Source: a virus | Taxonomy: Duplodnaviria > Heunggongvirae > Uroviricota > Caudoviricetes | Reading direction: 5' to 3' (one strand) | IMG/VR virus record: IMGVR_UViG_2554235189_000017 | Location: 1 to 38,614 of that record | Length of the DNA: 38,614 nt | Shown: in pieces, positions 1 to 38,614 of the stretch | How the letters are laid out: the number at the start of each line of letters is the position of its first letter | Numbering within the stretch: position 1 is the first letter of the stretch | Made by a program: the position numbers and the translations under genes | The notes under the pieces: generated by a model | Told to the model about the DNA's origin: nothing | What the model saw: only the letters and a program-made list of their open reading frames with translations | Database searches by the model: none

Positions 1-207
1 TTTACGCACACCGTATACCTGGTGATTTTCATCGTATACGCGCTGTATCTCTTTCTTCAGCCAGTCATCGTGCTGCGCACGGGCACTGCGTTTATCCGGA
101 TGATGTCGCTGTTGCTGACAATGGTAATACGTTGACGGGGCAATATGCAGTTCGCTGCATACCGGTCCGACCCCGTACTGCTCACGCAGCTTATCCAGCA
201 GTGGCAT
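1..207 (-). CDS. IS3-family transposase OrfB, N-terminal part (partial, continues past window start)
   Basis: ATG at 207-205 overlaps orfA stop; translation [23 protein letters not shown]... resembles IS3-family OrfB N-termini. Confidence 0.7.
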   Translation of the reverse strand, partial: MPLLDKLREQYGVGPVCSELHIAPSTYYHCQQQRHHPDKRSARAQHDDWLKKEIQRVYDENHQVYGVRK

Positions 208-533
208 TATTTTTTCCAGAGGCGGTCGAACTCCGCCTTCGCAAAATAAGCGGAAGCCTGGCGAAGGATATCGTTACTGCGGCGCAGTTCACGATTTTCA
301 CGTTCCAGCTCTTTCAGACGCTGACGTTCAGCGGTGGTGAGTCCACCATCACCACTCCCGGTATCCCGCTCATGCTGGCGAACCCAGACACGCAGAGTCT
401 CCGGCGTACAGCCAATCTTTGGGGCAATGGAACAAATTGCCGCCCACTGTGAGTCATATTCATCCTGACTTTCCAGAACCATACGAATCGCCCGCTGACG
501 GACTTCGGGGGAAAAACGAGTATTTTTAGTCAT
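207..533 (-). CDS. IS3-family transposase OrfA (HTH DNA-binding subunit)
   Basis: 108 aa [22 protein letters not shown]...[30 protein letters not shown], recalled as near-identical to IS629/IS3411 OrfA. Confidence 0.85.
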
Positions 534-558
534 CCTGTTTACCTCTTTCTCAGGGAGT

Positions 559-2988
559 TTAGTCTCCAGGATTTCCGGGGCGGTTCAGGTAGGTCTTACT
601 GCCGTTTCTCATGTCAGGAGCCTCATCATCTGGATCAGAAAAATTATACCCAAGAGTTAAATCATTAACCGTGGCATTATTCCCTGTTATTCCTTTGACT
701 TGATTAACACTTAACGGTATGTAATTAAACCCTGCAAAAAGCGGTGTTAACTTTTCTCTAAATAAAAGGCCTGGTGGGTATACTAACGAAGGTGTACCAT
801 CATATGTCACTGAGATAATATTAAGTCCCTTTTTAAGGGTTCCAATGCACGTTGTTTGTTTGCCTGTAAATGATGTTAGCCCATTGCTGGCAACTTTACC
901 TGATAGATAAGAAGAGTTCCTGATGTCATTGAGAATGACATTGAACTGGTTAACACGATCTGATGAAGTATAAGTTGGGTTATATGGCTCAAATAATGTT
1001 ACAGAGATATCGCTTGTATCACTCCATACAAAATACCGACAAATAACATTTTCATTTGAAGGCGTAATCCTTCCCCATCCACCAAGTGCATCAAGATAAT
1101 CACCTCCACTTAATATCGAAATTGATGGATAGTATCTGGTATTTGAAGGGTATCCAATACCAATAAATGAAAGTTGAGTAGTAGGGATTAGGTTCTTATT
1201 TTTTACAGCTGTATAAACGCGCTCTTTTAATACCTCTTTTGCAGCATAAGCACCGATGTAAGCATGCCCTATCGTTGATGGATGACTCTGATCAAAGACA
1301 GTTCCTCCATCACGCTTGGAAATATCAGAGATAGAATACGTACCAATGTCAGCATAAGCGTCAGTTGTGGCAACTGACAGATCCAGAAACTCAACTTTTT
1401 GAAAAAGACGCTCGATACGCTTCTTAATAGCTGCCTCCAGAAAAGCCTTTGGTGCATCATTATTGTTTACAGTAACAAAGCATATAGGACAACCATATCC
1501 CCATGATTTTCTAATCAACTTTTCAAATTCATGAAAATACGCTTCAAATCCTATTGTTGGAAGTATTCCATTGTCATTAAAACCAAGGCTTATAAAAAGA
1601 ACATCAGGAGCTTTTTTTCCATACGCAGCATTCTGGAAAAATCCATAGTCGAAGTTTTCATAACCCCAACCTGTGGCTAAAGCCTTTCCTGAAGAGGCAC
1701 AGTTGTATCCTTTAAAAATATTTGTTGTACTGTCAGATAGCATGTTCAGGCAATCAGTGAAGATCCTGAACCAGGAATACTTTCCGCCATTGAGGTTGTG
1801 GTTGTGGTTGGTTGAATTAAGATTACCATCGCTATCAGTTGGGTTCGGGGTCCATCCTGAACTATAGGCTCCATCCGTTATAGAATCACCAATGATACCT
1901 ACATGGCAATCTTCTATAGTTGATTGGTAACTCTGCTTATTTGCAAATTTAGCAATTGTTCCAAGAGCAGTAAAATCAGGGCCATTGTTAGATAGCCCAA
2001 CATCAAAAACATGCTCATTACCCCATTTGTCTCTTGTGAGAATTTTACCTTCTCCAAGAAATTTAGTCACATCATCTGACGGTAAAAAATTACACCTGAT
2101 GGTTACATCTTTTGGGATGTAAATCTGACCGGGGAAAGCATAAATTGCACTTCTGTTGTCAGTTGTCGTGTTAATAACGACATTTGGAACATAAAATATT
2201 GACGTTGCGTCAGTTCTATATTGTCCGTTAACAAGCTCAGATCTGAGAACCGCATCCCCAACACCTCTCCAAGCGCCAGGGCCGACACCACCAGCAGTGG
2301 TAGGAGTTGATCCAGGCGGAACTACTTTGGGCAGTGGCCCGTCCCATCTGTAGTATTCGCCGTTGCTTTCCCAGAGAAGAACATCGTTAAGATAGATGAG
2401 GGTATTACCCAACTCAAAAGATTTCTTCGTGTTATATCCATACAATCCATTTCCTAAGGTTTCAATAATGGTGCTAAGTAAGGAACTAAATTTTGCATAA
2501 AGATCATCAGTATATTTTTTTGTAGCAGCATCTTGAGGAAGAGATGGATCACGAAGGTTTCTAATGTAATTTGAAAGCGCGTCATAAAAAATTGCTACGT
2601 CAGTTGGCTTTCTTAAAGCCAACTTATCATTTCTTAATGATTGTTGAATGAGCATTGTAAGTTTATCAAACGCATCCTCATGCACCTCAGCGAAGAACTT
2701 ACCCTGGTTGCGCAGATCGGTATCCTGCGTAACCGGTAGCTCTCTTGATATAGAAATCTGATAACCGTTAGCCAACGCCTTCGACAGAATTACATTGCCG
2801 CCGTTATACCCTCCAGCACCAGTGACTATGTAATCAGTATCAAGAATCAGCTCTGTGATGTTCTCGTTCAGGTCAACAACCTGCACTACTAAATCAGATT
2901 TCTGGAAAATCCTGAAGGTATAAGGGAATGCCGTTGTAACACCGTTACCGGTGTATTCGTTGTGGTCAACTTCGGTTGATACCGTCAT
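559..2988 (-). CDS. Tailspike/tail fiber with conserved N-terminal virion-attachment domain and central SGNH/GDSL hydrolase domain (putative O-antigen deacetylase); 3' end replaced by IS sequence
   Basis: 809 aa; N-terminus [17 protein letters not shown] resembles a conserved tail-fibre N-domain; GDSITDG esterase motif mid-protein; the last ~8 codons and the stop lie inside the IS inverted repeat. Confidence 0.75.
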
Positions 2989-3091
2989 GTTAAATCTCCA
3001 GATAGTCGCAGCACCCGTTGCGCCGCATATCCGGTTATTTTATTACCTAAAAACCATATATGGATAAGCAACCCATAAATACGAACAGATA

Positions 3092-3106
3092 TTACCTTTC
3101 AGGTAA
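3092..3106. promoter_or_regulatory. Operator-like palindrome TTACCtttcaGGTAA in the divergent tailspike / tum-like promoter region
   Basis: Perfect TTACC-N5-GGTAA, one of about 12 copies of this motif in the window. Confidence 0.5.
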
Positions 3107-3143
3107 TTTGCAAAACGTGCTGGATAGCAAACAAATTATTTGA

Positions 3144-3163
3144 TACTGTATATTTATACAGTT
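3144..3163 (+). promoter_or_regulatory. LexA (SOS) box TACTGTATATTTATACAGTT upstream of the Tum-like gene
   Basis: Perfect CTGT-N8-ACAG with AT-rich spacer, about 20 nt upstream of the ATG at 3183. Confidence 0.75.
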
Positions 3164-3182
3164 ATTGCATGGAGAAGATAAG

Positions 3183-3440
3183 ATGCAGCGGTATCACTAT
3201 CCACTGGAAGACGGATTTACCGAAAGGATTCACACGCCGGGAGGCGTCAGGTCACTGGTGGAGGGATCGCACTTGATGAAATTACTCCGGGATCTCGATA
3301 AGGATGGATTTAATGTCGATGGCCCACTTGCCGAACTGACTGCACTGATTAACTACGTCACCAGCTCACAGATGACTATGCAGGATCTGCAAACACATCT
3401 CGACTATTGTGCCGAACAATTACGAAAACAAACCAGATAA
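3183..3440 (+). CDS. Small SOS-regulated antirepressor-like protein (Tum-like), 85 aa
   Basis: GGAG RBS 8 nt upstream; LexA box immediately upstream; sequence LMKLLRDLDKDGFNVDGPLAELT...DLQTH aligns with the C-terminus of the downstream Bro-N antirepressor (LMNLLNQLQEDGHDVSGAAAELT...DIQTH). Confidence 0.6.
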   Translation: MQRYHYPLEDGFTERIHTPGGVRSLVEGSHLMKLLRDLDKDGFNVDGPLAELTALINYVTSSQMTMQDLQTHLDYCAEQLRKQTR

Positions 3441-3454
3441 GATTTGAAATCACC

Positions 3455-3508
3455 AAGAGGAGTGCTTATATTTACCTTTGCGGTAAATTTACATCGCACT
3501 CCTCTTGT
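3455..3508. repeat. 12-bp inverted repeat (CAAGAGGAGTGC / GCACTCCTCTTG) enclosing an operator-like TTACCtttgcGGTAA (3472-3486)
   Basis: Read directly; a second hairpin CGGGCACTGG/CCAGTGCCGG follows at about 3520-3544. Confidence 0.6.
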
Positions 3509-3577
3509 GCCATAGTAATCGGGCACTGGCAAAATCCAGTGCCGGGATTGGCGTCCCGAGTTACTAAGTGGCGCATA

Positions 3578-3600
3578 CCACGCCAGACGTGGTTTTTTTA
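3578..3600 (+). terminator. Putative rho-independent terminator (CCACG-loop-CGTGG + T7)
   Basis: Short GC stem followed by TTTTTTT. Confidence 0.45.
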
Positions 3601-3755
3601 TGCGTTAAGCACAGCCATATCCGAATTATGGTGGGCTGGGCAGGGGTCCGAAAGGACGCCGGTACCACTTAGGCCGGTACGCCAACCTTGTCCAGTTCAC
3701 CACCAGTAATTGGCGTTGCGGTGGTGATTAAAATCACTAAGTGGAGATAACCACC

Positions 3756-4466
3756 ATGGCTAATGCTCAAACTGCCATCTTCAAATTTGAATCTGTTAAC
3801 CCTATCCGTTCCATCATTATCGATGGCCAACCATGGTTTGTAGCCCAAGACGTTTGTAGTGCGCTGCGTATCCAAAACGTCACCCAATCACTTGAAAAAC
3901 TGGATGATGATGAAAGGTCTATGTTCAACATAGGGCATGAACATCGTGCAATTTTTGATAGCCGAGTAAAAGAGATCAACATCATCTCCGAGTCAGGCCT
4001 CTACACACTGATCCTCCGCTGCCGCGATGCGGTGACACCAGGCACTATCCCCTACCGCTTTCGTAAATGGGTTACAGGTGAGGTTCTTCCTCAGATCCGC
4101 CGCACCGGAAGTTACATTAAAAACTCGCTCCCGCAGGAAGAACGCATAAAGATGGTTGCCGACCAGGTAGCCAACGCCACAGCATCAGCAGTGATGCAGG
4201 CAATGAAGATAGAGAACAAAACCTACAGTGCCCCACTGAAGCCCGGCTACCGTAGCCTGATTCATTCGCCGTCTGGTGTTCTCGGCCTGACTGAGAACTC
4301 ACTGCTGATGAATCTGCTGAACCAGTTACAGGAAGACGGGCATGATGTATCGGGCGCAGCGGCGGAGCTGACCACCATGTTCTGCTACATCGTCGGTGTG
4401 AGCAAATGCCTGCGTGATATCCAGACGCACGCGGAGTACATCAACGACAAGGCAGGGTTCTTCTGA
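3756..4466 (+). CDS. Phage antirepressor, Bro-N/AntA-like N-terminal domain with antirepressor C-terminal domain
   Basis: GGAGA RBS then ATG 3756; N-terminus AIFKFESVNPIRSIIIDGQPWFVAQDVCSAL is Bro-N-like. Confidence 0.75.
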   Translation: MANAQTAIFKFESVNPIRSIIIDGQPWFVAQDVCSALRIQNVTQSLEKLDDDERSMFNIGHEHRAIFDSRVKEINIISESGLYTLILRCRDAVTPGTIPYRFRKWVTGEVLPQIRRTGSYIKNSLPQEERIKMVADQVANATASAVMQAMKIENKTYSAPLKPGYRSLIHSPSGVLGLTENSLLMNLLNQLQEDGHDVSGAAAELTTMFCYIVGVSKCLRDIQTHAEYINDKAGFF

Positions 4467-4532
4467 CATGACGGCGGCACAGGGATGTGCCTTTAAATAA
4501 TTCTGTACAGATTGCAGGTGAATAGCGTACTA

Positions 4533-4547
4533 TTACCCCAAAGGTAA
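4533..4547. promoter_or_regulatory. Operator-like palindrome TTACCccaaaGGTAA upstream of the AT-rich two-gene operon
   Basis: Perfect TTACC-N5-GGTAA. Confidence 0.45.
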
Positions 4548-4664
4548 GAAAGTTGATTTGTAACATTTTAGTTTGTAGTTACCGTGATGGTTTTGCTGCA
4601 GAAAGTTAACTAGTCAAAATCACACCGTATGTAAGTCACGTCTGTTCCCGTATGGGAGGATGAT

Positions 4665-4883
4665 ATGTTTAAATTTGATATGCAACTCAACCAAAACTAT
4701 GCCTCTTTTTACCATCCAGAAACTGGTAAAGCTGTTTTCGTTGACTCTTTCGATAATGAAGAATTTGATATCAGAATTGGGACCCTACGCCAAAGTAAGC
4801 ATGTTGCTACTGTACGTGCATCCAATGATGATGAATTAAATCAAAAAATAAGTGAGGCGACCTCCCGTTATCTATGTCTATAA
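4665..4883 (+). CDS. Hypothetical protein (72 aa), first gene of an AT-rich two-gene operon
   Basis: GGGAGG RBS then ATG; ends 10 nt inside the next ORF (translational coupling); AT-rich versus flanks. Confidence 0.55.
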   Translation: MFKFDMQLNQNYASFYHPETGKAVFVDSFDNEEFDIRIGTLRQSKHVATVRASNDDELNQKISEATSRYLCL

Positions 4884-5251
4884 CAGAACAACAACTCATT
4901 GATCTTGAGGATGAGATTAACGAGATCTTGCAAGAAGATGCGGCAAGAATTCACTTTTCATTTCATGCAGCATATGAACGCCTGAACGACGAGAGGAACA
5001 AACCGCCAATTACTCTTGCTGAGCTTGAAGATGTGTTTAAATCGTTTATATCTGCACATCTGCAGACTGTTTTGGATTTTGCCGAAGGTACAACTTTCAC
5101 CATAAAGTGCAACAAAAGCGCCCTTCATTTTCCTTGCGCCATTGTACACGAAAGAGAGTTTGGGAAAACGTGGATTATCCAAAACGTCATTACAGCCATG
5201 AGGAAAGTGGGATTCAAGTCTAAAGATTCTATTATCCTCGAAGTTAATTAA
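4874..5251 (+). CDS. Hypothetical protein (125 aa), second gene of the AT-rich two-gene operon
   Basis: Overlaps upstream ORF; acidic helical N-terminus; followed directly by a terminator. Confidence 0.55.
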   Translation: MSITEQQLIDLEDEINEILQEDAARIHFSFHAAYERLNDERNKPPITLAELEDVFKSFISAHLQTVLDFAEGTTFTIKCNKSALHFPCAIVHEREFGKTWIIQNVITAMRKVGFKSKDSIILEVN

Positions 5252-5273
5252 GCCCGCGCCGCGGGCTTTTTTG
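5251..5273 (+). terminator. Rho-independent terminator (AGCCCGCGCCGCGGGCT + T6)
   Basis: GC-rich hairpin plus TTTTTT immediately after the stop codon. Confidence 0.7.
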
Positions 5274-5344
5274 TGGACGAAACAAAAGTCAGTGCTACAC
5301 TCATTGACGCCACATTGAGGTGGCTTATAGATGGAAATTTCACA

Positions 5345-5506
5345 ATGAAAAAAGCATTTGCTGCACTGTTCGTTTTGTTGTCTCTGGTAGCTTCAACTCA
5401 GGCCTTTGCTGGTCGTTGTCAGCACGACAGCGATACTGCCGCTGACGGATCCCGCTGCGGTGGGCGTTCTGCGGATTCCCGCCCGGGCGGCGGTGGCATT
5501 CGTTAA
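5345..5506 (+). CDS. Small secreted peptide: Sec signal peptide plus ~31-aa Gly/Arg-rich two-Cys mature peptide
   Basis: MKKAFAALFVLLSLVASTQAFA has classic n/h/c regions with an AxA cleavage site; no lipobox. Confidence 0.45.
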   Translation: MKKAFAALFVLLSLVASTQAFAGRCQHDSDTAADGSRCGGRSADSRPGGGGIR

Positions 5507-5512
5507 AAACAA

Positions 5513-5528
5513 GGCCGCGAAAGCGGCC
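5513..5528. terminator. Hairpin GGCCGC-GAAA-GCGGCC between convergent genes (possible bidirectional terminator)
   Basis: Perfect 6-bp stem with GAAA loop; T-rich run on the minus-strand side. Confidence 0.4.
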
Positions 5529-5529
5529 T

Positions 5530-5541
5530 GTGACATGTCAC
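5530..5541. repeat. 12-bp perfect palindrome GTGACATGTCAC (copy 1 of 3)
   Basis: Exact 12-mer also at 23012-23023 and 25277-25288, each within 0-5 nt of a stop codon. Confidence 0.8.
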
Positions 5542-5543
5542 GT

Positions 5544-5834
5544 TCATTTTCTGAATGATAGCCGTTCGAAAAATGATGACATTCCACCGCAGACAATAGC
5601 AAAGATGATCCCACCAAAGAAGAGAAGGCCAGCCTGCCACCACTCCCACCGCCATACATCCACAGCACCAACCATACCAACAATCGCTCCAACAAATGGA
5701 ATATAGCTCACGATGAAAGCAATGGGGGCTGCAATTATCCAGTGCAATCCCCACCATGATTCAAGCCCAGCCATAATTGCTGCCAACTGAAAAAGACCAA
5801 CGACGATATAAACAATGAATCCTATAGCTTGCAT
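5544..5834 (-). CDS. Small multi-pass membrane protein (96 aa); holin-like or lysogenic-conversion candidate
   Basis: AGGTGA RBS; about three hydrophobic segments; last gene of the minus-strand virion operon. Confidence 0.6.
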   Translation of the reverse strand: MQAIGFIVYIVVGLFQLAAIMAGLESWWGLHWIIAAPIAFIVSYIPFVGAIVGMVGAVDVWRWEWWQAGLLFFGGIIFAIVCGGMSSFFERLSFRK

Positions 5835-5846
5835 GTAGTCACCTAT

Positions 5847-6020
5847 TTACCCAGTAAAAATCAGAGGCCTCCCCTCAATAAGGCTTGCAACAAGAACTAT
5901 TCCCTGCACAACAAAGATGAACCAGCAAATAGCTTGAGTCTGAGGGTTAAGAAAATATTTGTAGCGGTCAATAAATAACAACCCACCAGAAATTATCACA
6001 CTCAAAATAATTAAAAACAC
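5847..6020 (-). CDS. Possible small membrane protein (~57 aa) with non-ATG start
   Basis: Open frame between the stop of the 824-aa gene and the 96-aa gene; hydrophobic; start codon (GTG/TTG) uncertain. Confidence 0.25.
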   Translation of the reverse strand: MFLIILSVIISGGLLFIDRYKYFLNPQTQAICWFIFVVQGIVLVASLIEGRPLIFTG

Positions 6021-6029
6021 AACACTTCC

Positions 6030-8504
6030 TTATTGCGGAGTGACATCCTGAGGTCGCCACCAGTATGTCTGATTAAACTCTTTCTTCGAACGTTGCTCCA
6101 TTTTACGCAAATAGCCTGGTGAAAAATACTCCTGCATCTGGTTAAAGATCATGTGATCGAGAGCCGCCTTCAAGTACCAGAGATTCGCACCTGGCATCAA
6201 ACCTTTCCCCAGCTTCACCAGATCACCACCAGTCTGCTCACTCTTCCCTTCCACAGCATTTAACGGTATGCCCTGAGCAATCTTCACTACGTCATCAACC
6301 AGACCAGCTACCGGGCCAAGCATCGACGCCAGCGCGCCGCTTCCGTACCTAGTGTGATCTGACAATAAAAAGTCACCGTAAAGGCCAAGACCACCACCTT
6401 TCAGTAGAGCACCAAGCCAGAATTTTGCGGCATCTTCTCCTGTCATCTCTCGAGGATTACGACCAGACGCAAGGTCGTTAAGTTGCTGCGACAAAGCGCC
6501 AAGAATGGTCGTACTGGCAATAAACGTCGCAATATATGCCGCACGCCCACCAGCAGACGGCATACCCATAGCGCGTGACCAGTGACGCATAACAACCGAG
6601 ATAGGGAACGATTTAAACAGGAAAACACTTCTCGTTAATTCACCTTTCCATGTTCCACGCTGAATACCAGAACCGGTTATCAGTTGCTCACGAGCTCCCG
6701 GTGTAATAACAGCCATATCAACTTCTTCAGTTACGGCACCGAGCAATTTACGCATTGCCTCAAATTTCACGCGCTCAGGCTCACCAAGATGTTTAACTGC
6801 TGAATCAGGGATACGCATAATGCTTTCCGGTGTCAGCATCGTATTATTACCGTTCCCCCAGTCCTCCTGTTGCGCCAGCTTCCATACGCTCCAGTCTGTG
6901 TCAGTAATCCCTTTGCTTTTCAGGATACGAAAATCAGAGTCATCGAGGCTACGAAGGTCTGGTGTCAGTGACACTACTTCTCCCAGGCTTCCCATCATGG
7001 TTACGCCATAGGCGCGCTTGTGCGCATCTGACCATGCTGTAAGCCCACTGGCACGCATTACCGCCGTTGCCGCCCAACGAGACACTGACGGCCCCATATT
7101 ATCCATCGCCCAGCGGTTAACGCTGCCAAGTAGAGATTCCATCGCCAGACCAGCGCGGCGCGCCCGCGCAAGTTCTGTACGGTTCGTTGGGTCCATAGCT
7201 TCAAGCTGGTTGCGGAATAACTGGTTCATTGGAAGGTTGGTAACCTTCGCAGACAGATACATGGTTCCAAGATCAGAGAACGATGACAGCAACGCGGATC
7301 CGAGTCTGCTGGCAACCAGCCAGTTGCGGATATTGTCAGACCATCGCGCGATGTGCGGATTCGCTACAGGCTGTGTCTTTCCGGAAATAAAGTTGTACAG
7401 ATTCTCTGTGTTGTTCGCCAGCCGCTCGACTTTACCGGTTTTACTCGGGTTAGCTGTTGCCGTTTCTGCCTTCACCTGATCAAGAAGAGAGCGGAAAACA
7501 TGATCGGGGTTTGGGCCATATGTTTCCACCAGTGCAATATCTTTACTGATACCTTCCAGGTGACCGACCATGATTTCCCATAGAGAGCGATCGCCATAAA
7601 GTTGCTGATATTGCAGATAGGAATCTGCATCTTTGAAATGTATCTGTCGTGATGCATTACCACGGTTAGCACGTGCGCCGGAAATTCGCATTCCGGTATC
7701 AGTAAGCTTATTCAGCCCACCAGTAGCGATCGTGTTATAAGCCTCTCCAAGAAATGCAGACAACTCGGCATCGTTCATCAGTTGTCCATCGGCTCGGGTA
7801 TAATATTTGCGATCCAGCTTACCTATAACATCGCTAACCCATTTATCTTTTGATACCGCCCCAACCTTTTCCATAGAATGATGTTGAGGGATCCCCCAGT
7901 TTTCGAGATAGCCAATGTCCCCACCAGCATCATTAAACCGGCGGCGCAGCAGCTCTGTAACTTCTCTCCACGCCTTAGCACCTTTTCTTGCTTTAGCATT
8001 GCCAGTATTTTGCCCCCGCATTTCATATACCAGGTCACGTACGCCCGCTTCATCTTCAAACAGACCAAAAAAGCGGGGATCAACTGCTTCGAATGCCTCC
8101 TGCAATTGACTCAATGCATAATCACGAGTGGCTTTTGTTCTGGATTCAACAGAGAGGAAATTCGATTTACCGTCTGCATTAAAAGCAATAGTACGGTTAA
8201 GAGCGCCAAGTTTCCCATCAGCCCCTTGATAGTTATTGATAAATTTATCCAATCTCTGACGTGCGGCTATAGTGAGGGCCACACGACGTTTCTTTAATGC
8301 CGCTTCTCGCTGTAATTCTTCAGATGCCAATTGTGCTGCACGATACAACCGTTCTGATTCGGAAAGTTGTCGCCACGACATCGGGTCATCACGAGCAATG
8401 GAGCGCATATTTCGATAAATGCGGTCTTCAATGTTCTGTATTTCTCGCGCCGTTAACGTGCGCTGCGCCGCCTGCTGGACCGCTTGTATACATTCCTGTC
8501 TCAT
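6030..8504 (-). CDS. Internal virion / ejection protein (824 aa)
   Basis: Large ORF in a tandem run of large virion genes after the tubular proteins, as in T7/epsilon15-like core gene sets. Confidence 0.55.
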   Translation of the reverse strand: MRQECIQAVQQAAQRTLTAREIQNIEDRIYRNMRSIARDDPMSWRQLSESERLYRAAQLASEELQREAALKKRRVALTIAARQRLDKFINNYQGADGKLGALNRTIAFNADGKSNFLSVESRTKATRDYALSQLQEAFEAVDPRFFGLFEDEAGVRDLVYEMRGQNTGNAKARKGAKAWREVTELLRRRFNDAGGDIGYLENWGIPQHHSMEKVGAVSKDKWVSDVIGKLDRKYYTRADGQLMNDAELSAFLGEAYNTIATGGLNKLTDTGMRISGARANRGNASRQIHFKDADSYLQYQQLYGDRSLWEIMVGHLEGISKDIALVETYGPNPDHVFRSLLDQVKAETATANPSKTGKVERLANNTENLYNFISGKTQPVANPHIARWSDNIRNWLVASRLGSALLSSFSDLGTMYLSAKVTNLPMNQLFRNQLEAMDPTNRTELARARRAGLAMESLLGSVNRWAMDNMGPSVSRWAATAVMRASGLTAWSDAHKRAYGVTMMGSLGEVVSLTPDLRSLDDSDFRILKSKGITDTDWSVWKLAQQEDWGNGNNTMLTPESIMRIPDSAVKHLGEPERVKFEAMRKLLGAVTEEVDMAVITPGAREQLITGSGIQRGTWKGELTRSVFLFKSFPISVVMRHWSRAMGMPSAGGRAAYIATFIASTTILGALSQQLNDLASGRNPREMTGEDAAKFWLGALLKGGGLGLYGDFLLSDHTRYGSGALASMLGPVAGLVDDVVKIAQGIPLNAVEGKSEQTGGDLVKLGKGLMPGANLWYLKAALDHMIFNQMQEYFSPGYLRKMEQRSKKEFNQTYWWRPQDVTPQ

Positions 8505-8509
8505 TTAAT

Positions 8510-10312
8510 TTAACCTCTCAAGAAACACGCCACAGCAACATCAAACAGGCTGGAATCCTGTATTGCCTGCTCACTTTCCCTGTTCGCTTCATCCAGTACT
8601 TCACGCGCACTGCGCGATTGTGGATTACCATCATCATCCAGCACGGTGATTATCATGTCCGGAGATTCAAGCAGCGAGTCTTCAGCTATACGCAGATCAA
8701 TATCTCCTGCCGGATCTGCCATCATTTTTTGTTCTGTCTGTTGCAATATCTTACCGGGCTCAAAAGGAGCTACTTCGTCTGGCGTCCTGACCTCTGCTGT
8801 TTTATAGAATGAAACAGCCTGAGCATTAAGTTCACTTTCTGCCTGCTGTCGTCGTGCCAGTTCTGCTCGAGCTTCAAAAAACTGACCGCCAGGCTCATGC
8901 GGTGCCAACGCGTTACGGGAAAATTCCAGGCGCTCTTGTGCCTGCCGGATTCGTTGGTCAATATCGCGAAGTCTGACCTGTTTATCTGATCGAGCACGAG
9001 ACAAAGCTTTACCGCTACCGGTTGGCTCTTCTGCAAGAATTTGTGCGCGCTGTTCAGTGAGATTTTCAATAATTCGTTGGCTATTAGCGATTTCAGACTG
9101 GTAAACCTGTCTATCGCCACGCGGCAAAAGCTGCGCGGCCTGTTCTTCAAGCAACCGATTTTCTATAGCGCGCGCCGTTACTCCATCATCTACAGATGAC
9201 AGAGCCTCATTAACTGCCTGAGACAGCAGACTCTTGCGCCCAGGAATTTCACTGAAAGATGCAGACTCAACAATGCTGGCAACGTCTACAGGTCTCCCCT
9301 CGCTAACATCAGACATAGCTTTTCTCAGAGCCTGAATGTGAGAATTGCGCGAAAGCACGTTGATCGGCACGCCTGGCGCAATATCAATTTCAGCATGATG
9401 AGCGGCATTCGCCGCCAGTGCAGCATCAACATCAACTGGTGAAAAATTTGGTGCGCTTGTAGACTCGCCGCGAGAGTTAATAAATCTGCCGACACCACCA
9501 AACGCCACCCCAAGAACAGCATCAATAGCAATTGCCTGTCGATCCAACACATCATACTGGTTATCCATTTCGCTATAGCCACCATCACGAAGCGTTTTTG
9601 CAGTAAGCCCACGCTGTGCCATACCGAACGCAATATTTGTACCTGCGGCATAGGCAATATCTGGCGTTGCACGTACTGCTGTTGCTGCGGCGCGTCGCAC
9701 TGAACTTTCACCCGTCCGCGCAAGCTGGGCCGCCACACCTTCCGCCAGCGCACCACCAGCACGTAACCCGAGGCTCATAGGGATCAGTGTTCCGGCACCA
9801 GCAGTAATACCCTGCACTAATCCTGCTTCCTGCGCCGTCCTGAAATCAACACCCTGTGCTGTCAGCCGTTCAAACTCAGAAAAACCCTGTAGCGAAGTTA
9901 CCGCCGCTGCACCTCCGACCGGACCACCGAGCGTTGTACCGACAACAGCCTGCCCGCCCATATCGAACAACCCATAAAGAACCTGCCCGGCGGTTCCGGT
10001 TGTCGCGGCATCAGGCGTCAGCCGCTTAACCTGCTGCTCTGCTAGTTTTCTCTGCTCGGCAATGTATGAAACTGAAGTGTCATTGAGCGAGGTGTTTTCG
10101 TTAACAAACTGAGCAATCGGGGATACGATTTTATCCATCCCTGCCCATAGCAACTGGTCTGGCTTTGCCACCAGCCCGGAGTACAAACCAGACAATGCCG
10201 CTCCTACAGAATTGTCGAAAAAACCAACATCGCTGTTAAAGCCAGCTGGATTTGATGCTGCTTCGTCAAGCTGCTGATTCTGGTTTACTGGATTAAGGCC
10301 AAAGTAACTCAT
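8510..10312 (-). CDS. Internal virion protein (600 aa), Gly/Ala-rich
   Basis: ATGA start/stop overlap with upstream gene; position in structural operon. Confidence 0.55.
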   Translation of the reverse strand: MSYFGLNPVNQNQQLDEAASNPAGFNSDVGFFDNSVGAALSGLYSGLVAKPDQLLWAGMDKIVSPIAQFVNENTSLNDTSVSYIAEQRKLAEQQVKRLTPDAATTGTAGQVLYGLFDMGGQAVVGTTLGGPVGGAAAVTSLQGFSEFERLTAQGVDFRTAQEAGLVQGITAGAGTLIPMSLGLRAGGALAEGVAAQLARTGESSVRRAAATAVRATPDIAYAAGTNIAFGMAQRGLTAKTLRDGGYSEMDNQYDVLDRQAIAIDAVLGVAFGGVGRFINSRGESTSAPNFSPVDVDAALAANAAHHAEIDIAPGVPINVLSRNSHIQALRKAMSDVSEGRPVDVASIVESASFSEIPGRKSLLSQAVNEALSSVDDGVTARAIENRLLEEQAAQLLPRGDRQVYQSEIANSQRIIENLTEQRAQILAEEPTGSGKALSRARSDKQVRLRDIDQRIRQAQERLEFSRNALAPHEPGGQFFEARAELARRQQAESELNAQAVSFYKTAEVRTPDEVAPFEPGKILQQTEQKMMADPAGDIDLRIAEDSLLESPDMIITVLDDDGNPQSRSAREVLDEANRESEQAIQDSSLFDVAVACFLRG

Positions 10313-12822
10313 TGCGGAATATCTCCGGAGAATCTCTGACGCTTCTGTGTCAGATTAAGAACAACGGGAGAACCATCATCTTTCAGTAGATAACCAGTAC
10401 CAAGTTTCACCAGGTACTGACTATCGCCGTAACTTTGCAAACCATACTGACCAGGCGGTGTTTTTATCCCGGAGCCGACAACTTGTTCATTCCAAGCCTG
10501 ATTAACCCGCTTATCGAATTGCTCTGCAGACATTCCCCACGGCAAAAGGACATTCCCCATTCCGTTATAGTCATGCACGCCACCTGTAGCTACGTTAACA
10601 GCCTGTTTCCAGACATCATTGTCAATTTCGCCTGATACCACGCCTTTTTTCGCCATCACACCAGCGTAATAATCCTTTGCGATCTCGTATGCCATTGATG
10701 CTCCCTGAGCGTCACCAGCAAATGCATCCTTCACCATGTCAGAAAACTCAAAGCGAAGATCAGCATCTTTAGGCATCGGAATACCTTTCGCGTCATCAGT
10801 ACCTTTACGAGCCGCCGCACCAGCAAGAATTGTCTGCGCTGCGGTTTCAGGAGACACGGAAACATCAGGATTAAACCAGTTTTTTTCTGCCAAAATACCA
10901 CCAGGCTTATCCATCAGTATCCCGGCAACGGCAGCAGATGGAGCGTTGGCACTGATCTGCTGTAGTGCTGACATATACACCTGCCCACCACCAGTGCTCT
11001 GCCTGATGGTATCGAGATATGCTGCCTGTTGGGAAACTGGCGCATCACGAAAGAAAACACCGATCTGATTGGCCTCGTCTTTGGAAAAGAACGTCAGTGG
11101 AGTGCCATATGACTTAGCAAGGTCACTGACCTGAGCGGCACGCAAGGCAACGCTCTGTCCAAAGTTATCCTTATTGCTCATGTCGATAGGCTTTGCCTGT
11201 CCGGCGGCAAGAGAGAACTGCACAGGATCCGATTGCCGCTGCTTTATCACCTGATTTGCAGCCGAAACAACGTTGTCATAAAGAGCTGCGCGTGCCGCAT
11301 ACCCCTCCCCTGTCTCACCAGTATCCGGGCGTAATTGCTCAACATATGCTGTAATGCTGCTTGTCGGCATATTGCGGAAAGAGCCTATATACTGTCCGGC
11401 GATCTGCGTATTTCTGAACTCGGTATATCGCAGGTTTCCTTCTCTGACGCCATAAGCTGCAATAAAATCAGCCTCACCAGGTGGGTTAGGAAATTCAACG
11501 CCACGCATATACGCAGCCGTCGCATCGCGAACCTGGCTGTCAATCATCGTTTTATATTCAGCCTGCTGCTGCCGACGAAGTTGATCCGCCTGTCGCATAA
11601 AACTTGCCTGCGCCTCAGGAGATGCCGCATCGAATGCTGCATTACCGGTATAGCGTTTAGTGTTGGTTGGAATTGTTGATAAACCAAGTGCTGCACTGAC
11701 ACCAGCAGTTAACTGCTGATCACTGTATGGCTGGCTACCGTTCTCATGATGGATAATGGCTGCACAAAGCGCCTTCAGGGTATCAGGATTAGATGCATCG
11801 AGAGGTTCATCAGCAGAAACGCCAAGTTGTTCGCACACTGCTTTGATATACGACATAGTGTCATTTTTATCAGTAGGCGGTGCCCAGCGATTAATTATCT
11901 CGCTGACGGTATCAATACCCTGCCTCTGATACGACATCAGGTTCCGCCCTAATGCACGAATCCCGTGTTCAGGTGTTTCGAATTTAGCAAATCGACCATC
12001 ATCACCGGTCTGGCCTACCCACGGATTAGTTTTGCTGTATTCGAGATTTCCTGGGTTATTGTTGCGTATGCCACGGGCACGCTCGGAAGAGTCACTATCT
12101 GCTACAGCACGGCGAGCTCCAGCAACAGTATCACTTAACTCGCCATTACTTTGGATGAATGCGGTCGCATTGTTTGCCGACCACTGGGACAATGCGGCAT
12201 CAGCAACCTTCTCTTTAAACTCGATTTTCTTGGCCTGTATTTGCTCGTCGCTCCAGCCATGCGCAATGCCGTAATCCTCAATTTGCTGGAAAGTTTGCTT
12301 ATTAGCCAATACGTATGCGGCGTTGTCGCCATACAATGCTGCGGCATTTTTACCATTGTTCAGCAGCGTCGCCTGAAACTGGCCTTCTTCGTAGGCATTT
12401 ATTTGCCCTATCTCGTGCCGCCCGGCCTGCGTAGTGAACTGAATACGCTGCTGCTGCGCCTGCTGCATGAAAGCATTACGAGCCTGTTCATCCGGCAGCG
12501 ACATAGCCAGTTGTTCGATCTGAGCATCAAACTGCTGCGTATACTCCTGACCTTTTCCAATAGCATTTTTCCCTTTCAGGTTAAGCAAACCTGTTTCAGG
12601 GTTATTCAGCAGATCGCTGCTTATCTGACTGAGGTTAAGAGATGCCTCCTGAGCCAGAGCGATATTGGCACGCTGTTTTGCCTGCCCCAAAACATCAATT
12701 GCCTCTGTCCCTGCCCGAACAAAAGCATCACCAATACCTTGCTGAGAAAACGTCTGCAAGCCTGCTGACTGAACTCCACGACTCTCAACCTGACGTCCGG
12801 ATACTGTTGGTACGACTGGCAT
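10309..12822 (-). CDS. Internal virion / ejection protein (~837 aa), possibly with an enzymatic domain (RNNNPGNL motif)
   Basis: Start placed at MPVVPT (AGGAG RBS; TAATG overlap with upstream stop) rather than the track's 12897. Confidence 0.55.
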   Translation of the reverse strand: MPVVPTVSGRQVESRGVQSAGLQTFSQQGIGDAFVRAGTEAIDVLGQAKQRANIALAQEASLNLSQISSDLLNNPETGLLNLKGKNAIGKGQEYTQQFDAQIEQLAMSLPDEQARNAFMQQAQQQRIQFTTQAGRHEIGQINAYEEGQFQATLLNNGKNAAALYGDNAAYVLANKQTFQQIEDYGIAHGWSDEQIQAKKIEFKEKVADAALSQWSANNATAFIQSNGELSDTVAGARRAVADSDSSERARGIRNNNPGNLEYSKTNPWVGQTGDDGRFAKFETPEHGIRALGRNLMSYQRQGIDTVSEIINRWAPPTDKNDTMSYIKAVCEQLGVSADEPLDASNPDTLKALCAAIIHHENGSQPYSDQQLTAGVSAALGLSTIPTNTKRYTGNAAFDAASPEAQASFMRQADQLRRQQQAEYKTMIDSQVRDATAAYMRGVEFPNPPGEADFIAAYGVREGNLRYTEFRNTQIAGQYIGSFRNMPTSSITAYVEQLRPDTGETGEGYAARAALYDNVVSAANQVIKQRQSDPVQFSLAAGQAKPIDMSNKDNFGQSVALRAAQVSDLAKSYGTPLTFFSKDEANQIGVFFRDAPVSQQAAYLDTIRQSTGGGQVYMSALQQISANAPSAAVAGILMDKPGGILAEKNWFNPDVSVSPETAAQTILAGAAARKGTDDAKGIPMPKDADLRFEFSDMVKDAFAGDAQGASMAYEIAKDYYAGVMAKKGVVSGEIDNDVWKQAVNVATGGVHDYNGMGNVLLPWGMSAEQFDKRVNQAWNEQVVGSGIKTPPGQYGLQSYGDSQYLVKLGTGYLLKDDGSPVVLNLTQKRQRFSGDIPQ

Positions 12823-13367
12823 TATAATCCTCCGGGTAATCTGGTTCCTGCTGCTGCCACGATTGGCGCAGGAGTGCTTTGAGTAAACGGACTCCACGTC
12901 CCACCAAACATCTGGTACGCACCGTATGCCTTCAGAGGCGCAGTGAGCAATGTTGTTGCTGCTCCCACATTCCCCTGTTTACGGGCTGAACTGGCTTCTG
13001 CTTTATAGTTGGCAGCCTGAACCTGATAACCGTAAGCTTCGCGTTGCGCGTTATTCACCGTCGTCAGCGAATCAAGAGCGCCAAACTGGGCAGTGTCGCC
13101 AAATATATCCAGCGCGTTACCTGTAGATAAATCAGAGCCGGTAGCCCCCATTGTCGCCGCCTGTGTACCAAGCCGCTGTCGGGTCTCTCTGCGCCGTTGC
13201 TCAGCTTCAGCGTTACCCCTGTTTATTGCATCATTTGCCTGAGCTGTGGCTATATCTGCGTTCGCTTCTGCAACCTTCGAGGCATACTTTCCCTGTTGGT
13301 ACTGGGTGTATGCCTGAATGCCACTCATGGCGAGCATTGCGCCACCAGCAATAACCGGATCGCACAT
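12822..13367 (-). CDS. Virion structural protein (181 aa)
   Basis: Coupled to flanking genes; Ala/Gln-rich helical protein. Confidence 0.5.
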   Translation of the reverse strand: MCDPVIAGGAMLAMSGIQAYTQYQQGKYASKVAEANADIATAQANDAINRGNAEAEQRRRETRQRLGTQAATMGATGSDLSTGNALDIFGDTAQFGALDSLTTVNNAQREAYGYQVQAANYKAEASSARKQGNVGAATTLLTAPLKAYGAYQMFGGTWSPFTQSTPAPIVAAAGTRLPGGL

Positions 13368-13831
13368 TATTTTCTCTCCATGTGAAATCTGTGGAAATTA
13401 AGACCAAGTGCACCATAAGGCGCGGCTTCTTCAAGCCTGAATCCAAGCCAGTGCAGCCATGCTTTGGCAACATGGTTTCGCTCATCGACATAGTTTTCCA
13501 GGCGCGGATAAACTGCCAGCATCTGCTGCAATACAGGGCGGCAGTGGCGCAGAAATGTCTTCTGATATTTTTCAATACGGCTGGTCCCGACCAGCCAGGG
13601 CGTACCATTGCCACCGATCATTGACGCCGGAGATACACCAAACATGGTTACCAGTTCTCCGTTTGCGAACCCTGACCAGGCCATAGTCGCAGTGCGAAGA
13701 CCAACACGCAGCGCATCTTCGGTAGTCATCAGCGATACCGCATACAGTTCGTCAATATCAGCCTGACGAACATCCGGCAAAATCATCTGAAGATGCTCTT
13801 CGGTGGCGGGAATAATTCGAACATCGATCAT
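13367..13831 (-). CDS. Virion structural protein (154 aa)
   Basis: Start overlaps stop of upstream gene. Confidence 0.5.
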   Translation of the reverse strand: MIDVRIIPATEEHLQMILPDVRQADIDELYAVSLMTTEDALRVGLRTATMAWSGFANGELVTMFGVSPASMIGGNGTPWLVGTSRIEKYQKTFLRHCRPVLQQMLAVYPRLENYVDERNHVAKAWLHWLGFRLEEAAPYGALGLNFHRFHMERK

Positions 13832-16302
13832 CAGAATCCCCCAACAGTAAGACGAGGAATAACGGCAAGAACAGACAGCGGCAACGGGTCAAGCTGACGG
13901 ATTCTTACACGTCCGTTTTTGCCCCAGTTACTGTCCAGTTTCACTTCTACTTTTCCGGTAGCGTCATCAACAGGATCATCGTAGAACTCGAATTCACGCT
14001 GTGGATATTCGTACCATTTACCGCCGGGCGTAGTCGCCCAGATGCCGCGGCTGGCATTCACAACCAGAGTAACGGATGGGATCACCTGTTTTTTGTCCAG
14101 CAGCGTTTCCTGTCCGTTAATGTTGATATCCAGTGTTTCGAATTCAGCAGTTATTGGCAGGCCGATGTGCACTACAGCCCCCGGTGATTCCAGCGTGACG
14201 GCACCTCCGGAAACTACTTTCTGTGGTTCCACGTTCGCATCAGAGAGGATGTTTACGGTCTGTCCTTCAAGATGAGACAGGCCTCCAAATGTCCGGCGCG
14301 CCATCTGCCAGTTCGTGGTGGCCACATTCCTGAGGGATGGCGGGACGTTCCTGTTAGCACGAACCACTACTGCGGTATTGCTGGTTACAGAAATAATGTC
14401 GCAACGTAATTCTTTTGACACTTCATCGCCAGTACCAGGATCAGTTCCGGTATAAGGGAACTGTAGTTGCGCACCGACATCACTACTGGTGAAGTACGCA
14501 CCACCAGAAACACTGATTGTATATTCCGCGCGGTAATCCCATTCGCCAGAACCACCAGTGATGGTCATCGTTCTGTCAGACGTATTTCTTCCATCATAGC
14601 TAAGGCCAGAATCAACAAAGAAAGCATCTTCATCGCTGGTAAATAAACGGCTGGACAGTCGCTCGATGTATCTCACTGTTTGCCCGTTAACGGTTCGGTT
14701 AATGACGAAATACACCGCATCTTCATTTCCTTCGCTGATACTGCATGTGCTTTCATATTTTCCGGTACTGGATTGTGGTGCCCATGCAAAAACCTGCTGA
14801 TCACGCAAATAGGTCATCACCAGTAATTTACCGTCATCACGAATGCAGAAGGCGCTGGAGTAAGGGACAATAGAGAAGCACCAGTCAACAATGCTGTGCT
14901 TCTGAAAAAGATGATTGGCAAGGATGGTCAGGTCGTTCCCCTGATAGCCGTCAACATCGAATGAGTAGGCCAGATCACGGACAACACTGCCTTTCTCCTG
15001 GACGAACAGAGCAATATTCGCCACGGCAATTGGTGGGACATTGCTCGAGCCATTTGATCCCTGAGAGCTGAATGCAAATGATGATGGGGTTAACACTTTG
15101 TTCTGGTCGCCGGTGATGACGTACTCACCTCCGGAAGTCAGTGCCACCAGCGAACCGACATCAATCAGGTGGCGGATCTCATTAACCTGACGCCCGGCAT
15201 AGGTGTAGATAATTCTGTCGTCATCCTGCGTAGGATTGCTTTTGCCAAAATCCTTATAATCCCCAGTACGGCTGGCCCAGATAGTCTGAGGGAACGCTGT
15301 CGATGCGGCGAAGTAAAGACGTTGTTGATAATAAACAACCGTGCCAGGATAACCGTTAACACTGTTCCAGGCATATTTAGCCCATTTATAGCTGGCATTA
15401 TCCTCGCCAACGACCTGCGAAGGGATATAGGAAATCACCTCAGCAGTTGCAGTAGTGCCATTTACAGCAGTTATACGGGCAATGCCAAAACCACTGTGCA
15501 GATACTCCCACTCAATGCCAGTATCATCATCACCGGATCCGCCCCAGCCATCCCATGATGTGCCTTCTGTATGCGAAGGGCGCAAAGTGCCTGTTTTGCC
15601 TGCTGTAACGGCGCGATAGTAGTTACTGTCTGCACGGCGAATATCGCCAATCGACGTACTCTTACTGGTTTCCCATACCGGCACAGAATCCACTGCAGGC
15701 TGTTCCAGATAGAACAATTTGCCTACCTGCTCCGCGCCAAAAATTGAGGCGCTTGCCGTTAACGTAATTGTCCCGGTGCTGGCGCTGGCATAAACCGTCA
15801 CTGACTCGTCAATATTGATATCTTCAAATGGCCCGTTCTTCGTTACCACATCAACCAGTTGCCAGTTGTCATGCGCATAGCGGCGCAACTCTTTCGGCGG
15901 GTATGCCGGGTGAACCAGCGTAAGCACGTCTGCGCTTTGCGTGAATTTAATTCGGAACAGATCGGCTTCAGTATATGGCGTGGCAATTTCATAAATAACA
16001 TTGCTGCTGTTCAGCACCAACGCACCATCTTTGATAACGCGCATGTACTGGTGTCCGAACTCCAGAGCGTAGGTCTGAACCGTCGAGAACTGGAACGGGA
16101 TCAGGCGGCATTTCCGATTTGGGTATTTGGCGGCACCGACAAAACGCGTACCAGGTCGATTCTCAACGCCGCCATACTGCCGCACGATAAAGTTATCGCA
16201 CTTGCGCAATGCTACCTGGTACTTCGCCATGTCAATACGCCCGTACAACGACGGTCCAATCTCACCACCGGCAAAGCTGGGCTGGATCCAACTGATAGCC
16301 AT
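13831..16302 (-). CDS. Tail tubular protein B-like (nozzle), 823 aa
   Basis: Large protein immediately after a ~200-aa protein, matching the T7 gp11/gp12 size and order pattern. Confidence 0.55.
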   Translation of the reverse strand: MAISWIQPSFAGGEIGPSLYGRIDMAKYQVALRKCDNFIVRQYGGVENRPGTRFVGAAKYPNRKCRLIPFQFSTVQTYALEFGHQYMRVIKDGALVLNSSNVIYEIATPYTEADLFRIKFTQSADVLTLVHPAYPPKELRRYAHDNWQLVDVVTKNGPFEDINIDESVTVYASASTGTITLTASASIFGAEQVGKLFYLEQPAVDSVPVWETSKSTSIGDIRRADSNYYRAVTAGKTGTLRPSHTEGTSWDGWGGSGDDDTGIEWEYLHSGFGIARITAVNGTTATAEVISYIPSQVVGEDNASYKWAKYAWNSVNGYPGTVVYYQQRLYFAASTAFPQTIWASRTGDYKDFGKSNPTQDDDRIIYTYAGRQVNEIRHLIDVGSLVALTSGGEYVITGDQNKVLTPSSFAFSSQGSNGSSNVPPIAVANIALFVQEKGSVVRDLAYSFDVDGYQGNDLTILANHLFQKHSIVDWCFSIVPYSSAFCIRDDGKLLVMTYLRDQQVFAWAPQSSTGKYESTCSISEGNEDAVYFVINRTVNGQTVRYIERLSSRLFTSDEDAFFVDSGLSYDGRNTSDRTMTITGGSGEWDYRAEYTISVSGGAYFTSSDVGAQLQFPYTGTDPGTGDEVSKELRCDIISVTSNTAVVVRANRNVPPSLRNVATTNWQMARRTFGGLSHLEGQTVNILSDANVEPQKVVSGGAVTLESPGAVVHIGLPITAEFETLDININGQETLLDKKQVIPSVTLVVNASRGIWATTPGGKWYEYPQREFEFYDDPVDDATGKVEVKLDSNWGKNGRVRIRQLDPLPLSVLAVIPRLTVGGF

Positions 16303-16910
16303 CAGGACAACCTCGCAATGGTAAACTCATCAACCGGTGGCTGTGGTTCCTGTGATTCATTCTGGCTATGCGAGCCAGCACTAAGAATCACGCGATTGTA
16401 CATATTGAGGGCAAACGTACCGAGGTCTGCATTCCCAGTCAGCGCCATGTTAATAGCTGCCGCAAGACACCAGGCCAACGCCTCCATAAAAATGGCATCA
16501 AACATGTTCACATCTGAAACGCGAGAGACATACTTGAGCCATGCCTGCGGCTGGTCTGTGTAGATCAACTTTCCTGTTCCGTTGGTGTCTGCACCAACTT
16601 CGTACTGAACGCGCATTGCTGCTGTTGGATTGCGTACACCAGGAAGCATAATTTCAGTAATGCGCAGACAATCTGACGGGTACTGGTACGCATATTCCCA
16701 GTCAGGCGGTGGATTGCTCGTATCTGCAAGCGCCACGCGTTTGGTAGCAAAGTTCCAGTCAAAATCAGAAAGCACAGCATCACGGCAGGCCTCAAAGTGC
16801 AGCGAACATTCCCCCGCTTCCTTGCTGGCTTCCGTCAGGCTGTTAATGCTGCGGCTGTTGCCAATATTGGACAGCGCACGATTACAGATCTCTACTACAG
16901 AGGCCATCAC
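16302..16910 (-). CDS. Tail tubular protein A-like (adaptor), 202 aa
   Basis: Size and position before the 823-aa protein. Confidence 0.5.
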   Translation of the reverse strand: MMASVVEICNRALSNIGNSRSINSLTEASKEAGECSLHFEACRDAVLSDFDWNFATKRVALADTSNPPPDWEYAYQYPSDCLRITEIMLPGVRNPTAAMRVQYEVGADTNGTGKLIYTDQPQAWLKYVSRVSDVNMFDAIFMEALAWCLAAAINMALTGNADLGTFALNMYNRVILSAGSHSQNESQEPQPPVDEFTIARLS

Positions 16911-17236
16911 TCACCTCCGTTACCGTACAGAGTTTCAGCCGCTGATTTTTCTACATCCCCGGAAACAGGAGCGATCGCCATATCAGTAATCTGCAGATCG
17001 GCGCTGCGATTAACACCATCGTCAGTTTCTCTGGCAGACAGGCCTCGAATAACAGCCTTTGCAGTTATCATCACTTCTGTTCCGACGCCCTGAGGTTGCG
17101 CCTTCAGCTTATTCAATGTGTCGTTATTAAGAGTGATGCACAGCCCCCACGGGTATTCATCACGAGTTCTGGTTTCTCCGCTCTCATCCTGGTAGCTGTC
17201 AGTGCCGGTTTTGAGGTTTACGAGTTCCATATACAC
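16907..17236 (-). CDS. Head-tail connector/completion protein (109 aa)
   Basis: Position between capsid and tail genes; coupled ORF. Confidence 0.45.
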   Translation of the reverse strand: MYMELVNLKTGTDSYQDESGETRTRDEYPWGLCITLNNDTLNKLKAQPQGVGTEVMITAKAVIRGLSARETDDGVNRSADLQITDMAIAPVSGDVEKSAAETLYGNGGE

Positions 17237-17280
17237 TCCTGCAATAAAGGGGCCGAAGCCCCTTGTCTGATTCGCGAGGC

Positions 17281-17625
17281 TTACACGCCCAGTTCTTTAC
17301 GCTTATCTGCGATCTTCTCGCGGAGCGTTTCAGCTTTGGCGTTATGGTGTGGCTTCTCGTTAAAGAGCAATTCGTACTCTTCACGGAGCTTATCCAGTTC
17401 ACCATCATCTGACACATCGTTGATGATTTTGGTGCTGGTTGCTGCCATTGACACCTTTCCTGCAACTTTTGCTTTTGCCTGTCTGGCTGCATCGTTAACA
17501 GGTTCCAGTGCGCTACCAGGCTCACCTTCGTATTCGATTTCTGCCCCCTCCGGCCACAGAGTGTTATGGATATGAGAGAGGCGCAGAACGCGGTATCTTG
17601 GTTTCTCACCTGACATCGATATCAC
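17281..17625 (-). CDS. Hypothetical virion protein (114 aa), acidic
   Basis: Preferred over the overlapping 17199..17609 frame on composition and gene packing. Confidence 0.4.
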   Translation of the reverse strand: MISMSGEKPRYRVLRLSHIHNTLWPEGAEIEYEGEPGSALEPVNDAARQAKAKVAGKVSMAATSTKIINDVSDDGELDKLREEYELLFNEKPHHNAKAETLREKIADKRKELGV

Positions 17626-17626
17626 C

Positions 17627-18064
17627 TTAACCAGTTACTTTTGAGCGGATCGGATACGGCGTATTGGCATCAACATCAAGACTGATACCAGCAGTGAATT
17701 CGCCAGCCGTTAGTGGGCCAGTTGCGACGGAGTAGTTAACACGCAGATATCGCTGAACACCGGCAGGCACCTTTGCAGAAACAACTCGTTTACCTGCTGT
17801 CAGGGCGGTCTTTGCCAGTGCGCCACTATCATAAATAGTGGTCCATGAGCTGTTATCCTCACTCGTCTGCAACTGGATGTTTACAGTTGCATCACCGCTT
17901 GCCGCGGCGGCTGTGTTAACCAGCGCCCAAAACTCAAGCGGGTAACCCACGCCGATATCACGACGTTTTCCGTCAATTGGACCGAGATCGATTACGTCAG
18001 TAGAAGCCGCGGTATTCGTAACCGCCTGAGCTTCGGAGAACATCAACAGTTTGTCGGTGATCAT
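17627..18064 (-). CDS. Capsid decoration / Ig-like surface protein (145 aa)
   Basis: Immediately follows the major capsid gene; Thr/Ala/Ser-rich. Confidence 0.45.
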   Translation of the reverse strand: MITDKLLMFSEAQAVTNTAASTDVIDLGPIDGKRRDIGVGYPLEFWALVNTAAAASGDATVNIQLQTSEDNSSWTTIYDSGALAKTALTAGKRVVSAKVPAGVQRYLRVNYSVATGPLTAGEFTAGISLDVDANTPYPIRSKVTG

Positions 18065-18115
18065 CTTCTTTCTCCATTAGTGGGTCTGTTACGACCCACA
18101 GGTTAATAACAGGCG

Positions 18116-19108
18116 TTACACCACACGGGCTTCTGTTTCCAGAAGCGCATCAGTCTCACGGATTGGTACACCACGGAATGAAGTCCACCACTCGCCTTCT
18201 GTCTCTTTTACGCTGATCGCCAGAGATGTTTTCTCCAGAGATTGCAGATCAAGAGCCTGGCCTACAGTGCGGTTCATGTAGAACACCGGGCGGCCCATGC
18301 CACGGTTTGGAATGCGATGCAGTGCTTTAACCATCAACTTCGCAATATTTGCGGCTGAGGAAGGTTCTGAAAGATTGCTGACATCGATGTTTGCAATGCG
18401 AACAACATAACGCCAGTCACGCAGAGCAAGCCCGTTGTCCCATTTGTAATGGGTACGGTAGCCTTCGTACTTGCCGCCATCAGCATCTTCCAGTGTCACC
18501 TGGCCTTTATCTTCCATCTGGATGCCAGCCTTCTGCCCTTTCGGGAAGATGCCATGCACGGTGTTTTCGCCCCACACCACTAACCAGATTGAGGTGTTAT
18601 CTGTACCCGTGCCACCAGCATCAATGATGTTCTGAGCATTACCCGCAGACAGGCTGGAATAGCGGGAGGACAGCCCCATAAACTGCTGAGGGTTAACGCT
18701 GGAATCACCATAAAACAGCGTCTGCGCCATCTGCTGATTCATCGCTTCAATAAATGCGCGGTCTTCAGACAGGCGGAATTCAGCGGTATTGCCGTTCAGA
18801 TCAGCCAGTGACTTATCGACTTCAGCATAGGTTTCCAGCATGCCAACGGAATCGGTTACCTGCACTGTGGTTGATTTGCTTGGCTGTACGCCATAGTTCA
18901 GCAAACGCCAGGTAGCTGAAGGTAAACCAGAACGAATGGTGGTTCGGTGTCCGGTAGGAAGGTTCCCTTCGACAAAAGGCATATCCTGAAGGATCGGGTT
19001 AGTTTGACCGAGAAGCTCGATAATCTTATCGACTTTCCCGTTTGGATCGACGCGCTTACCCCAGTCAGCCAGCGTTAGCGCAGTTAAGCCTTTAACAGCC
19101 ATTGTCAT
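18116..19108 (-). CDS. Major capsid protein (HK97-fold, epsilon15-like)
   Basis: 330 aa, position after scaffold and portal. Confidence 0.7.
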   Translation of the reverse strand: MTMAVKGLTALTLADWGKRVDPNGKVDKIIELLGQTNPILQDMPFVEGNLPTGHRTTIRSGLPSATWRLLNYGVQPSKSTTVQVTDSVGMLETYAEVDKSLADLNGNTAEFRLSEDRAFIEAMNQQMAQTLFYGDSSVNPQQFMGLSSRYSSLSAGNAQNIIDAGGTGTDNTSIWLVVWGENTVHGIFPKGQKAGIQMEDKGQVTLEDADGGKYEGYRTHYKWDNGLALRDWRYVVRIANIDVSNLSEPSSAANIAKLMVKALHRIPNRGMGRPVFYMNRTVGQALDLQSLEKTSLAISVKETEGEWWTSFRGVPIRETDALLETEARVV

Positions 19109-19116
19109 TTCCTCTC

Positions 19117-19812
19117 TTATTTGCCATAGAGCACTTCGGCCGCACTACGCAGGCCTTCATTACCACCGGTGACCATGCCATCTTCAGACATCGCCTTTCC
19201 GATTTTCACGAACGCTTTGACCAGATCAGGGTGATTACCCAGCCCGGTGGTGTTCAGATATTCTTTGAGTTCAGGTGTCCCGAACTGGTCAAGCGCACGC
19301 TGTGCGGCGCTAAGGTTAGAAATCAACTTGTCGCCACCGATTTCTTTGTCAGCTTTTACATCCGCAGCCCACTGCTCGGTTGTTTTCTGCCAGGCTTCTG
19401 CCTGGCGCTGCTGAACACCTGCCAGAATCTTCGGATAAGCATCAACCAGCTTTTGCGCTTGATCGTTGGTCAGGTTTAGTTCTCGCGCCACCGGCTCGAA
19501 TTCCTTCAACGCTTCTGTATCCAGCTCTACGCCTTCGGCAGCCTGAAACTCGTACTTCTCCGGCGCACCCTCCGGTTTATCGCCGTCCTTTTTTTCACCC
19601 TGCTTATCGCTTTCAGGCTTTTTGTCATCAGCAGGTTTATCGCCATCAGCAACAGGTTGTGTCTTATCACCTTCCTGTTGTGATGGATCACCAACTGGAG
19701 CAGGGTTATCACCTGCAGGCGCTGACGGTTCTGACGCAGCCGGAGCTGCTCCACCATCGACTGGTTGCTCATTGCAAAGACGGCGATACAGCAAACGCTC
19801 AAATAAATTCAT
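19117..19812 (-). CDS. Scaffolding protein
   Basis: Highly acidic, Pro/Lys/Asp-rich N-terminus plus helical C-terminus between portal and capsid; start taken at MNLFERL. Confidence 0.5.
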   Translation of the reverse strand: MNLFERLLYRRLCNEQPVDGGAAPAASEPSAPAGDNPAPVGDPSQQEGDKTQPVADGDKPADDKKPESDKQGEKKDGDKPEGAPEKYEFQAAEGVELDTEALKEFEPVARELNLTNDQAQKLVDAYPKILAGVQQRQAEAWQKTTEQWAADVKADKEIGGDKLISNLSAAQRALDQFGTPELKEYLNTTGLGNHPDLVKAFVKIGKAMSEDGMVTGGNEGLRSAAEVLYGK

Positions 19813-19814
19813 GA

Positions 19815-20111
19815 TCACTCCTGTTCACTGGCCTCTTTGGCCATCTTCAAATACTGTTCAGGGCAATGCGCCATAACGCGCTGAAACAGTTCCAGCGCCA
19901 GATTGCGTTGCCCCTCATTAAATGCCATTGCCATAGCGTCCATCGGTGAGATAGCGGAAAACACACGGCCTTTCTCCAGCACCGACCAGACAACGCGACG
20001 CCCCTGTTCACTGCTCATGACAAAGCGAATGTCATCAATTTCACGCTGCGCCATGTCACGTTGCTTACGGGCGTTTTCTTCTTTCAGTTGATCGTCTTCG
20101 TAATCTGTCAT
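19815..20111 (-). CDS. Small head-assembly-associated protein (98 aa)
   Basis: Overlaps the portal stop (ATGA); charged helical protein. Confidence 0.45.
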   Translation of the reverse strand: MTDYEDDQLKEENARKQRDMAQREIDDIRFVMSSEQGRRVVWSVLEKGRVFSAISPMDAMAMAFNEGQRNLALELFQRVMAHCPEQYLKMAKEASEQE

Positions 20112-21787
20112 TGTGATTGCCCACCCTGACCACTAACTGCATTCGCCATAGCTGACAAAACACTCGGATCCGAAGTTTTAGCTTCGCTTAGCGTCTTGGC
20201 ACCCTGTGCCGCCGCCATCCCCATCGCCATCATTTGTTGCTGCTGTTGCTGCTGTGCCCGTTGCTGGCGAGCCTGCTCAACCTGTTCCTGCGGAACAATG
20301 ACGGTTGGAGACACTCCGGACATATCAGCGAATGCATCGATCGCCTGATCAACGTTGAGTTTGTCGAGAGCTTCTGGTTTCGCTTGCGCAAGTTGACCAA
20401 TGAAGTTAACCGTGGACGCCAGACTGGACAGGCCGATAGACTTCTGCGCCTGAGCCATGACGGAAATGTATTCGACCTTCAGTGGCATGCCTTCCATCGC
20501 GTCAGGCGGTGGCGGCAGCATGTTTTTGCGCACCATCATCGAGAAAGAGCGGTCAATGAGAGGATTAAGACATTCGTCGTTCAGACGCTCCAGAACCGGC
20601 CCCAACATCAGAAGTTTTTCTTCTTTCATTTCGATCACCGCTTCAACAGGCATCGAGCGGGTATTGATGTTCTGCAACATCATGAACAGATCGACAAAGT
20701 AGGCGCTGTTAATGATTTGACGAGTGTCCTGAATGTCTGCCACCAAATCTGCTGTACTGGGGTTAACCAGATAAGCAGGCCTGAAGCCATCCTGACCAGT
20801 AATCTGATCGATATACGTGATGTCGCCAGGAAGAAGGGAGGCGCGCTGATTCTTGAGGGAAGTCGGAGCAACCATCGGCGGATTGGTGGCTTTATCAATC
20901 AACTGCGACTTGCGCTTCTGGAGAAGCTGCAATGCCTTAACAGGTCCAAGCGCCAGCATACCCGGGCATGATGATCCATAAACATCTTCGCCATTAACTT
21001 CCCAGCGCGGAGCCATAATTGGAAACTCATCGAATCCGGACTCACGCAACAACTTGTCGTTATCGCCACCAACCTCGTAATAAACCGATTTGAATGGCTT
21101 GTTCTTGCTATCCAGCTTCGATGTATCGCGGTCAATGTTCGGGTAAACCGAATGCATCACTTCGATCCACTTCTCGTAGGTGCCGCTTTCCCACATGCTT
21201 TTTACGGATTCGCTGACGTTATTTAGCCCGAACTCCTGAACAAGCTGACGAACAGTCATAGAGAACTTGCGAAAACAGGTGTCAACACTGCCACGAGGTG
21301 AGTTAGCCAGGTAGTAACTGCCTATCGGGAATGGCATTGTGCGAATGATGTCCTCGTCATCCTCCAGCACTGCCATTGCACCAGTGCTGTATGTGCCGAG
21401 GCTTCCGTATAACTGCGGCAGCGACTGATAGAGATTCGACTTATTGAACATATCGTTCATGCGGTTCTGCACCGCCTCAAGCCACAACTTAACAGGGCCA
21501 TAATCCATCATTTCAGGATCTGGCGTAGCCAGGCGAAACCACGGACGCGCGGGGCTTGTGATGCCTGACATCATGCCGCTGGCGAGAGTGCGCGCCGCCA
21601 TAGTCCCGGTCGAATCAATAATGCGTGTATTGCGTCGATCGTTACGGTTGACCTCAGAAGTCAGAAAGCGGGAACCACGCGGGTTGATGTAATCACTCAA
21701 CTCGCGCCAGTGCGGCTCGAACGACTGACGCTCGCTTTCAAGTTGTGCGAACTGTTTGTTCAATCGCTCTTTAGTTGTTTCCGCCAT
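20108..21787 (-). CDS. Portal protein (head-to-tail connector, podovirus type)
   Basis: 559 aa immediately downstream of the terminase region. Confidence 0.75.
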   Translation of the reverse strand: MAETTKERLNKQFAQLESERQSFEPHWRELSDYINPRGSRFLTSEVNRNDRRNTRIIDSTGTMAARTLASGMMSGITSPARPWFRLATPDPEMMDYGPVKLWLEAVQNRMNDMFNKSNLYQSLPQLYGSLGTYSTGAMAVLEDDEDIIRTMPFPIGSYYLANSPRGSVDTCFRKFSMTVRQLVQEFGLNNVSESVKSMWESGTYEKWIEVMHSVYPNIDRDTSKLDSKNKPFKSVYYEVGGDNDKLLRESGFDEFPIMAPRWEVNGEDVYGSSCPGMLALGPVKALQLLQKRKSQLIDKATNPPMVAPTSLKNQRASLLPGDITYIDQITGQDGFRPAYLVNPSTADLVADIQDTRQIINSAYFVDLFMMLQNINTRSMPVEAVIEMKEEKLLMLGPVLERLNDECLNPLIDRSFSMMVRKNMLPPPPDAMEGMPLKVEYISVMAQAQKSIGLSSLASTVNFIGQLAQAKPEALDKLNVDQAIDAFADMSGVSPTVIVPQEQVEQARQQRAQQQQQQQMMAMGMAAAQGAKTLSEAKTSDPSVLSAMANAVSGQGGQSQ

Positions 21788-21801
21788 TTCAATGACTCCG
21801 G

Positions 21802-22008
21802 TTACTGACCAAGCAGCGTTTTACCGCTGGTATTAGCGGTTGATGTGTCACCCTGAGAACCGGTAAGCAGCGTAGAACTACGACCAGCAGCAGCGCGACG
21901 GCGACGTGTTTCTTCGTCGCGGGCATCAACAACGGCGGCATCCTGCTCCTGTGGTGCTGCCTGAACTTCTGGTGTTGCAGGCACTGATGGTGAGCTACCC
22001 ATGCACAT
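21802..22008 (-). CDS. Possible small protein upstream of portal (68 aa, low complexity)
   Basis: Ends 14 nt before the portal ATG with GGAG between; could be non-coding. Confidence 0.25.
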   Translation of the reverse strand: MCMGSSPSVPATPEVQAAPQEQDAAVVDARDEETRRRRAAAGRSSTLLTGSQGDTSTANTSGKTLLGQ

Positions 22009-22098
22009 ATCAATGACTCCGTACGCAATTAAATTATTACCAATTTAACCACATATGATTTACTTATCGTAGGTAGTTGACATTTAACGCATAAATTA

Positions 22099-22113
22099 TT
22101 ACCTTTAAGGTAA
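22099..22113. promoter_or_regulatory. Operator-like perfect palindrome TTACCTTTAAGGTAA next to a TTGACA hexamer (22072-22077)
   Basis: 15-bp perfect palindrome, part of the dispersed motif family. Confidence 0.5.
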
Positions 22114-22435
22114 GTAAAGGGTTCATTCCGGTTATTAACCTGACTGGCTTGTCGTTAAATTGAACAGGTGGAGTGAGCTTTTATTTTGAGCAGTACGGCG
22201 TATGGCACATGCGCCGATAGCGGTATAGATACGTTTAATGGGCACCCTCCCTTGCTCGGGCAAACGAACCAGGTAGCCGGAATGTGCAAGTCGAGCGGTT
22301 TTATTCCGCGCACGGGGATTCACCATCCCGGCGATTCGGTGTGACGCCTCGGAAGAGACGAGGGTACAACGATGAGAGCATTTATGGAGCCGCGACAAAG
22401 TGTGGTGCCTTAACAGGCTAAGTGCTCTCAGCGTT

Positions 22436-22512
22436 GTGGCATTAGCTCAGTTGGACAGAGCAACCGCCTTCTAAGCGGTTGGTCGCAGGTTCGAATCCTG
22501 CATGCCACGCCA
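22436..22512 (+). tRNA. tRNA-Arg (anticodon UCU), phage-encoded
   Basis: Hand-folded cloverleaf: acceptor GTGGCAT/ATGCCAC, D-arm GCTC...GAGC, anticodon loop CTTCTAA, T-arm GCAGG-TTCGAAT-CCTGC, encoded CCA. Confidence 0.85.
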
Positions 22513-22556
22513 GAATCACGCCTAAGGACCGTGATGCCAGAAGTTCCAGGTGCTTG

Positions 22557-22598
22557 GCGGTGATGGTTTCCCTTGAAGGACTATCACCGCCCTTTTTA
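22557..22598 (+). terminator. Rho-independent terminator downstream of tRNA
   Basis: GGCGGTGAT...ATCACCGCC stem then CTTTTTA. Confidence 0.6.
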
Positions 22599-22674
22599 CA
22601 GCAGGACGCCATTGCGATGACTTCATGCTGTAAACCAGTACAGCCACGGAAGGCATAACTCATTGCTTCCAGTT

Positions 22675-22698
22675 CGCCCGGTTCGCCGGGCATTTTTT
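22675..22698 (+). terminator. Rho-independent terminator/attenuator 12 nt upstream of the DUF2829-like gene
   Basis: GCCCGG-TTCG-CCGGGC hairpin followed by ATTTTTTT, then AAGGTGAG RBS and ATG 22711. Confidence 0.7.
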
Positions 22699-22710
22699 TA
22701 AGGTGAGATT

Positions 22711-23007
22711 ATGAGCGAAACATCAACAGTATCTTTCTCCACTGCTTTGTCATCACTCAAAGATGGTAAGCGCATTGCACGTGCCGGATGGAATGGCAAA
22801 GGCATGTATCTGCAACTGGTTAAGCCACCGCAATCGGCCACTCCGAACGATTGGCGATTTGACGTTACATGCGGTGACGAGTATACATTTGTACCTGGCG
22901 TTAAACTTCTACCGTGGATTGGGATGAAAACTGCTGACGGTTGCTTTGTACCGTGGCTGGCATCTCAAACCGATATGCTATCTGATGACTGGATTGTAAT
23001 TCAATAA
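22711..23007 (+). CDS. DUF2829-like small protein (98 aa), candidate Tad2-type anti-Thoeris sponge
   Basis: ARAGWNGKGMYLQL near N-terminus and WLASQTDMLSDDW near C-terminus match my recollection of DUF2829; opposite strand to flanking late genes. Confidence 0.5.
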   Translation: MSETSTVSFSTALSSLKDGKRIARAGWNGKGMYLQLVKPPQSATPNDWRFDVTCGDEYTFVPGVKLLPWIGMKTADGCFVPWLASQTDMLSDDWIVIQ

Positions 23008-23011
23008 CACC

Positions 23012-23023
23012 GTGACATGTCAC
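23012..23023. repeat. 12-bp perfect palindrome GTGACATGTCAC (copy 2 of 3)
   Basis: Exact copy 5 nt after the stop of the DUF2829-like gene. Confidence 0.8.
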
Positions 23024-23026
23024 AAA

Positions 23027-23055
23027 CAGCCAGCCTATGAGCTGGCTTTGTTTTA
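23027..23055 (+). terminator. Rho-independent terminator after the DUF2829-like gene
   Basis: CAGCCAGC-loop-GCTGGCT stem followed by TTGTTTTA. Confidence 0.6.
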
Positions 23056-23097
23056 TCCTCACCAGAGGATATCAACGACATTATCCCCACCAGCGGA

Positions 23098-24573
23098 TTA
23101 AGCATAGGGATCGTAATCTGTAATGGCCTTGCCTTGCTGGTTCTGCTGCCCGGGAATTCGCAGACGCTTAGACACAGGGAACGCAAACGTCAGCAGTAGC
23201 GCATCGCCTTTACCCGGCGAACGCCCAAGCCGCTCCTTGATATCTTCCTTCGGTTCGATAACGATTTTACCGTCCACGCGAACTTTGTACTCTGCCGCCG
23301 ACAGATCGTCCGCTGTTTCCTGGTCATCCAGCATCCCGCCCAACCTCAGCCATGTCTTGCATGAGTTGAACATCTCCCCGCGCTTGTTGAGCATCTGAGG
23401 GTCAGTTGACGCACCACCGAACGGAACAAGTTGCCATGTGCGCCCCCAGCCGTCACCGATTGACTTCAGACCGGTTCCGTAACCGAAGTCGATGAACACC
23501 GCGTCAGCCTGATACTGGTCTTCAAAGTCAGCGATACGCTTCGCCATAATCAGATCGTCGGTAGTCTTGTTGCCAGTCCACAGCACCTTACTGTGTAGCC
23601 CCTGCCGCAGGTATATCACCGCGTCATCAACGCCTGAATATGCCGGGTCAACACCGATTATCACCGGAGCATGCGCCACCTGCGCAGCGGTTACCACCCG
23701 TTTCATTGCCTCATCAGTAAGACCGGTAGGGATAAACTGCAATTCAGATGCATCAGGGAATATGCCGCGCACACGGATTTTAACGAAGTCGCTGTCTTCC
23801 CCGTAGTCATCAACCCATTTCTGCAACTGCTGTTTGTTAGTGCCTTCCACCGTTCGGCTGTCAATCTGCGCAGTTTTCCAGCGGTGTTTATATTTGCGGA
23901 AACATTCGCGGAAACGTCCGGTATTACGCGTCGGGTTTCCGAACGCCACCCAGATAATCTCAGTGTCTTCGTCCGTTAGTGCACCCTCGGCAACTTCCCA
24001 CACCAGATCCGCAATGTTCGACGCTTCATCGAATACCACGATGATGCGTTTGCGCTCGTTGTGTAGTCCGGCGAATGCCTCAGTGTTGTGCTCAGACCAG
24101 GGGATTGCGTCAGCTCGCCACCGCTTGTCGTGTCCAGGATCATTGCTGTACATCGCGGTAGCGGTACAGGTAAACCAGTCTTTCGTGATAGCAAGGTTCG
24201 ACCACTTGATAATTTCCGGCCAGGTCTTCGTTCGTAGCTGGTTGTCGGTGTTGGCGGTCACCACGACCTTACAATCCTCGCAAGTGGACATGCCCCAGTT
24301 GATCAGCATTGAGATGAATGCGGATTTACCAATACCGTGACCCGAAGCGCGTGCCAGCATAAGCGGCTGATAGCGAGTCTCTGGATTCTGCAGGTGATCA
24401 CGTATCTCTCGGAACGCATCAGCCTGCCACTGACGTGGACCGGTGGCATGTGCCAGTTCAGTCCCATCTTCCCCCCACGGGAACGCATAGAGGGCATAGC
24501 CAAGCGGATCGTGAGTGAACCCTGCAATATCCTCGATCAACTGCTCTTCAGGAGATAACGCTGCATCTGTCAC
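23098..24573 (-). CDS. terL: Terminase large subunit
   Basis: 491 aa with ATPase-like N-terminal region (GHGIGKS) and nuclease-like C-terminal region; ATGA overlap with terS. Confidence 0.8.
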   Translation of the reverse strand: MTDAALSPEEQLIEDIAGFTHDPLGYALYAFPWGEDGTELAHATGPRQWQADAFREIRDHLQNPETRYQPLMLARASGHGIGKSAFISMLINWGMSTCEDCKVVVTANTDNQLRTKTWPEIIKWSNLAITKDWFTCTATAMYSNDPGHDKRWRADAIPWSEHNTEAFAGLHNERKRIIVVFDEASNIADLVWEVAEGALTDEDTEIIWVAFGNPTRNTGRFRECFRKYKHRWKTAQIDSRTVEGTNKQQLQKWVDDYGEDSDFVKIRVRGIFPDASELQFIPTGLTDEAMKRVVTAAQVAHAPVIIGVDPAYSGVDDAVIYLRQGLHSKVLWTGNKTTDDLIMAKRIADFEDQYQADAVFIDFGYGTGLKSIGDGWGRTWQLVPFGGASTDPQMLNKRGEMFNSCKTWLRLGGMLDDQETADDLSAAEYKVRVDGKIVIEPKEDIKERLGRSPGKGDALLLTFAFPVSKRLRIPGQQNQQGKAITDYDPYA

Positions 24574-25163
24574 TGATTGCCATCCTGACGTTCTTTCAGT
24601 CTCTTCCTGGCTGCCGCTATGCGATCAGCAATTGTCACATTCACATTAACATCCAGGCGTTCTTTGAATGCATTGACATCGACGTGCTTACCAATCAGCT
24701 CAAGGTTCTTCACCTTGTCAGGCCATTTAATTTTTTTGAGGATTGTCTCTATCGAATCCTCGTTCATGTTCATGATGGTCGATGACAGATCAAAGCCGCT
24801 AAGCGTAGTGCGCCAGATTTTCGGCCACTCGCGGATTGGCTTAAGGCTCCCATCATCGTTGAGGATATCAATCACGTCCATCTGGTCGATCTCCACCAGG
24901 CGCATGAGAACGTAATCAGCACTGACACGCATTCGTTTGTTGCGCTCTTCCATCAGCTCGGCAATCCGTTTTTGAATGCGTTCATCGCGCATCATGACAC
25001 TGGCTTTAACTGCCGCTGTATTTGGGGAGAATCCTGCGTTAATCGCTGCCTGAGTCTGGTTTTCAGGCGTTTTGATGTATGACTGGCAATAAGCCTCCTG
25101 CATTGCTGTTAGTGGCTTAAATTGCGTTGATTTACGTTTATAGGTTTTAGGTTCAGCAGGCAT
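24570..25163 (-). CDS. terS: Terminase small subunit
   Basis: Start placed at MPAEPKTYKRK (ATG 25163); the upstream 27 codons of the track ORF look like translated intergenic sequence. Confidence 0.65.
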   Translation of the reverse strand: MPAEPKTYKRKSTQFKPLTAMQEAYCQSYIKTPENQTQAAINAGFSPNTAAVKASVMMRDERIQKRIAELMEERNKRMRVSADYVLMRLVEIDQMDVIDILNDDGSLKPIREWPKIWRTTLSGFDLSSTIMNMNEDSIETILKKIKWPDKVKNLELIGKHVDVNAFKERLDVNVNVTIADRIAAARKRLKERQDGNQ

Positions 25164-25276
25164 CGTAACCACCGTGGTAATAGTTACCGTTGTGGTAATA
25201 GTACCATGCAAAATAAAGCCGCCATAGTTGGCGGCAGTATTCAAAACACATCAAATTCATCATGCATAATCTACTC

Positions 25277-25288
25277 GTGACATGTCAC
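25277..25288. repeat. 12-bp perfect palindrome GTGACATGTCAC (copy 3 of 3)
   Basis: Overlaps the stop codon of the 25285..25626 gene. Confidence 0.8.
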
Positions 25289-25626
25289 ACTATTAATTTC
25301 GTTTCATGCCAGCCTTTGGTCACCCAACATTGCGAGTCACCATTGCACGGGCATGAATTAACTGGAACTCTCTCGCCGCACTTACCGCAACGTTTTCTGC
25401 TGATCGATTTTATACGCCCGCGCACGCGTGCATCATCCTGGCGGATCAGCAGCGCGATGTACTCGGCCATTTCATAGGGATCGCGACCAGGGCGCCGGGC
25501 GGCGCAGTTCCGCGCCAGCATTTCCTGCTCCTGCTTATCCAGCACCAGTTCAATTTTGCGCTCACCGGCGGCGGACTGCCGAGCGCGCTGCGCGGCTTTG
25601 CGTTCTGCTGCTGATTTAGCCATCAA
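25285..25626 (-). CDS. Hypothetical basic protein with C-terminal Cys cluster (113 aa)
   Basis: ORF with Lys/Arg-rich N-terminus and CGKCG...CPC motif; function unknown. Confidence 0.5.
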   Translation of the reverse strand: MMAKSAAERKAAQRARQSAAGERKIELVLDKQEQEMLARNCAARRPGRDPYEMAEYIALLIRQDDARVRGRIKSISRKRCGKCGERVPVNSCPCNGDSQCWVTKGWHETKLIV

Positions 25627-25897
25627 TATTCACCTTTATCGCGAACACCTTTACCGGTTTATCGCCGAAGTGGGGATGTGTGATTGTCTTGATTTCATAT
25701 CCGTCATACGGGACGTCAATTCTGCGGCTGGAATCGTCGCGCTTCGGATATCCCTTTGTGATAATCAGGCGGTCATATTCCCGGAGCATAATTCGCTTAT
25801 TCCAGTAGTCATTACACAGGCGATACTCTTCCGTTTTCTCCCCGCGAATCATGGCATCGAAGTATTCACCTTTGACGGCAAGTTGAAGGTTAGCCAC
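25616..25897 (-). CDS. Hypothetical protein, possibly ASCH/DUF3850-like (93 aa)
   Basis: Small coupled ORF; domain assignment from memory only. Confidence 0.45.
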   Translation of the reverse strand: MANLQLAVKGEYFDAMIRGEKTEEYRLCNDYWNKRIMLREYDRLIITKGYPKRDDSSRRIDVPYDGYEIKTITHPHFGDKPVKVFAIKVNIDG

Positions 25898-27071
25898 GGT
25901 TAACCTCCTGTGGCGGCTCCGGTAGCGGCATCCAGTGGGTTACATTGCGGCTCTGCGTTTCGAAGAACTCCTCACCATTGCGGACGACATCAAAAAACTC
26001 TCCGTCCCGATATTGCGCATAAAGAACGAATGCGCCATCACATAAAATAATTACGTGCTGACCATCATTTGGCATTCGCTCACTACAGCTTATCCAACCA
26101 TCCGGAGTTACCGGAGAATTGCCATTTACCAAGTCAGCTCGAACATATAGCGTGTCATCATGGTGCTGATTGTGGCTGCACCACGTTAATTCGCTTAACT
26201 CGCCATCTTCTGGCCATACTCCAGCTGTTTGCAGCCAGATATGGGCTGGCGCATCCTGGCAAGGTGTATTAACTGGAAACTTGTAAGTTTGGCTTACAGG
26301 TTGGCTACCCTGAAGCATGGCAGCGTGGCAGGCATACTCAACGCCCTTAACTGCATCTGCGCAGTAGTTATAGCGATTGCATTCCACTAATTTCCGTTTG
26401 AGTTTTTCAATTGCCTGCGCGACATCAGCCTGTATTACAGGAACTGGCGGAACGGCTGTTTGCTCTCGAACGTCATTAGTCGCTATCGGTTCTGCTGCCA
26501 ACTGACTGGCATATTTGTTAATGGTAACGATAAGCTCTTGCTCAGCCTCATCCAGACAATCACCGATACCTCGCCTGTCACCGTCAAAATCATCGAAATC
26601 AGCACGAATCTTGGCAACCTTCTGGATTGCGGACAACACCTCACTAGGAATTACCGGATAGTTGGTTGACGAACTCTTGTTTTCCCGAAAGTTTCCGGAC
26701 TGAAGCATGGCGGCGCGGCAGGCGTTCCAGCCTCTCACCTCTGCAATAGCGGCAACAGCATCAACCGCGTACATGCTAAGAGGATTAGGCATTGGTTTTT
26801 CTTCCGGTACTACTGGAACGGGTGGAGCGGCGTAGACCTCAATAATTCCATTATCAATAGGCCATTCTCCATCCTTGAGGTAGTCACTTGTGCCGTCAAC
26901 TTGCTGTTCTGCAATGTGGAATGCACCTATTGGTTTTGCTTCCAGCGATGCCAGAGCAATTCGTGCCAGTTCTTCCGCTTCTTCTGCTGGCAGTACAACG
27001 TTGCTACCAGGTCCGTATGTTTCGCGCCACTGCTTGATTGTCAGCAGTCGCTCTTTGGTAATAGTGGTCAT
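25890..27071 (-). CDS. Hypothetical protein with internal duplication and C-terminal DUF551-like domain (393 aa)
   Basis: Repeated segments (NACRAAMLQSGN / YACHAAMLQGSQ) mirrored in DNA at about 26310 and 26700; C-terminal HWMPLPEPP. Confidence 0.55.
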   Translation of the reverse strand: MTTITKERLLTIKQWRETYGPGSNVVLPAEEAEELARIALASLEAKPIGAFHIAEQQVDGTSDYLKDGEWPIDNGIIEVYAAPPVPVVPEEKPMPNPLSMYAVDAVAAIAEVRGWNACRAAMLQSGNFRENKSSSTNYPVIPSEVLSAIQKVAKIRADFDDFDGDRRGIGDCLDEAEQELIVTINKYASQLAAEPIATNDVREQTAVPPVPVIQADVAQAIEKLKRKLVECNRYNYCADAVKGVEYACHAAMLQGSQPVSQTYKFPVNTPCQDAPAHIWLQTAGVWPEDGELSELTWCSHNQHHDDTLYVRADLVNGNSPVTPDGWISCSERMPNDGQHVIILCDGAFVLYAQYRDGEFFDVVRNGEEFFETQSRNVTHWMPLPEPPQEVNRG

Positions 27072-27081
27072 GTGTTACTCC

Positions 27082-27345
27082 TTAACCCGCAGTGCTTTCA
27101 ACTGACGAGGGGAACAAAATCTTTTCTTCAAATCCGGCATTCATATCATGGACAGCAACACACCAATCCATTGACGAACGATTATCAAGAGCCTCCATGA
27201 TTTCATCCATGCGGCGTAGGTCATACAGGTAAATGTTTTTATCGCCAATGGTGTAAAAACCAATTTTTTTCGGTGACGGGCAGCGATCAAGAACTTCCTG
27301 TAATTCGTTCAACCATGCCCGTTCTTTTTTTATCAAAGTTGCCAT
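27082..27345 (-). CDS. Hypothetical protein (88 aa)
   Basis: Start at MATLIKK with AAGGAAA RBS; the longer track ORF would overlap the upstream gene. Confidence 0.5.
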   Translation of the reverse strand: MATLIKKERAWLNELQEVLDRCPSPKKIGFYTIGDKNIYLYDLRRMDEIMEALDNRSSMDWCVAVHDMNAGFEEKILFPSSVESTAG

Positions 27346-27346
27346 A

Positions 27347-27565
27347 TCAGTTTTCCTTATACGGATTAATTTTATTGTGCAGTGTGTTGAACGACGCCCA
27401 TACCACGTCGTTATACAATTCAATAACTGGTTCAATTATTTTCCCGATTGCCCAGACAAAAATTAGCGGGGATATCGGTATCATCAACACGATAAACAGA
27501 ATGAGAAACAAAAATTCTGTCGCTCTACTTTTTCGCGGATATTCTTTTCTGAATAATGTAGGCAC
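27347..27565 (-). CDS. Small single-pass membrane protein (72 aa)
   Basis: One strongly hydrophobic segment; tightly packed in operon. Confidence 0.5.
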   Translation of the reverse strand: MPTLFRKEYPRKSRATEFLFLILFIVLMIPISPLIFVWAIGKIIEPVIELYNDVVWASFNTLHNKINPYKEN

Positions 27566-27566
27566 A

Positions 27567-27782
27567 TCACTCTCCTTTGTTGCTTCTCAAAATTTTATGC
27601 CCTGGCGCAAAAGCACGCGTTTTGTCGACGCTTATTCGCCACCCATCTTTACGTGCCTCTTTTGCACAGCCAGCCCATGACGTACCGATATACTCACCGA
27701 AGTCTGGCACTGGATATACACCTTCCGTACACTGGCGGCAGTCACAATAGAGATGCATGGTGTAACTTGCGGCAATAGCCAT
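27567..27782 (-). CDS. Hypothetical Cys-containing protein (71 aa)
   Basis: Start ATG preceded by the conserved junction sequence. Confidence 0.45.
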   Translation of the reverse strand: MAIAASYTMHLYCDCRQCTEGVYPVPDFGEYIGTSWAGCAKEARKDGWRISVDKTRAFAPGHKILRSNKGE

Positions 27783-27783
27783 A

Positions 27784-28281
27784 TCACTCTCCTTTGATGC
27801 GAATGCCAGTGGTACTCATTCTCCTGATTTCCCAGAGCACACGAGGAACACCACCGTTTCCGACCGGATCGCGTTTACTCCGCAGGGCGACGCTTGATTC
27901 CGCCCAGCTTTTTCTTGGAGGAAGCTCTTTCACACGAACAAAACCAGCTGCGCGAAGAGATGCTCCTGATTCATCTGCCCGGGTGTACGTAATACAACGT
28001 TGATAACCCATAGCCTTTGCTGCCCGCCAGACAGCACCATAAAGCGCGCTGTTAGCGTTGCGTTCTCCTGTGGTACATGTGCGATTTACTTCAAGCGTTA
28101 ATCCATCGTCCAAATGTCGTGCAACAGGTCTACCGGCTGTCGCCACACCTATCAATTCTCCGGCATCATTTCTCAGACCAATGCTGAATTTATGCCCAAC
28201 AGGTGGTTTATTGTGTCGGTGATGTCTGGATATAAACGCCTTCGCAACACGAAGAGTAACCGGTGAAATCTGCACTCTCAC
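27784..28281 (-). CDS. Hypothetical protein (165 aa) ending in GIRIKGE
   Basis: GTG start overlapping upstream TGA; conserved HRH-containing N-terminal region; function unknown. Confidence 0.5.
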   Translation of the reverse strand: MRVQISPVTLRVAKAFISRHHRHNKPPVGHKFSIGLRNDAGELIGVATAGRPVARHLDDGLTLEVNRTCTTGERNANSALYGAVWRAAKAMGYQRCITYTRADESGASLRAAGFVRVKELPPRKSWAESSVALRSKRDPVGNGGVPRVLWEIRRMSTTGIRIKGE

Positions 28282-28856
28282 TCTCCTTTGATGCGAATGC
28301 CAGCGGCGCGTGGCACATTAACTTCCACGATGCGCACAGTTGGTTTGTACATCTCAATCGCTGTCAGCCAGTCAGCTCCTGTCATGCGCTTTTCCGCATC
28401 GCCATTAGTCCACTGAACCGGTACACCAATAGCCTTCATCGCGATTTCTATTTCCCCGGCAATGACGCTTTTTCCGCAACCAGTAAAACCAGAAACAACG
28501 ACAAGAACTTCGCCCTTGGCTGGTTTTATTTCCCGTGCTTCCAGTTCTGCAATGCGCTTCTCTGCGGCTTCCAGCTCAACTCTCAGCTTCCCAACCGTAA
28601 GAGCAATATCCTCGTTCTCCTGGTCACGGCGTTTGATGTATTGCTGGTTTCTTTCCCGTTCATCCAGTAGTGCCAGCACGGTTTCTGGTCCGGTCAGAAA
28701 TTTGAAGGCGTTGAGCGCATCAATATCTACACCGTAATCTTTAAGTTCCTGTTCACTTAACAAATCATCATCAGCTGGCAACATTAACAGGCGTTCCATT
28801 GCTGGAATTGCACGTTCCGCCGCCTCACGCAGTGCCTGGTAATTAATTTTGCTCAC
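28278..28856 (-). CDS. Ead/Ea22-like protein with Walker-A (P-loop) motif, ending in GIRIKGE
   Basis: N-terminus MSKINYQALREAAERA typical of Ea22-like proteins; GFTGCGKS Walker A. Confidence 0.55.
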   Translation of the reverse strand: MSKINYQALREAAERAIPAMERLLMLPADDDLLSEQELKDYGVDIDALNAFKFLTGPETVLALLDERERNQQYIKRRDQENEDIALTVGKLRVELEAAEKRIAELEAREIKPAKGEVLVVVSGFTGCGKSVIAGEIEIAMKAIGVPVQWTNGDAEKRMTGADWLTAIEMYKPTVRIVEVNVPRAAGIRIKGE

Positions 28857-29353
28857 TGGTTGCCTCCTTTGCGAAGCTGGGCAGCAAAGTCACGGATAGT
28901 GCCATCAAGGTCTGGACACAACAGATTGTCAGCAAACATCTCAACCCCCTGCGCCCGTACTTCAGCCAGAAAAGCATCGGTAGCTGGAGTTTCGCTGTGG
29001 TGTAGGGCATCGTTGATAATCATTGCAGCAACACCAGCCTGCCCTGCATCCGTGACCGACACATGCTCAAGAGTTACGGCCATTGCGTGTTTCAGCCCCG
29101 CATTCTCCGCCGCCAGCGCCGAAAACTTCTCGTGTGCCAACTTAACAGCCGCATCAGCCTGCTTAATTGACTCAGTCGCTCTCTGGTGGTCTTCGGCCAG
29201 CGCATTAGCACGCACCAGTTGCACTTCCGGTTGCGTTGCCAAATCGCTGATCAGCTTTGCCACACTGCGCATATCAACGGCACCACATTCTGCTTTCAGT
29301 TCCGAAGCCATCTCATGCCCGGCGGAAACTAACCCTTTGATATTACTTTCCAT
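28853..29353 (-). CDS. Hypothetical protein (166 aa)
   Basis: Coupled ORF in nin-like region. Confidence 0.5.
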   Translation of the reverse strand: MESNIKGLVSAGHEMASELKAECGAVDMRSVAKLISDLATQPEVQLVRANALAEDHQRATESIKQADAAVKLAHEKFSALAAENAGLKHAMAVTLEHVSVTDAGQAGVAAMIINDALHHSETPATDAFLAEVRAQGVEMFADNLLCPDLDGTIRDFAAQLRKGGNQ

Positions 29354-29414
29354 CTTTACCCTCGCTTATCCACATAACTTATTGATTACATTGATAACTA
29401 AAAAGATCGTCGAT

Positions 29415-29762
29415 TCAGAACTCTTCGATGTTCCAGCCACCACCTGCTTTCTTTGGTTTAACCGTTACCCCGATGATTCGGAACGGATACTGATCTGCGG
29501 CGACTTTGGTTTTCACCCTGGCGTCGTCGGTCCAGAATCCCCCTTTCACTTCGTGCAGTTCCATCTCTCCGGTGGCGAGCATCACAGCGAAATCGGGCGT
29601 ATAAAACGTGTTATCAGCTAACCGCAGCTTGATACCCTCGAATCGATACCAGGCGATTTCCCCTGCACGTTTACGCTGCTCAAGGTGCTGGCAATACGCA
29701 GATTCTGTTTTGTTCATCTGGCCTGTTTTGAGTCGACCAAGAGCCTGTATCTGTTTTCTCAT
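29415..29762 (-). CDS. Hypothetical protein, possibly DUF1064-type nuclease-like (115 aa)
   Basis: First gene after P; family assignment from memory only. Confidence 0.45.
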   Translation of the reverse strand: MRKQIQALGRLKTGQMNKTESAYCQHLEQRKRAGEIAWYRFEGIKLRLADNTFYTPDFAVMLATGEMELHEVKGGFWTDDARVKTKVAADQYPFRIIGVTVKPKKAGGGWNIEEF

Positions 29763-29765
29763 GAT

Positions 29766-29842
29766 TTACCTCTGAGGTAATTAAAAACCACATAAGACAC
29801 GAAATCAATAGAGTTTAGAATATTTTGTTACCCATCAGGTAA
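29766..29842. promoter_or_regulatory. Two operator-like palindromes (TTACCTCTGAGGTAA 29766-29780; TTACCcatcaGGTAA 29828-29842) in the P / nin intergenic region
   Basis: Both perfect TTACC-N5-GGTAA; the first lies 4 nt upstream of the start codon. Confidence 0.5.
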
Positions 29843-29879
29843 TTATCAAGGCGTAAAAAAATGCGCTATCGCGCTGGTA

Positions 29880-30680
29880 TTACTTGATAAATCCTGCCGC
29901 CTTTCCCCGCCTGTATTCCTCCATCAGCCACTGCGCCGGTGTTATTCCCCCAAGGGTGGCGGCGTTAGGCATGCACCCGAAACTTCGCCCTGGTGGATGG
30001 TAAACGTCTCTCCCTGTGTCCGGAGGTGTACTCATGGGCTCTGACTTTGCCTGTATGCTGATCACCGGATCGGGTATCTGCTGTCCGGAAGCCACCTTTT
30101 TCGCCCAATCATCGAGCAGCCTGCGCGCGTGTTTCTCAACCTCAATCTCGCTAAGCTGGCGCTGATACATTGCACGGCGGGTATCACATACGACCCAGTA
30201 CATAACCGGATGCCGCCACGGGAATCTTTCGGGACCACCAGGATATAAACTTTTTTCCTTGCTGTACCGGTGAAACTCCGCCATCACATCGTCAATGGTG
30301 ACACCAAGAACCATCTTGCTGTCTTTACACCACTTGATGAATTGCCCTGGCGACGGCCAGAACGGAGACTCACTGGCGCGGGCGTGGCGCATACCAGCAG
30401 AAACCTGTTCACGGGTTCGGATCCCCCCTTCGGCAAACGCAGCAATCCACTGCTGTTTTGCAGCAACTTCCTGCTCTGGCGTCTTCAGGTTGGTTACCAC
30501 TGCCGCCGGAAACAGTTGTTTCAGCTGTTTGAAAAGGGCATCAACAAGCCTCTCTGCTGACATGTTCACCACGTTGTCATTGTTGGTGTACTGATGCTCA
30601 TAACCTGACATGCGAGAAAGGGCTTCTCCGTCACGGTTTTGTATCGCGGTAAAAACGTTGTTCACAAGAAATCCTCCCAT
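29880..30680 (-). CDS. Replication protein P-like (helicase loader)
   Basis: GMRHARASESPFWPSPGQFIKWC closely parallels the lambda P motif as I recall it. Confidence 0.7.
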   Translation of the reverse strand: MGGFLVNNVFTAIQNRDGEALSRMSGYEHQYTNNDNVVNMSAERLVDALFKQLKQLFPAAVVTNLKTPEQEVAAKQQWIAAFAEGGIRTREQVSAGMRHARASESPFWPSPGQFIKWCKDSKMVLGVTIDDVMAEFHRYSKEKSLYPGGPERFPWRHPVMYWVVCDTRRAMYQRQLSEIEVEKHARRLLDDWAKKVASGQQIPDPVISIQAKSEPMSTPPDTGRDVYHPPGRSFGCMPNAATLGGITPAQWLMEEYRRGKAAGFIK

Positions 30681-31477
30681 GCTTCAGGGCTGTTCCAGTG
30701 CGGAACGTTGTTATCAGGTAATGTTGATTGCTTCTGTCTGCTAATCTGCAGCCGCCTTGCCAGCTTCTGCTCCCACTGTGCCTGATGGTATGCCTTACCC
30801 TCAGCCATCCAGTAAATTCTGAACTCTGCAAGTTCCTGTGCCGTTGGCAGACTGTCCAGGTAGATCCCCTGCAATGAGCTTTTCCGAAGAAAGTCATCTG
30901 ATGGCTGCCATTGTTCATGCATGACAAATTTGCCTAATTGCCCTGGCCCACCAAGAGGAACAAAGTTATTCATCACGGCGTTGTTTGCGCCGGGGTCATG
31001 ATGCACAGAATCCCCGTTTTTTGTCCTGCTCTCCCTCTCTTGGTTAAATGACTGGTTATATGACTGGTTCTGGATCCCGTTTTTGGGATCATTCAACATC
31101 CCGTTTTTGGGATCATTCAACATCCCGTTTTTGGGTATATTCCCGTTTTCGGTAACATTACCGTTTTCGGGTTCATTACCCCCTTCCCGGTTGCCTTTAA
31201 TGTTCCCGTTTTTGGTTATATTAAGAGAGAAAACCCGCACTCTTTTCGTCGCTCCCTTTCTCTCTCCGGTATCTGAAATAAGCCCCATTTTCATGAGCGA
31301 TATAAGCCCGGCCTGCACGGTTTTTTTATTCAGGCAAGTGTCTTTAACGAGGCGTTCTATGCTGGGGTAGCAGAGGTTATATTCATCGGCTCTGTCAGCC
31401 ATCGAGAGCAGTATGAGCTTTAATGATGAGCTGCCTGGATCTGTCTCCCAAGCCCAATCTGTTGCATGTCTGCTCAT
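30662..31477 (-). CDS. Replication initiator O-like protein containing the origin iterons
   Basis: N-terminal HTH-like domain, Asn/Gly-rich repeat linker (NGNIPKNGMLNDPKNGMLNDPKNG), C-terminal region preceding P. Confidence 0.7.
   Translation of the reverse strand: MSRHATDWAWETDPGSSSLKLILLSMADRADEYNLCYPSIERLVKDTCLNKKTVQAGLISLMKMGLISDTGERKGATKRVRVFSLNITKNGNIKGNREGGNEPENGNVTENGNIPKNGMLNDPKNGMLNDPKNGIQNQSYNQSFNQERESRTKNGDSVHHDPGANNAVMNNFVPLGGPGQLGKFVMHEQWQPSDDFLRKSSLQGIYLDSLPTAQELAEFRIYWMAEGKAYHQAQWEQKLARRLQISRQKQSTLPDNNVPHWNSPEAWEDFL
31074..31217. repeat. Origin-like iteron array inside the O-like gene
   Basis: Two exact tandem 24-mers ATCCCGTTTTTGGGATCATTCAAC (31074-31097, 31098-31121) plus 3-4 degenerate CCCGTTTT(C/T)GG copies. 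Confidence 0.7.
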
Positions 31478-31492
31478 GATTAATCTCCGCTA

Positions 31493-31693
31493 TCAGCTTG
31501 AGTGTTGTGGGGAGGAATTAATCATGATCTGCTTAATCTCTGCCCTGATGCGACGGTTTGATTCCATGGTGCACTCAACACAGTGTCCGTTGTAAACCCA
31601 GCGTTCACTGTCATGTCCGTGCTTACATTGTTTTCCGGTGTAATAGCGTTTAAGTCCGCGCTTTGCGGCATCAATACGTGTAATGATTTCCAT
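31493..31693 (-). CDS. Small zinc-ribbon-like protein (66 aa) between Cro-like gene and O
   Basis: CKHGH...CVEC cysteine pairs; start taken at MEIITRI. Confidence 0.4.
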   Translation of the reverse strand: MEIITRIDAAKRGLKRYYTGKQCKHGHDSERWVYNGHCVECTMESNRRIRAEIKQIMINSSPQHSS

Positions 31694-31773
31694 GGTAAGC
31701 CCTGTTATTAGTATTGGGATTACGGTTATTTTGTGCTGACACAAAAAAAAGATCAACCATATTTGGTTTTTTA

Positions 31774-31788
31774 TTACCTTTGAGGTGC
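31774..31788. promoter_or_regulatory. Operator-like site TTACCtttgaGGTGC upstream of the zinc-ribbon gene
   Basis: Same half-site pattern as the central OR site. Confidence 0.4.
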
Positions 31789-31843
31789 GAATAGATATGA
31801 AAAGACCGCCGGATGGCGGTCTACAGAGGTTTGTGGCTGGATA

Positions 31844-32074
31844 TCATGAGTAGAAGAAGTATGCCAGTTCTGCTTTTGAGCGCAGCCATTGTCTTGTTTT
31901 ACAGGCTTTAAAAAGCCCATTCATCAATACCTTACCTGGCATTTTGCGCTTACCTGTTAAGTGAGTCTGGATATAGTGACTCGTCGTTCCGGCTTCCTGT
32001 GCGAAGGCTTCACGCTCATCCGGAGTAAGTGCAAGCCAGTGCTTTTTGAAATCGAAATGTCCGTTATCGCTCAT
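31844..32074 (-). CDS. Cro-like HTH regulator (76 aa)
   Basis: First gene leftward of the operator cluster, divergent from the repressor gene. Confidence 0.55.
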   Translation of the reverse strand: MSDNGHFDFKKHWLALTPDEREAFAQEAGTTSHYIQTHLTGKRKMPGKVLMNGLFKACKTRQWLRSKAELAYFFYS

Positions 32075-32110
32075 AGCTATTGCCTGATATTTATTTCAGA
32101 TAATAAATAT

Positions 32111-32173
32111 TCACCCATAAGGTAACAAAAATCAAGGATAGTTACCTATGAGGTGCATTTACCTGTTGGGTAA
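32111..32173. promoter_or_regulatory. OR-like region: three operator sites (tCACC-N5-GGTAA 32111-32125; TTACC-N5-GGTGC 32142-32156; TTACC-N5-GGTAA 32159-32173)
   Basis: Three spaced copies of the palindrome between divergent Cro-like and CI-like genes. Confidence 0.65.
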
Positions 32174-32228
32174 TATTGCTTTAAATTGAATCATCTACTG
32201 ATTCATATATGAGGCGATTTTCCAGAAA

Positions 32229-32813
32229 ATGAAAAGTATCCAGGACGTCCGCAGGCAAAATCTCAACGACTTGATCGACCGTGAATTCAATGGTGTTCAG
32301 ACGCGGATGGCAGAAAAACTTGGAACTCAGGCAAATCTGGTAAACCGCTGGGCTCTTGGCAAGAAGGTTATCGGCGACCAGGTTGCGCGAAAAATTGAAG
32401 CTGCCGCCAATAAACCCCGTAACTGGCTTGATATCGATCGCTCGCTTTCTCAGGAAGGTTTTCAGCCTGTCGGCCCAAGCGACATTGGTCAGCTGGCGGC
32501 TCACAACCTGGAACGCTGGATGAGCGAAAGCCGCGACCTTTCAACACAGGGAAAACTTCACCGCGCATCCGGCGTCGCCCAGGTGACAATCAGCCGCCTG
32601 TTAAACAATGAGGTCAGCGTTTCCATTTCCACCCTGGAGAATGTTGCATCCGCATTCGGGCGTCACGGATATGAACTACTGATTCACCCGCACGACCCTG
32701 CGACTATCAACTATGACCGCTCGCGCTACGCATTGTTACCCGAAACCGAGAAAGCAAAGATCGAAAGTTACATTGAATTTGTCATCAACCAGAACGAAAA
32801 AAACAAACAATAA
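32229..32813 (+). CDS. CI-like prophage repressor with two HTH regions and no recognisable autocleavage domain
   Basis: 194 aa; HTH-like segments near residues 20-60 and 110-150; no peptidase S24 motifs seen. Confidence 0.6.
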   Translation: MKSIQDVRRQNLNDLIDREFNGVQTRMAEKLGTQANLVNRWALGKKVIGDQVARKIEAAANKPRNWLDIDRSLSQEGFQPVGPSDIGQLAAHNLERWMSESRDLSTQGKLHRASGVAQVTISRLLNNEVSVSISTLENVASAFGRHGYELLIHPHDPATINYDRSRYALLPETEKAKIESYIEFVINQNEKNKQ

Positions 32814-32832
32814 AATCATATTTTTCAGTAAA

Positions 32833-32858
32833 TAAGCCGCCTTCTGGCGGCTTTTTTA
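32833..32858 (+). terminator. Rho-independent terminator after the repressor gene
   Basis: AAGCCGCC-TTCT-GGCGGCTT hairpin followed by TTTTTT. Confidence 0.75.
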
Positions 32859-32869
32859 TTGCCTGTTCG

Positions 32870-32946
32870 ATTACCTAATGGGTAATTTTTTTAACTCATA
32901 TCTATTGACATCAAACCAGATACGCATAATTATTACCTCAACGGTA
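32870..32946. promoter_or_regulatory. OL/PL-like region: operator sites TTACCtaatgGGTAA (32870-32884) and TTACCtcaacGGTAA (32932-32946) flanking a TTGACA -35 hexamer (32904-32909)
   Basis: Operators bracket a promoter reading into the early-left operon. Confidence 0.6.
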
Positions 32947-32965
32947 ACAGACCGAGGTAACAAGT

Positions 32966-33121
32966 TATGCAGTGGAAAATCATCAACGGTTGGTACTGCG
33001 TTACTGCATGCGGATTCATGAGCTGGAAGTTCCGCACCTTACAGGAAGGCATTAAGTGGGCTTTCGTCAGCAAAGAAGCTCGCGATGTGGCCAACGATAA
33101 CGAGATATGGGAGGGCTGATA
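32966..33121 (+). CDS. Small hypothetical protein (51 aa), first gene of the early-left operon
   Basis: ATG directly after the operator; below the ORF-track size cut-off; Trp/Cys-rich. Confidence 0.3.
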
Positions 33122-33421
33122 ATGAACGTTAATCAGCAGAAAAATCTTCAAAAAATCATGCTGGCATTCGACAAGGACTACCGCCTGTCAGAACAGCTAT
33201 ATGACCGACAAGTTGAACTGATCGATAGCATCCGACTTCATCAACTGTCCTCAACTTTCGACGTTGTAACAGGCAAAGGCGTTCGTCAGGAAGTGCTGGA
33301 GGCTGCTAAAGACAGCCCTGAGTTCGAAGAACTGATGGATGCCTACCGGCGCGAGGCAATGGCAATTATAGCGCGCTGGGATCTGGCGGATCAGCTTGAT
33401 GGTCAGAGGGACGCGGCATGA
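33122..33421 (+). CDS. Hypothetical protein (99 aa)
   Basis: GGGAGGG RBS then ATG. Confidence 0.5.
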   Translation: MNVNQQKNLQKIMLAFDKDYRLSEQLYDRQVELIDSIRLHQLSSTFDVVTGKGVRQEVLEAAKDSPEFEELMDAYRREAMAIIARWDLADQLDGQRDAA

Positions 33422-34317
33422 TGCGGAACGCTGGAATCATGGATAGAACAAAATACATCGGAGGAAGCGATGTTGCAGGGATTCTTGGAATTAGCCCATG
33501 GCGCACCCCGCTTGAGGTTTATCTGGATAAGGTCCAGCCACGTGTCAAACCAGTAGACCCAAGCAAGCAGAAAGTTTTCACGCGTGGCCAGCGTATGGAA
33601 CCATACGTAATAGACCTGCTTTCTGAGGAAACAGGGATGGAAATCGTTCATCGCGGAAACCGCTATATCCACCGTGATTACGATTTTATTGCAGCTGAGA
33701 TCGATGCAGAAGCAGCGTCAGGCGAGAACATTGAGATCAAAACAGTTAGTCCGTTCAAAGCCAAAGAATGGGGAGAAATCCAGACAGATGCAATTCCTGT
33801 GCATTACACGGCCCAGGCCATGCACGGGTTGATGGTTACAAACAAACAGGTATGCGTTTTCGGTGTGCTTATCGGTGGCGACGACTTCCGAATCTATCGG
33901 GTTGAGCGTGATGAAGAAACTATCCAGGCGATCTTAGAAAAAGAAATCGCTTTCTGGGACCGAGTGAAAAATCTTAACCCGCCGGAAGCTACCAGCGTAA
34001 GCGATGTATCGCTGATGTTTGAGAAAGATGCCGGGACAAGTATCGAGGCTGACGGAAAGGCACTCGCACTATTCAACGATCTACGAGACATGAAATCACG
34101 CAGAAAATCACTGGAAGAAGAAATAGCTATATCAGAAGAGAAGCTGAAGATGTACATGCAAGAGCACTCAGTCCTGACCCTGGACGGAAAGCCGCTCTGC
34201 ACATGGAAATCTCAGATCAGCAACAGATTCGACCAGAAGCTATTCCAGTCAGTACACCCTGAGTTATTCGAAAAATTCAAAACAACAACGACACAACGCG
34301 TCTTCAGAATGAAGTAA
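33418..34317 (+). CDS. YqaJ-like viral exonuclease (lambda Exo functional analogue)
   Basis: 299 aa, YqaJ-family N-terminus, immediately upstream of RecT. Confidence 0.7.
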   Translation: MMRNAGIMDRTKYIGGSDVAGILGISPWRTPLEVYLDKVQPRVKPVDPSKQKVFTRGQRMEPYVIDLLSEETGMEIVHRGNRYIHRDYDFIAAEIDAEAASGENIEIKTVSPFKAKEWGEIQTDAIPVHYTAQAMHGLMVTNKQVCVFGVLIGGDDFRIYRVERDEETIQAILEKEIAFWDRVKNLNPPEATSVSDVSLMFEKDAGTSIEADGKALALFNDLRDMKSRRKSLEEEIAISEEKLKMYMQEHSVLTLDGKPLCTWKSQISNRFDQKLFQSVHPELFEKFKTTTTQRVFRMK

Positions 34318-34326
34318 GGAGAAAAA

Positions 34327-35349
34327 ATGTCTATCAATGCACTTAAGGCAGCGGCTACCGGTAACCAAGTTGCACATCATAATGAGAAACCAACAACTCT
34401 GGCCGGACTTCTGGCAGACCCAAAAATTAAAGCTCAGATGGCTTTGGCACTTCCAAAGCACATGACAGCAGACCGTCTGGCGCGCATAGCAACCACAGAG
34501 ATCAGAAAGGTTCCAAAACTTGCATCATGCGACCAAGCCAGCTTCCTGGGGGCAATTATGCAATGTGCCCAATTGGGTCTTGAACCAGGCGGAGCTCTTG
34601 GACACGCTTACCTGATACCGTTCGACAAACGCCAGAAAGTAAATGGAAGATGGGAAACCGTATCTACAGAAGCACAGCTGATTATCGGCTATCGCGGAAT
34701 GATTGACCTTGCCCGCCGCTCTGGGCAGATCCTGAGTATCTCGGCTCGTACCGTACATACAAACGACAAATTCAGCTACTCATACGGCCTGGAAGAAACG
34801 CTCGAGCATTTACCTTGCGAAACAGGTGACCGCGGAGAATTAACGCACGTTTACGCCGTTGCACGACTGAAAGATGGCGGAGTCCAATTTGAAGTTATGA
34901 GCCGGGCAGACGTTGAGAAAGTTCGTGCACTGAGCAAAGCCGGTAGCAGTGGCCCATGGGTTGATCACTTCGATGAGATGGCTAAAAAAACAGTAATTCG
35001 CCGACTGTTCAAATATCTTCCTGTTTCTATTGAAATGCAGAAGGCTGTTGTTATGGATGAGCGCGCTGAAGCTGGACTTAGCCAAGATAACGCAGCTGTT
35101 ATCACTGGTGAATATTCCGTAGTTGACGATGAGCGTCAACACCTGTCGCCAATTTCAGATTCAGAACGAGAAGAAGCTCGAGAATATATCATCGCGATAC
35201 TTAATAGCCTGGATCCATCTGCTGAAGATGCAAAAACGATGTTCAAGCGCGCTGAAAATGAAATTAACACCATGGCTGAAAAGCTCGGTGATGAATATCA
35301 CCAAAAATTCATGATGACGCTTAACGATATGCGTCCAGAATTCGAGTAA
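34327..35349 (+). CDS. recT: RecT-family single-strand annealing recombinase
   Basis: 340 aa with RecT-family core; paired with the YqaJ-like exonuclease. Confidence 0.75.
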   Translation: MSINALKAAATGNQVAHHNEKPTTLAGLLADPKIKAQMALALPKHMTADRLARIATTEIRKVPKLASCDQASFLGAIMQCAQLGLEPGGALGHAYLIPFDKRQKVNGRWETVSTEAQLIIGYRGMIDLARRSGQILSISARTVHTNDKFSYSYGLEETLEHLPCETGDRGELTHVYAVARLKDGGVQFEVMSRADVEKVRALSKAGSSGPWVDHFDEMAKKTVIRRLFKYLPVSIEMQKAVVMDERAEAGLSQDNAAVITGEYSVVDDERQHLSPISDSEREEAREYIIAILNSLDPSAEDAKTMFKRAENEINTMAEKLGDEYHQKFMMTLNDMRPEFE

Positions 35350-35398
35350 CCACCACCGCGGCGCCACGTGCGCCGCACTGCAACCAAGAGAGGTATTC

Positions 35399-35647
35399 AT
35401 GAAAGGTGCATTAGGTAAGAAAGAACTCCTGGCGGTGGTGCCACTGTCATGGAGCACTATCGACCGTATGGAGCGCGCAGGGGAATTTCCTAAACGCTGG
35501 TATATCACCGATAAACGCTGCGCATGGAACCGTGATGAAGTTGAGCGTTGGCTTGATGAACGTCAGGCAGCAAGCCCGGCAGAGTTCCAGGGTAAAAAGC
35601 CTCCTGTTCAGCAACGTGTATATCGTCCCGTGAGCAACGCTGCATGA
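35399..35647 (+). CDS. xis: AlpA-like excisionase / transcriptional regulator
   Basis: 82 aa; LLAVVPLSWSTIDRMERAGEFPKRWYI...WNRDEVERWL matches the AlpA-type HTH pattern. Confidence 0.6.
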   Translation: MKGALGKKELLAVVPLSWSTIDRMERAGEFPKRWYITDKRCAWNRDEVERWLDERQAASPAEFQGKKPPVQQRVYRPVSNAA

Positions 35648-35672
35648 GTGCGCTGCTAAGGCACTGGAGCAA

Positions 35673-35756
35673 ATGGTCAGGATGGTACTTATTCCTGGCC
35701 TCTGTTTCAGCATGGCTTTATCTGCTGGCATTAATTTTCAGAGAGGGTTGGATTAA
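35673..35756 (+). CDS. Possible 27-aa hydrophobic micro-protein
   Basis: GGAG RBS then ATG 35673; MVRMVLIPGLCFSMALSAGINFQRGLD; stop abuts the next gene's GTG start. Confidence 0.2.
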   Translation: MVRMVLIPGLCFSMALSAGINFQRGLD

Positions 35757-36056
35757 GTGAGAAAGTTAAGCCGACTTGAAAAATATCACATGAATAAGGT
35801 TTCAATGCGCAGTCCGTCAAAGATTGTCGCCGTTACTCCTGCGGCGATAGAGATCGAAAAACGCGCGATTGAAAGAGAGAAAAAAGGGCAATTCCGCATT
35901 GCCGCTCACCTTTGGCTTCAGTGTATGGATGTTGCTTCTGGTGATGTTGAACGTGCAAGGATCGCGGTTCGCAGGGACCAATGTATCACAAAAGGTAACG
36001 GCCTTCGCCGTGGCGACTATAGCGGCATAGGATGTTGTGGGGTGGTTTATGACTAA
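35757..36056 (+). CDS. Hypothetical protein (99 aa)
   Basis: GTG start after GAGAGGG; function unknown. Confidence 0.4.
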   Translation: MRKLSRLEKYHMNKVSMRSPSKIVAVTPAAIEIEKRAIEREKKGQFRIAAHLWLQCMDVASGDVERARIAVRRDQCITKGNGLRRGDYSGIGCCGVVYD

Positions 36057-36699
36057 GAAATACACACTAATCTATGCAGATCCACCCTGGGTATACCGGG
36101 ACAAAGCCGCAGATGGTAATCGCGGTGCCGGTTTTAAATATCCGGTTATGAGTGTGCTGGATATCTGCCGCCTTCCTGTGTGGGATTTGGCCGATGAAAA
36201 CTGTCTGTTGGCCATGTGGTGGGTGCCAACACAACCACTCGAAGCACTAAAAGTTGTTGAAGCCTGGGGATTCCGTCTGATGACGATGAAGGGCTTCACG
36301 TGGATAAAATGTGGTAGTCGACAACCAGATAAACTGGTTATGGGTATGGGACACATGACTCGCGCCAATAGTGAAGATTGCCTGTTTGCGGTAAAGGGAA
36401 AACTACCTACGCGCATTAATGCAGGGATCGTTCAGTCATTTACCGCACCGCGGCTTGAGCATTCAAGAAAGCCAAATATCGTTCGTGAAAAACTTGTGCA
36501 ATTATTAGGCGATGTTTCTCGCATTGAACTGTTCGCCCGCCAGACGTCTCATGGCTTCGATGTTTGGGGTAATCAGTGCGAAGACCCGGCAGTGCAACTA
36601 CACCCTGGATACGCGTTGGATATTGGCGGATTAACAAATGCATTCAGCAATGCTCCGCTGTCACCAACAGACAACCAGGGGCGGGAGCGTGCAGCATGA
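36049..36699 (+). CDS. MT-A70-family DNA N6-adenine methyltransferase
   Basis: YADPPW catalytic motif near N-terminus; ATG at 36049 preferred over the track start. Confidence 0.75.
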
Positions 36700-37355
36700 A
36701 CCTATATCAACGCATCAATGGCGCTGACTGGTGCAATATCTTCGTCGTCGGCGATCTGCATGGGTGCTACACGCTGCTGATGAACGAACTCGACAAAGTT
36801 TCATTCGACCCGGCGCGCGATTTGCTTATTTCCGTTGGTGACCTTGTTGACCGCGGCGCTGAAAACGTCGAATGCCTGGATTTGATTACTATGCCGTGGT
36901 TCCGAGCTGTTCGTGGCAACCATGAGCAGATGATGCTGGATGCACTGGTCAACGGCGGAAGTTTCGGACATTGGATGTCAAACGGCGGTGGATGGTGGCA
37001 CCAACTTGATTCTGAGCAGGATGTGCAACTCAAATACCTTCTGCCAAAGGTTACCAACCTCCCGATGATTATCGAACTGGTTACCGGCAATAAGAAGGTC
37101 GTCATCTGCCACGCAGACTACCCGCACAACGAATACGCATTCGATAAGCCAGTACCGGAAGAAATGGTGATATGGAATCGTGAGCGGGTTAGCGACGCGC
37201 AGGACGGTATTGTCTCGGAGATAACCGGTGCCGATTTGTTCATCTTCGGTCATACGCCAGCACATCACCCACTGGTGTATGCAAACCAAATGTACATCGA
37301 TACCGGCGCAGTGTTCTGCGGAAATCTGACGCTTACCAAAGTCCAGGAAGGATAG
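36696..37355 (+). CDS. Ser/Thr protein phosphatase (calcineurin-like, lambda PPase family)
   Basis: GDLHG, GDLVDRG and GNHE metallophosphatase motifs; ATGA overlap with the methyltransferase gene. Confidence 0.8.
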
Positions 37356-37357
37356 AA

Positions 37358-38614
37358 TTATTTATTACTGTCTTCCATCCACTTCTCAAACTTCGACGGG
37401 GAGAACGGAATCAGATCCGTATGCTCCCCGTTAATCCAGGAATCAATCATATCGGCCCACTGCTGCAACATGTAGGCGCGCTGTCTGGCGTATTCCGCTT
37501 TGTTATATACGGCGCGCACACCTTTCTGCTCATGTGCCAGAGCCTTTTCAATCCAGTCTGAAGGATAACCAGCCTCATGCAACAACGTACTGGCTGTACG
37601 GCGCATATCGTGTACGGTGAAGCCCTGAATATGCTCACCATCTTCATTTATTATTTTCACCGTTCTGTCGATCAGAGAGTTCAGCGCGGCATTAGATAAT
37701 GGCTTCCGGAAATTGTAACGACCAGGAACCAGATATCCACTTCCACCAGCGCACATCTGCAACCCGATCAATATATCCTGAGCCTGTTTAGGCAGGTAAA
37801 TAATGTGCGCCCGGCTTCCCTTCATGCGGTCTGAAGGAATTGTCCATGTCCATTTTTTAAAATCTATTTCATCCCACGTTGCATTGGTGAATTCGCCTTT
37901 ACGAACCATAGTGATAAGCACCAGCTTTAAAGCCATTTTCATAGTGCCCATAGCACCAATGGCATCCAACGTGCGGAAGAACAGGCCAATTTCTTCTGGT
38001 GTCAGTGTTCGCTCTCGTGGTTTAAATATGGCGATAGACGAAGGTTTAATGTCAGCTGCAGGATTAAACAAACCATGACCACGGTCATTGGCGTGACGGT
38101 ATACGCTGCTGATGATCTCCCTGGCCTGCACTGCTGTTGCCCGGCCACCGCGTTCGACAATCCGGTCACACAAATCACGAACCATCGATGTGGTAATTTC
38201 AGCCATCATTTTGTTGCCAAGAACCGGAAGTATGTCACGGTCGATCACCGCCTGTTTCATTGCCCGGGTACTGTCAGCCAGAATGACGTGCTTCAAATAG
38301 CTGTCGGTATGTACCGCGAATGTCTCAGCCCCACGGATCTTTTTGATACCGTCACGTTTAGCCGCAGCAGGCGACTGGCCTGCCTTTAACAGCTTTTTTG
38401 CAGCAATGAGTTCTTCGCGTGCTTCCGCCAGGCTGATACCGTCACGACCATACTGACCAATGACCAGCGTTTCCCGTCGTCCGTTAATGCGGTAGTCGTA
38501 CCGGAACGAGACAGAGCCGGAGGTAAGAACAGCGACATACAGCCCGTCACGATCGGAGACCTTGTACAGTTTGTCCTGCGGCTTGAGGTTTTTTAATTTT
38601 GTATCGGTAAGCAC
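37358..38614 (-). CDS. int: Tyrosine integrase (P4-like); start at or just beyond window end
   Basis: 418 aa; N-terminus LTDTKLKNLKP typical of P4-type integrases; HDMRRTAST box in C-terminal catalytic region. Confidence 0.8.
   Translation of the reverse strand: MLTDTKLKNLKPQDKLYKVSDRDGLYVAVLTSGSVSFRYDYRINGRRETLVIGQYGRDGISLAEAREELIAAKKLLKAGQSPAAAKRDGIKKIRGAETFAVHTDSYLKHVILADSTRAMKQAVIDRDILPVLGNKMMAEITTSMVRDLCDRIVERGGRATAVQAREIISSVYRHANDRGHGLFNPAADIKPSSIAIFKPRERTLTPEEIGLFFRTLDAIGAMGTMKMALKLVLITMVRKGEFTNATWDEIDFKKWTWTIPSDRMKGSRAHIIYLPKQAQDILIGLQMCAGGSGYLVPGRYNFRKPLSNAALNSLIDRTVKIINEDGEHIQGFTVHDMRRTASTLLHEAGYPSDWIEKALAHEQKGVRAVYNKAEYARQRAYMLQQWADMIDSWINGEHTDLIPFSPSKFEKWMEDSNK

Follow-up and report, generated by a model that had tools for sequence, protein, structure and literature searches.

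Several bacterial operons place a tRNA and terminators ahead of protein genes. In E. coli, the metY-rimP-nusA-infB and tRNA-tufB operons consist of a promoter, a tRNA, one or more intrinsic terminators and protein genes that are expressed by read-through. The metY-rimP-nusA-infB operon belongs to the host and lacks a large structured RNA ahead of its tRNA; its read-through is tuned by NusA. RNase P, which processes tRNA 5' ends, also cuts the immunity RNAs c4 of phages P1 and P7 and CI of P4 from longer transcripts. In mitochondrial tRNA punctuation and in mascRNA, the ends of non-coding RNAs are made by tRNA-processing enzymes that recognise a tRNA or tRNA-like fold.

Among phage RNAs, the put elements of HK022 (putL and putR) act in cis and render RNA polymerase resistant to terminators through its beta' zinc-binding domain. 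They are about 70 nt long, are formed of two stem-loops and occur as two related copies per phage, past PL and PR (PMC9378689). The put RNA stays functional without a tether to the transcript (PMC9378689). ROOL and GOLLD are large, ornate RNAs that form multimers. They are structured phage and prophage RNAs of unknown function that are often found by tRNAs, with which they are possibly co-transcribed (PMC12286853, PMC5737381). Proteins of the Tad2 family sequester Thoeris signalling molecules (bioRxiv 10.1101/2023.05.01.538930).

Architecture of the locus

The locus described here lies in a 38,614-nt stretch of caudoviricete DNA (IMG/VR record IMGVR_UViG_2554235189_000017), the whole of which is termed the window. 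A sigma-70-type early promoter is predicted on the plus strand at 22077–22105, with TTGACA at 22077–22082, a 17-nt spacer and TACCTT at 22100–22105; the predicted transcription start is near 22112. The generic promoter scan passed over this site because its -10 hexamer matches only three of six consensus positions, A2 and T6 being retained among them. In 42 loci (24 distinct sequences) the arrangement TTGACA-N17-TACC(T/C)T recurs inside a palindrome, in every case upstream of the RNA described below, E, and oriented towards it. The spacer is constantly 17 nt long and variable in sequence. A repressor operator, ATTACCTTTAAGGTAAG (22098–22114), overlaps the -10. Its family, ATTACCnnnnnGGTAAT, has 12 copies in the window at up to two mismatches, where 0.99 are expected and none of 100 shuffles contains as many, and the epsilon15 record labels the equivalent site 'repressor, lysogeny'. 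The TTGACA promoter and operator palindrome that an earlier note had read here are thus both conserved, and with hexamers at 17-nt spacing and an overlapping, repeated operator the site is predicted to act as a repressor-controlled sigma-70 promoter.

The 5' leader (22112–22194, plus strand) is specific to the Uetakeviruses and is predicted to form a long hairpin (MFE -22.4 kcal/mol, z = -1.99). In the epsilon15 record, the opposite strand of the homologous stretch is annotated with an RNase III site. A Buttiauxella locus (L157) has no such leader, and its operator is followed directly by E.

Downstream of E, the tRNA-Arg(UCU) proposed in the earlier note was recovered at 22436–22512 (plus strand) by ARAGORN and by the Rfam tRNA model (RF00005, 73.3 bits; gathering score 29); its CCA is encoded. 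Elsewhere in the window, Rfam recognises a c4/isrK pair. The two intrinsic terminators that the note placed before the gene were both found in our scan, which gave four terminator-like sites where 1.8 are expected. T1 (22556–22599, plus strand; GGCGGTGATGG...CTATCACCGCC) has a 14-bp stem at 22556–22591, followed by CTTTTTAC. T2 (22676–22699, plus strand) is formed of GCCCGG-TTCG-CCGGGC at 22676–22691, followed by AT7, with T7 at 22693–22699. Both are predicted to terminate, as each combines a G+C-rich hairpin with a T-run. Relatives carry a compensatory variant of T2, CCCAC-TTCG-GTGGG, and retain the junction of T2 with the ribosome binding site (RBS). The T1–T2 spacer (22600–22675, plus strand), which includes two predicted hairpins, is conserved in epsilon15 and in locus L140, and the fold of 22592–22700 (z = -3.15) is matched by none of 200 shuffles. 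A further terminator, T3 (23028–23047), is located where the cargo gene and the large terminase gene (23098–24573, minus strand) converge; in the phiV10 record, a hairpin homologous to T3 is labelled as a terminator on the terminase strand.

The RBS, AAGGTGAG (22700–22707, plus strand), serves a gene of 98 aa at 22711–23007 (plus strand). It matches Pfam PF11195 with an E-value of 1.4e-24 and 86.8 bits (cut-off 25), residues 8–97 covering profile positions 2–73 of 73. The earlier note had called it DUF2829-like, which was the right family under a former name, now Tad2-like. It had also placed T2 12 nt from the start codon; T2 is indeed close, at 11 nt from its T-run to the ATG at 22711. In relatives, the slot at 22700–23007 is occupied by Phage_gp49_66, HNH_3 or unknown families, and hence the slot behind the conserved T2/RBS junction is a swappable cargo site. 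No promoter was seen between T1 and T2 in the window scan. Because the distance after T2 is too short for a promoter, as the note had pointed out, and because the junction is conserved while the gene is swapped, read-through is the simplest reading of its expression, and the Tad2-like gene probably depends on it. The conserved T2/RBS slot marks a hotspot where new accessory or anti-defence genes may be sought.

Extent, fold and strand of E

The window segment 22195–22435 (plus strand), E, forms a discrete structured RNA in which five helices covary and a pseudoknot is present. Homology to mEp460 and phage P1 begins at 22195 and stops at the tRNA start, the cross-phage limits being 22195 and 22439. 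The structured 300-nt leader of the earlier note was therefore right as to conserved structure and too generous in extent, the conserved element being 22195–22435 only. The core of E comprises 162 model positions and the full RNA about 240–330 nt. With our covariance model, R1, the window copy scores 130.7 bits.

Read along the plus strand, E opens with helix P1, a hairpin (22196–22216), and with the base of P2, in which 22224–22228 pair with 22269–22273. These are followed by an invariant 19-mer, GGTAGCCGGAATGTGCAAG (22272–22290), a variable hairpin (22291–22314) and helix P4 (22315–22329), which has the loop TTCACCA. The pseudoknot is formed between CACC (22321–22324) and GGTG (22338–22341). 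Helix P5 (22347–22363) carries the loop GAAGAGA, and helix P6 (22367–22382 with 22421–22436) encloses a 38-nt insert. The first base of tRNA-Arg also closes P6, which is present among homologues as distinct sequence types.

Pairing was assessed in an alignment (A3) of 47 representatives with less than 93% identity. Paired cells amount to 92%, compared with 27–55% when partners are slid, and the pairing score was reached by none of 500 shuffles. Both sides change in 13 of the 28 pairs (102 cells): pair 6-18 of helix P1, for instance, is G-C in 21 sequences and A-U in 25, and the pseudoknot covaries from C-G to A-U. Pairing reaches 95.3% when read on the plus strand and 83.6% on the minus strand (155 G-U cells); since G-U pairs favour the plus strand, it is taken as the RNA strand. 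Conserved structure across homologues, on which the earlier note had made its reading depend, is what this covariation shows.

RNAalifold drew a long-range 'rod' in which the 5' region pairs with the 19-mer. It was rejected as the main fold, since it uses invariant columns only and conflicts with the covariation-supported hairpin of helix P1, and is at most a possible alternative conformer of E. A long-range pairing of GCACAU with AUGUGC in the RNAalifold output competes with the P1 hairpin. A structured RNA upstream of terminators, with a pairing that rivals the P1 hairpin, would be expected if E were an attenuator or riboswitch leader of the classical kind, whose alternative folds decide whether T1 or T2 forms. 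Attenuation was also among the controls suggested in the earlier note, and here the note was not borne out. E ends at 22435, 120 nt short of T1, and the interval is taken up by the whole tRNA and a 43-nt trailer; nothing in E overlaps, or can pair with, the stems of T1 or T2. The competing pairing involves invariant columns only, whereas covariation backs the hairpin, and the module is also found where the downstream genes differ or the terminator is absent. We consider attenuation by E highly improbable.

The window copy has three private substitutions, 22225 C>A, 22227 G>A and 22239 G>T; all 19 of its closest relatives, phiV10 included, have C, G and G at these positions. The first two break the P2 pairs 31-88 and 33-86, which are otherwise paired in 46 of the 47 sequences, so this particular copy may be impaired.

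In line with the roughly 300 nt that the note had found to lack a credible ORF, the region of E contains short ORFs only. The spacings between invariant blocks take every value modulo 3 among the 47 homologues, and in 29 of 46 homologues stop codons interrupt the frame that corresponds to the 87-aa ORF on the minus strand of the window. A protein-coding E was rejected, its reading frame being unconserved. Some phage records nevertheless place hypothetical ORFs over E (mEp460_037 and PhiV10p04), which would speak for a protein gene; the conservation might also be put down to chance or to a site in the DNA, such as pac, att or an array of operators. PhiV10p04 runs antisense to the tRNA, most homologues have stop codons in the frame, and both the compensatory changes and the strand bias of the G-U pairs speak for an RNA, which leaves this group of explanations barely credible. 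A covariance model of E would correct the spurious ORFs annotated over it in phage records.

The covariance folding and Rfam/Infernal scan proposed in the earlier note thus yielded, respectively, a covarying fold and no family match for E. A scan of the whole window at Rfam gathering thresholds had no match to E, and cmscan of 21990–22730 against the 4227 families of Rfam 15 (E-value ≤ 10) returned only the tRNA and weak terminator-like matches. The loci L140, L001 and L157 gave nothing for E or for its tRNA-like neighbour X, described below, in an Rfam scan at E-value ≤ 1. A full-text search of the openly accessible literature for the invariant 15-mer found no paper, and searches of the same sources on phage P1 ban, on prophage structured RNAs and on Pas sRNAs gave no description of E. 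It is apparently a family without earlier annotation. Few biological systems are annotated as heavily as E. coli and its phages, yet an RNA of about 240 nt that has a pseudoknot and a 19-nt invariant core has apparently been missed.

Occurrence of E and its tRNA partners

Unrelated temperate phages carry E as a discrete module. Of 5426 complete E. coli genomes, 1840, or about a third, contain it, as do at least 120 viral contigs, and every context that we inspected is a phage or prophage. In a spread sample of 40 E. coli matches, none had an annotation for E. Matches in metagenome-assembled genomes of Myxococcota, Planctomycetota and Alphaproteobacteria, which came from a species-level genome scan, were dismissed as chance: they lie inside G+C-rich genes and the other conserved blocks are absent. 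A match on a 1.7-kb 'Bacillota' contig is enterobacterial-type sequence and was probably mis-binned.

The carriers include phiV10-like podophages, SfV-like lambdoid and Stx2c phages, and phage P1, and in podophage, lambdoid and P1 settings alike E is downstream of a repressor-controlled early promoter. Its placement is at the transcript start in podophages and lambdoids and mid-operon in phage P1. In Uetakeviruses it is flanked by the large terminase gene on one side and the portal gene on the other. SfV-like lambdoid and Stx2c phages carry it just past OL/PL; in mEp460 it is downstream of the cI terminator and of TTGC-N7-GCAA operators, about 40 nt separating its start from a putative PL with cI-type operators. 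Phage P1 has E (P1 positions 71023–71204) in the ban operon, between tRNA-Ile and ban, about 2.3 kb downstream of the promoter; no terminator precedes ban and there is no Tad2-like gene. The P1-type copies are without P6 and without T1. Occurring as it does past OL/PL in lambdoids, and in phage P1 without a Tad2-like gene, E is not a leader reserved for the Tad2-like gene, as the earlier note would have it, or for the tRNA.

A tRNA adjoins E on the same strand in 45 of 133 loci, and other loci have the tRNA-like module X. In 28 of the 133 loci the partner is tRNA-Arg, downstream of E on the same strand and in most cases abutting it; in four loci with longer P6 inserts the tRNA-Arg start is about 55–65 nt further from the E core. 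A tRNA(CAU) is located 14 nt upstream of E in 17 of the 133. Module X fills the tRNA position in 52 copies, and in locus L140 the order is X-E-X, with one X between the promoter and E. In 65 of 142 loci, E-tRNA or E-X has a T1-like GGCGGT...ACCGC(C/T)CTTTTTAC downstream of it, the interior of whose stem covaries, and T1 is homologous in podophage and lambdoid contexts alike.

This constant company on one strand, together with an invariant and pseudoknotted core, could be taken to indicate a ribozyme or a tRNA-binding RNA, such as a T-box-like binder or a processing aid, that serves the neighbouring tRNA or tRNA-like RNAs. By inspection, the P5 loop GAAGAGA includes AGA, the codon of the adjacent tRNA-Arg(UCU), and the P4 loop UCACCA is like a tRNA 3' end. 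However, identical loops are found beside tRNA-Ile in phage P1, or without any tRNA, and no T-box, RNase P or ribozyme family of Rfam is matched at E-value ≤ 10. We regard a role of this kind as distinctly unlikely.

Possible roles of E and comparison with known systems

A tRNA or tRNA-like partner and usually a terminator of its own accompany E, and it is therefore more likely an RNA gene of the phage in its own right than a switch that controls the neighbouring Tad2-like gene. That T1 is found with E in both podophages and lambdoids is more in keeping with a terminator that closes an RNA gene than with one on which an antiterminator acts. We favour, with about an even chance of being right, a reading of E as a phage gene whose RNA product is set free by tRNA-processing enzymes and then functions independently. 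Once the repressor has left its operator (22098–22114), host RNA polymerase would start near 22112 and produce a transcript of about 480 nt comprising the leader hairpin, E, tRNA-Arg and T1. Cleavage by RNase P at 22435|22436, the tRNA 5' end, would free a stable E of about 240 nt, in the way that tRNAs punctuate other polycistronic RNAs. The freed RNA would act by itself on a conserved host component. Its invariant 19-mer and constant tRNA-like company point to the translation or tRNA machinery, or to counter-defence, as the target. T1 and T2 would halt most transcripts, and the read-through minority would express the accessory gene behind T2, here a putative Tad2-like anti-Thoeris sponge. 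The early-promoter control, the tRNA partner and the Tad2-like neighbour suggest an RNA-level role in host take-over or counter-defence. Several observations run against a stand-alone RNA: P1-type copies, devoid of P6 and T1, lie mid-operon just ahead of ban, the T1 motif is found in only 65 of the 142 loci, and the window copy has its two P2-breaking substitutions.

The same arrangement can be read, along the lines of the antitermination suggested in the earlier note, as that of a cis-acting processive antiterminator like HK022 put, which would let polymerase ignore T1 and T2 or the early-left terminator of lambdoids. The position of E about 40 nt after the putative PL of mEp460 is that of putL or nutL, and E precedes a strong terminator and an early-left operon without an annotated N gene there; in the window it stands ahead of two strong terminators and a promoterless gene. 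The mEp460 record lacks an annotated N gene, and its early-left ORFs include none that could be recognised as N; the first early-left protein has neither an arginine-rich N-like motif nor a Pfam match. No promoter was seen between T1 and the first early-left gene of this phage. In SfV-like lambdoids, the sole operator-bearing promoter found is upstream of E-X-T1; because of this, their early-left genes need read-through of T1, which an antiterminator role would also fit. Cleavage by RNase P would not exclude a put-like E, because put works untethered (PMC9378689). A lambda-type nut site, in which boxA and a boxB hairpin would be accompanied by an N gene downstream, was rejected as a candidate: no N gene was recognised in mEp460, and an rrn-type boxA follows E in one locus only.

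On the other side, the E core, with 162 positions, at least five helices and a pseudoknot, differs from the two stem-loops and about 70 nt of put (PMC9378689). The mEp460 genome and the window each contain a single copy of E, and the search with model R1 (E-value ≤ 10) found no second, putR-like copy in either. T1 moves with E across phage types, the phage P1 copy lies about 2.3 kb into an operon with no terminator before ban, and L140 has a tRNA-like X between promoter and E. The variable inserts and tRNA-like flanks of E resemble those of a stable RNA. Taken together, we find antitermination by E unlikely, although not to the degree of the alternatives discussed above. In lambdoids without an annotated N gene, E offers a handle on how such phages pass early terminators.

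A broader proposal, which we put forward only tentatively, is that E stands first in a new class of large structured RNAs with which temperate phages of enterobacteria, P1, Stx2c phages and phiV10 among them, would directly reprogram a core host machine in the early lytic phase. In one form, E may be an RNA-only processive antiterminator, far larger than put, that acts on T1 and T2 and on the early operons of N-less lambdoids; in another, it may bind the ribosome, a tRNA or a defence sensor.

Compared with host operons, the window locus is like metY-rimP-nusA-infB in architecture and differs by having E ahead of the tRNA. The c4 and CI RNAs are short antisense regulators with known targets, whereas E is larger and pseudoknotted. 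With ROOL and GOLLD, E shares a phage setting and adjacency to tRNAs; however, their Rfam models do not match E, which is two to three times smaller, and E belongs to phages of Enterobacterales while ROOL and GOLLD come from Firmicutes and from rumen or marine sources. The window gene behind T2 appears similar to the Tad2 (formerly DUF2829) anti-Thoeris sponges, its PF11195 score being far above threshold, with the difference that this predicted 98-aa member is one of several alternative cargo genes in its slot. Like HK022 put, E is a phage RNA predicted to be made from a repressor-controlled early promoter, and the lambdoid copies resemble putL in being just past PL and ahead of terminators in phages without an annotated N gene (PMC9378689). 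The put-type order of early promoter, E and terminators is seen in mEp460 and in the window and is absent in phage P1. Set against put as described in the literature, E is larger, contains a pseudoknot, is present in a single copy, is flanked by tRNA-like elements and often brings its own terminator.

A conserved RNA element and its fold

The block from 22195 to 22439 is a discrete unit of homology that BLAST recovers at 75–83% identity in unrelated phages. It corresponds to a structured RNA element, here called E (22195–22435, +). Homologues are present in the SfV-like lambdoid phages mEp460, cdtI and 2H10, in Stx2c and Stx2a phages, in P1, P7, D6, SJ46 and RCS47, in Klebsiella, Enterobacter and Salmonella phages, and in one Stenotrophomonas phage. 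A 19-nt block, GGTAGCCGGAATGTGCAAG, is identical in all homologues found by BLAST and matches at least 120 IMG/VR contigs. E was also found in 1840 of 5426 complete E. coli genomes. RefSeq annotation of E was absent from 40 E. coli matches sampled across the identity range, under which only the edge of tRNA-Arg and one hypothetical protein are annotated. Most BLAST-matched phage records likewise leave E unannotated, the others carrying a hypothetical ORF or the edge of the adjoining tRNA. Where phage records place a hypothetical protein over E or opposite the tRNA (mEp460_037, PhiV10p04, SPN1S_0004 and similar records), the ORF is probably spurious. In the window no conserved ORF was found in 22115–22435, in line with the non-coding leader that the earlier note had described.

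That note had suggested examining the leader by an Rfam scan and by covariance folding. The former gave no match to any Rfam 15 family, even at E-values up to 10, and no description of E was found in Rfam 15 or in the openly searchable literature; the latter revealed a conserved, covarying structure. For the alignment (A3), the collected copies were reduced to 47 representatives of less than 93% identity. The tested fold includes hairpin P1 (distinct from phage P1), the base of P2, P4 with loop UUCACCA, P5 with loop GAAGAGA, and a pseudoknot between CACC of the P4 loop and a GGUG further downstream. In A3 92% of the cells are paired, vs 27–55% with slid partners; 13 of 28 pairs have changes on both sides (102 cells), and none of 500 shuffles reached the observed covariation score. 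In five sequences A-U replaces C-G in the pseudoknot. Helix P6, the sixth, encloses a variable insert of 38–172 nt and occurs as two main compensating sequence types. The plus strand is favoured by its 155 G-U cells, with 95.3% pairing vs 83.6% for the minus strand. RNAalifold prefers to pair a 5′ GCACAU with an invariant AUGUGC; these columns show no variation and their pairing clashes with the covarying P1 hairpin, but it may represent an alternative conformer.

The window copy scores 130.7 bits with R1, the covariance model of E. It carries three substitutions (22225, 22227 and 22239) absent from all 19 closest relatives, and since two of them disrupt P2 pairs, this copy may be slightly damaged. 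In SPN1S, 1720a-02 and Stx2a_1447 (loci L013, L008 and L009) the P6 insert contains two T-arm-like hairpins, CTGGTTCAATTCCAG and GTCCGTTCGATTCGGAC. In seven loci (L007, L012, L039, L040, L078, L101 and L135) P6 is exchanged for a different conserved domain downstream of P5, ATCAGCC...GCTTAGCGGGACTGGAAGAGTTACCACTTGGAGACGGTCC...GTCCTGGACAGTGGCG, which may be another RNA module.

The Uetakevirus locus and its operators

The window is a phiV10/epsilon15-like podophage of the genus Uetakevirus, with 97–98% identity to phiV10 over the region considered (BLAST). A plus-strand insert lies between the minus-strand late genes encoding the large terminase (23098–24573), a gp3-like ORF (21802–22008) and the portal (20108–21787). 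ARAGORN, Rfam, a terminator scan and the sequence itself bear out the order previously proposed for the insert. The promoter (TTGACA at 22077–22082, a 17-nt spacer and TACCTT, +) has its −10 within the operator palindrome ATTACCTTTAAGGTAAG (22098–22114). After E come tRNA-Arg(UCU) (22436–22512, +), on which ARAGORN and Rfam agree, and two plus-strand intrinsic terminators, T1 (22556–22591, followed by CTTTTTAC) and T2 (22676–22691, followed by T7). The cargo gene is a Tad2-like ORF (22711–23007, +; PF11195, formerly DUF2829), which starts 11 nt past the T-run of T2, is preceded by AAGGTGAG and has a third hairpin downstream.

A generic promoter scan omits the promoter because its −10 agrees at only three of six positions. 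The hexamer and palindrome are nevertheless real features: 42 loci repeat the set of −35, 17-nt spacer, −10 and operator, every time ahead of E and directed towards it, and the spacer takes 24 different sequences among them. Twelve copies of the operator ATTACCnnnnnGGTAAT occur in the window (3091, 3471, 4532, 12824, 22098, 25165, 25183, 29765, 29827, 32158, 32870 and 32932), where about one is expected. They are spread across the prophage, some before structural operons. The epsilon15 record annotates the counterpart of 22098–22114, and equivalent sites, as repressor sites. This scatter suggests that the repressor directly controls many promoters.

Rfam also identified adjacent isrK and C4 antisense RNAs (3523–3599 and 3624–3707, +). 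The pair, likewise present in the lambdoid phage mEp460 (L001 706–894), is a P1/P7-type immI (c4-ant) immunity module within a Uetakevirus-like prophage. An ALIL pseudoknot (136–252, −; Rfam, 120 bits), the frameshift signal of IS3-family transposases, reveals an insertion sequence at the window's left end.

Cargo slot and neighbours of E

Across about 20 Uetakevirus-type loci T2 and the RBS are kept, with a compensatory variant in the T2 stem (CCCGG/CCGGG vs CCCAC/GTGGG), and the gene behind them is swapped: Tad2-like, Phage_gp49_66, HNH_3 endonuclease, or one of at least five families without a Pfam match. By this comparison the position is an accessory-gene slot. Tad2-like proteins are anti-Thoeris sponges (bioRxiv 10.1101/2023.05.01.538930), and the slot genes are candidates for further anti-defence genes. 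As there is no room for a promoter behind T2, the simplest way to express the slot gene would be for polymerase to read through T1 and T2, which is what the earlier note had claimed. The T1–T2 spacer (22592–22700), kept in epsilon15 and L140, folds into two hairpins plus T2 (predicted z = −3.15 vs shuffled sequences) and could be a small RNA ending at T2.

Judging by locus arrangement, E lies downstream of a putatively repressor-controlled early promoter in Uetakeviruses, mEp460 and P1. In mEp460 the cI stop codon and terminator are followed by two TTGC-N7-GCAA palindromes, a plausible PL, about 40 nt and E; a third palindrome lies at OR. In P1, E has tRNA-Ile on one side and ban on the other, in the ban operon that C1 controls. 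Among 133 loci, a same-strand tRNA-Arg(UCU) follows the 3′ end of E in 28 and a same-strand tRNA(CAU) precedes E by 14 nt in 17. In other loci a tRNA-like module, X (85–210 nt; 52 copies in the fetched loci, including L001 3238–3375 and two in L140, ordered X-E-X), stands in the place of the tRNA. In it a constant acceptor-like 9-bp stem, formed by GUUGUGGUG and CACCACAAC, is combined with D-like and T-like hairpins, the latter adjoining the 3′ acceptor strand, and with a highly variable centre; the hairpins show a few compensatory variants, and Rfam gave no match to X. Podophage and lambdoid loci alike, 65 of 142 in all, have a T1 homologue (GGCGGT...ACCGCYCTTTTTAC; the inner part of its stem covaries) behind E-tRNA or E-X. 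What travels in these 65 seems to be a unit of E, tRNA or X, and T1.

Epsilon15 is a deletion derivative that has lost the tRNA and all but ~60 nt of E. What it keeps of E is the 5′ end, hairpin P1 with part of P2 (L004 2040–2100), joined to T1 sequence from the 3′ half; T2 and the cargo gene are still present. A truncated family member in a single locus, L092, has a perfect rrn-type boxA (TGCTCTTTAACAA) about 125 nt past the core 15-mer.

A putative free RNA

Of the antitermination or attenuation control proposed for the leader, a classical attenuator is excluded by the geometry of the locus. A put-like antiterminator RNA is an unlikely but live rival: in lambdoid phages without an annotated N gene, E occupies the putL position (PMC9378689) and the early-left genes are reachable only through T1, but E is large, occurs as a single copy (model R1 finds one in the window and one in the complete mEp460 genome), lies in mid-operon in P1 and has T1 moving with it, all of which speaks against this rival. 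We give about an even chance to E being an RNA gene in its own right, a reading based on its discrete boundaries, its tRNA or X flank and, often, its own terminator. Enzymes of tRNA processing would cut E from the transcript, and it would then act as a free RNA.

The suggested direct control of many promoters by the window operators resembles that by C1 in P1. The c4 and CI RNAs are made by a comparable cutting-out from a transcript, and E would be like them in its manner of production. In lying beside a phage tRNA, E is also like ROOL and GOLLD, unexplained RNAs that adjoin phage tRNAs (PMC12286853, PMC5737381).

Follow-up and report, generated by a model that had tools for sequence, protein, structure and literature searches.

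A Tad2-family gene as candidate Thoeris sponge cargo in a variable slot of phiV10-like prophages

The best described Tad2 proteins differ in the ligands that they bind, so the family offers several points of comparison for a new member. The founding protein, Tad2 of the lytic Bacillus myovirus SPO1 (gp34.65; PDB 8SME, 8SMF and 8SMG), holds 1''-3' gcADPR through W25, N26, W73 and D79 (10.1101/2023.05.01.538930). HgmTad2, which is the same protein as the metagenomic AcrIIA7 (PDB 8KBI-8KBM and 8WJC), contacts gcADPR through W21, N22, G23, M76, A78, T82, V84, W87, L88, S90, T92 and D93, loses binding in the mutants W21A/N22A and S90A/T92A/D93A, and has a second pocket that binds cGG/cGAMP and for which R31, S47, F70 and N85 are each required (10.1101/2023.11.15.567273). 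ModTad2, from a prophage of Myroides odoratus (PDB 9EIB and 8V3E), has His-ADPR and cUMP as ligands and leaves type I Thoeris uninhibited. The 18 Tad2 homologues surveyed in a 2025 study included inhibitors of CBASS, of Pycsar and of Thoeris types I, II and IV, often with activity against several of these, and Tad2_71 was reported to bind N7-cADPR too (PMC12393519). Because Tad2 homologues vary in specificity in this way, homology alone cannot fix the ligand of a given member. A 2023 preprint tested five Tad2 homologues, none of which is enterobacterial as far as its text shows.

Another family that bears on the locus described below is Acb4 (PF13876, N4 gp49 / Sf6 gp66), a family of anti-CBASS sponges (PMC11722364) whose SPO1 member (PDB 9E4W) is also a small homotetrameric sponge of immune nucleotides. 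Acb4 and Tad2 domains are often fused, and one such fusion, from Pasteurella phage Pm86, is active against type I Thoeris as well as CBASS, both of which it blocks (10.1101/2025.07.12.664507).

The window analyzed here is a stretch of 38,614 nucleotides (positions 1 to 38,614 of IMG/VR record IMGVR_UViG_2554235189_000017) that represents a phiV10/epsilon15-like temperate podovirus element of the genus Uetakevirus, with genes for an integrase, a G7C-type tailspike, terL, a portal protein and a Bro-N protein. An initial annotation, made from the letters of the DNA, had drawn attention to an open reading frame for a 98-aa protein between terL and the portal gene and on the opposite strand to both, and had read it as a DUF2829-like, Tad2-type anti-defence gene. 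The reading frame and its motifs (GWNGKG at residues 26-31 and WLASQTDMLSDDW at residues 82-94) are present as described, and the placement agrees with the phiV10 and RefSeq annotation of near-identical DNA, from which the identities of terL and the portal gene are taken (Table 1). Apart from the gene itself, the surrounding 1.5 kb matches phiV10 and its relatives at 96-98% identity. NCBI already lists the exact 98-aa protein, on 18 contigs, as a 'DUF2829 domain-containing protein', and several hundred contigs carry its 90% cluster.

Table 1. Features at and around the Tad2-family gene (positions in the window)
Feature	Position	Strand	Details	Basis
Portal gene	20108-21787	-		phiV10/RefSeq annotation
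Putative sigma-70 promoter	22077..22105	+	TTGACA-17 nt-TACCTT	conserved blocks in SPN1S
Conserved structured leader RNA	22195..22436	+	core 22195-22363; closing stem 22367-22380 with 22423-22436, around a variable loop	homologues and covariation; MFE z-score -3.1
tRNA-Arg (anticodon UCU)	22436..22512	+	5' of the candidate sponge gene, same strand	ARAGORN; Rfam tRNA 73 bits
Terminator-like hairpin, then T5	22556..22600 (stem 22556-22591)	+	14 pairs; 3' of tRNA-Arg	scan; largely kept in SPN1S
Terminator-like hairpin, then T7	22676..22699 (hairpin 22676-22691)	+	GCCCGG-UUCG-CCGGGC; directly 5' of the Shine-Dalgarno-like site	scan
Shine-Dalgarno-like site	22700-22707	+	AAGGTGAG; 3 nt 5' of ATG	part of the left flank common to all slot alleles
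Tad2-family CDS	22711..23007	+	98 aa; ATG at 22711, stop 23005-23007	ORF, Pfam, predicted fold, dN/dS
Perfect 12-nt palindrome	23012..23023		GTGACATGTCAC; start of right flank	conserved in phiV10 and the near-empty slot
Terminator-like hairpin and T-rich tail	23028..23056 (hairpin 23028-23047)	+	hairpin, then TTTGTTTTAT	scan
terL	23098-24573	-		phiV10/RefSeq annotation

Several lines of evidence assign this protein to the Tad2 family, in agreement with the initial annotation. It matches Pfam PF11195 (Tad2-like, formerly DUF2829) over positions 2-73 of the 73-position profile (E=1.4e-24) with 86.8 bits, compared with a gathering cut-off of 25 bits. In a sequence search of the PDB, the sole real matches were Tad2 proteins (E 1e-15 to 6e-12), among them HgmTad2/AcrIIA7 (8kbi, 1.1e-15), SPO1 Tad2 (8sme, 4.6e-12), pdAcrIIA7 (9kzr), ModTad2 (9eib and 8v3e) and SptTad2 (8wjd). 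An AlphaFold2 monomer model was built on 116 homologues (pLDDT 88.4, pTM 0.79). The Tad2 fold is characterized by an N-terminal helix, an antiparallel beta-sheet and an insertion between beta2 and the core strand after it, and Foldseek matched the predicted fold to Tad2 structures only: the PDB gave 24 significant matches (probability 1.00, TM up to 0.85, E 2.8e-7 to 2e-5), after which E rose to about 1. Neither of the two outcomes that the initial annotation had named as refuting it, lack of a significant DUF2829/Tad2 profile match and a predicted fold unrelated to Tad2, was thus observed. No NCBIfam model fits the 98-aa protein or the two proteins found in its place in related prophages, and the matches of the 98-aa protein in PHROGs are to families 1048 and 872 only, both of unknown function.

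The family is large, with 7,289 homologues at E<=1e-5, and the gene appears to be maintained: dN/dS is 0.05 against a 91%-identical relative (P0002) in the same position of another Uetakevirus-like prophage, and 0.14 against a 77%-identical relative in the structural module of an SU10-like Lelliottia phage. Judged from these ratios the gene is under purifying selection and, given the Pfam match and the many homologues as well, it is not a chance reading frame. On its own, a further Tad2 homologue is a small gain, since the family has thousands of members and RefSeq already labels this one DUF2829; what is gained is a specific and testable anti-Thoeris candidate in a common lineage of E. coli prophages.

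To compare ligand-binding residues, the sequences of the solved Tad2 proteins were taken from the PDB search alignments and aligned with the 98-aa protein. All four SPO1 Tad2 contacts are identical (W25, N26, W73 and D79 correspond to W27, N28, W82 and D88), as are 10 of the 12 HgmTad2 contacts, whose counterparts in order are W27, N28, G29, M72, T74, C78, V80, W82, L83, S85, T87 and D88; the two changes are A78 to T74 and T82 to C78. Across the 116 homologues, the pocket positions are invariant or at least 96% conserved. HgmTad2 is also the best sequence match among solved structures, with an overall identity of 42%, the same fold, a stand-alone domain of about 100 aa, and identity in both GWNGKG and the nine-residue motif WLASQTDML. 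SPO1 Tad2 is the top Foldseek match (E=2.8e-7, TM 0.70-0.85) and is 40% identical. ModTad2 shares the fold and the GWNGKG motif, but has WTPSVSDIL where the window protein has WLASQTDML. These alignments and the predicted fold make the window protein a bona fide Tad2-family member whose canonical gcADPR pocket is intact.

The second HgmTad2 pocket is a different matter. Of its cGG/cGAMP residues, R31 corresponds to K38, S47 falls in an 11-residue deletion, F70 corresponds to L66 and N85 is deleted. In addition, sponges of this dual type carry an insertion of 35-41 residues that contains R31, S47, F70 and N85, and the beta2-beta5 insertion is 41 residues in HgmTad2, compared with 30 in the window protein, which consists of the sponge domain alone with the insertion at residues 39-68. 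In SPO1 Tad2 the insertion has 24 residues, and its F44 closes the second pocket by stacking. On this residue mapping, a cyclic-dinucleotide site of the HgmTad2 type was rejected, so dual Thoeris/CBASS activity of that type is unexpected. Since the canonical pocket is kept and the dinucleotide pocket is not, a gcADPR sponge of the SPO1/HgmTad2 type is the best-supported reading.

The closest phage homologues are found in the P22-like Lederbergvirus phages IME10 and Huey (Huey_CDS0064), at 76-77% identity, and the Huey protein has its insertion module in common with the window protein. A further P22-like homologue, Kapi1_043, is 45% identical; its reported expression in an E. coli lysogen exceeds that of every other gene of the prophage, and it was hypothesized to be Tad2-like (PMC12922286). 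These three homologues are two-domain proteins of 166-173 aa, whereas the window protein corresponds to their C-terminal domain alone, and their genes come after the lysis cassette and share a strand with their neighbors, whereas the window gene occupies another slot in another phage genus. The ~75-aa N-terminal domain of the 166-aa P22-like homologues has no Pfam match even at E<=10. Stand-alone versions of this clade are found in the P22-like slot, in the SU10-like structural module and in the Uetakevirus slot. No family was found for the 87-aa gene that adjoins the Tad2 homologue in locus L009, or for an 83-aa gene in locus L010.

The position of the gene is itself variable among related prophages. 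Alignment of the window with phiV10 revealed near-identical flanks with unrelated DNA between them: the left flank includes the tRNA-Arg, both upstream hairpins, the T7 tract and the Shine-Dalgarno-like site and extends up to ATG AG, and the right flank runs from CAA TAA through the palindrome and the terminator. A near-empty slot in one genome defines these boundaries, and the Shine-Dalgarno-like site is identical in phiV10, in this near-empty slot and in Salmonella phage SPN1S. The flanks were found in about 506 of 5,426 complete E. coli genomes. At least 143 of these genomes carry the phiV10-type Acb4-family allele with both flanks, 113 carry an allele for a 140-aa protein of PHROG 4846 (phrog_4846), and three (ECSC054, PD23 and PF9285) carry the Tad2 allele.

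The slot gene of phiV10, PhiV10p03, encodes a 123-aa protein that matches PF13876 at E=6.3e-35 and has a weak direct match to SPO1 Acb4 (9e4w, E=0.011). In phiV10 and most phiV10-like prophages, this Acb4-family gene uses exactly the same slot, Shine-Dalgarno-like site, first codon and terminator as the Tad2-family gene, and its product is a functional analogue and slot-mate of the window protein rather than a homologue. The presence of an Acb4-family sponge in the same slot of sister prophages provides independent support for reading the window protein as a sponge. The phrog_4846 protein has no match in Pfam, among PDB sequences or, at significance, among PDB and BFVD folds, but because the slot alternates between two unrelated families of nucleotide sponges, its gene is a candidate counter-defence gene. 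The slot is not reserved for sponges, since in SPN1S it carries a gene for a 125-aa lipoprotein-like product. Allele frequencies in the slot could record which signalling defences such prophages meet. The polymorphism of the slot, the phrog_4846 allele and the leader RNA described below are each worth following.

The transcription signals around the gene suggest a unit on the + strand in the order promoter, leader RNA, tRNA-Arg(UCU), two terminators, Shine-Dalgarno-like site with cargo ORF, and a final terminator. Read from its putative promoter, this unit would, we infer, be transcribed independently of the late operon, to which it is antisense. The promoter candidate falls below the default scan threshold, and a scan of 21700-23300 returned no site at threshold; in SPN1S, its TTGACA (22077-22082) and the ATATTACCTTT block that holds the -10 element (TACCTT, 22100-22105) are conserved around a diverged spacer. 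A terminator scan found four sites in 1.6 kb, compared with 1.8 +/- 1.3 in shuffled sequences. The hairpin nearest the gene can still pair in SPN1S, where two compensatory changes (GG/CC to AC/GT) preserve the stem, and the terminator that follows the gene lies between the cassette and the 3' end of terL and is annotated as rho-independent in phiV10.

The bracketing of the gene by intrinsic terminators, which the initial annotation had described, is seen on the + strand as hairpins with T-runs on either side. Its view that this is a typical moron layout holds for the downstream terminator and the variable slot content, but not for the promoter: the T7 tract of the upstream hairpin ends 11 nt before the ATG, and the 19 nt between hairpin and ATG hold no promoter-like site. 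With no promoter in that gap, the arrangement is not that of a classical promoter-gene-terminator moron, and because the gene has two terminator-like hairpins 5' of it and no promoter of its own, its expression may be low or conditional. A CATAAC promoter candidate picked out by eye between the two upstream terminators (22592-22710) is not conserved in SPN1S and was set aside. Also rejected, as a gene, was the 83-aa reading frame annotated as PhiV10p04 (22442-22693, - strand), which overlaps the tRNA-Arg, has no Pfam match and was dropped by PGAP.

The explanation that best accounts for these observations, to which we give a probability of roughly 0.75, is that the gene encodes a Tad2-family sponge directed against type I Thoeris, carried by phiV10-like prophages as exchangeable cargo in one fixed slot and expressed as part of a promoter-leader-tRNA unit. 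An anti-Thoeris role is the most likely one, given that the protein belongs to the Tad2 family and that its canonical gcADPR pocket is intact. If it behaves as SPO1 Tad2 and HgmTad2 do, four copies of the protein would assemble into a homotetramer with two inter-protomer pockets, each formed by W27, N28 and G29 of one chain and W82, L83, S85, T87 and D88 of another. The ADP-ribose-derived second messenger that Thoeris TIR proteins produce would be sequestered in these pockets, the likeliest ligand being the gcADPR of type I Thoeris in its 1''-3' (and 1''-2') form. Deprived of this signal, the ThsA effector would stay inactive and the phage would escape abortive infection. Transcription probably starts at the sigma-70 promoter ~630 nt 5' of the gene and would pass through the leader RNA, the tRNA-Arg(UCU) and two terminator hairpins; use of this promoter, like the timing of expression, is putative, and the passage of RNA polymerase through the two terminators is the main gap in the proposed mechanism.

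The ligand is where this proposal is most readily challenged, since specificity varies even among homologues that keep the GWNG / W..S..D framework intact, which counts against a type I assignment. It is possible, if unlikely, that the window protein is a Tad2-fold sponge whose main or additional ligand is another immune signal, such as His-ADPR (type II Thoeris), N7-cADPR (type IV Thoeris), cUMP or cCMP (Pycsar) or a CBASS cyclic dinucleotide, with an additional ligand bound in a second pocket that the 30-residue insertion would form at the dimer interface. The functional diversity of the family, some of whose members have two distinct pockets (PMC12393519; 10.1101/2023.11.15.567273), speaks for such a ligand, as does the mosaic character of the insertion. 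Within the enterobacterial clade, some relatives with a core identity of only 66-75% have an insertion identity of 87-97%, and relatives with a core that is 80-89% identical have a different insertion (30-50% identical). This pattern suggests that the insertion is a selected, exchangeable module, which would fit a second, clade-specific binding site. However, the pocket motif is that of HgmTad2 and not that of the His-ADPR-binding ModTad2, and the HgmTad2 residues for cGG/cGAMP are not conserved, both of which count against such a ligand. Also considered was an activity like that ascribed to AcrIIA7, in which a basic groove of the tetramer would bind structured RNA and block an RNA-guided system, as with the tracrRNA of type II-A CRISPR-Cas9. 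The best PDB sequence matches were deposited as AcrIIA7 or 'Inhibitor of Type II CRISPR-Cas system', annotation pipelines label the relatives in phages Huey and Louie 'anti-CRISPR protein', and a head-less AcrIIA7 is reported to bind tracrRNA via K58, K66, K71, K93 and R101 (2026; PMC13133391), but Li et al. failed to reproduce inhibition of Cas9 by HgmTad2 in vitro or in vivo (10.1101/2023.11.15.567273). Residue mapping also fails to recover the basic groove in the 98-aa protein: only two of the five RNA-binding residues have counterparts (in pdAcrIIA7 numbering, K58 at K17 and K71 at K30, both of them family-wide), whereas K66 corresponds to A25, K93 lies in a deleted segment and R101 corresponds to F50. 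Moreover, E. coli is not known to have type II-A Cas9/tracrRNA systems. We regard RNA binding of this kind as extremely improbable.

It is also conceivable that the intact reading frame is a passenger, effectively silent between its terminators and antisense to the late operon, with no current role. The two terminator-like hairpins 5' of the gene, the lack of a promoter between the nearer one and the ATG, and the rarity of the Tad2 allele (3 of about 506 slots in complete E. coli genomes) would be expected of such a gene. Strong purifying selection, including that seen within the same slot of another Uetakevirus-like prophage, would not, nor would the conservation of the Shine-Dalgarno-like site and start codon or the several hundred contigs in the 90% cluster. 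In addition, the arrangement is common to all slot alleles, so it must allow expression of the Acb4-family allele too. A silent passenger is therefore very unlikely, and a functional sponge remains the preferred reading of the gene.

A broader proposal would join the slot and the leader RNA, such that the tRNA-Arg/terL slot of Uetakevirus is a dedicated anti-defence cassette, filled by Acb4, Tad2 or phrog_4846 genes, whose cargo depends for its expression on the leader RNA, a widespread element of about 170-240 nt with a promoter of its own. We consider this combination distinctly unlikely. If the cassette were dedicated in this way, the phrog_4846 product would be a new counter-defence protein; if the cargo were leader-dependent, the leader might let RNA polymerase pass both terminators by put-like processive antitermination. 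As an alternative within the same proposal, the leader could be a stable phage sRNA that is released by RNase P cleavage at the tRNA.

Whatever its role, the leader is a structured RNA supported by covariation and absent from Rfam, and it constitutes a separate and possibly more novel lead. Its role, whether as a leader for cargo expression, perhaps through antitermination, or as a stable sRNA, is a matter of speculation. Across 56 non-redundant copies, RNAalifold gave 26 consensus pairs, of which nine show two-sided compensatory changes, with almost no non-pairs. Searches of Rfam 15 with the element from the window and four other loci gave no match, and a literature search on put-like antitermination RNAs in prophages found nothing that matches it. 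This ~240-nt element, which in the window occupies the interval from promoter to tRNA, has homologues in 83 phage records, which include phiV10-like phages, mEp460, Ayreon and 2H10, Stx2c and Stx2a phages, phages of Enterobacter, Klebsiella and Stenotrophomonas, and P1, P7, D6, SJ46 and RCS47, where it is sited between trnI and ban. An invariant 19-mer of the leader, GGTAGCCGGAATGTGCAAG, is found on at least 120 IMG/VR contigs.

The surroundings of the leader differ among these loci. The tRNA-Arg(UCU) lies 3' of it in 34 of 132 loci, and the others have RNA-like modules, ORFs or a terminator. As a rule, a promoter-like site precedes the element by 50-95 nt; Stx2c-type phages, for instance, have TTGACA-16-CATAAT there, and the IMG/VR viral contigs L046 and L050 have TTGACA-18-TACATT. 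In mEp460 and BUCT709, the element is found just 3' of a CI-like repressor gene, on the same strand.

Between tRNA-Arg(UCU) and terL, phiV10-like prophages have a cargo slot with sharp boundaries, and the Tad2-like gene is one of its alleles. In most of these prophages the slot contains a gene of the Acb4 family (PF13876) of anti-CBASS sponges. Among complete E. coli genomes, this allele was counted in at least 143, a phrog_4846 protein in 113 and the Tad2 allele in 3, and one near-empty slot was seen. In Salmonella phage SPN1S, the occupant is a lipoprotein-like gene. The Tad2 and Acb4 alleles share the slot flanks, including the Shine-Dalgarno sequence, ATG AG and CAA TAA. Another Uetakevirus-like contig (L009:4434-4697) has two genes in its slot, both on the + strand: one for a Tad2 homologue of 91% identity, and an 87-aa ORF without a family match.

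Coordinates of the cargo slot, its contents and neighbouring features (L-numbers are comparison loci)
Feature	Location	Strand
Cargo slot boundaries	window 22700-23027	
Slot counterparts elsewhere	L001:2517-2888, L005:712-1134, L006:640-850, L007:1612-2034, L008:2245-2622	
140-aa protein (phrog_4846), in the slot held here by 22711-23007	L005:712-1134 (WP_021529117.1), L007:1612-2034 (WP_001600316.1)	
Insertion between core strands of the 98-aa Tad2-like protein	residues 39-68, nt 22825-22914	
Conserved structured leader RNA, between promoter-like site and tRNA-Arg	window 22195-22436	+
Further leader-RNA copies	L012:2501-2744, L013:1501-1740, L014:1501-1669, L015, L016, L017-L136	
83-aa ORF (PhiV10p04 in phiV10 annotation), overlaps tRNA-Arg on opposite strand	window 22442-22693	-
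Perfect 12-nt palindrome, directly 3' of Tad2-like stop codon	window 23012-23023	

Because it is located in a slot used by sponges, the phrog_4846 protein is a candidate counter-defence protein. This family comprises ~100 clusters and was found in Enterobacteriaceae only; the protein had no match in Pfam, NCBIfam or PDB sequences, and its AF2 model (pLDDT 81.7) had no significant fold match in the PDB or BFVD.

Within the Tad2-like protein, sequence comparisons suggest that the insertion behaves as an exchangeable module: where the core of a relative is just 66-75% identical, the insertion reaches 87-97% identity, and it is down to 30-50% in those with a core identity of 80-89%. The equivalent region forms a second ligand pocket in other Tad2 proteins. 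The closest phage homologues (P0005; Huey_CDS0064, L002:2288-2788; Kapi1_043, L003:2285-2806) are two-domain proteins with a conserved N-terminal domain of ~75 aa (MPQHIGVKLINAF...GYVSWSPKEVFEKAY) for which a Pfam search with a cut-off as loose as E<=10 returned nothing. Tad2 is known to occur fused to Acb4 and to Sequestin, and this domain could likewise be another fused module.

The leader RNA has no family in Rfam 15. It contains an invariant 19-mer (GGTAGCCGGAATGTGCAAG) and shows compensatory changes at 9 of its 26 consensus pairs (56 non-redundant copies). Copies are present in phiV10-like, mEp460-type and Stx2 lambdoid, and P1-like phages, as well as in at least 120 IMG/VR contigs. The cargo 3' of this RNA varies: in 34 out of 132 loci it is tRNA-Arg(UCU), and the others have ORFs, different RNA modules or a terminator. 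In Stenotrophomonas phage BUCT709, the module directly 3' of the core (L016:1131-1250) matches the Rfam model of the sRNA RprA below threshold (50 bits, with the gathering score at 70; E=4e-4), a hint that some of these variable modules may be sRNA-like.

The 83-aa ORF was rejected as a gene and is almost certainly not one, since PGAP does not call it and no family hit was obtained for it. The palindrome, GTGACATGTCAC, stands at the start of the slot's conserved right flank, where it may serve as a site for protein binding or recombination.

Follow-up and report, generated by a model that had tools for sequence, protein, structure and literature searches.

A short conserved sequence at the 3' end of Ea22-type genes as a probable recombination seam in enterobacterial temperate phages

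Background

Whether the mosaicism of phage genomes stems from boundary sequences or from random illegitimate joins has been debated since 1978. Translationally coupled overlaps (ATGA, TGATG) are typical of phage early operons, e.g. the nin regions, and a moron brings along a promoter and terminator of its own. Morons were reportedly described by Juhala et al. in 2000, and boundary sequences are said to have been proposed as sites of module exchange by Susskind and Botstein in 1978 and by Clark et al. in 2001 (HK620, J Mol Biol 311:657), works cited in PMC3029335 and PMC2327257. At most joints such sequences are usually called undetectable (PMC3029335). Rad52-like phage recombinases act on short or diverged homology (PMC3945230; PMC2327257). 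The variants of Ea22 all end in K/R-G-E despite unrelated C-terminal domains (PMC7093339, Dydecka et al. 2020; PMC10834534), and the significance of this '+GE' tripeptide was reported as unknown (PMC7093339). A literature search for GIRIKGE or AAAGGAGAGTGA returned no relevant paper; Clark et al. 2001 was not covered by it.

The repeat described here (the linker) is likely a short conserved gene-boundary sequence of the ea22-type accessory region of enterobacterial temperate phages, acting as a seam for homologous recombination. Like the boundary sequences of modular theory, it is short, conserved between phages, placed at a gene or module boundary and flanked by non-homologous DNA. Unlike them, it is part of the upstream coding frame and at the same time supplies the ribosome binding site (RBS) and stop, and its reassortment has been quantified across lambda-like, Stx, P22-like, P1-like and epsilon15-like phages. 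The boundary-sequence concept is already known, and the linker is a well-documented member of it, not a new kind. As in coupled overlaps, the Shine-Dalgarno sequence (SD) is within the upstream ORF and stop and start are a few nucleotides apart, and the same genes use ATGA elsewhere; ordinary overlaps, however, span a few nucleotides and are not conserved between unrelated pairs, whereas the linker is an identical block of 26-35 nt in unrelated pairs. Like morons, the cassettes are extra accessory genes between conserved phage genes, but they rely on the operon and the linker RBS and have no signals of their own above background. They resemble integron cassettes in being promoterless accessory genes, each set off by a short sequence that recurs, and in the variety of their orders and combinations. 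Unlike integron attC, the linker has no integron integrase and no imperfect palindrome (z = 0.18) and consists of coding sequence plus RBS; exchange presumably proceeds by general or short-homology recombination. The residues are those of the Ea22 '+GE' motif (lambda Ea22 ends in AGIRIKGE) and, beyond what has been published for it, occur on non-Ea22 proteins too.

Genome features

The window (the whole stretch of 38,614 nt that was analysed) is a phiV10/epsilon15-like Escherichia coli prophage, and the features relevant to the linker are listed in Table 1. [quoted passage not shown] The predicted RecE and RecT are candidate enzymes for short-homology exchange at the linker. The sole integrase is of the phage type and lies about 9 kb from the linkers, with no integron integrase adjoining them. 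Promoter- and terminator-like sites do not exceed the shuffle expectation and none brackets the Mom-like cassette, so a moron or separate transcription unit was ruled out.

Table 1. Features of the linker region and the predicted recombination genes of the window
Feature	Coordinates	Strand	Remarks
Linker copy A	28278..28306	-	Exact 26 nt at 28278-28303; 29 nt with one mismatch
Linker copy B	27784..27812	-	Exact 26 nt at 27784-27809; 29 nt with one mismatch against copy A
Core-only copy C, CAAAGGAGAGTGA	27567..27579	-	3' end of the phrog_926 gene
Degenerate fourth junction, AAGGAAAACTGATATG	27343..27358	-	Layout of the core linker; two bases differ
Ead/Ea22-like gene, 192 aa	28278..28856	-	Pfam Ead_Ea22 (PF13935), residues 2-105, E = 9e-32
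Mom-like / 'XF1762 family' gene, 163 aa	27784..28275	-	Cassette between linkers A and B
phrog_926 gene, 71 aa	27567..27782	-	No assigned function; downstream partner of linker B
DUF4014 gene, 72 aa	27347..27565	-	Downstream partner of core copy C
phrog_1714 gene, 87 aa (MATL..)	27082..27345	-	Downstream of the fourth junction
RecE-like exonuclease	33418-34317	+	Predicted
RecT-like single-strand annealing protein	34327-35349	+	Predicted

Repeat and junction anatomy

The 25-mer CACTCTCCTTTGATGCGAATGCCAG has two exact occurrences on the plus strand, at 27785-27809 and 28279-28303, and its chance expectation is zero matches (100 shuffles). The full exact repeat is the 26-nt TCACTCTCCTTTGATGCGAATGCCAG, which extends to 29 nt when one mismatch is allowed; the two copies are in direct orientation with their starts 494 nt apart. 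The 12-nt core AAAGGAGAGTGA occurs three times in the window against 0.19 expected, a number reached in 0 of 100 shuffles. Of the initial annotation, the twice-occurring 25-nt repeat and a shorter copy near 27569 were recovered, but the second long copy begins at 28279 and not near 28282, and the shorter one (27567-27579) has just 13 nt, TCACTCTCCTTTG, in common with the others. The annotation was right that GIRIKGE-stop is common to two otherwise unrelated proteins, since the BLASTP overlap of the Ead/Ea22-like and Mom-like proteins consists of those 7 C-terminal residues and nothing more. It was wrong to let the start of the next gene overlap the linker stop; the start adjoins it, 1 or 2 nt after the TGA.

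Read on the minus strand, copy A codes (A)AGIRIKGE plus TGA and forms the 3' end of the Ead/Ea22-like gene, while copy B codes (T)TGIRIKGE plus TGA at the 3' end of the Mom-like gene. Both proteins end in IKGE and the phrog_926 protein ends in NKGE. The AAGGAG of copy A (28283-28288) is 7 nt ahead of the GTG start of the Mom-like gene (28273-28275), and that of copy B (27789-27794) is 6 nt ahead of the phrog_926 ATG (27780-27782), the SD in both being within the upstream ORF and at a distance that fits the 5-9 nt of a translationally coupled junction. The spacing is TGA-GA-GTG at copy A (start 2 nt past the stop, at 28275) and TGA-T-ATG at copy B (1 nt, at 27782). The Mom-like start is fixed by the ATG that relatives have at the position of the GTG, 28275. 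At copy C the phrog_926 gene ends in RSNKGE-TGA, followed by the DUF4014 GTG (27563-27565). Copy C has the SD-stop core alone, and its origin could be functional convergence. As the phrog_926 gene of other phages ends in RINK-TGA with an ATGA overlap if a different gene comes next, the copy C piece appears to travel with the downstream DUF4014 gene. At the fourth junction DUF4014 ends in KEN-TGA, followed by T and the ATG of the phrog_1714 gene, which in other phages is among the two commonest genes directly behind the canonical linker.

Of 122 listed junctions, 114 have the TGA-N-RTG arrangement (1-nt gap); the other eight include lambda-type junctions without a neighbouring gene, one that a contig end truncates, and copy A of the window (2 nt). 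The AAGGAG is unpaired in the predicted RNA fold and would drive the translation of whichever gene comes next; the layout predicts translational coupling across the linker. The linker has no RNA structure beyond that of shuffles (z = 0.18) and no inverted repeat or palindrome, and Rfam covariance models gave no match at E <= 1 within 26500-29800. An RNA element was ruled out on the fold score and the Rfam result.

Distribution

At least 120 viral contigs of IMG/VR have the linker, as do 375 phage records (lambda-type, Stx, P22-like/HK620, P1-like such as P7, D6 and RCS47, and phiV10-like phages). The sample is mostly of E. coli prophages, and because part of it was gathered by exact motif, the apparent conservation over 26 nt is inflated. 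Nearly all other linker genomes have a single copy. The C-terminus of lambda Ea22 reads MMSDAGIRIKGE (PDB 8DSX), and HK620 has the exact linker at its hkaG/hkaF junction. When Ea22-family genes were sampled by their N-terminal part, 62 of 80 ended in the linker family, whatever the C-terminal domain. Judged by these sequences, most Ead/Ea22-family genes, lambda ea22 included, have the linker as their native 3' end. Only two proteins unrelated to this family carry it, as a secondary acquisition: the Mom-like one and, at the single locus L064, an HNH_3/AP2-like one. In a host-range scan of genome contigs, most matches outside the Enterobacteriaceae were low-coverage contigs of about 48.5 kb or about 1 kb, which look like lambda DNA contamination. 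The whole 2.1-kb arrangement was found at >=80% coverage in 0 of 5,426 complete E. coli genomes.

Reassortment of the flanks

In a set of 137 unique junctions the linker is all that is common to 80% of the 9,316 pairs, and 14 left and 26 right types form 67 combinations with 102 four-gamete quadruples. A set of 184 unique junctions combines 17 upstream types with 28 downstream types. Sites at or before position 0 in this set have an AMI of 0.23-0.68 with the left-flank type and at most 0.11 with the right, whereas positions 27 and 31-40 have 0.34-0.59 with the right-flank type and at most 0.11 with the left; the start codon, at positions 28-30, hardly varies. The pattern puts the change of linkage from the left to the right flank exactly across the 26 nt. 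The features of a module boundary are present: non-homologous flanks, a position at a gene boundary, many combinations and coinciding ends of mosaic blocks. Several junctions have just 12-16 nt in common, which is largely explicable by the constraints of SD, stop and start. A length of 12-16 nt is short for efficient homologous exchange.

The search of relatives that the initial annotation had proposed placed the linker at different gene boundaries, with 14-17 non-homologous upstream contexts and 26-28 unrelated downstream genes. The case it named as contrary, a local duplication with constant flanks, is excluded by hundreds of phages with differing flanks. Its idea of a linker for swapping modules is supported by the reassorted flanks and by mosaic blocks of close relatives that end in the linker; the linker is, however, not free-standing but the 3' end of the Ea22 family.

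Occupied and empty alleles

The prophage L283 has a single block of 98.9% identity to the window, 27780-28310, which corresponds exactly to linker-Mom-linker, its edges lying no more than about 4 nt from either linker. In phiV10 the similarity blocks stop at 27795 and resume at 28277. At three further loci (L012, L015 and L118) the Ea22 C-terminal domain seen in the window is followed by one linker and then by its phrog_926 gene; these are 'empty-site' alleles without the Mom-like cassette. Mom-like genes of 91-99% identity have the C-terminus WEIRRMSTTGIRIKGE followed by the stop. Homologues of 80-87% identity have WEIRRMK or RRGV at the C-terminus, overlap the next gene by ATGA and are without the last 10 residues (STTGIRIKGE), which shows that the linker-coded tail is dispensable for them and an add-on.

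An unlikely alternative is that illegitimate recombination and selection made these junctions, with a tolerated insertion point after the ea22 3' end where the joins that keep the RBS survive and homology is irrelevant. Such joins are the default assumption of the field, most mosaic joints being without boundary sequences (PMC3029335; PMC2327257). They would suit the junctions with the shortest common stretches, and the Mom-like tail needs one non-homologous join, between ATGAGTACC and ACTGGC.... Illegitimate joins predict scatter, yet the left/right linkage of the 184 junctions switches exactly across the 26 nt, and the start is 1-2 nt past the stop at essentially all junctions with an adjacent downstream gene. 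The placement of the L283 block edges and the existence of precise occupied and empty alleles also argue against this origin.

Proposed mechanism and significance

A single stretch of 26-35 bp carries the final codons of the preceding gene (R-A-A-G-I-R-I-K-G-E), the SD AAGGAG, the TGA and, 1-2 nt on, the next start. Under the favoured reading, a recombination seam, this stretch, being common to phages with unrelated flanks, would serve as a homology patch for recombination among phages and prophages. A crossover within the linker would exchange the downstream gene, and the linker together with the conserved Ea22 coiled-coil region would allow exchange of the upstream Ea22 C-terminal domain; the Mom-like gene is a cassette bracketed by two linkers. 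Since frame, RBS and stop-start spacing are preserved, all recombinants would be expression-competent. From the sequence patterns, exchange would take place by homologous recombination inside the linker, probably mediated by phage single-strand annealing proteins (RecT is encoded here) or by RecA.

In the debate on mosaicism the linker is a positive case of unusual clarity and abundance, with a seam of about 26 nt, 17 x 28 flank types, at least four lineages and both occupied and empty alleles. The model of homology-driven mosaicism becomes directly testable in lambda or phiV10-type phages. The gain is modest, as the case documents and explains but overturns nothing. It is doubtful that the linker and its sibling motifs (MTTITKE starts, ACRAAMLQ joints) are kept for promoting exchange, as an integrase-free, recombinase-driven cassette system selected for evolvability. 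If that were true, the system would span at least four lineages (lambda/Stx, P22-like, P1-like and epsilon15-like) and be integron-like in outcome; accessory genes, probably for host takeover or anti-defence, would be shuffled ready for expression, by second-order selection beyond a by-product of coding and RBS.

Sequence variation and the '+GE' end

Variation in the linker falls in the two spacer bases (KGE, KGD, KGG, KGA), with AAGGAG and TGA constant, a pattern that points to a nucleotide-level function. Hyper-conservation was not seen; the mean pairwise difference is 8-15% among all linker variants against 2.5-5% in homologous flanks. Special purifying selection on the linker was given up as an explanation because it is not less variable than those flanks, and selection beyond the coding and RBS roles is not required. 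Read as protein, AA(A/G)-GGA-G(N)(N)-TGA, an SD and stop embedded for the next gene, can account for the '+GE' end. This is a simple explanation for the Ea22 ending, and the heptapeptide would be largely a by-product of nucleotide-level features. For annotators and structural biologists this means that the last 7-10 residues of these proteins are junction-encoded and outside the fold.

The converse is less probable still than illegitimate joining: GIRIKGE or '+GE' would have a function of its own at the C-terminus of Ea22-type proteins (e.g. as an interaction or stability signal), the DNA would be conserved through selection on this peptide, and the Mom-like copy would be incidental. K/R-G-E does end all Ea22 proteins (PMC7093339) and the linker family most of those sampled here (62/80), and diverged variants retain an A-A-G-I..E pattern (AAGIKEESE, AAGIGVKGE), which could reflect a constraint on the Ea22 protein. 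Against a protein motif, the tail is also carried by the Mom-like and HNH_3/AP2-like proteins, otherwise unrelated to Ea22, and is missing from the Mom-like homologues of 80-87% identity; its last residue varies (E/D/G/A) beside the constant AAGGAG and TGA. KGE-stop moreover terminates several unrelated small genes, always immediately upstream of another gene's start.

It is very improbable that the linker is recognised by a site-specific or homing enzyme, for example by HNH endonucleases of the array that would cleave it or the DNA close by and so bring about cassette conversion. The HNH_3/AP2-like gene of L064 bears the tail, and HNH endonuclease genes are annotated beside Ea22/DUF4014 genes in some matches, but no HNH gene is near most linker loci, this window included, and neither inverted repeats nor palindromes are present in the linker. 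A chance repeat or private tandem duplication, which two direct copies 494 nt apart and the single copy of nearly all other genomes would fit, is refuted by the shuffles, by the hundreds of linker phages and by the L283 block, as the duplication does not extend to the DNA between the copies and linker-Mom-linker is found elsewhere with other neighbours.

Organization of the repeat region

The window is an E. coli prophage of phiV10/epsilon15-like (Uetakevirus-type) character; across its structural genes it matches HEMP4, phiv142-3, and phiV10, with 81-85% coverage and 97.5% identity. The repeat sits in a run of small accessory genes, all coded on the minus strand, with the terminase on one side and, on the other, replication genes (O-like with iterons, P-like, and DUF1064). 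The four to five iterons (ATCCCGTTTTTGGGATCATTCAAC and variants; 31074-31223) lie inside the O-like replication initiator gene and constitute a lambda-style origin. Neither the 5,426 complete E. coli genomes nor the 50,697 phage records searched contained a match of at least 80% coverage to the 2.1-kb segment 27300-29400. Pieces of it are nevertheless present in 3,009 of the E. coli genomes; since every piece is common and the whole arrangement was not found, local mosaicism is extreme.

Features of the repeat region and recombination genes encoded in the window
Feature	Position	Strand	Description
Ead/Ea22-like ORF	28278-28856	-	192 aa; ends GIRIKGE-TGA; Pfam PF13935, E = 9e-32
Mom-like ORF (mechanical call)	27784-28281	-	165 aa; ends GIRIKGE-TGA; PHROG 1384; RefSeq name 'XF1762 family'
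Protein ending in the third copy	core copy from 27567	-	71 aa; ends ..NKGE-TGA
RecE-like exonuclease and RecT-like annealing protein	33418-35349		both encoded

The 25-nt sequence reported in the initial annotation is indeed present in two exact copies (27785-27809 and 28279-28303), where shuffled sequence is expected to yield none. The repeat finder returned 26 exact nt, extending to 29 nt (27784-27812 and 28278-28306) when one mismatch is allowed; the 26-nt sequence is here called the linker, copy A being that of the Ea22-like gene and copy B that of the Mom-like gene. The shorter third copy also proposed does begin at 27567, with only the first 13 nt in common. The 12-nt core AAAGGAGAGTGA occurs three times in the window versus 0.19 expected.

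The linker reads CTGGCATTCGCATCAAAGGAGAGTGA on the coding strand, translating to (L/A)-G-I-R-I-K-G-E-stop, and is at once coding tail, predicted RBS, and stop. BLASTP of the Ea22-like against the Mom-like protein found seven residues in common and nothing else, confirming a shared GIRIKGE-stop on two otherwise unrelated proteins. AAGGAG lies 6 nt ahead of the next start codon at copy B and 7 nt at copy A, the stop being followed by T-ATG (27782) and GA-GTG (28275), respectively. The mechanical ORF list puts the Mom-like start at a GTG overlapping the upstream stop, whereas homologues have ATG at the second candidate position (..TGAGAATGCAAATT), which places the real start at 28275; next-gene starts therefore adjoin the stop, and the overlap described initially is not upheld. 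Fold prediction leaves the SD unpaired and revealed no unusual RNA structure in the linker region (z = 0.18); no Rfam match was found for the region, and no promoter or terminator signal around the linker rose above background.

The junction before the Ea22-like gene (28853-28856) encodes ..RKGGNQ-stop with GTGA overlap (AAAGGAGGCAACCAGTGAGC) and is an SD-containing junction of a type different from the linker. A Walker-A-like string VVVSGFTGCGKS (28473-28508, minus strand; residues ~117-128 of the Ea22-like protein) lies in the swappable C-terminal domain, which, at about 80 aa, seems too short for an NTPase.

Distribution of the linker

An exact-match scan of IMG/VR for the linker returned at least 120 loci. 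BLAST with a 37-mer found it in 375 phage records, nearly all with one copy per genome, including lambda-type phages, many Stx phages, P22-like SE1, P1-like P7, phiV10, and others; the P1-like D6 and RCS47 match a larger region around the linker. HK620 carries the exact 26-mer at the hkaG (Ea22-like)/hkaF junction, and the lambda Ea22 C-terminal domain (PDB chain 8DSX) ends ..MMSDAGIRIKGE. In a scan of genome contigs (loci L284-L321), most exact matches in non-enterobacterial 'genomes' (e.g., Streptomyces, Shewanella, Bacillus, Prevotella) were contigs of about 48.5 kb, or of at most 1 kb, several of which carry a label of about 1x coverage; these are almost certainly lambda DNA contamination of assemblies.

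Reassortment across the linker

Sequence comparison indicates that the linker is a conserved boundary sequence at which the modules on either side are reassorted. In a motif-anchored sample of 137 unique junction contexts (9,316 pairs), 80% of pairs have nothing but the linker in common, 7.7% share just the left flank, and 3.6% just the right. Clustering sorted the flanks into 14 left and 26 right types, which occur in 67 combinations and form 102 four-gamete quadruples; related phages carry the linker at different gene boundaries, as had been anticipated. Most proteins on the upstream side are Ead/Ea22 proteins whose C-terminal domains are unrelated; the tail is also found on the Mom-like protein and on an HNH_3/AP2-like endonuclease. 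The genes downstream encode, among others, a dATP/dGTP pyrophosphohydrolase-DUF551 protein, a ClpX-zinc-finger protein, and many unknown proteins. The endonuclease gene of one locus (IMGVR_UViG_2925891887_000006) ends ..GVAGIRIKGE, a tail suggesting that homing endonucleases may travel in linker cassettes or promote their exchange. An enlarged sample comprised 184 junctions with at most 3 mismatches and 17 × 28 flank types. In it, all variable sites up to position 0 follow the left-flank type (AMI 0.23-0.68, versus ≤ 0.11 with the right) and positions 27 and 31-40 the right-flank type (AMI 0.34-0.59, versus ≤ 0.11 with the left); positions 28-30 (start codon) are nearly invariant, as are the 26 nt between left-linked and right-linked sites.

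Further samples, anchored on the Mom-like, phrog_926, and Ea22-family genes, were blind to the linker. Mom-like homologues of 91-99% identity end ..WEIRRMSTTGIRIKGE-stop, followed by seven or more different genes; those of 80-87% identity end ..WEIRRMK-stop or ..RRGV-stop with ATGA overlap, and the 10-aa tail must therefore have been acquired, as an add-on joined just past the ancestral stop region. Upstream of Mom-like genes stands the canonical linker or a variant (e.g., VNIGIKGE-stop, RAAGIKEESE-stop, AAGIGVKGE-stop). The sibling family GCCGCTGGCATCAAGGAGGAGTCTGAGTGATG (..RAAGIKEESE-stop, TGATG overlap) replaces the canonical linker there in about 20 loci (among L121-L200), and more distant relatives carry the linker variants AAGIGVKGE-stop and AGIQIQGGE-stop. 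The phrog_926 gene is always preceded by AAAGGAG(A/G)(G/C)TGA(T)ATG, independent of the upstream gene, which may end HLRTKGE-stop, VNTGIKGG-stop, AMLQGKGG-stop, or GIRIKGE-stop; it ends itself ..RSNKGE-stop before DUF4014 and ..RINK-stop, with ATGA overlap, before an MTTIT.. gene. Variation falls mostly in two spacer bases (yielding KGE, KGD, KGG, or KGA), AAGGAG and TGA being fixed. Of 80 Ea22-family genes collected through their N-terminal part, 62 have a linker-family end and 14 a DUF551-type end, so the linker is the native ea22-type end, whatever the C-terminal domain.

In a related prophage, that of E. coli MINF_2E, the area contains a single 98.9%-identical block, window 27780-28310, which is exactly linker-Mom-linker; the preceding Ea22 C-terminal domain and the following gene differ. 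Homologous blocks in phiV10 stop at 27795 and resume at 28277, in each case inside a linker. Three loci (L012, L015, L118) have the window's Ea22 C-terminal domain (88-100% identity per 50-nt bin across the 250 nt upstream of the linker), followed by just one linker and the window's phrog_926 gene; by this comparison they represent the empty-site allele of the window's arrangement.

Reassortment would proceed by homologous exchange within the linker. The likely agents would be phage annealing proteins, which surpass RecA in recombining short or diverged homology (PMC3945230; PMC2327257), or else RecA itself. Hyper-conservation is not seen: linker variants taken together differ pairwise by 8-15%, versus 2.5-5% in homologous flanks, and a weak A-A-G-I..E peptide pattern is kept in diverged variants. 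Some junctions have only 12-16 nt in common, which SD/stop/start constraints could explain. Boundary sequences are generally called undetectable at most joints (PMC3029335), and the linker is rated as a well-documented case of an already known kind, the conserved boundary sequence of the modular theory of phage evolution (Susskind & Botstein 1978; Clark et al. 2001; as cited in PMC3029335 and PMC2327257). Dydecka et al. 2020 reported that K/R-G-E ends all Ea22 proteins, 'significance unknown' (PMC7093339), and Ea22 mosaicism was described in a 2024 NMR paper (PMC10834534); the modest added value here is that the linker explains the +GE motif of Ea22 proteins. A search of the accessible literature found no paper with the peptide string, and its DNA-string matches were all non-phage.

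Other candidate boundary motifs

The minus-strand gene 25890-27071, coding for a 393-aa DUF551 protein, contains a 24-nt internal direct repeat (26310-26333 and 26700-26723) that encodes ACHAAMLQ/ACRAAMLQ. In other phages (46 contexts in 42 loci sampled) what follows this motif is the gene end (..AAMLQGKE-stop, GKGE-stop, GKGGE-stop) or one of at least five unrelated continuations. It seems to be a further boundary motif, in the window fused in-frame between domains. The start of the same gene (27052-27071) bears the 5' end ATGACCACTATTACCAAAGA (MTTITKE/MTTITRE), common to genes that diverge completely past about 7 codons (92 unique contexts in the fetched loci); this is apparently a conserved boundary sequence that marks gene starts.
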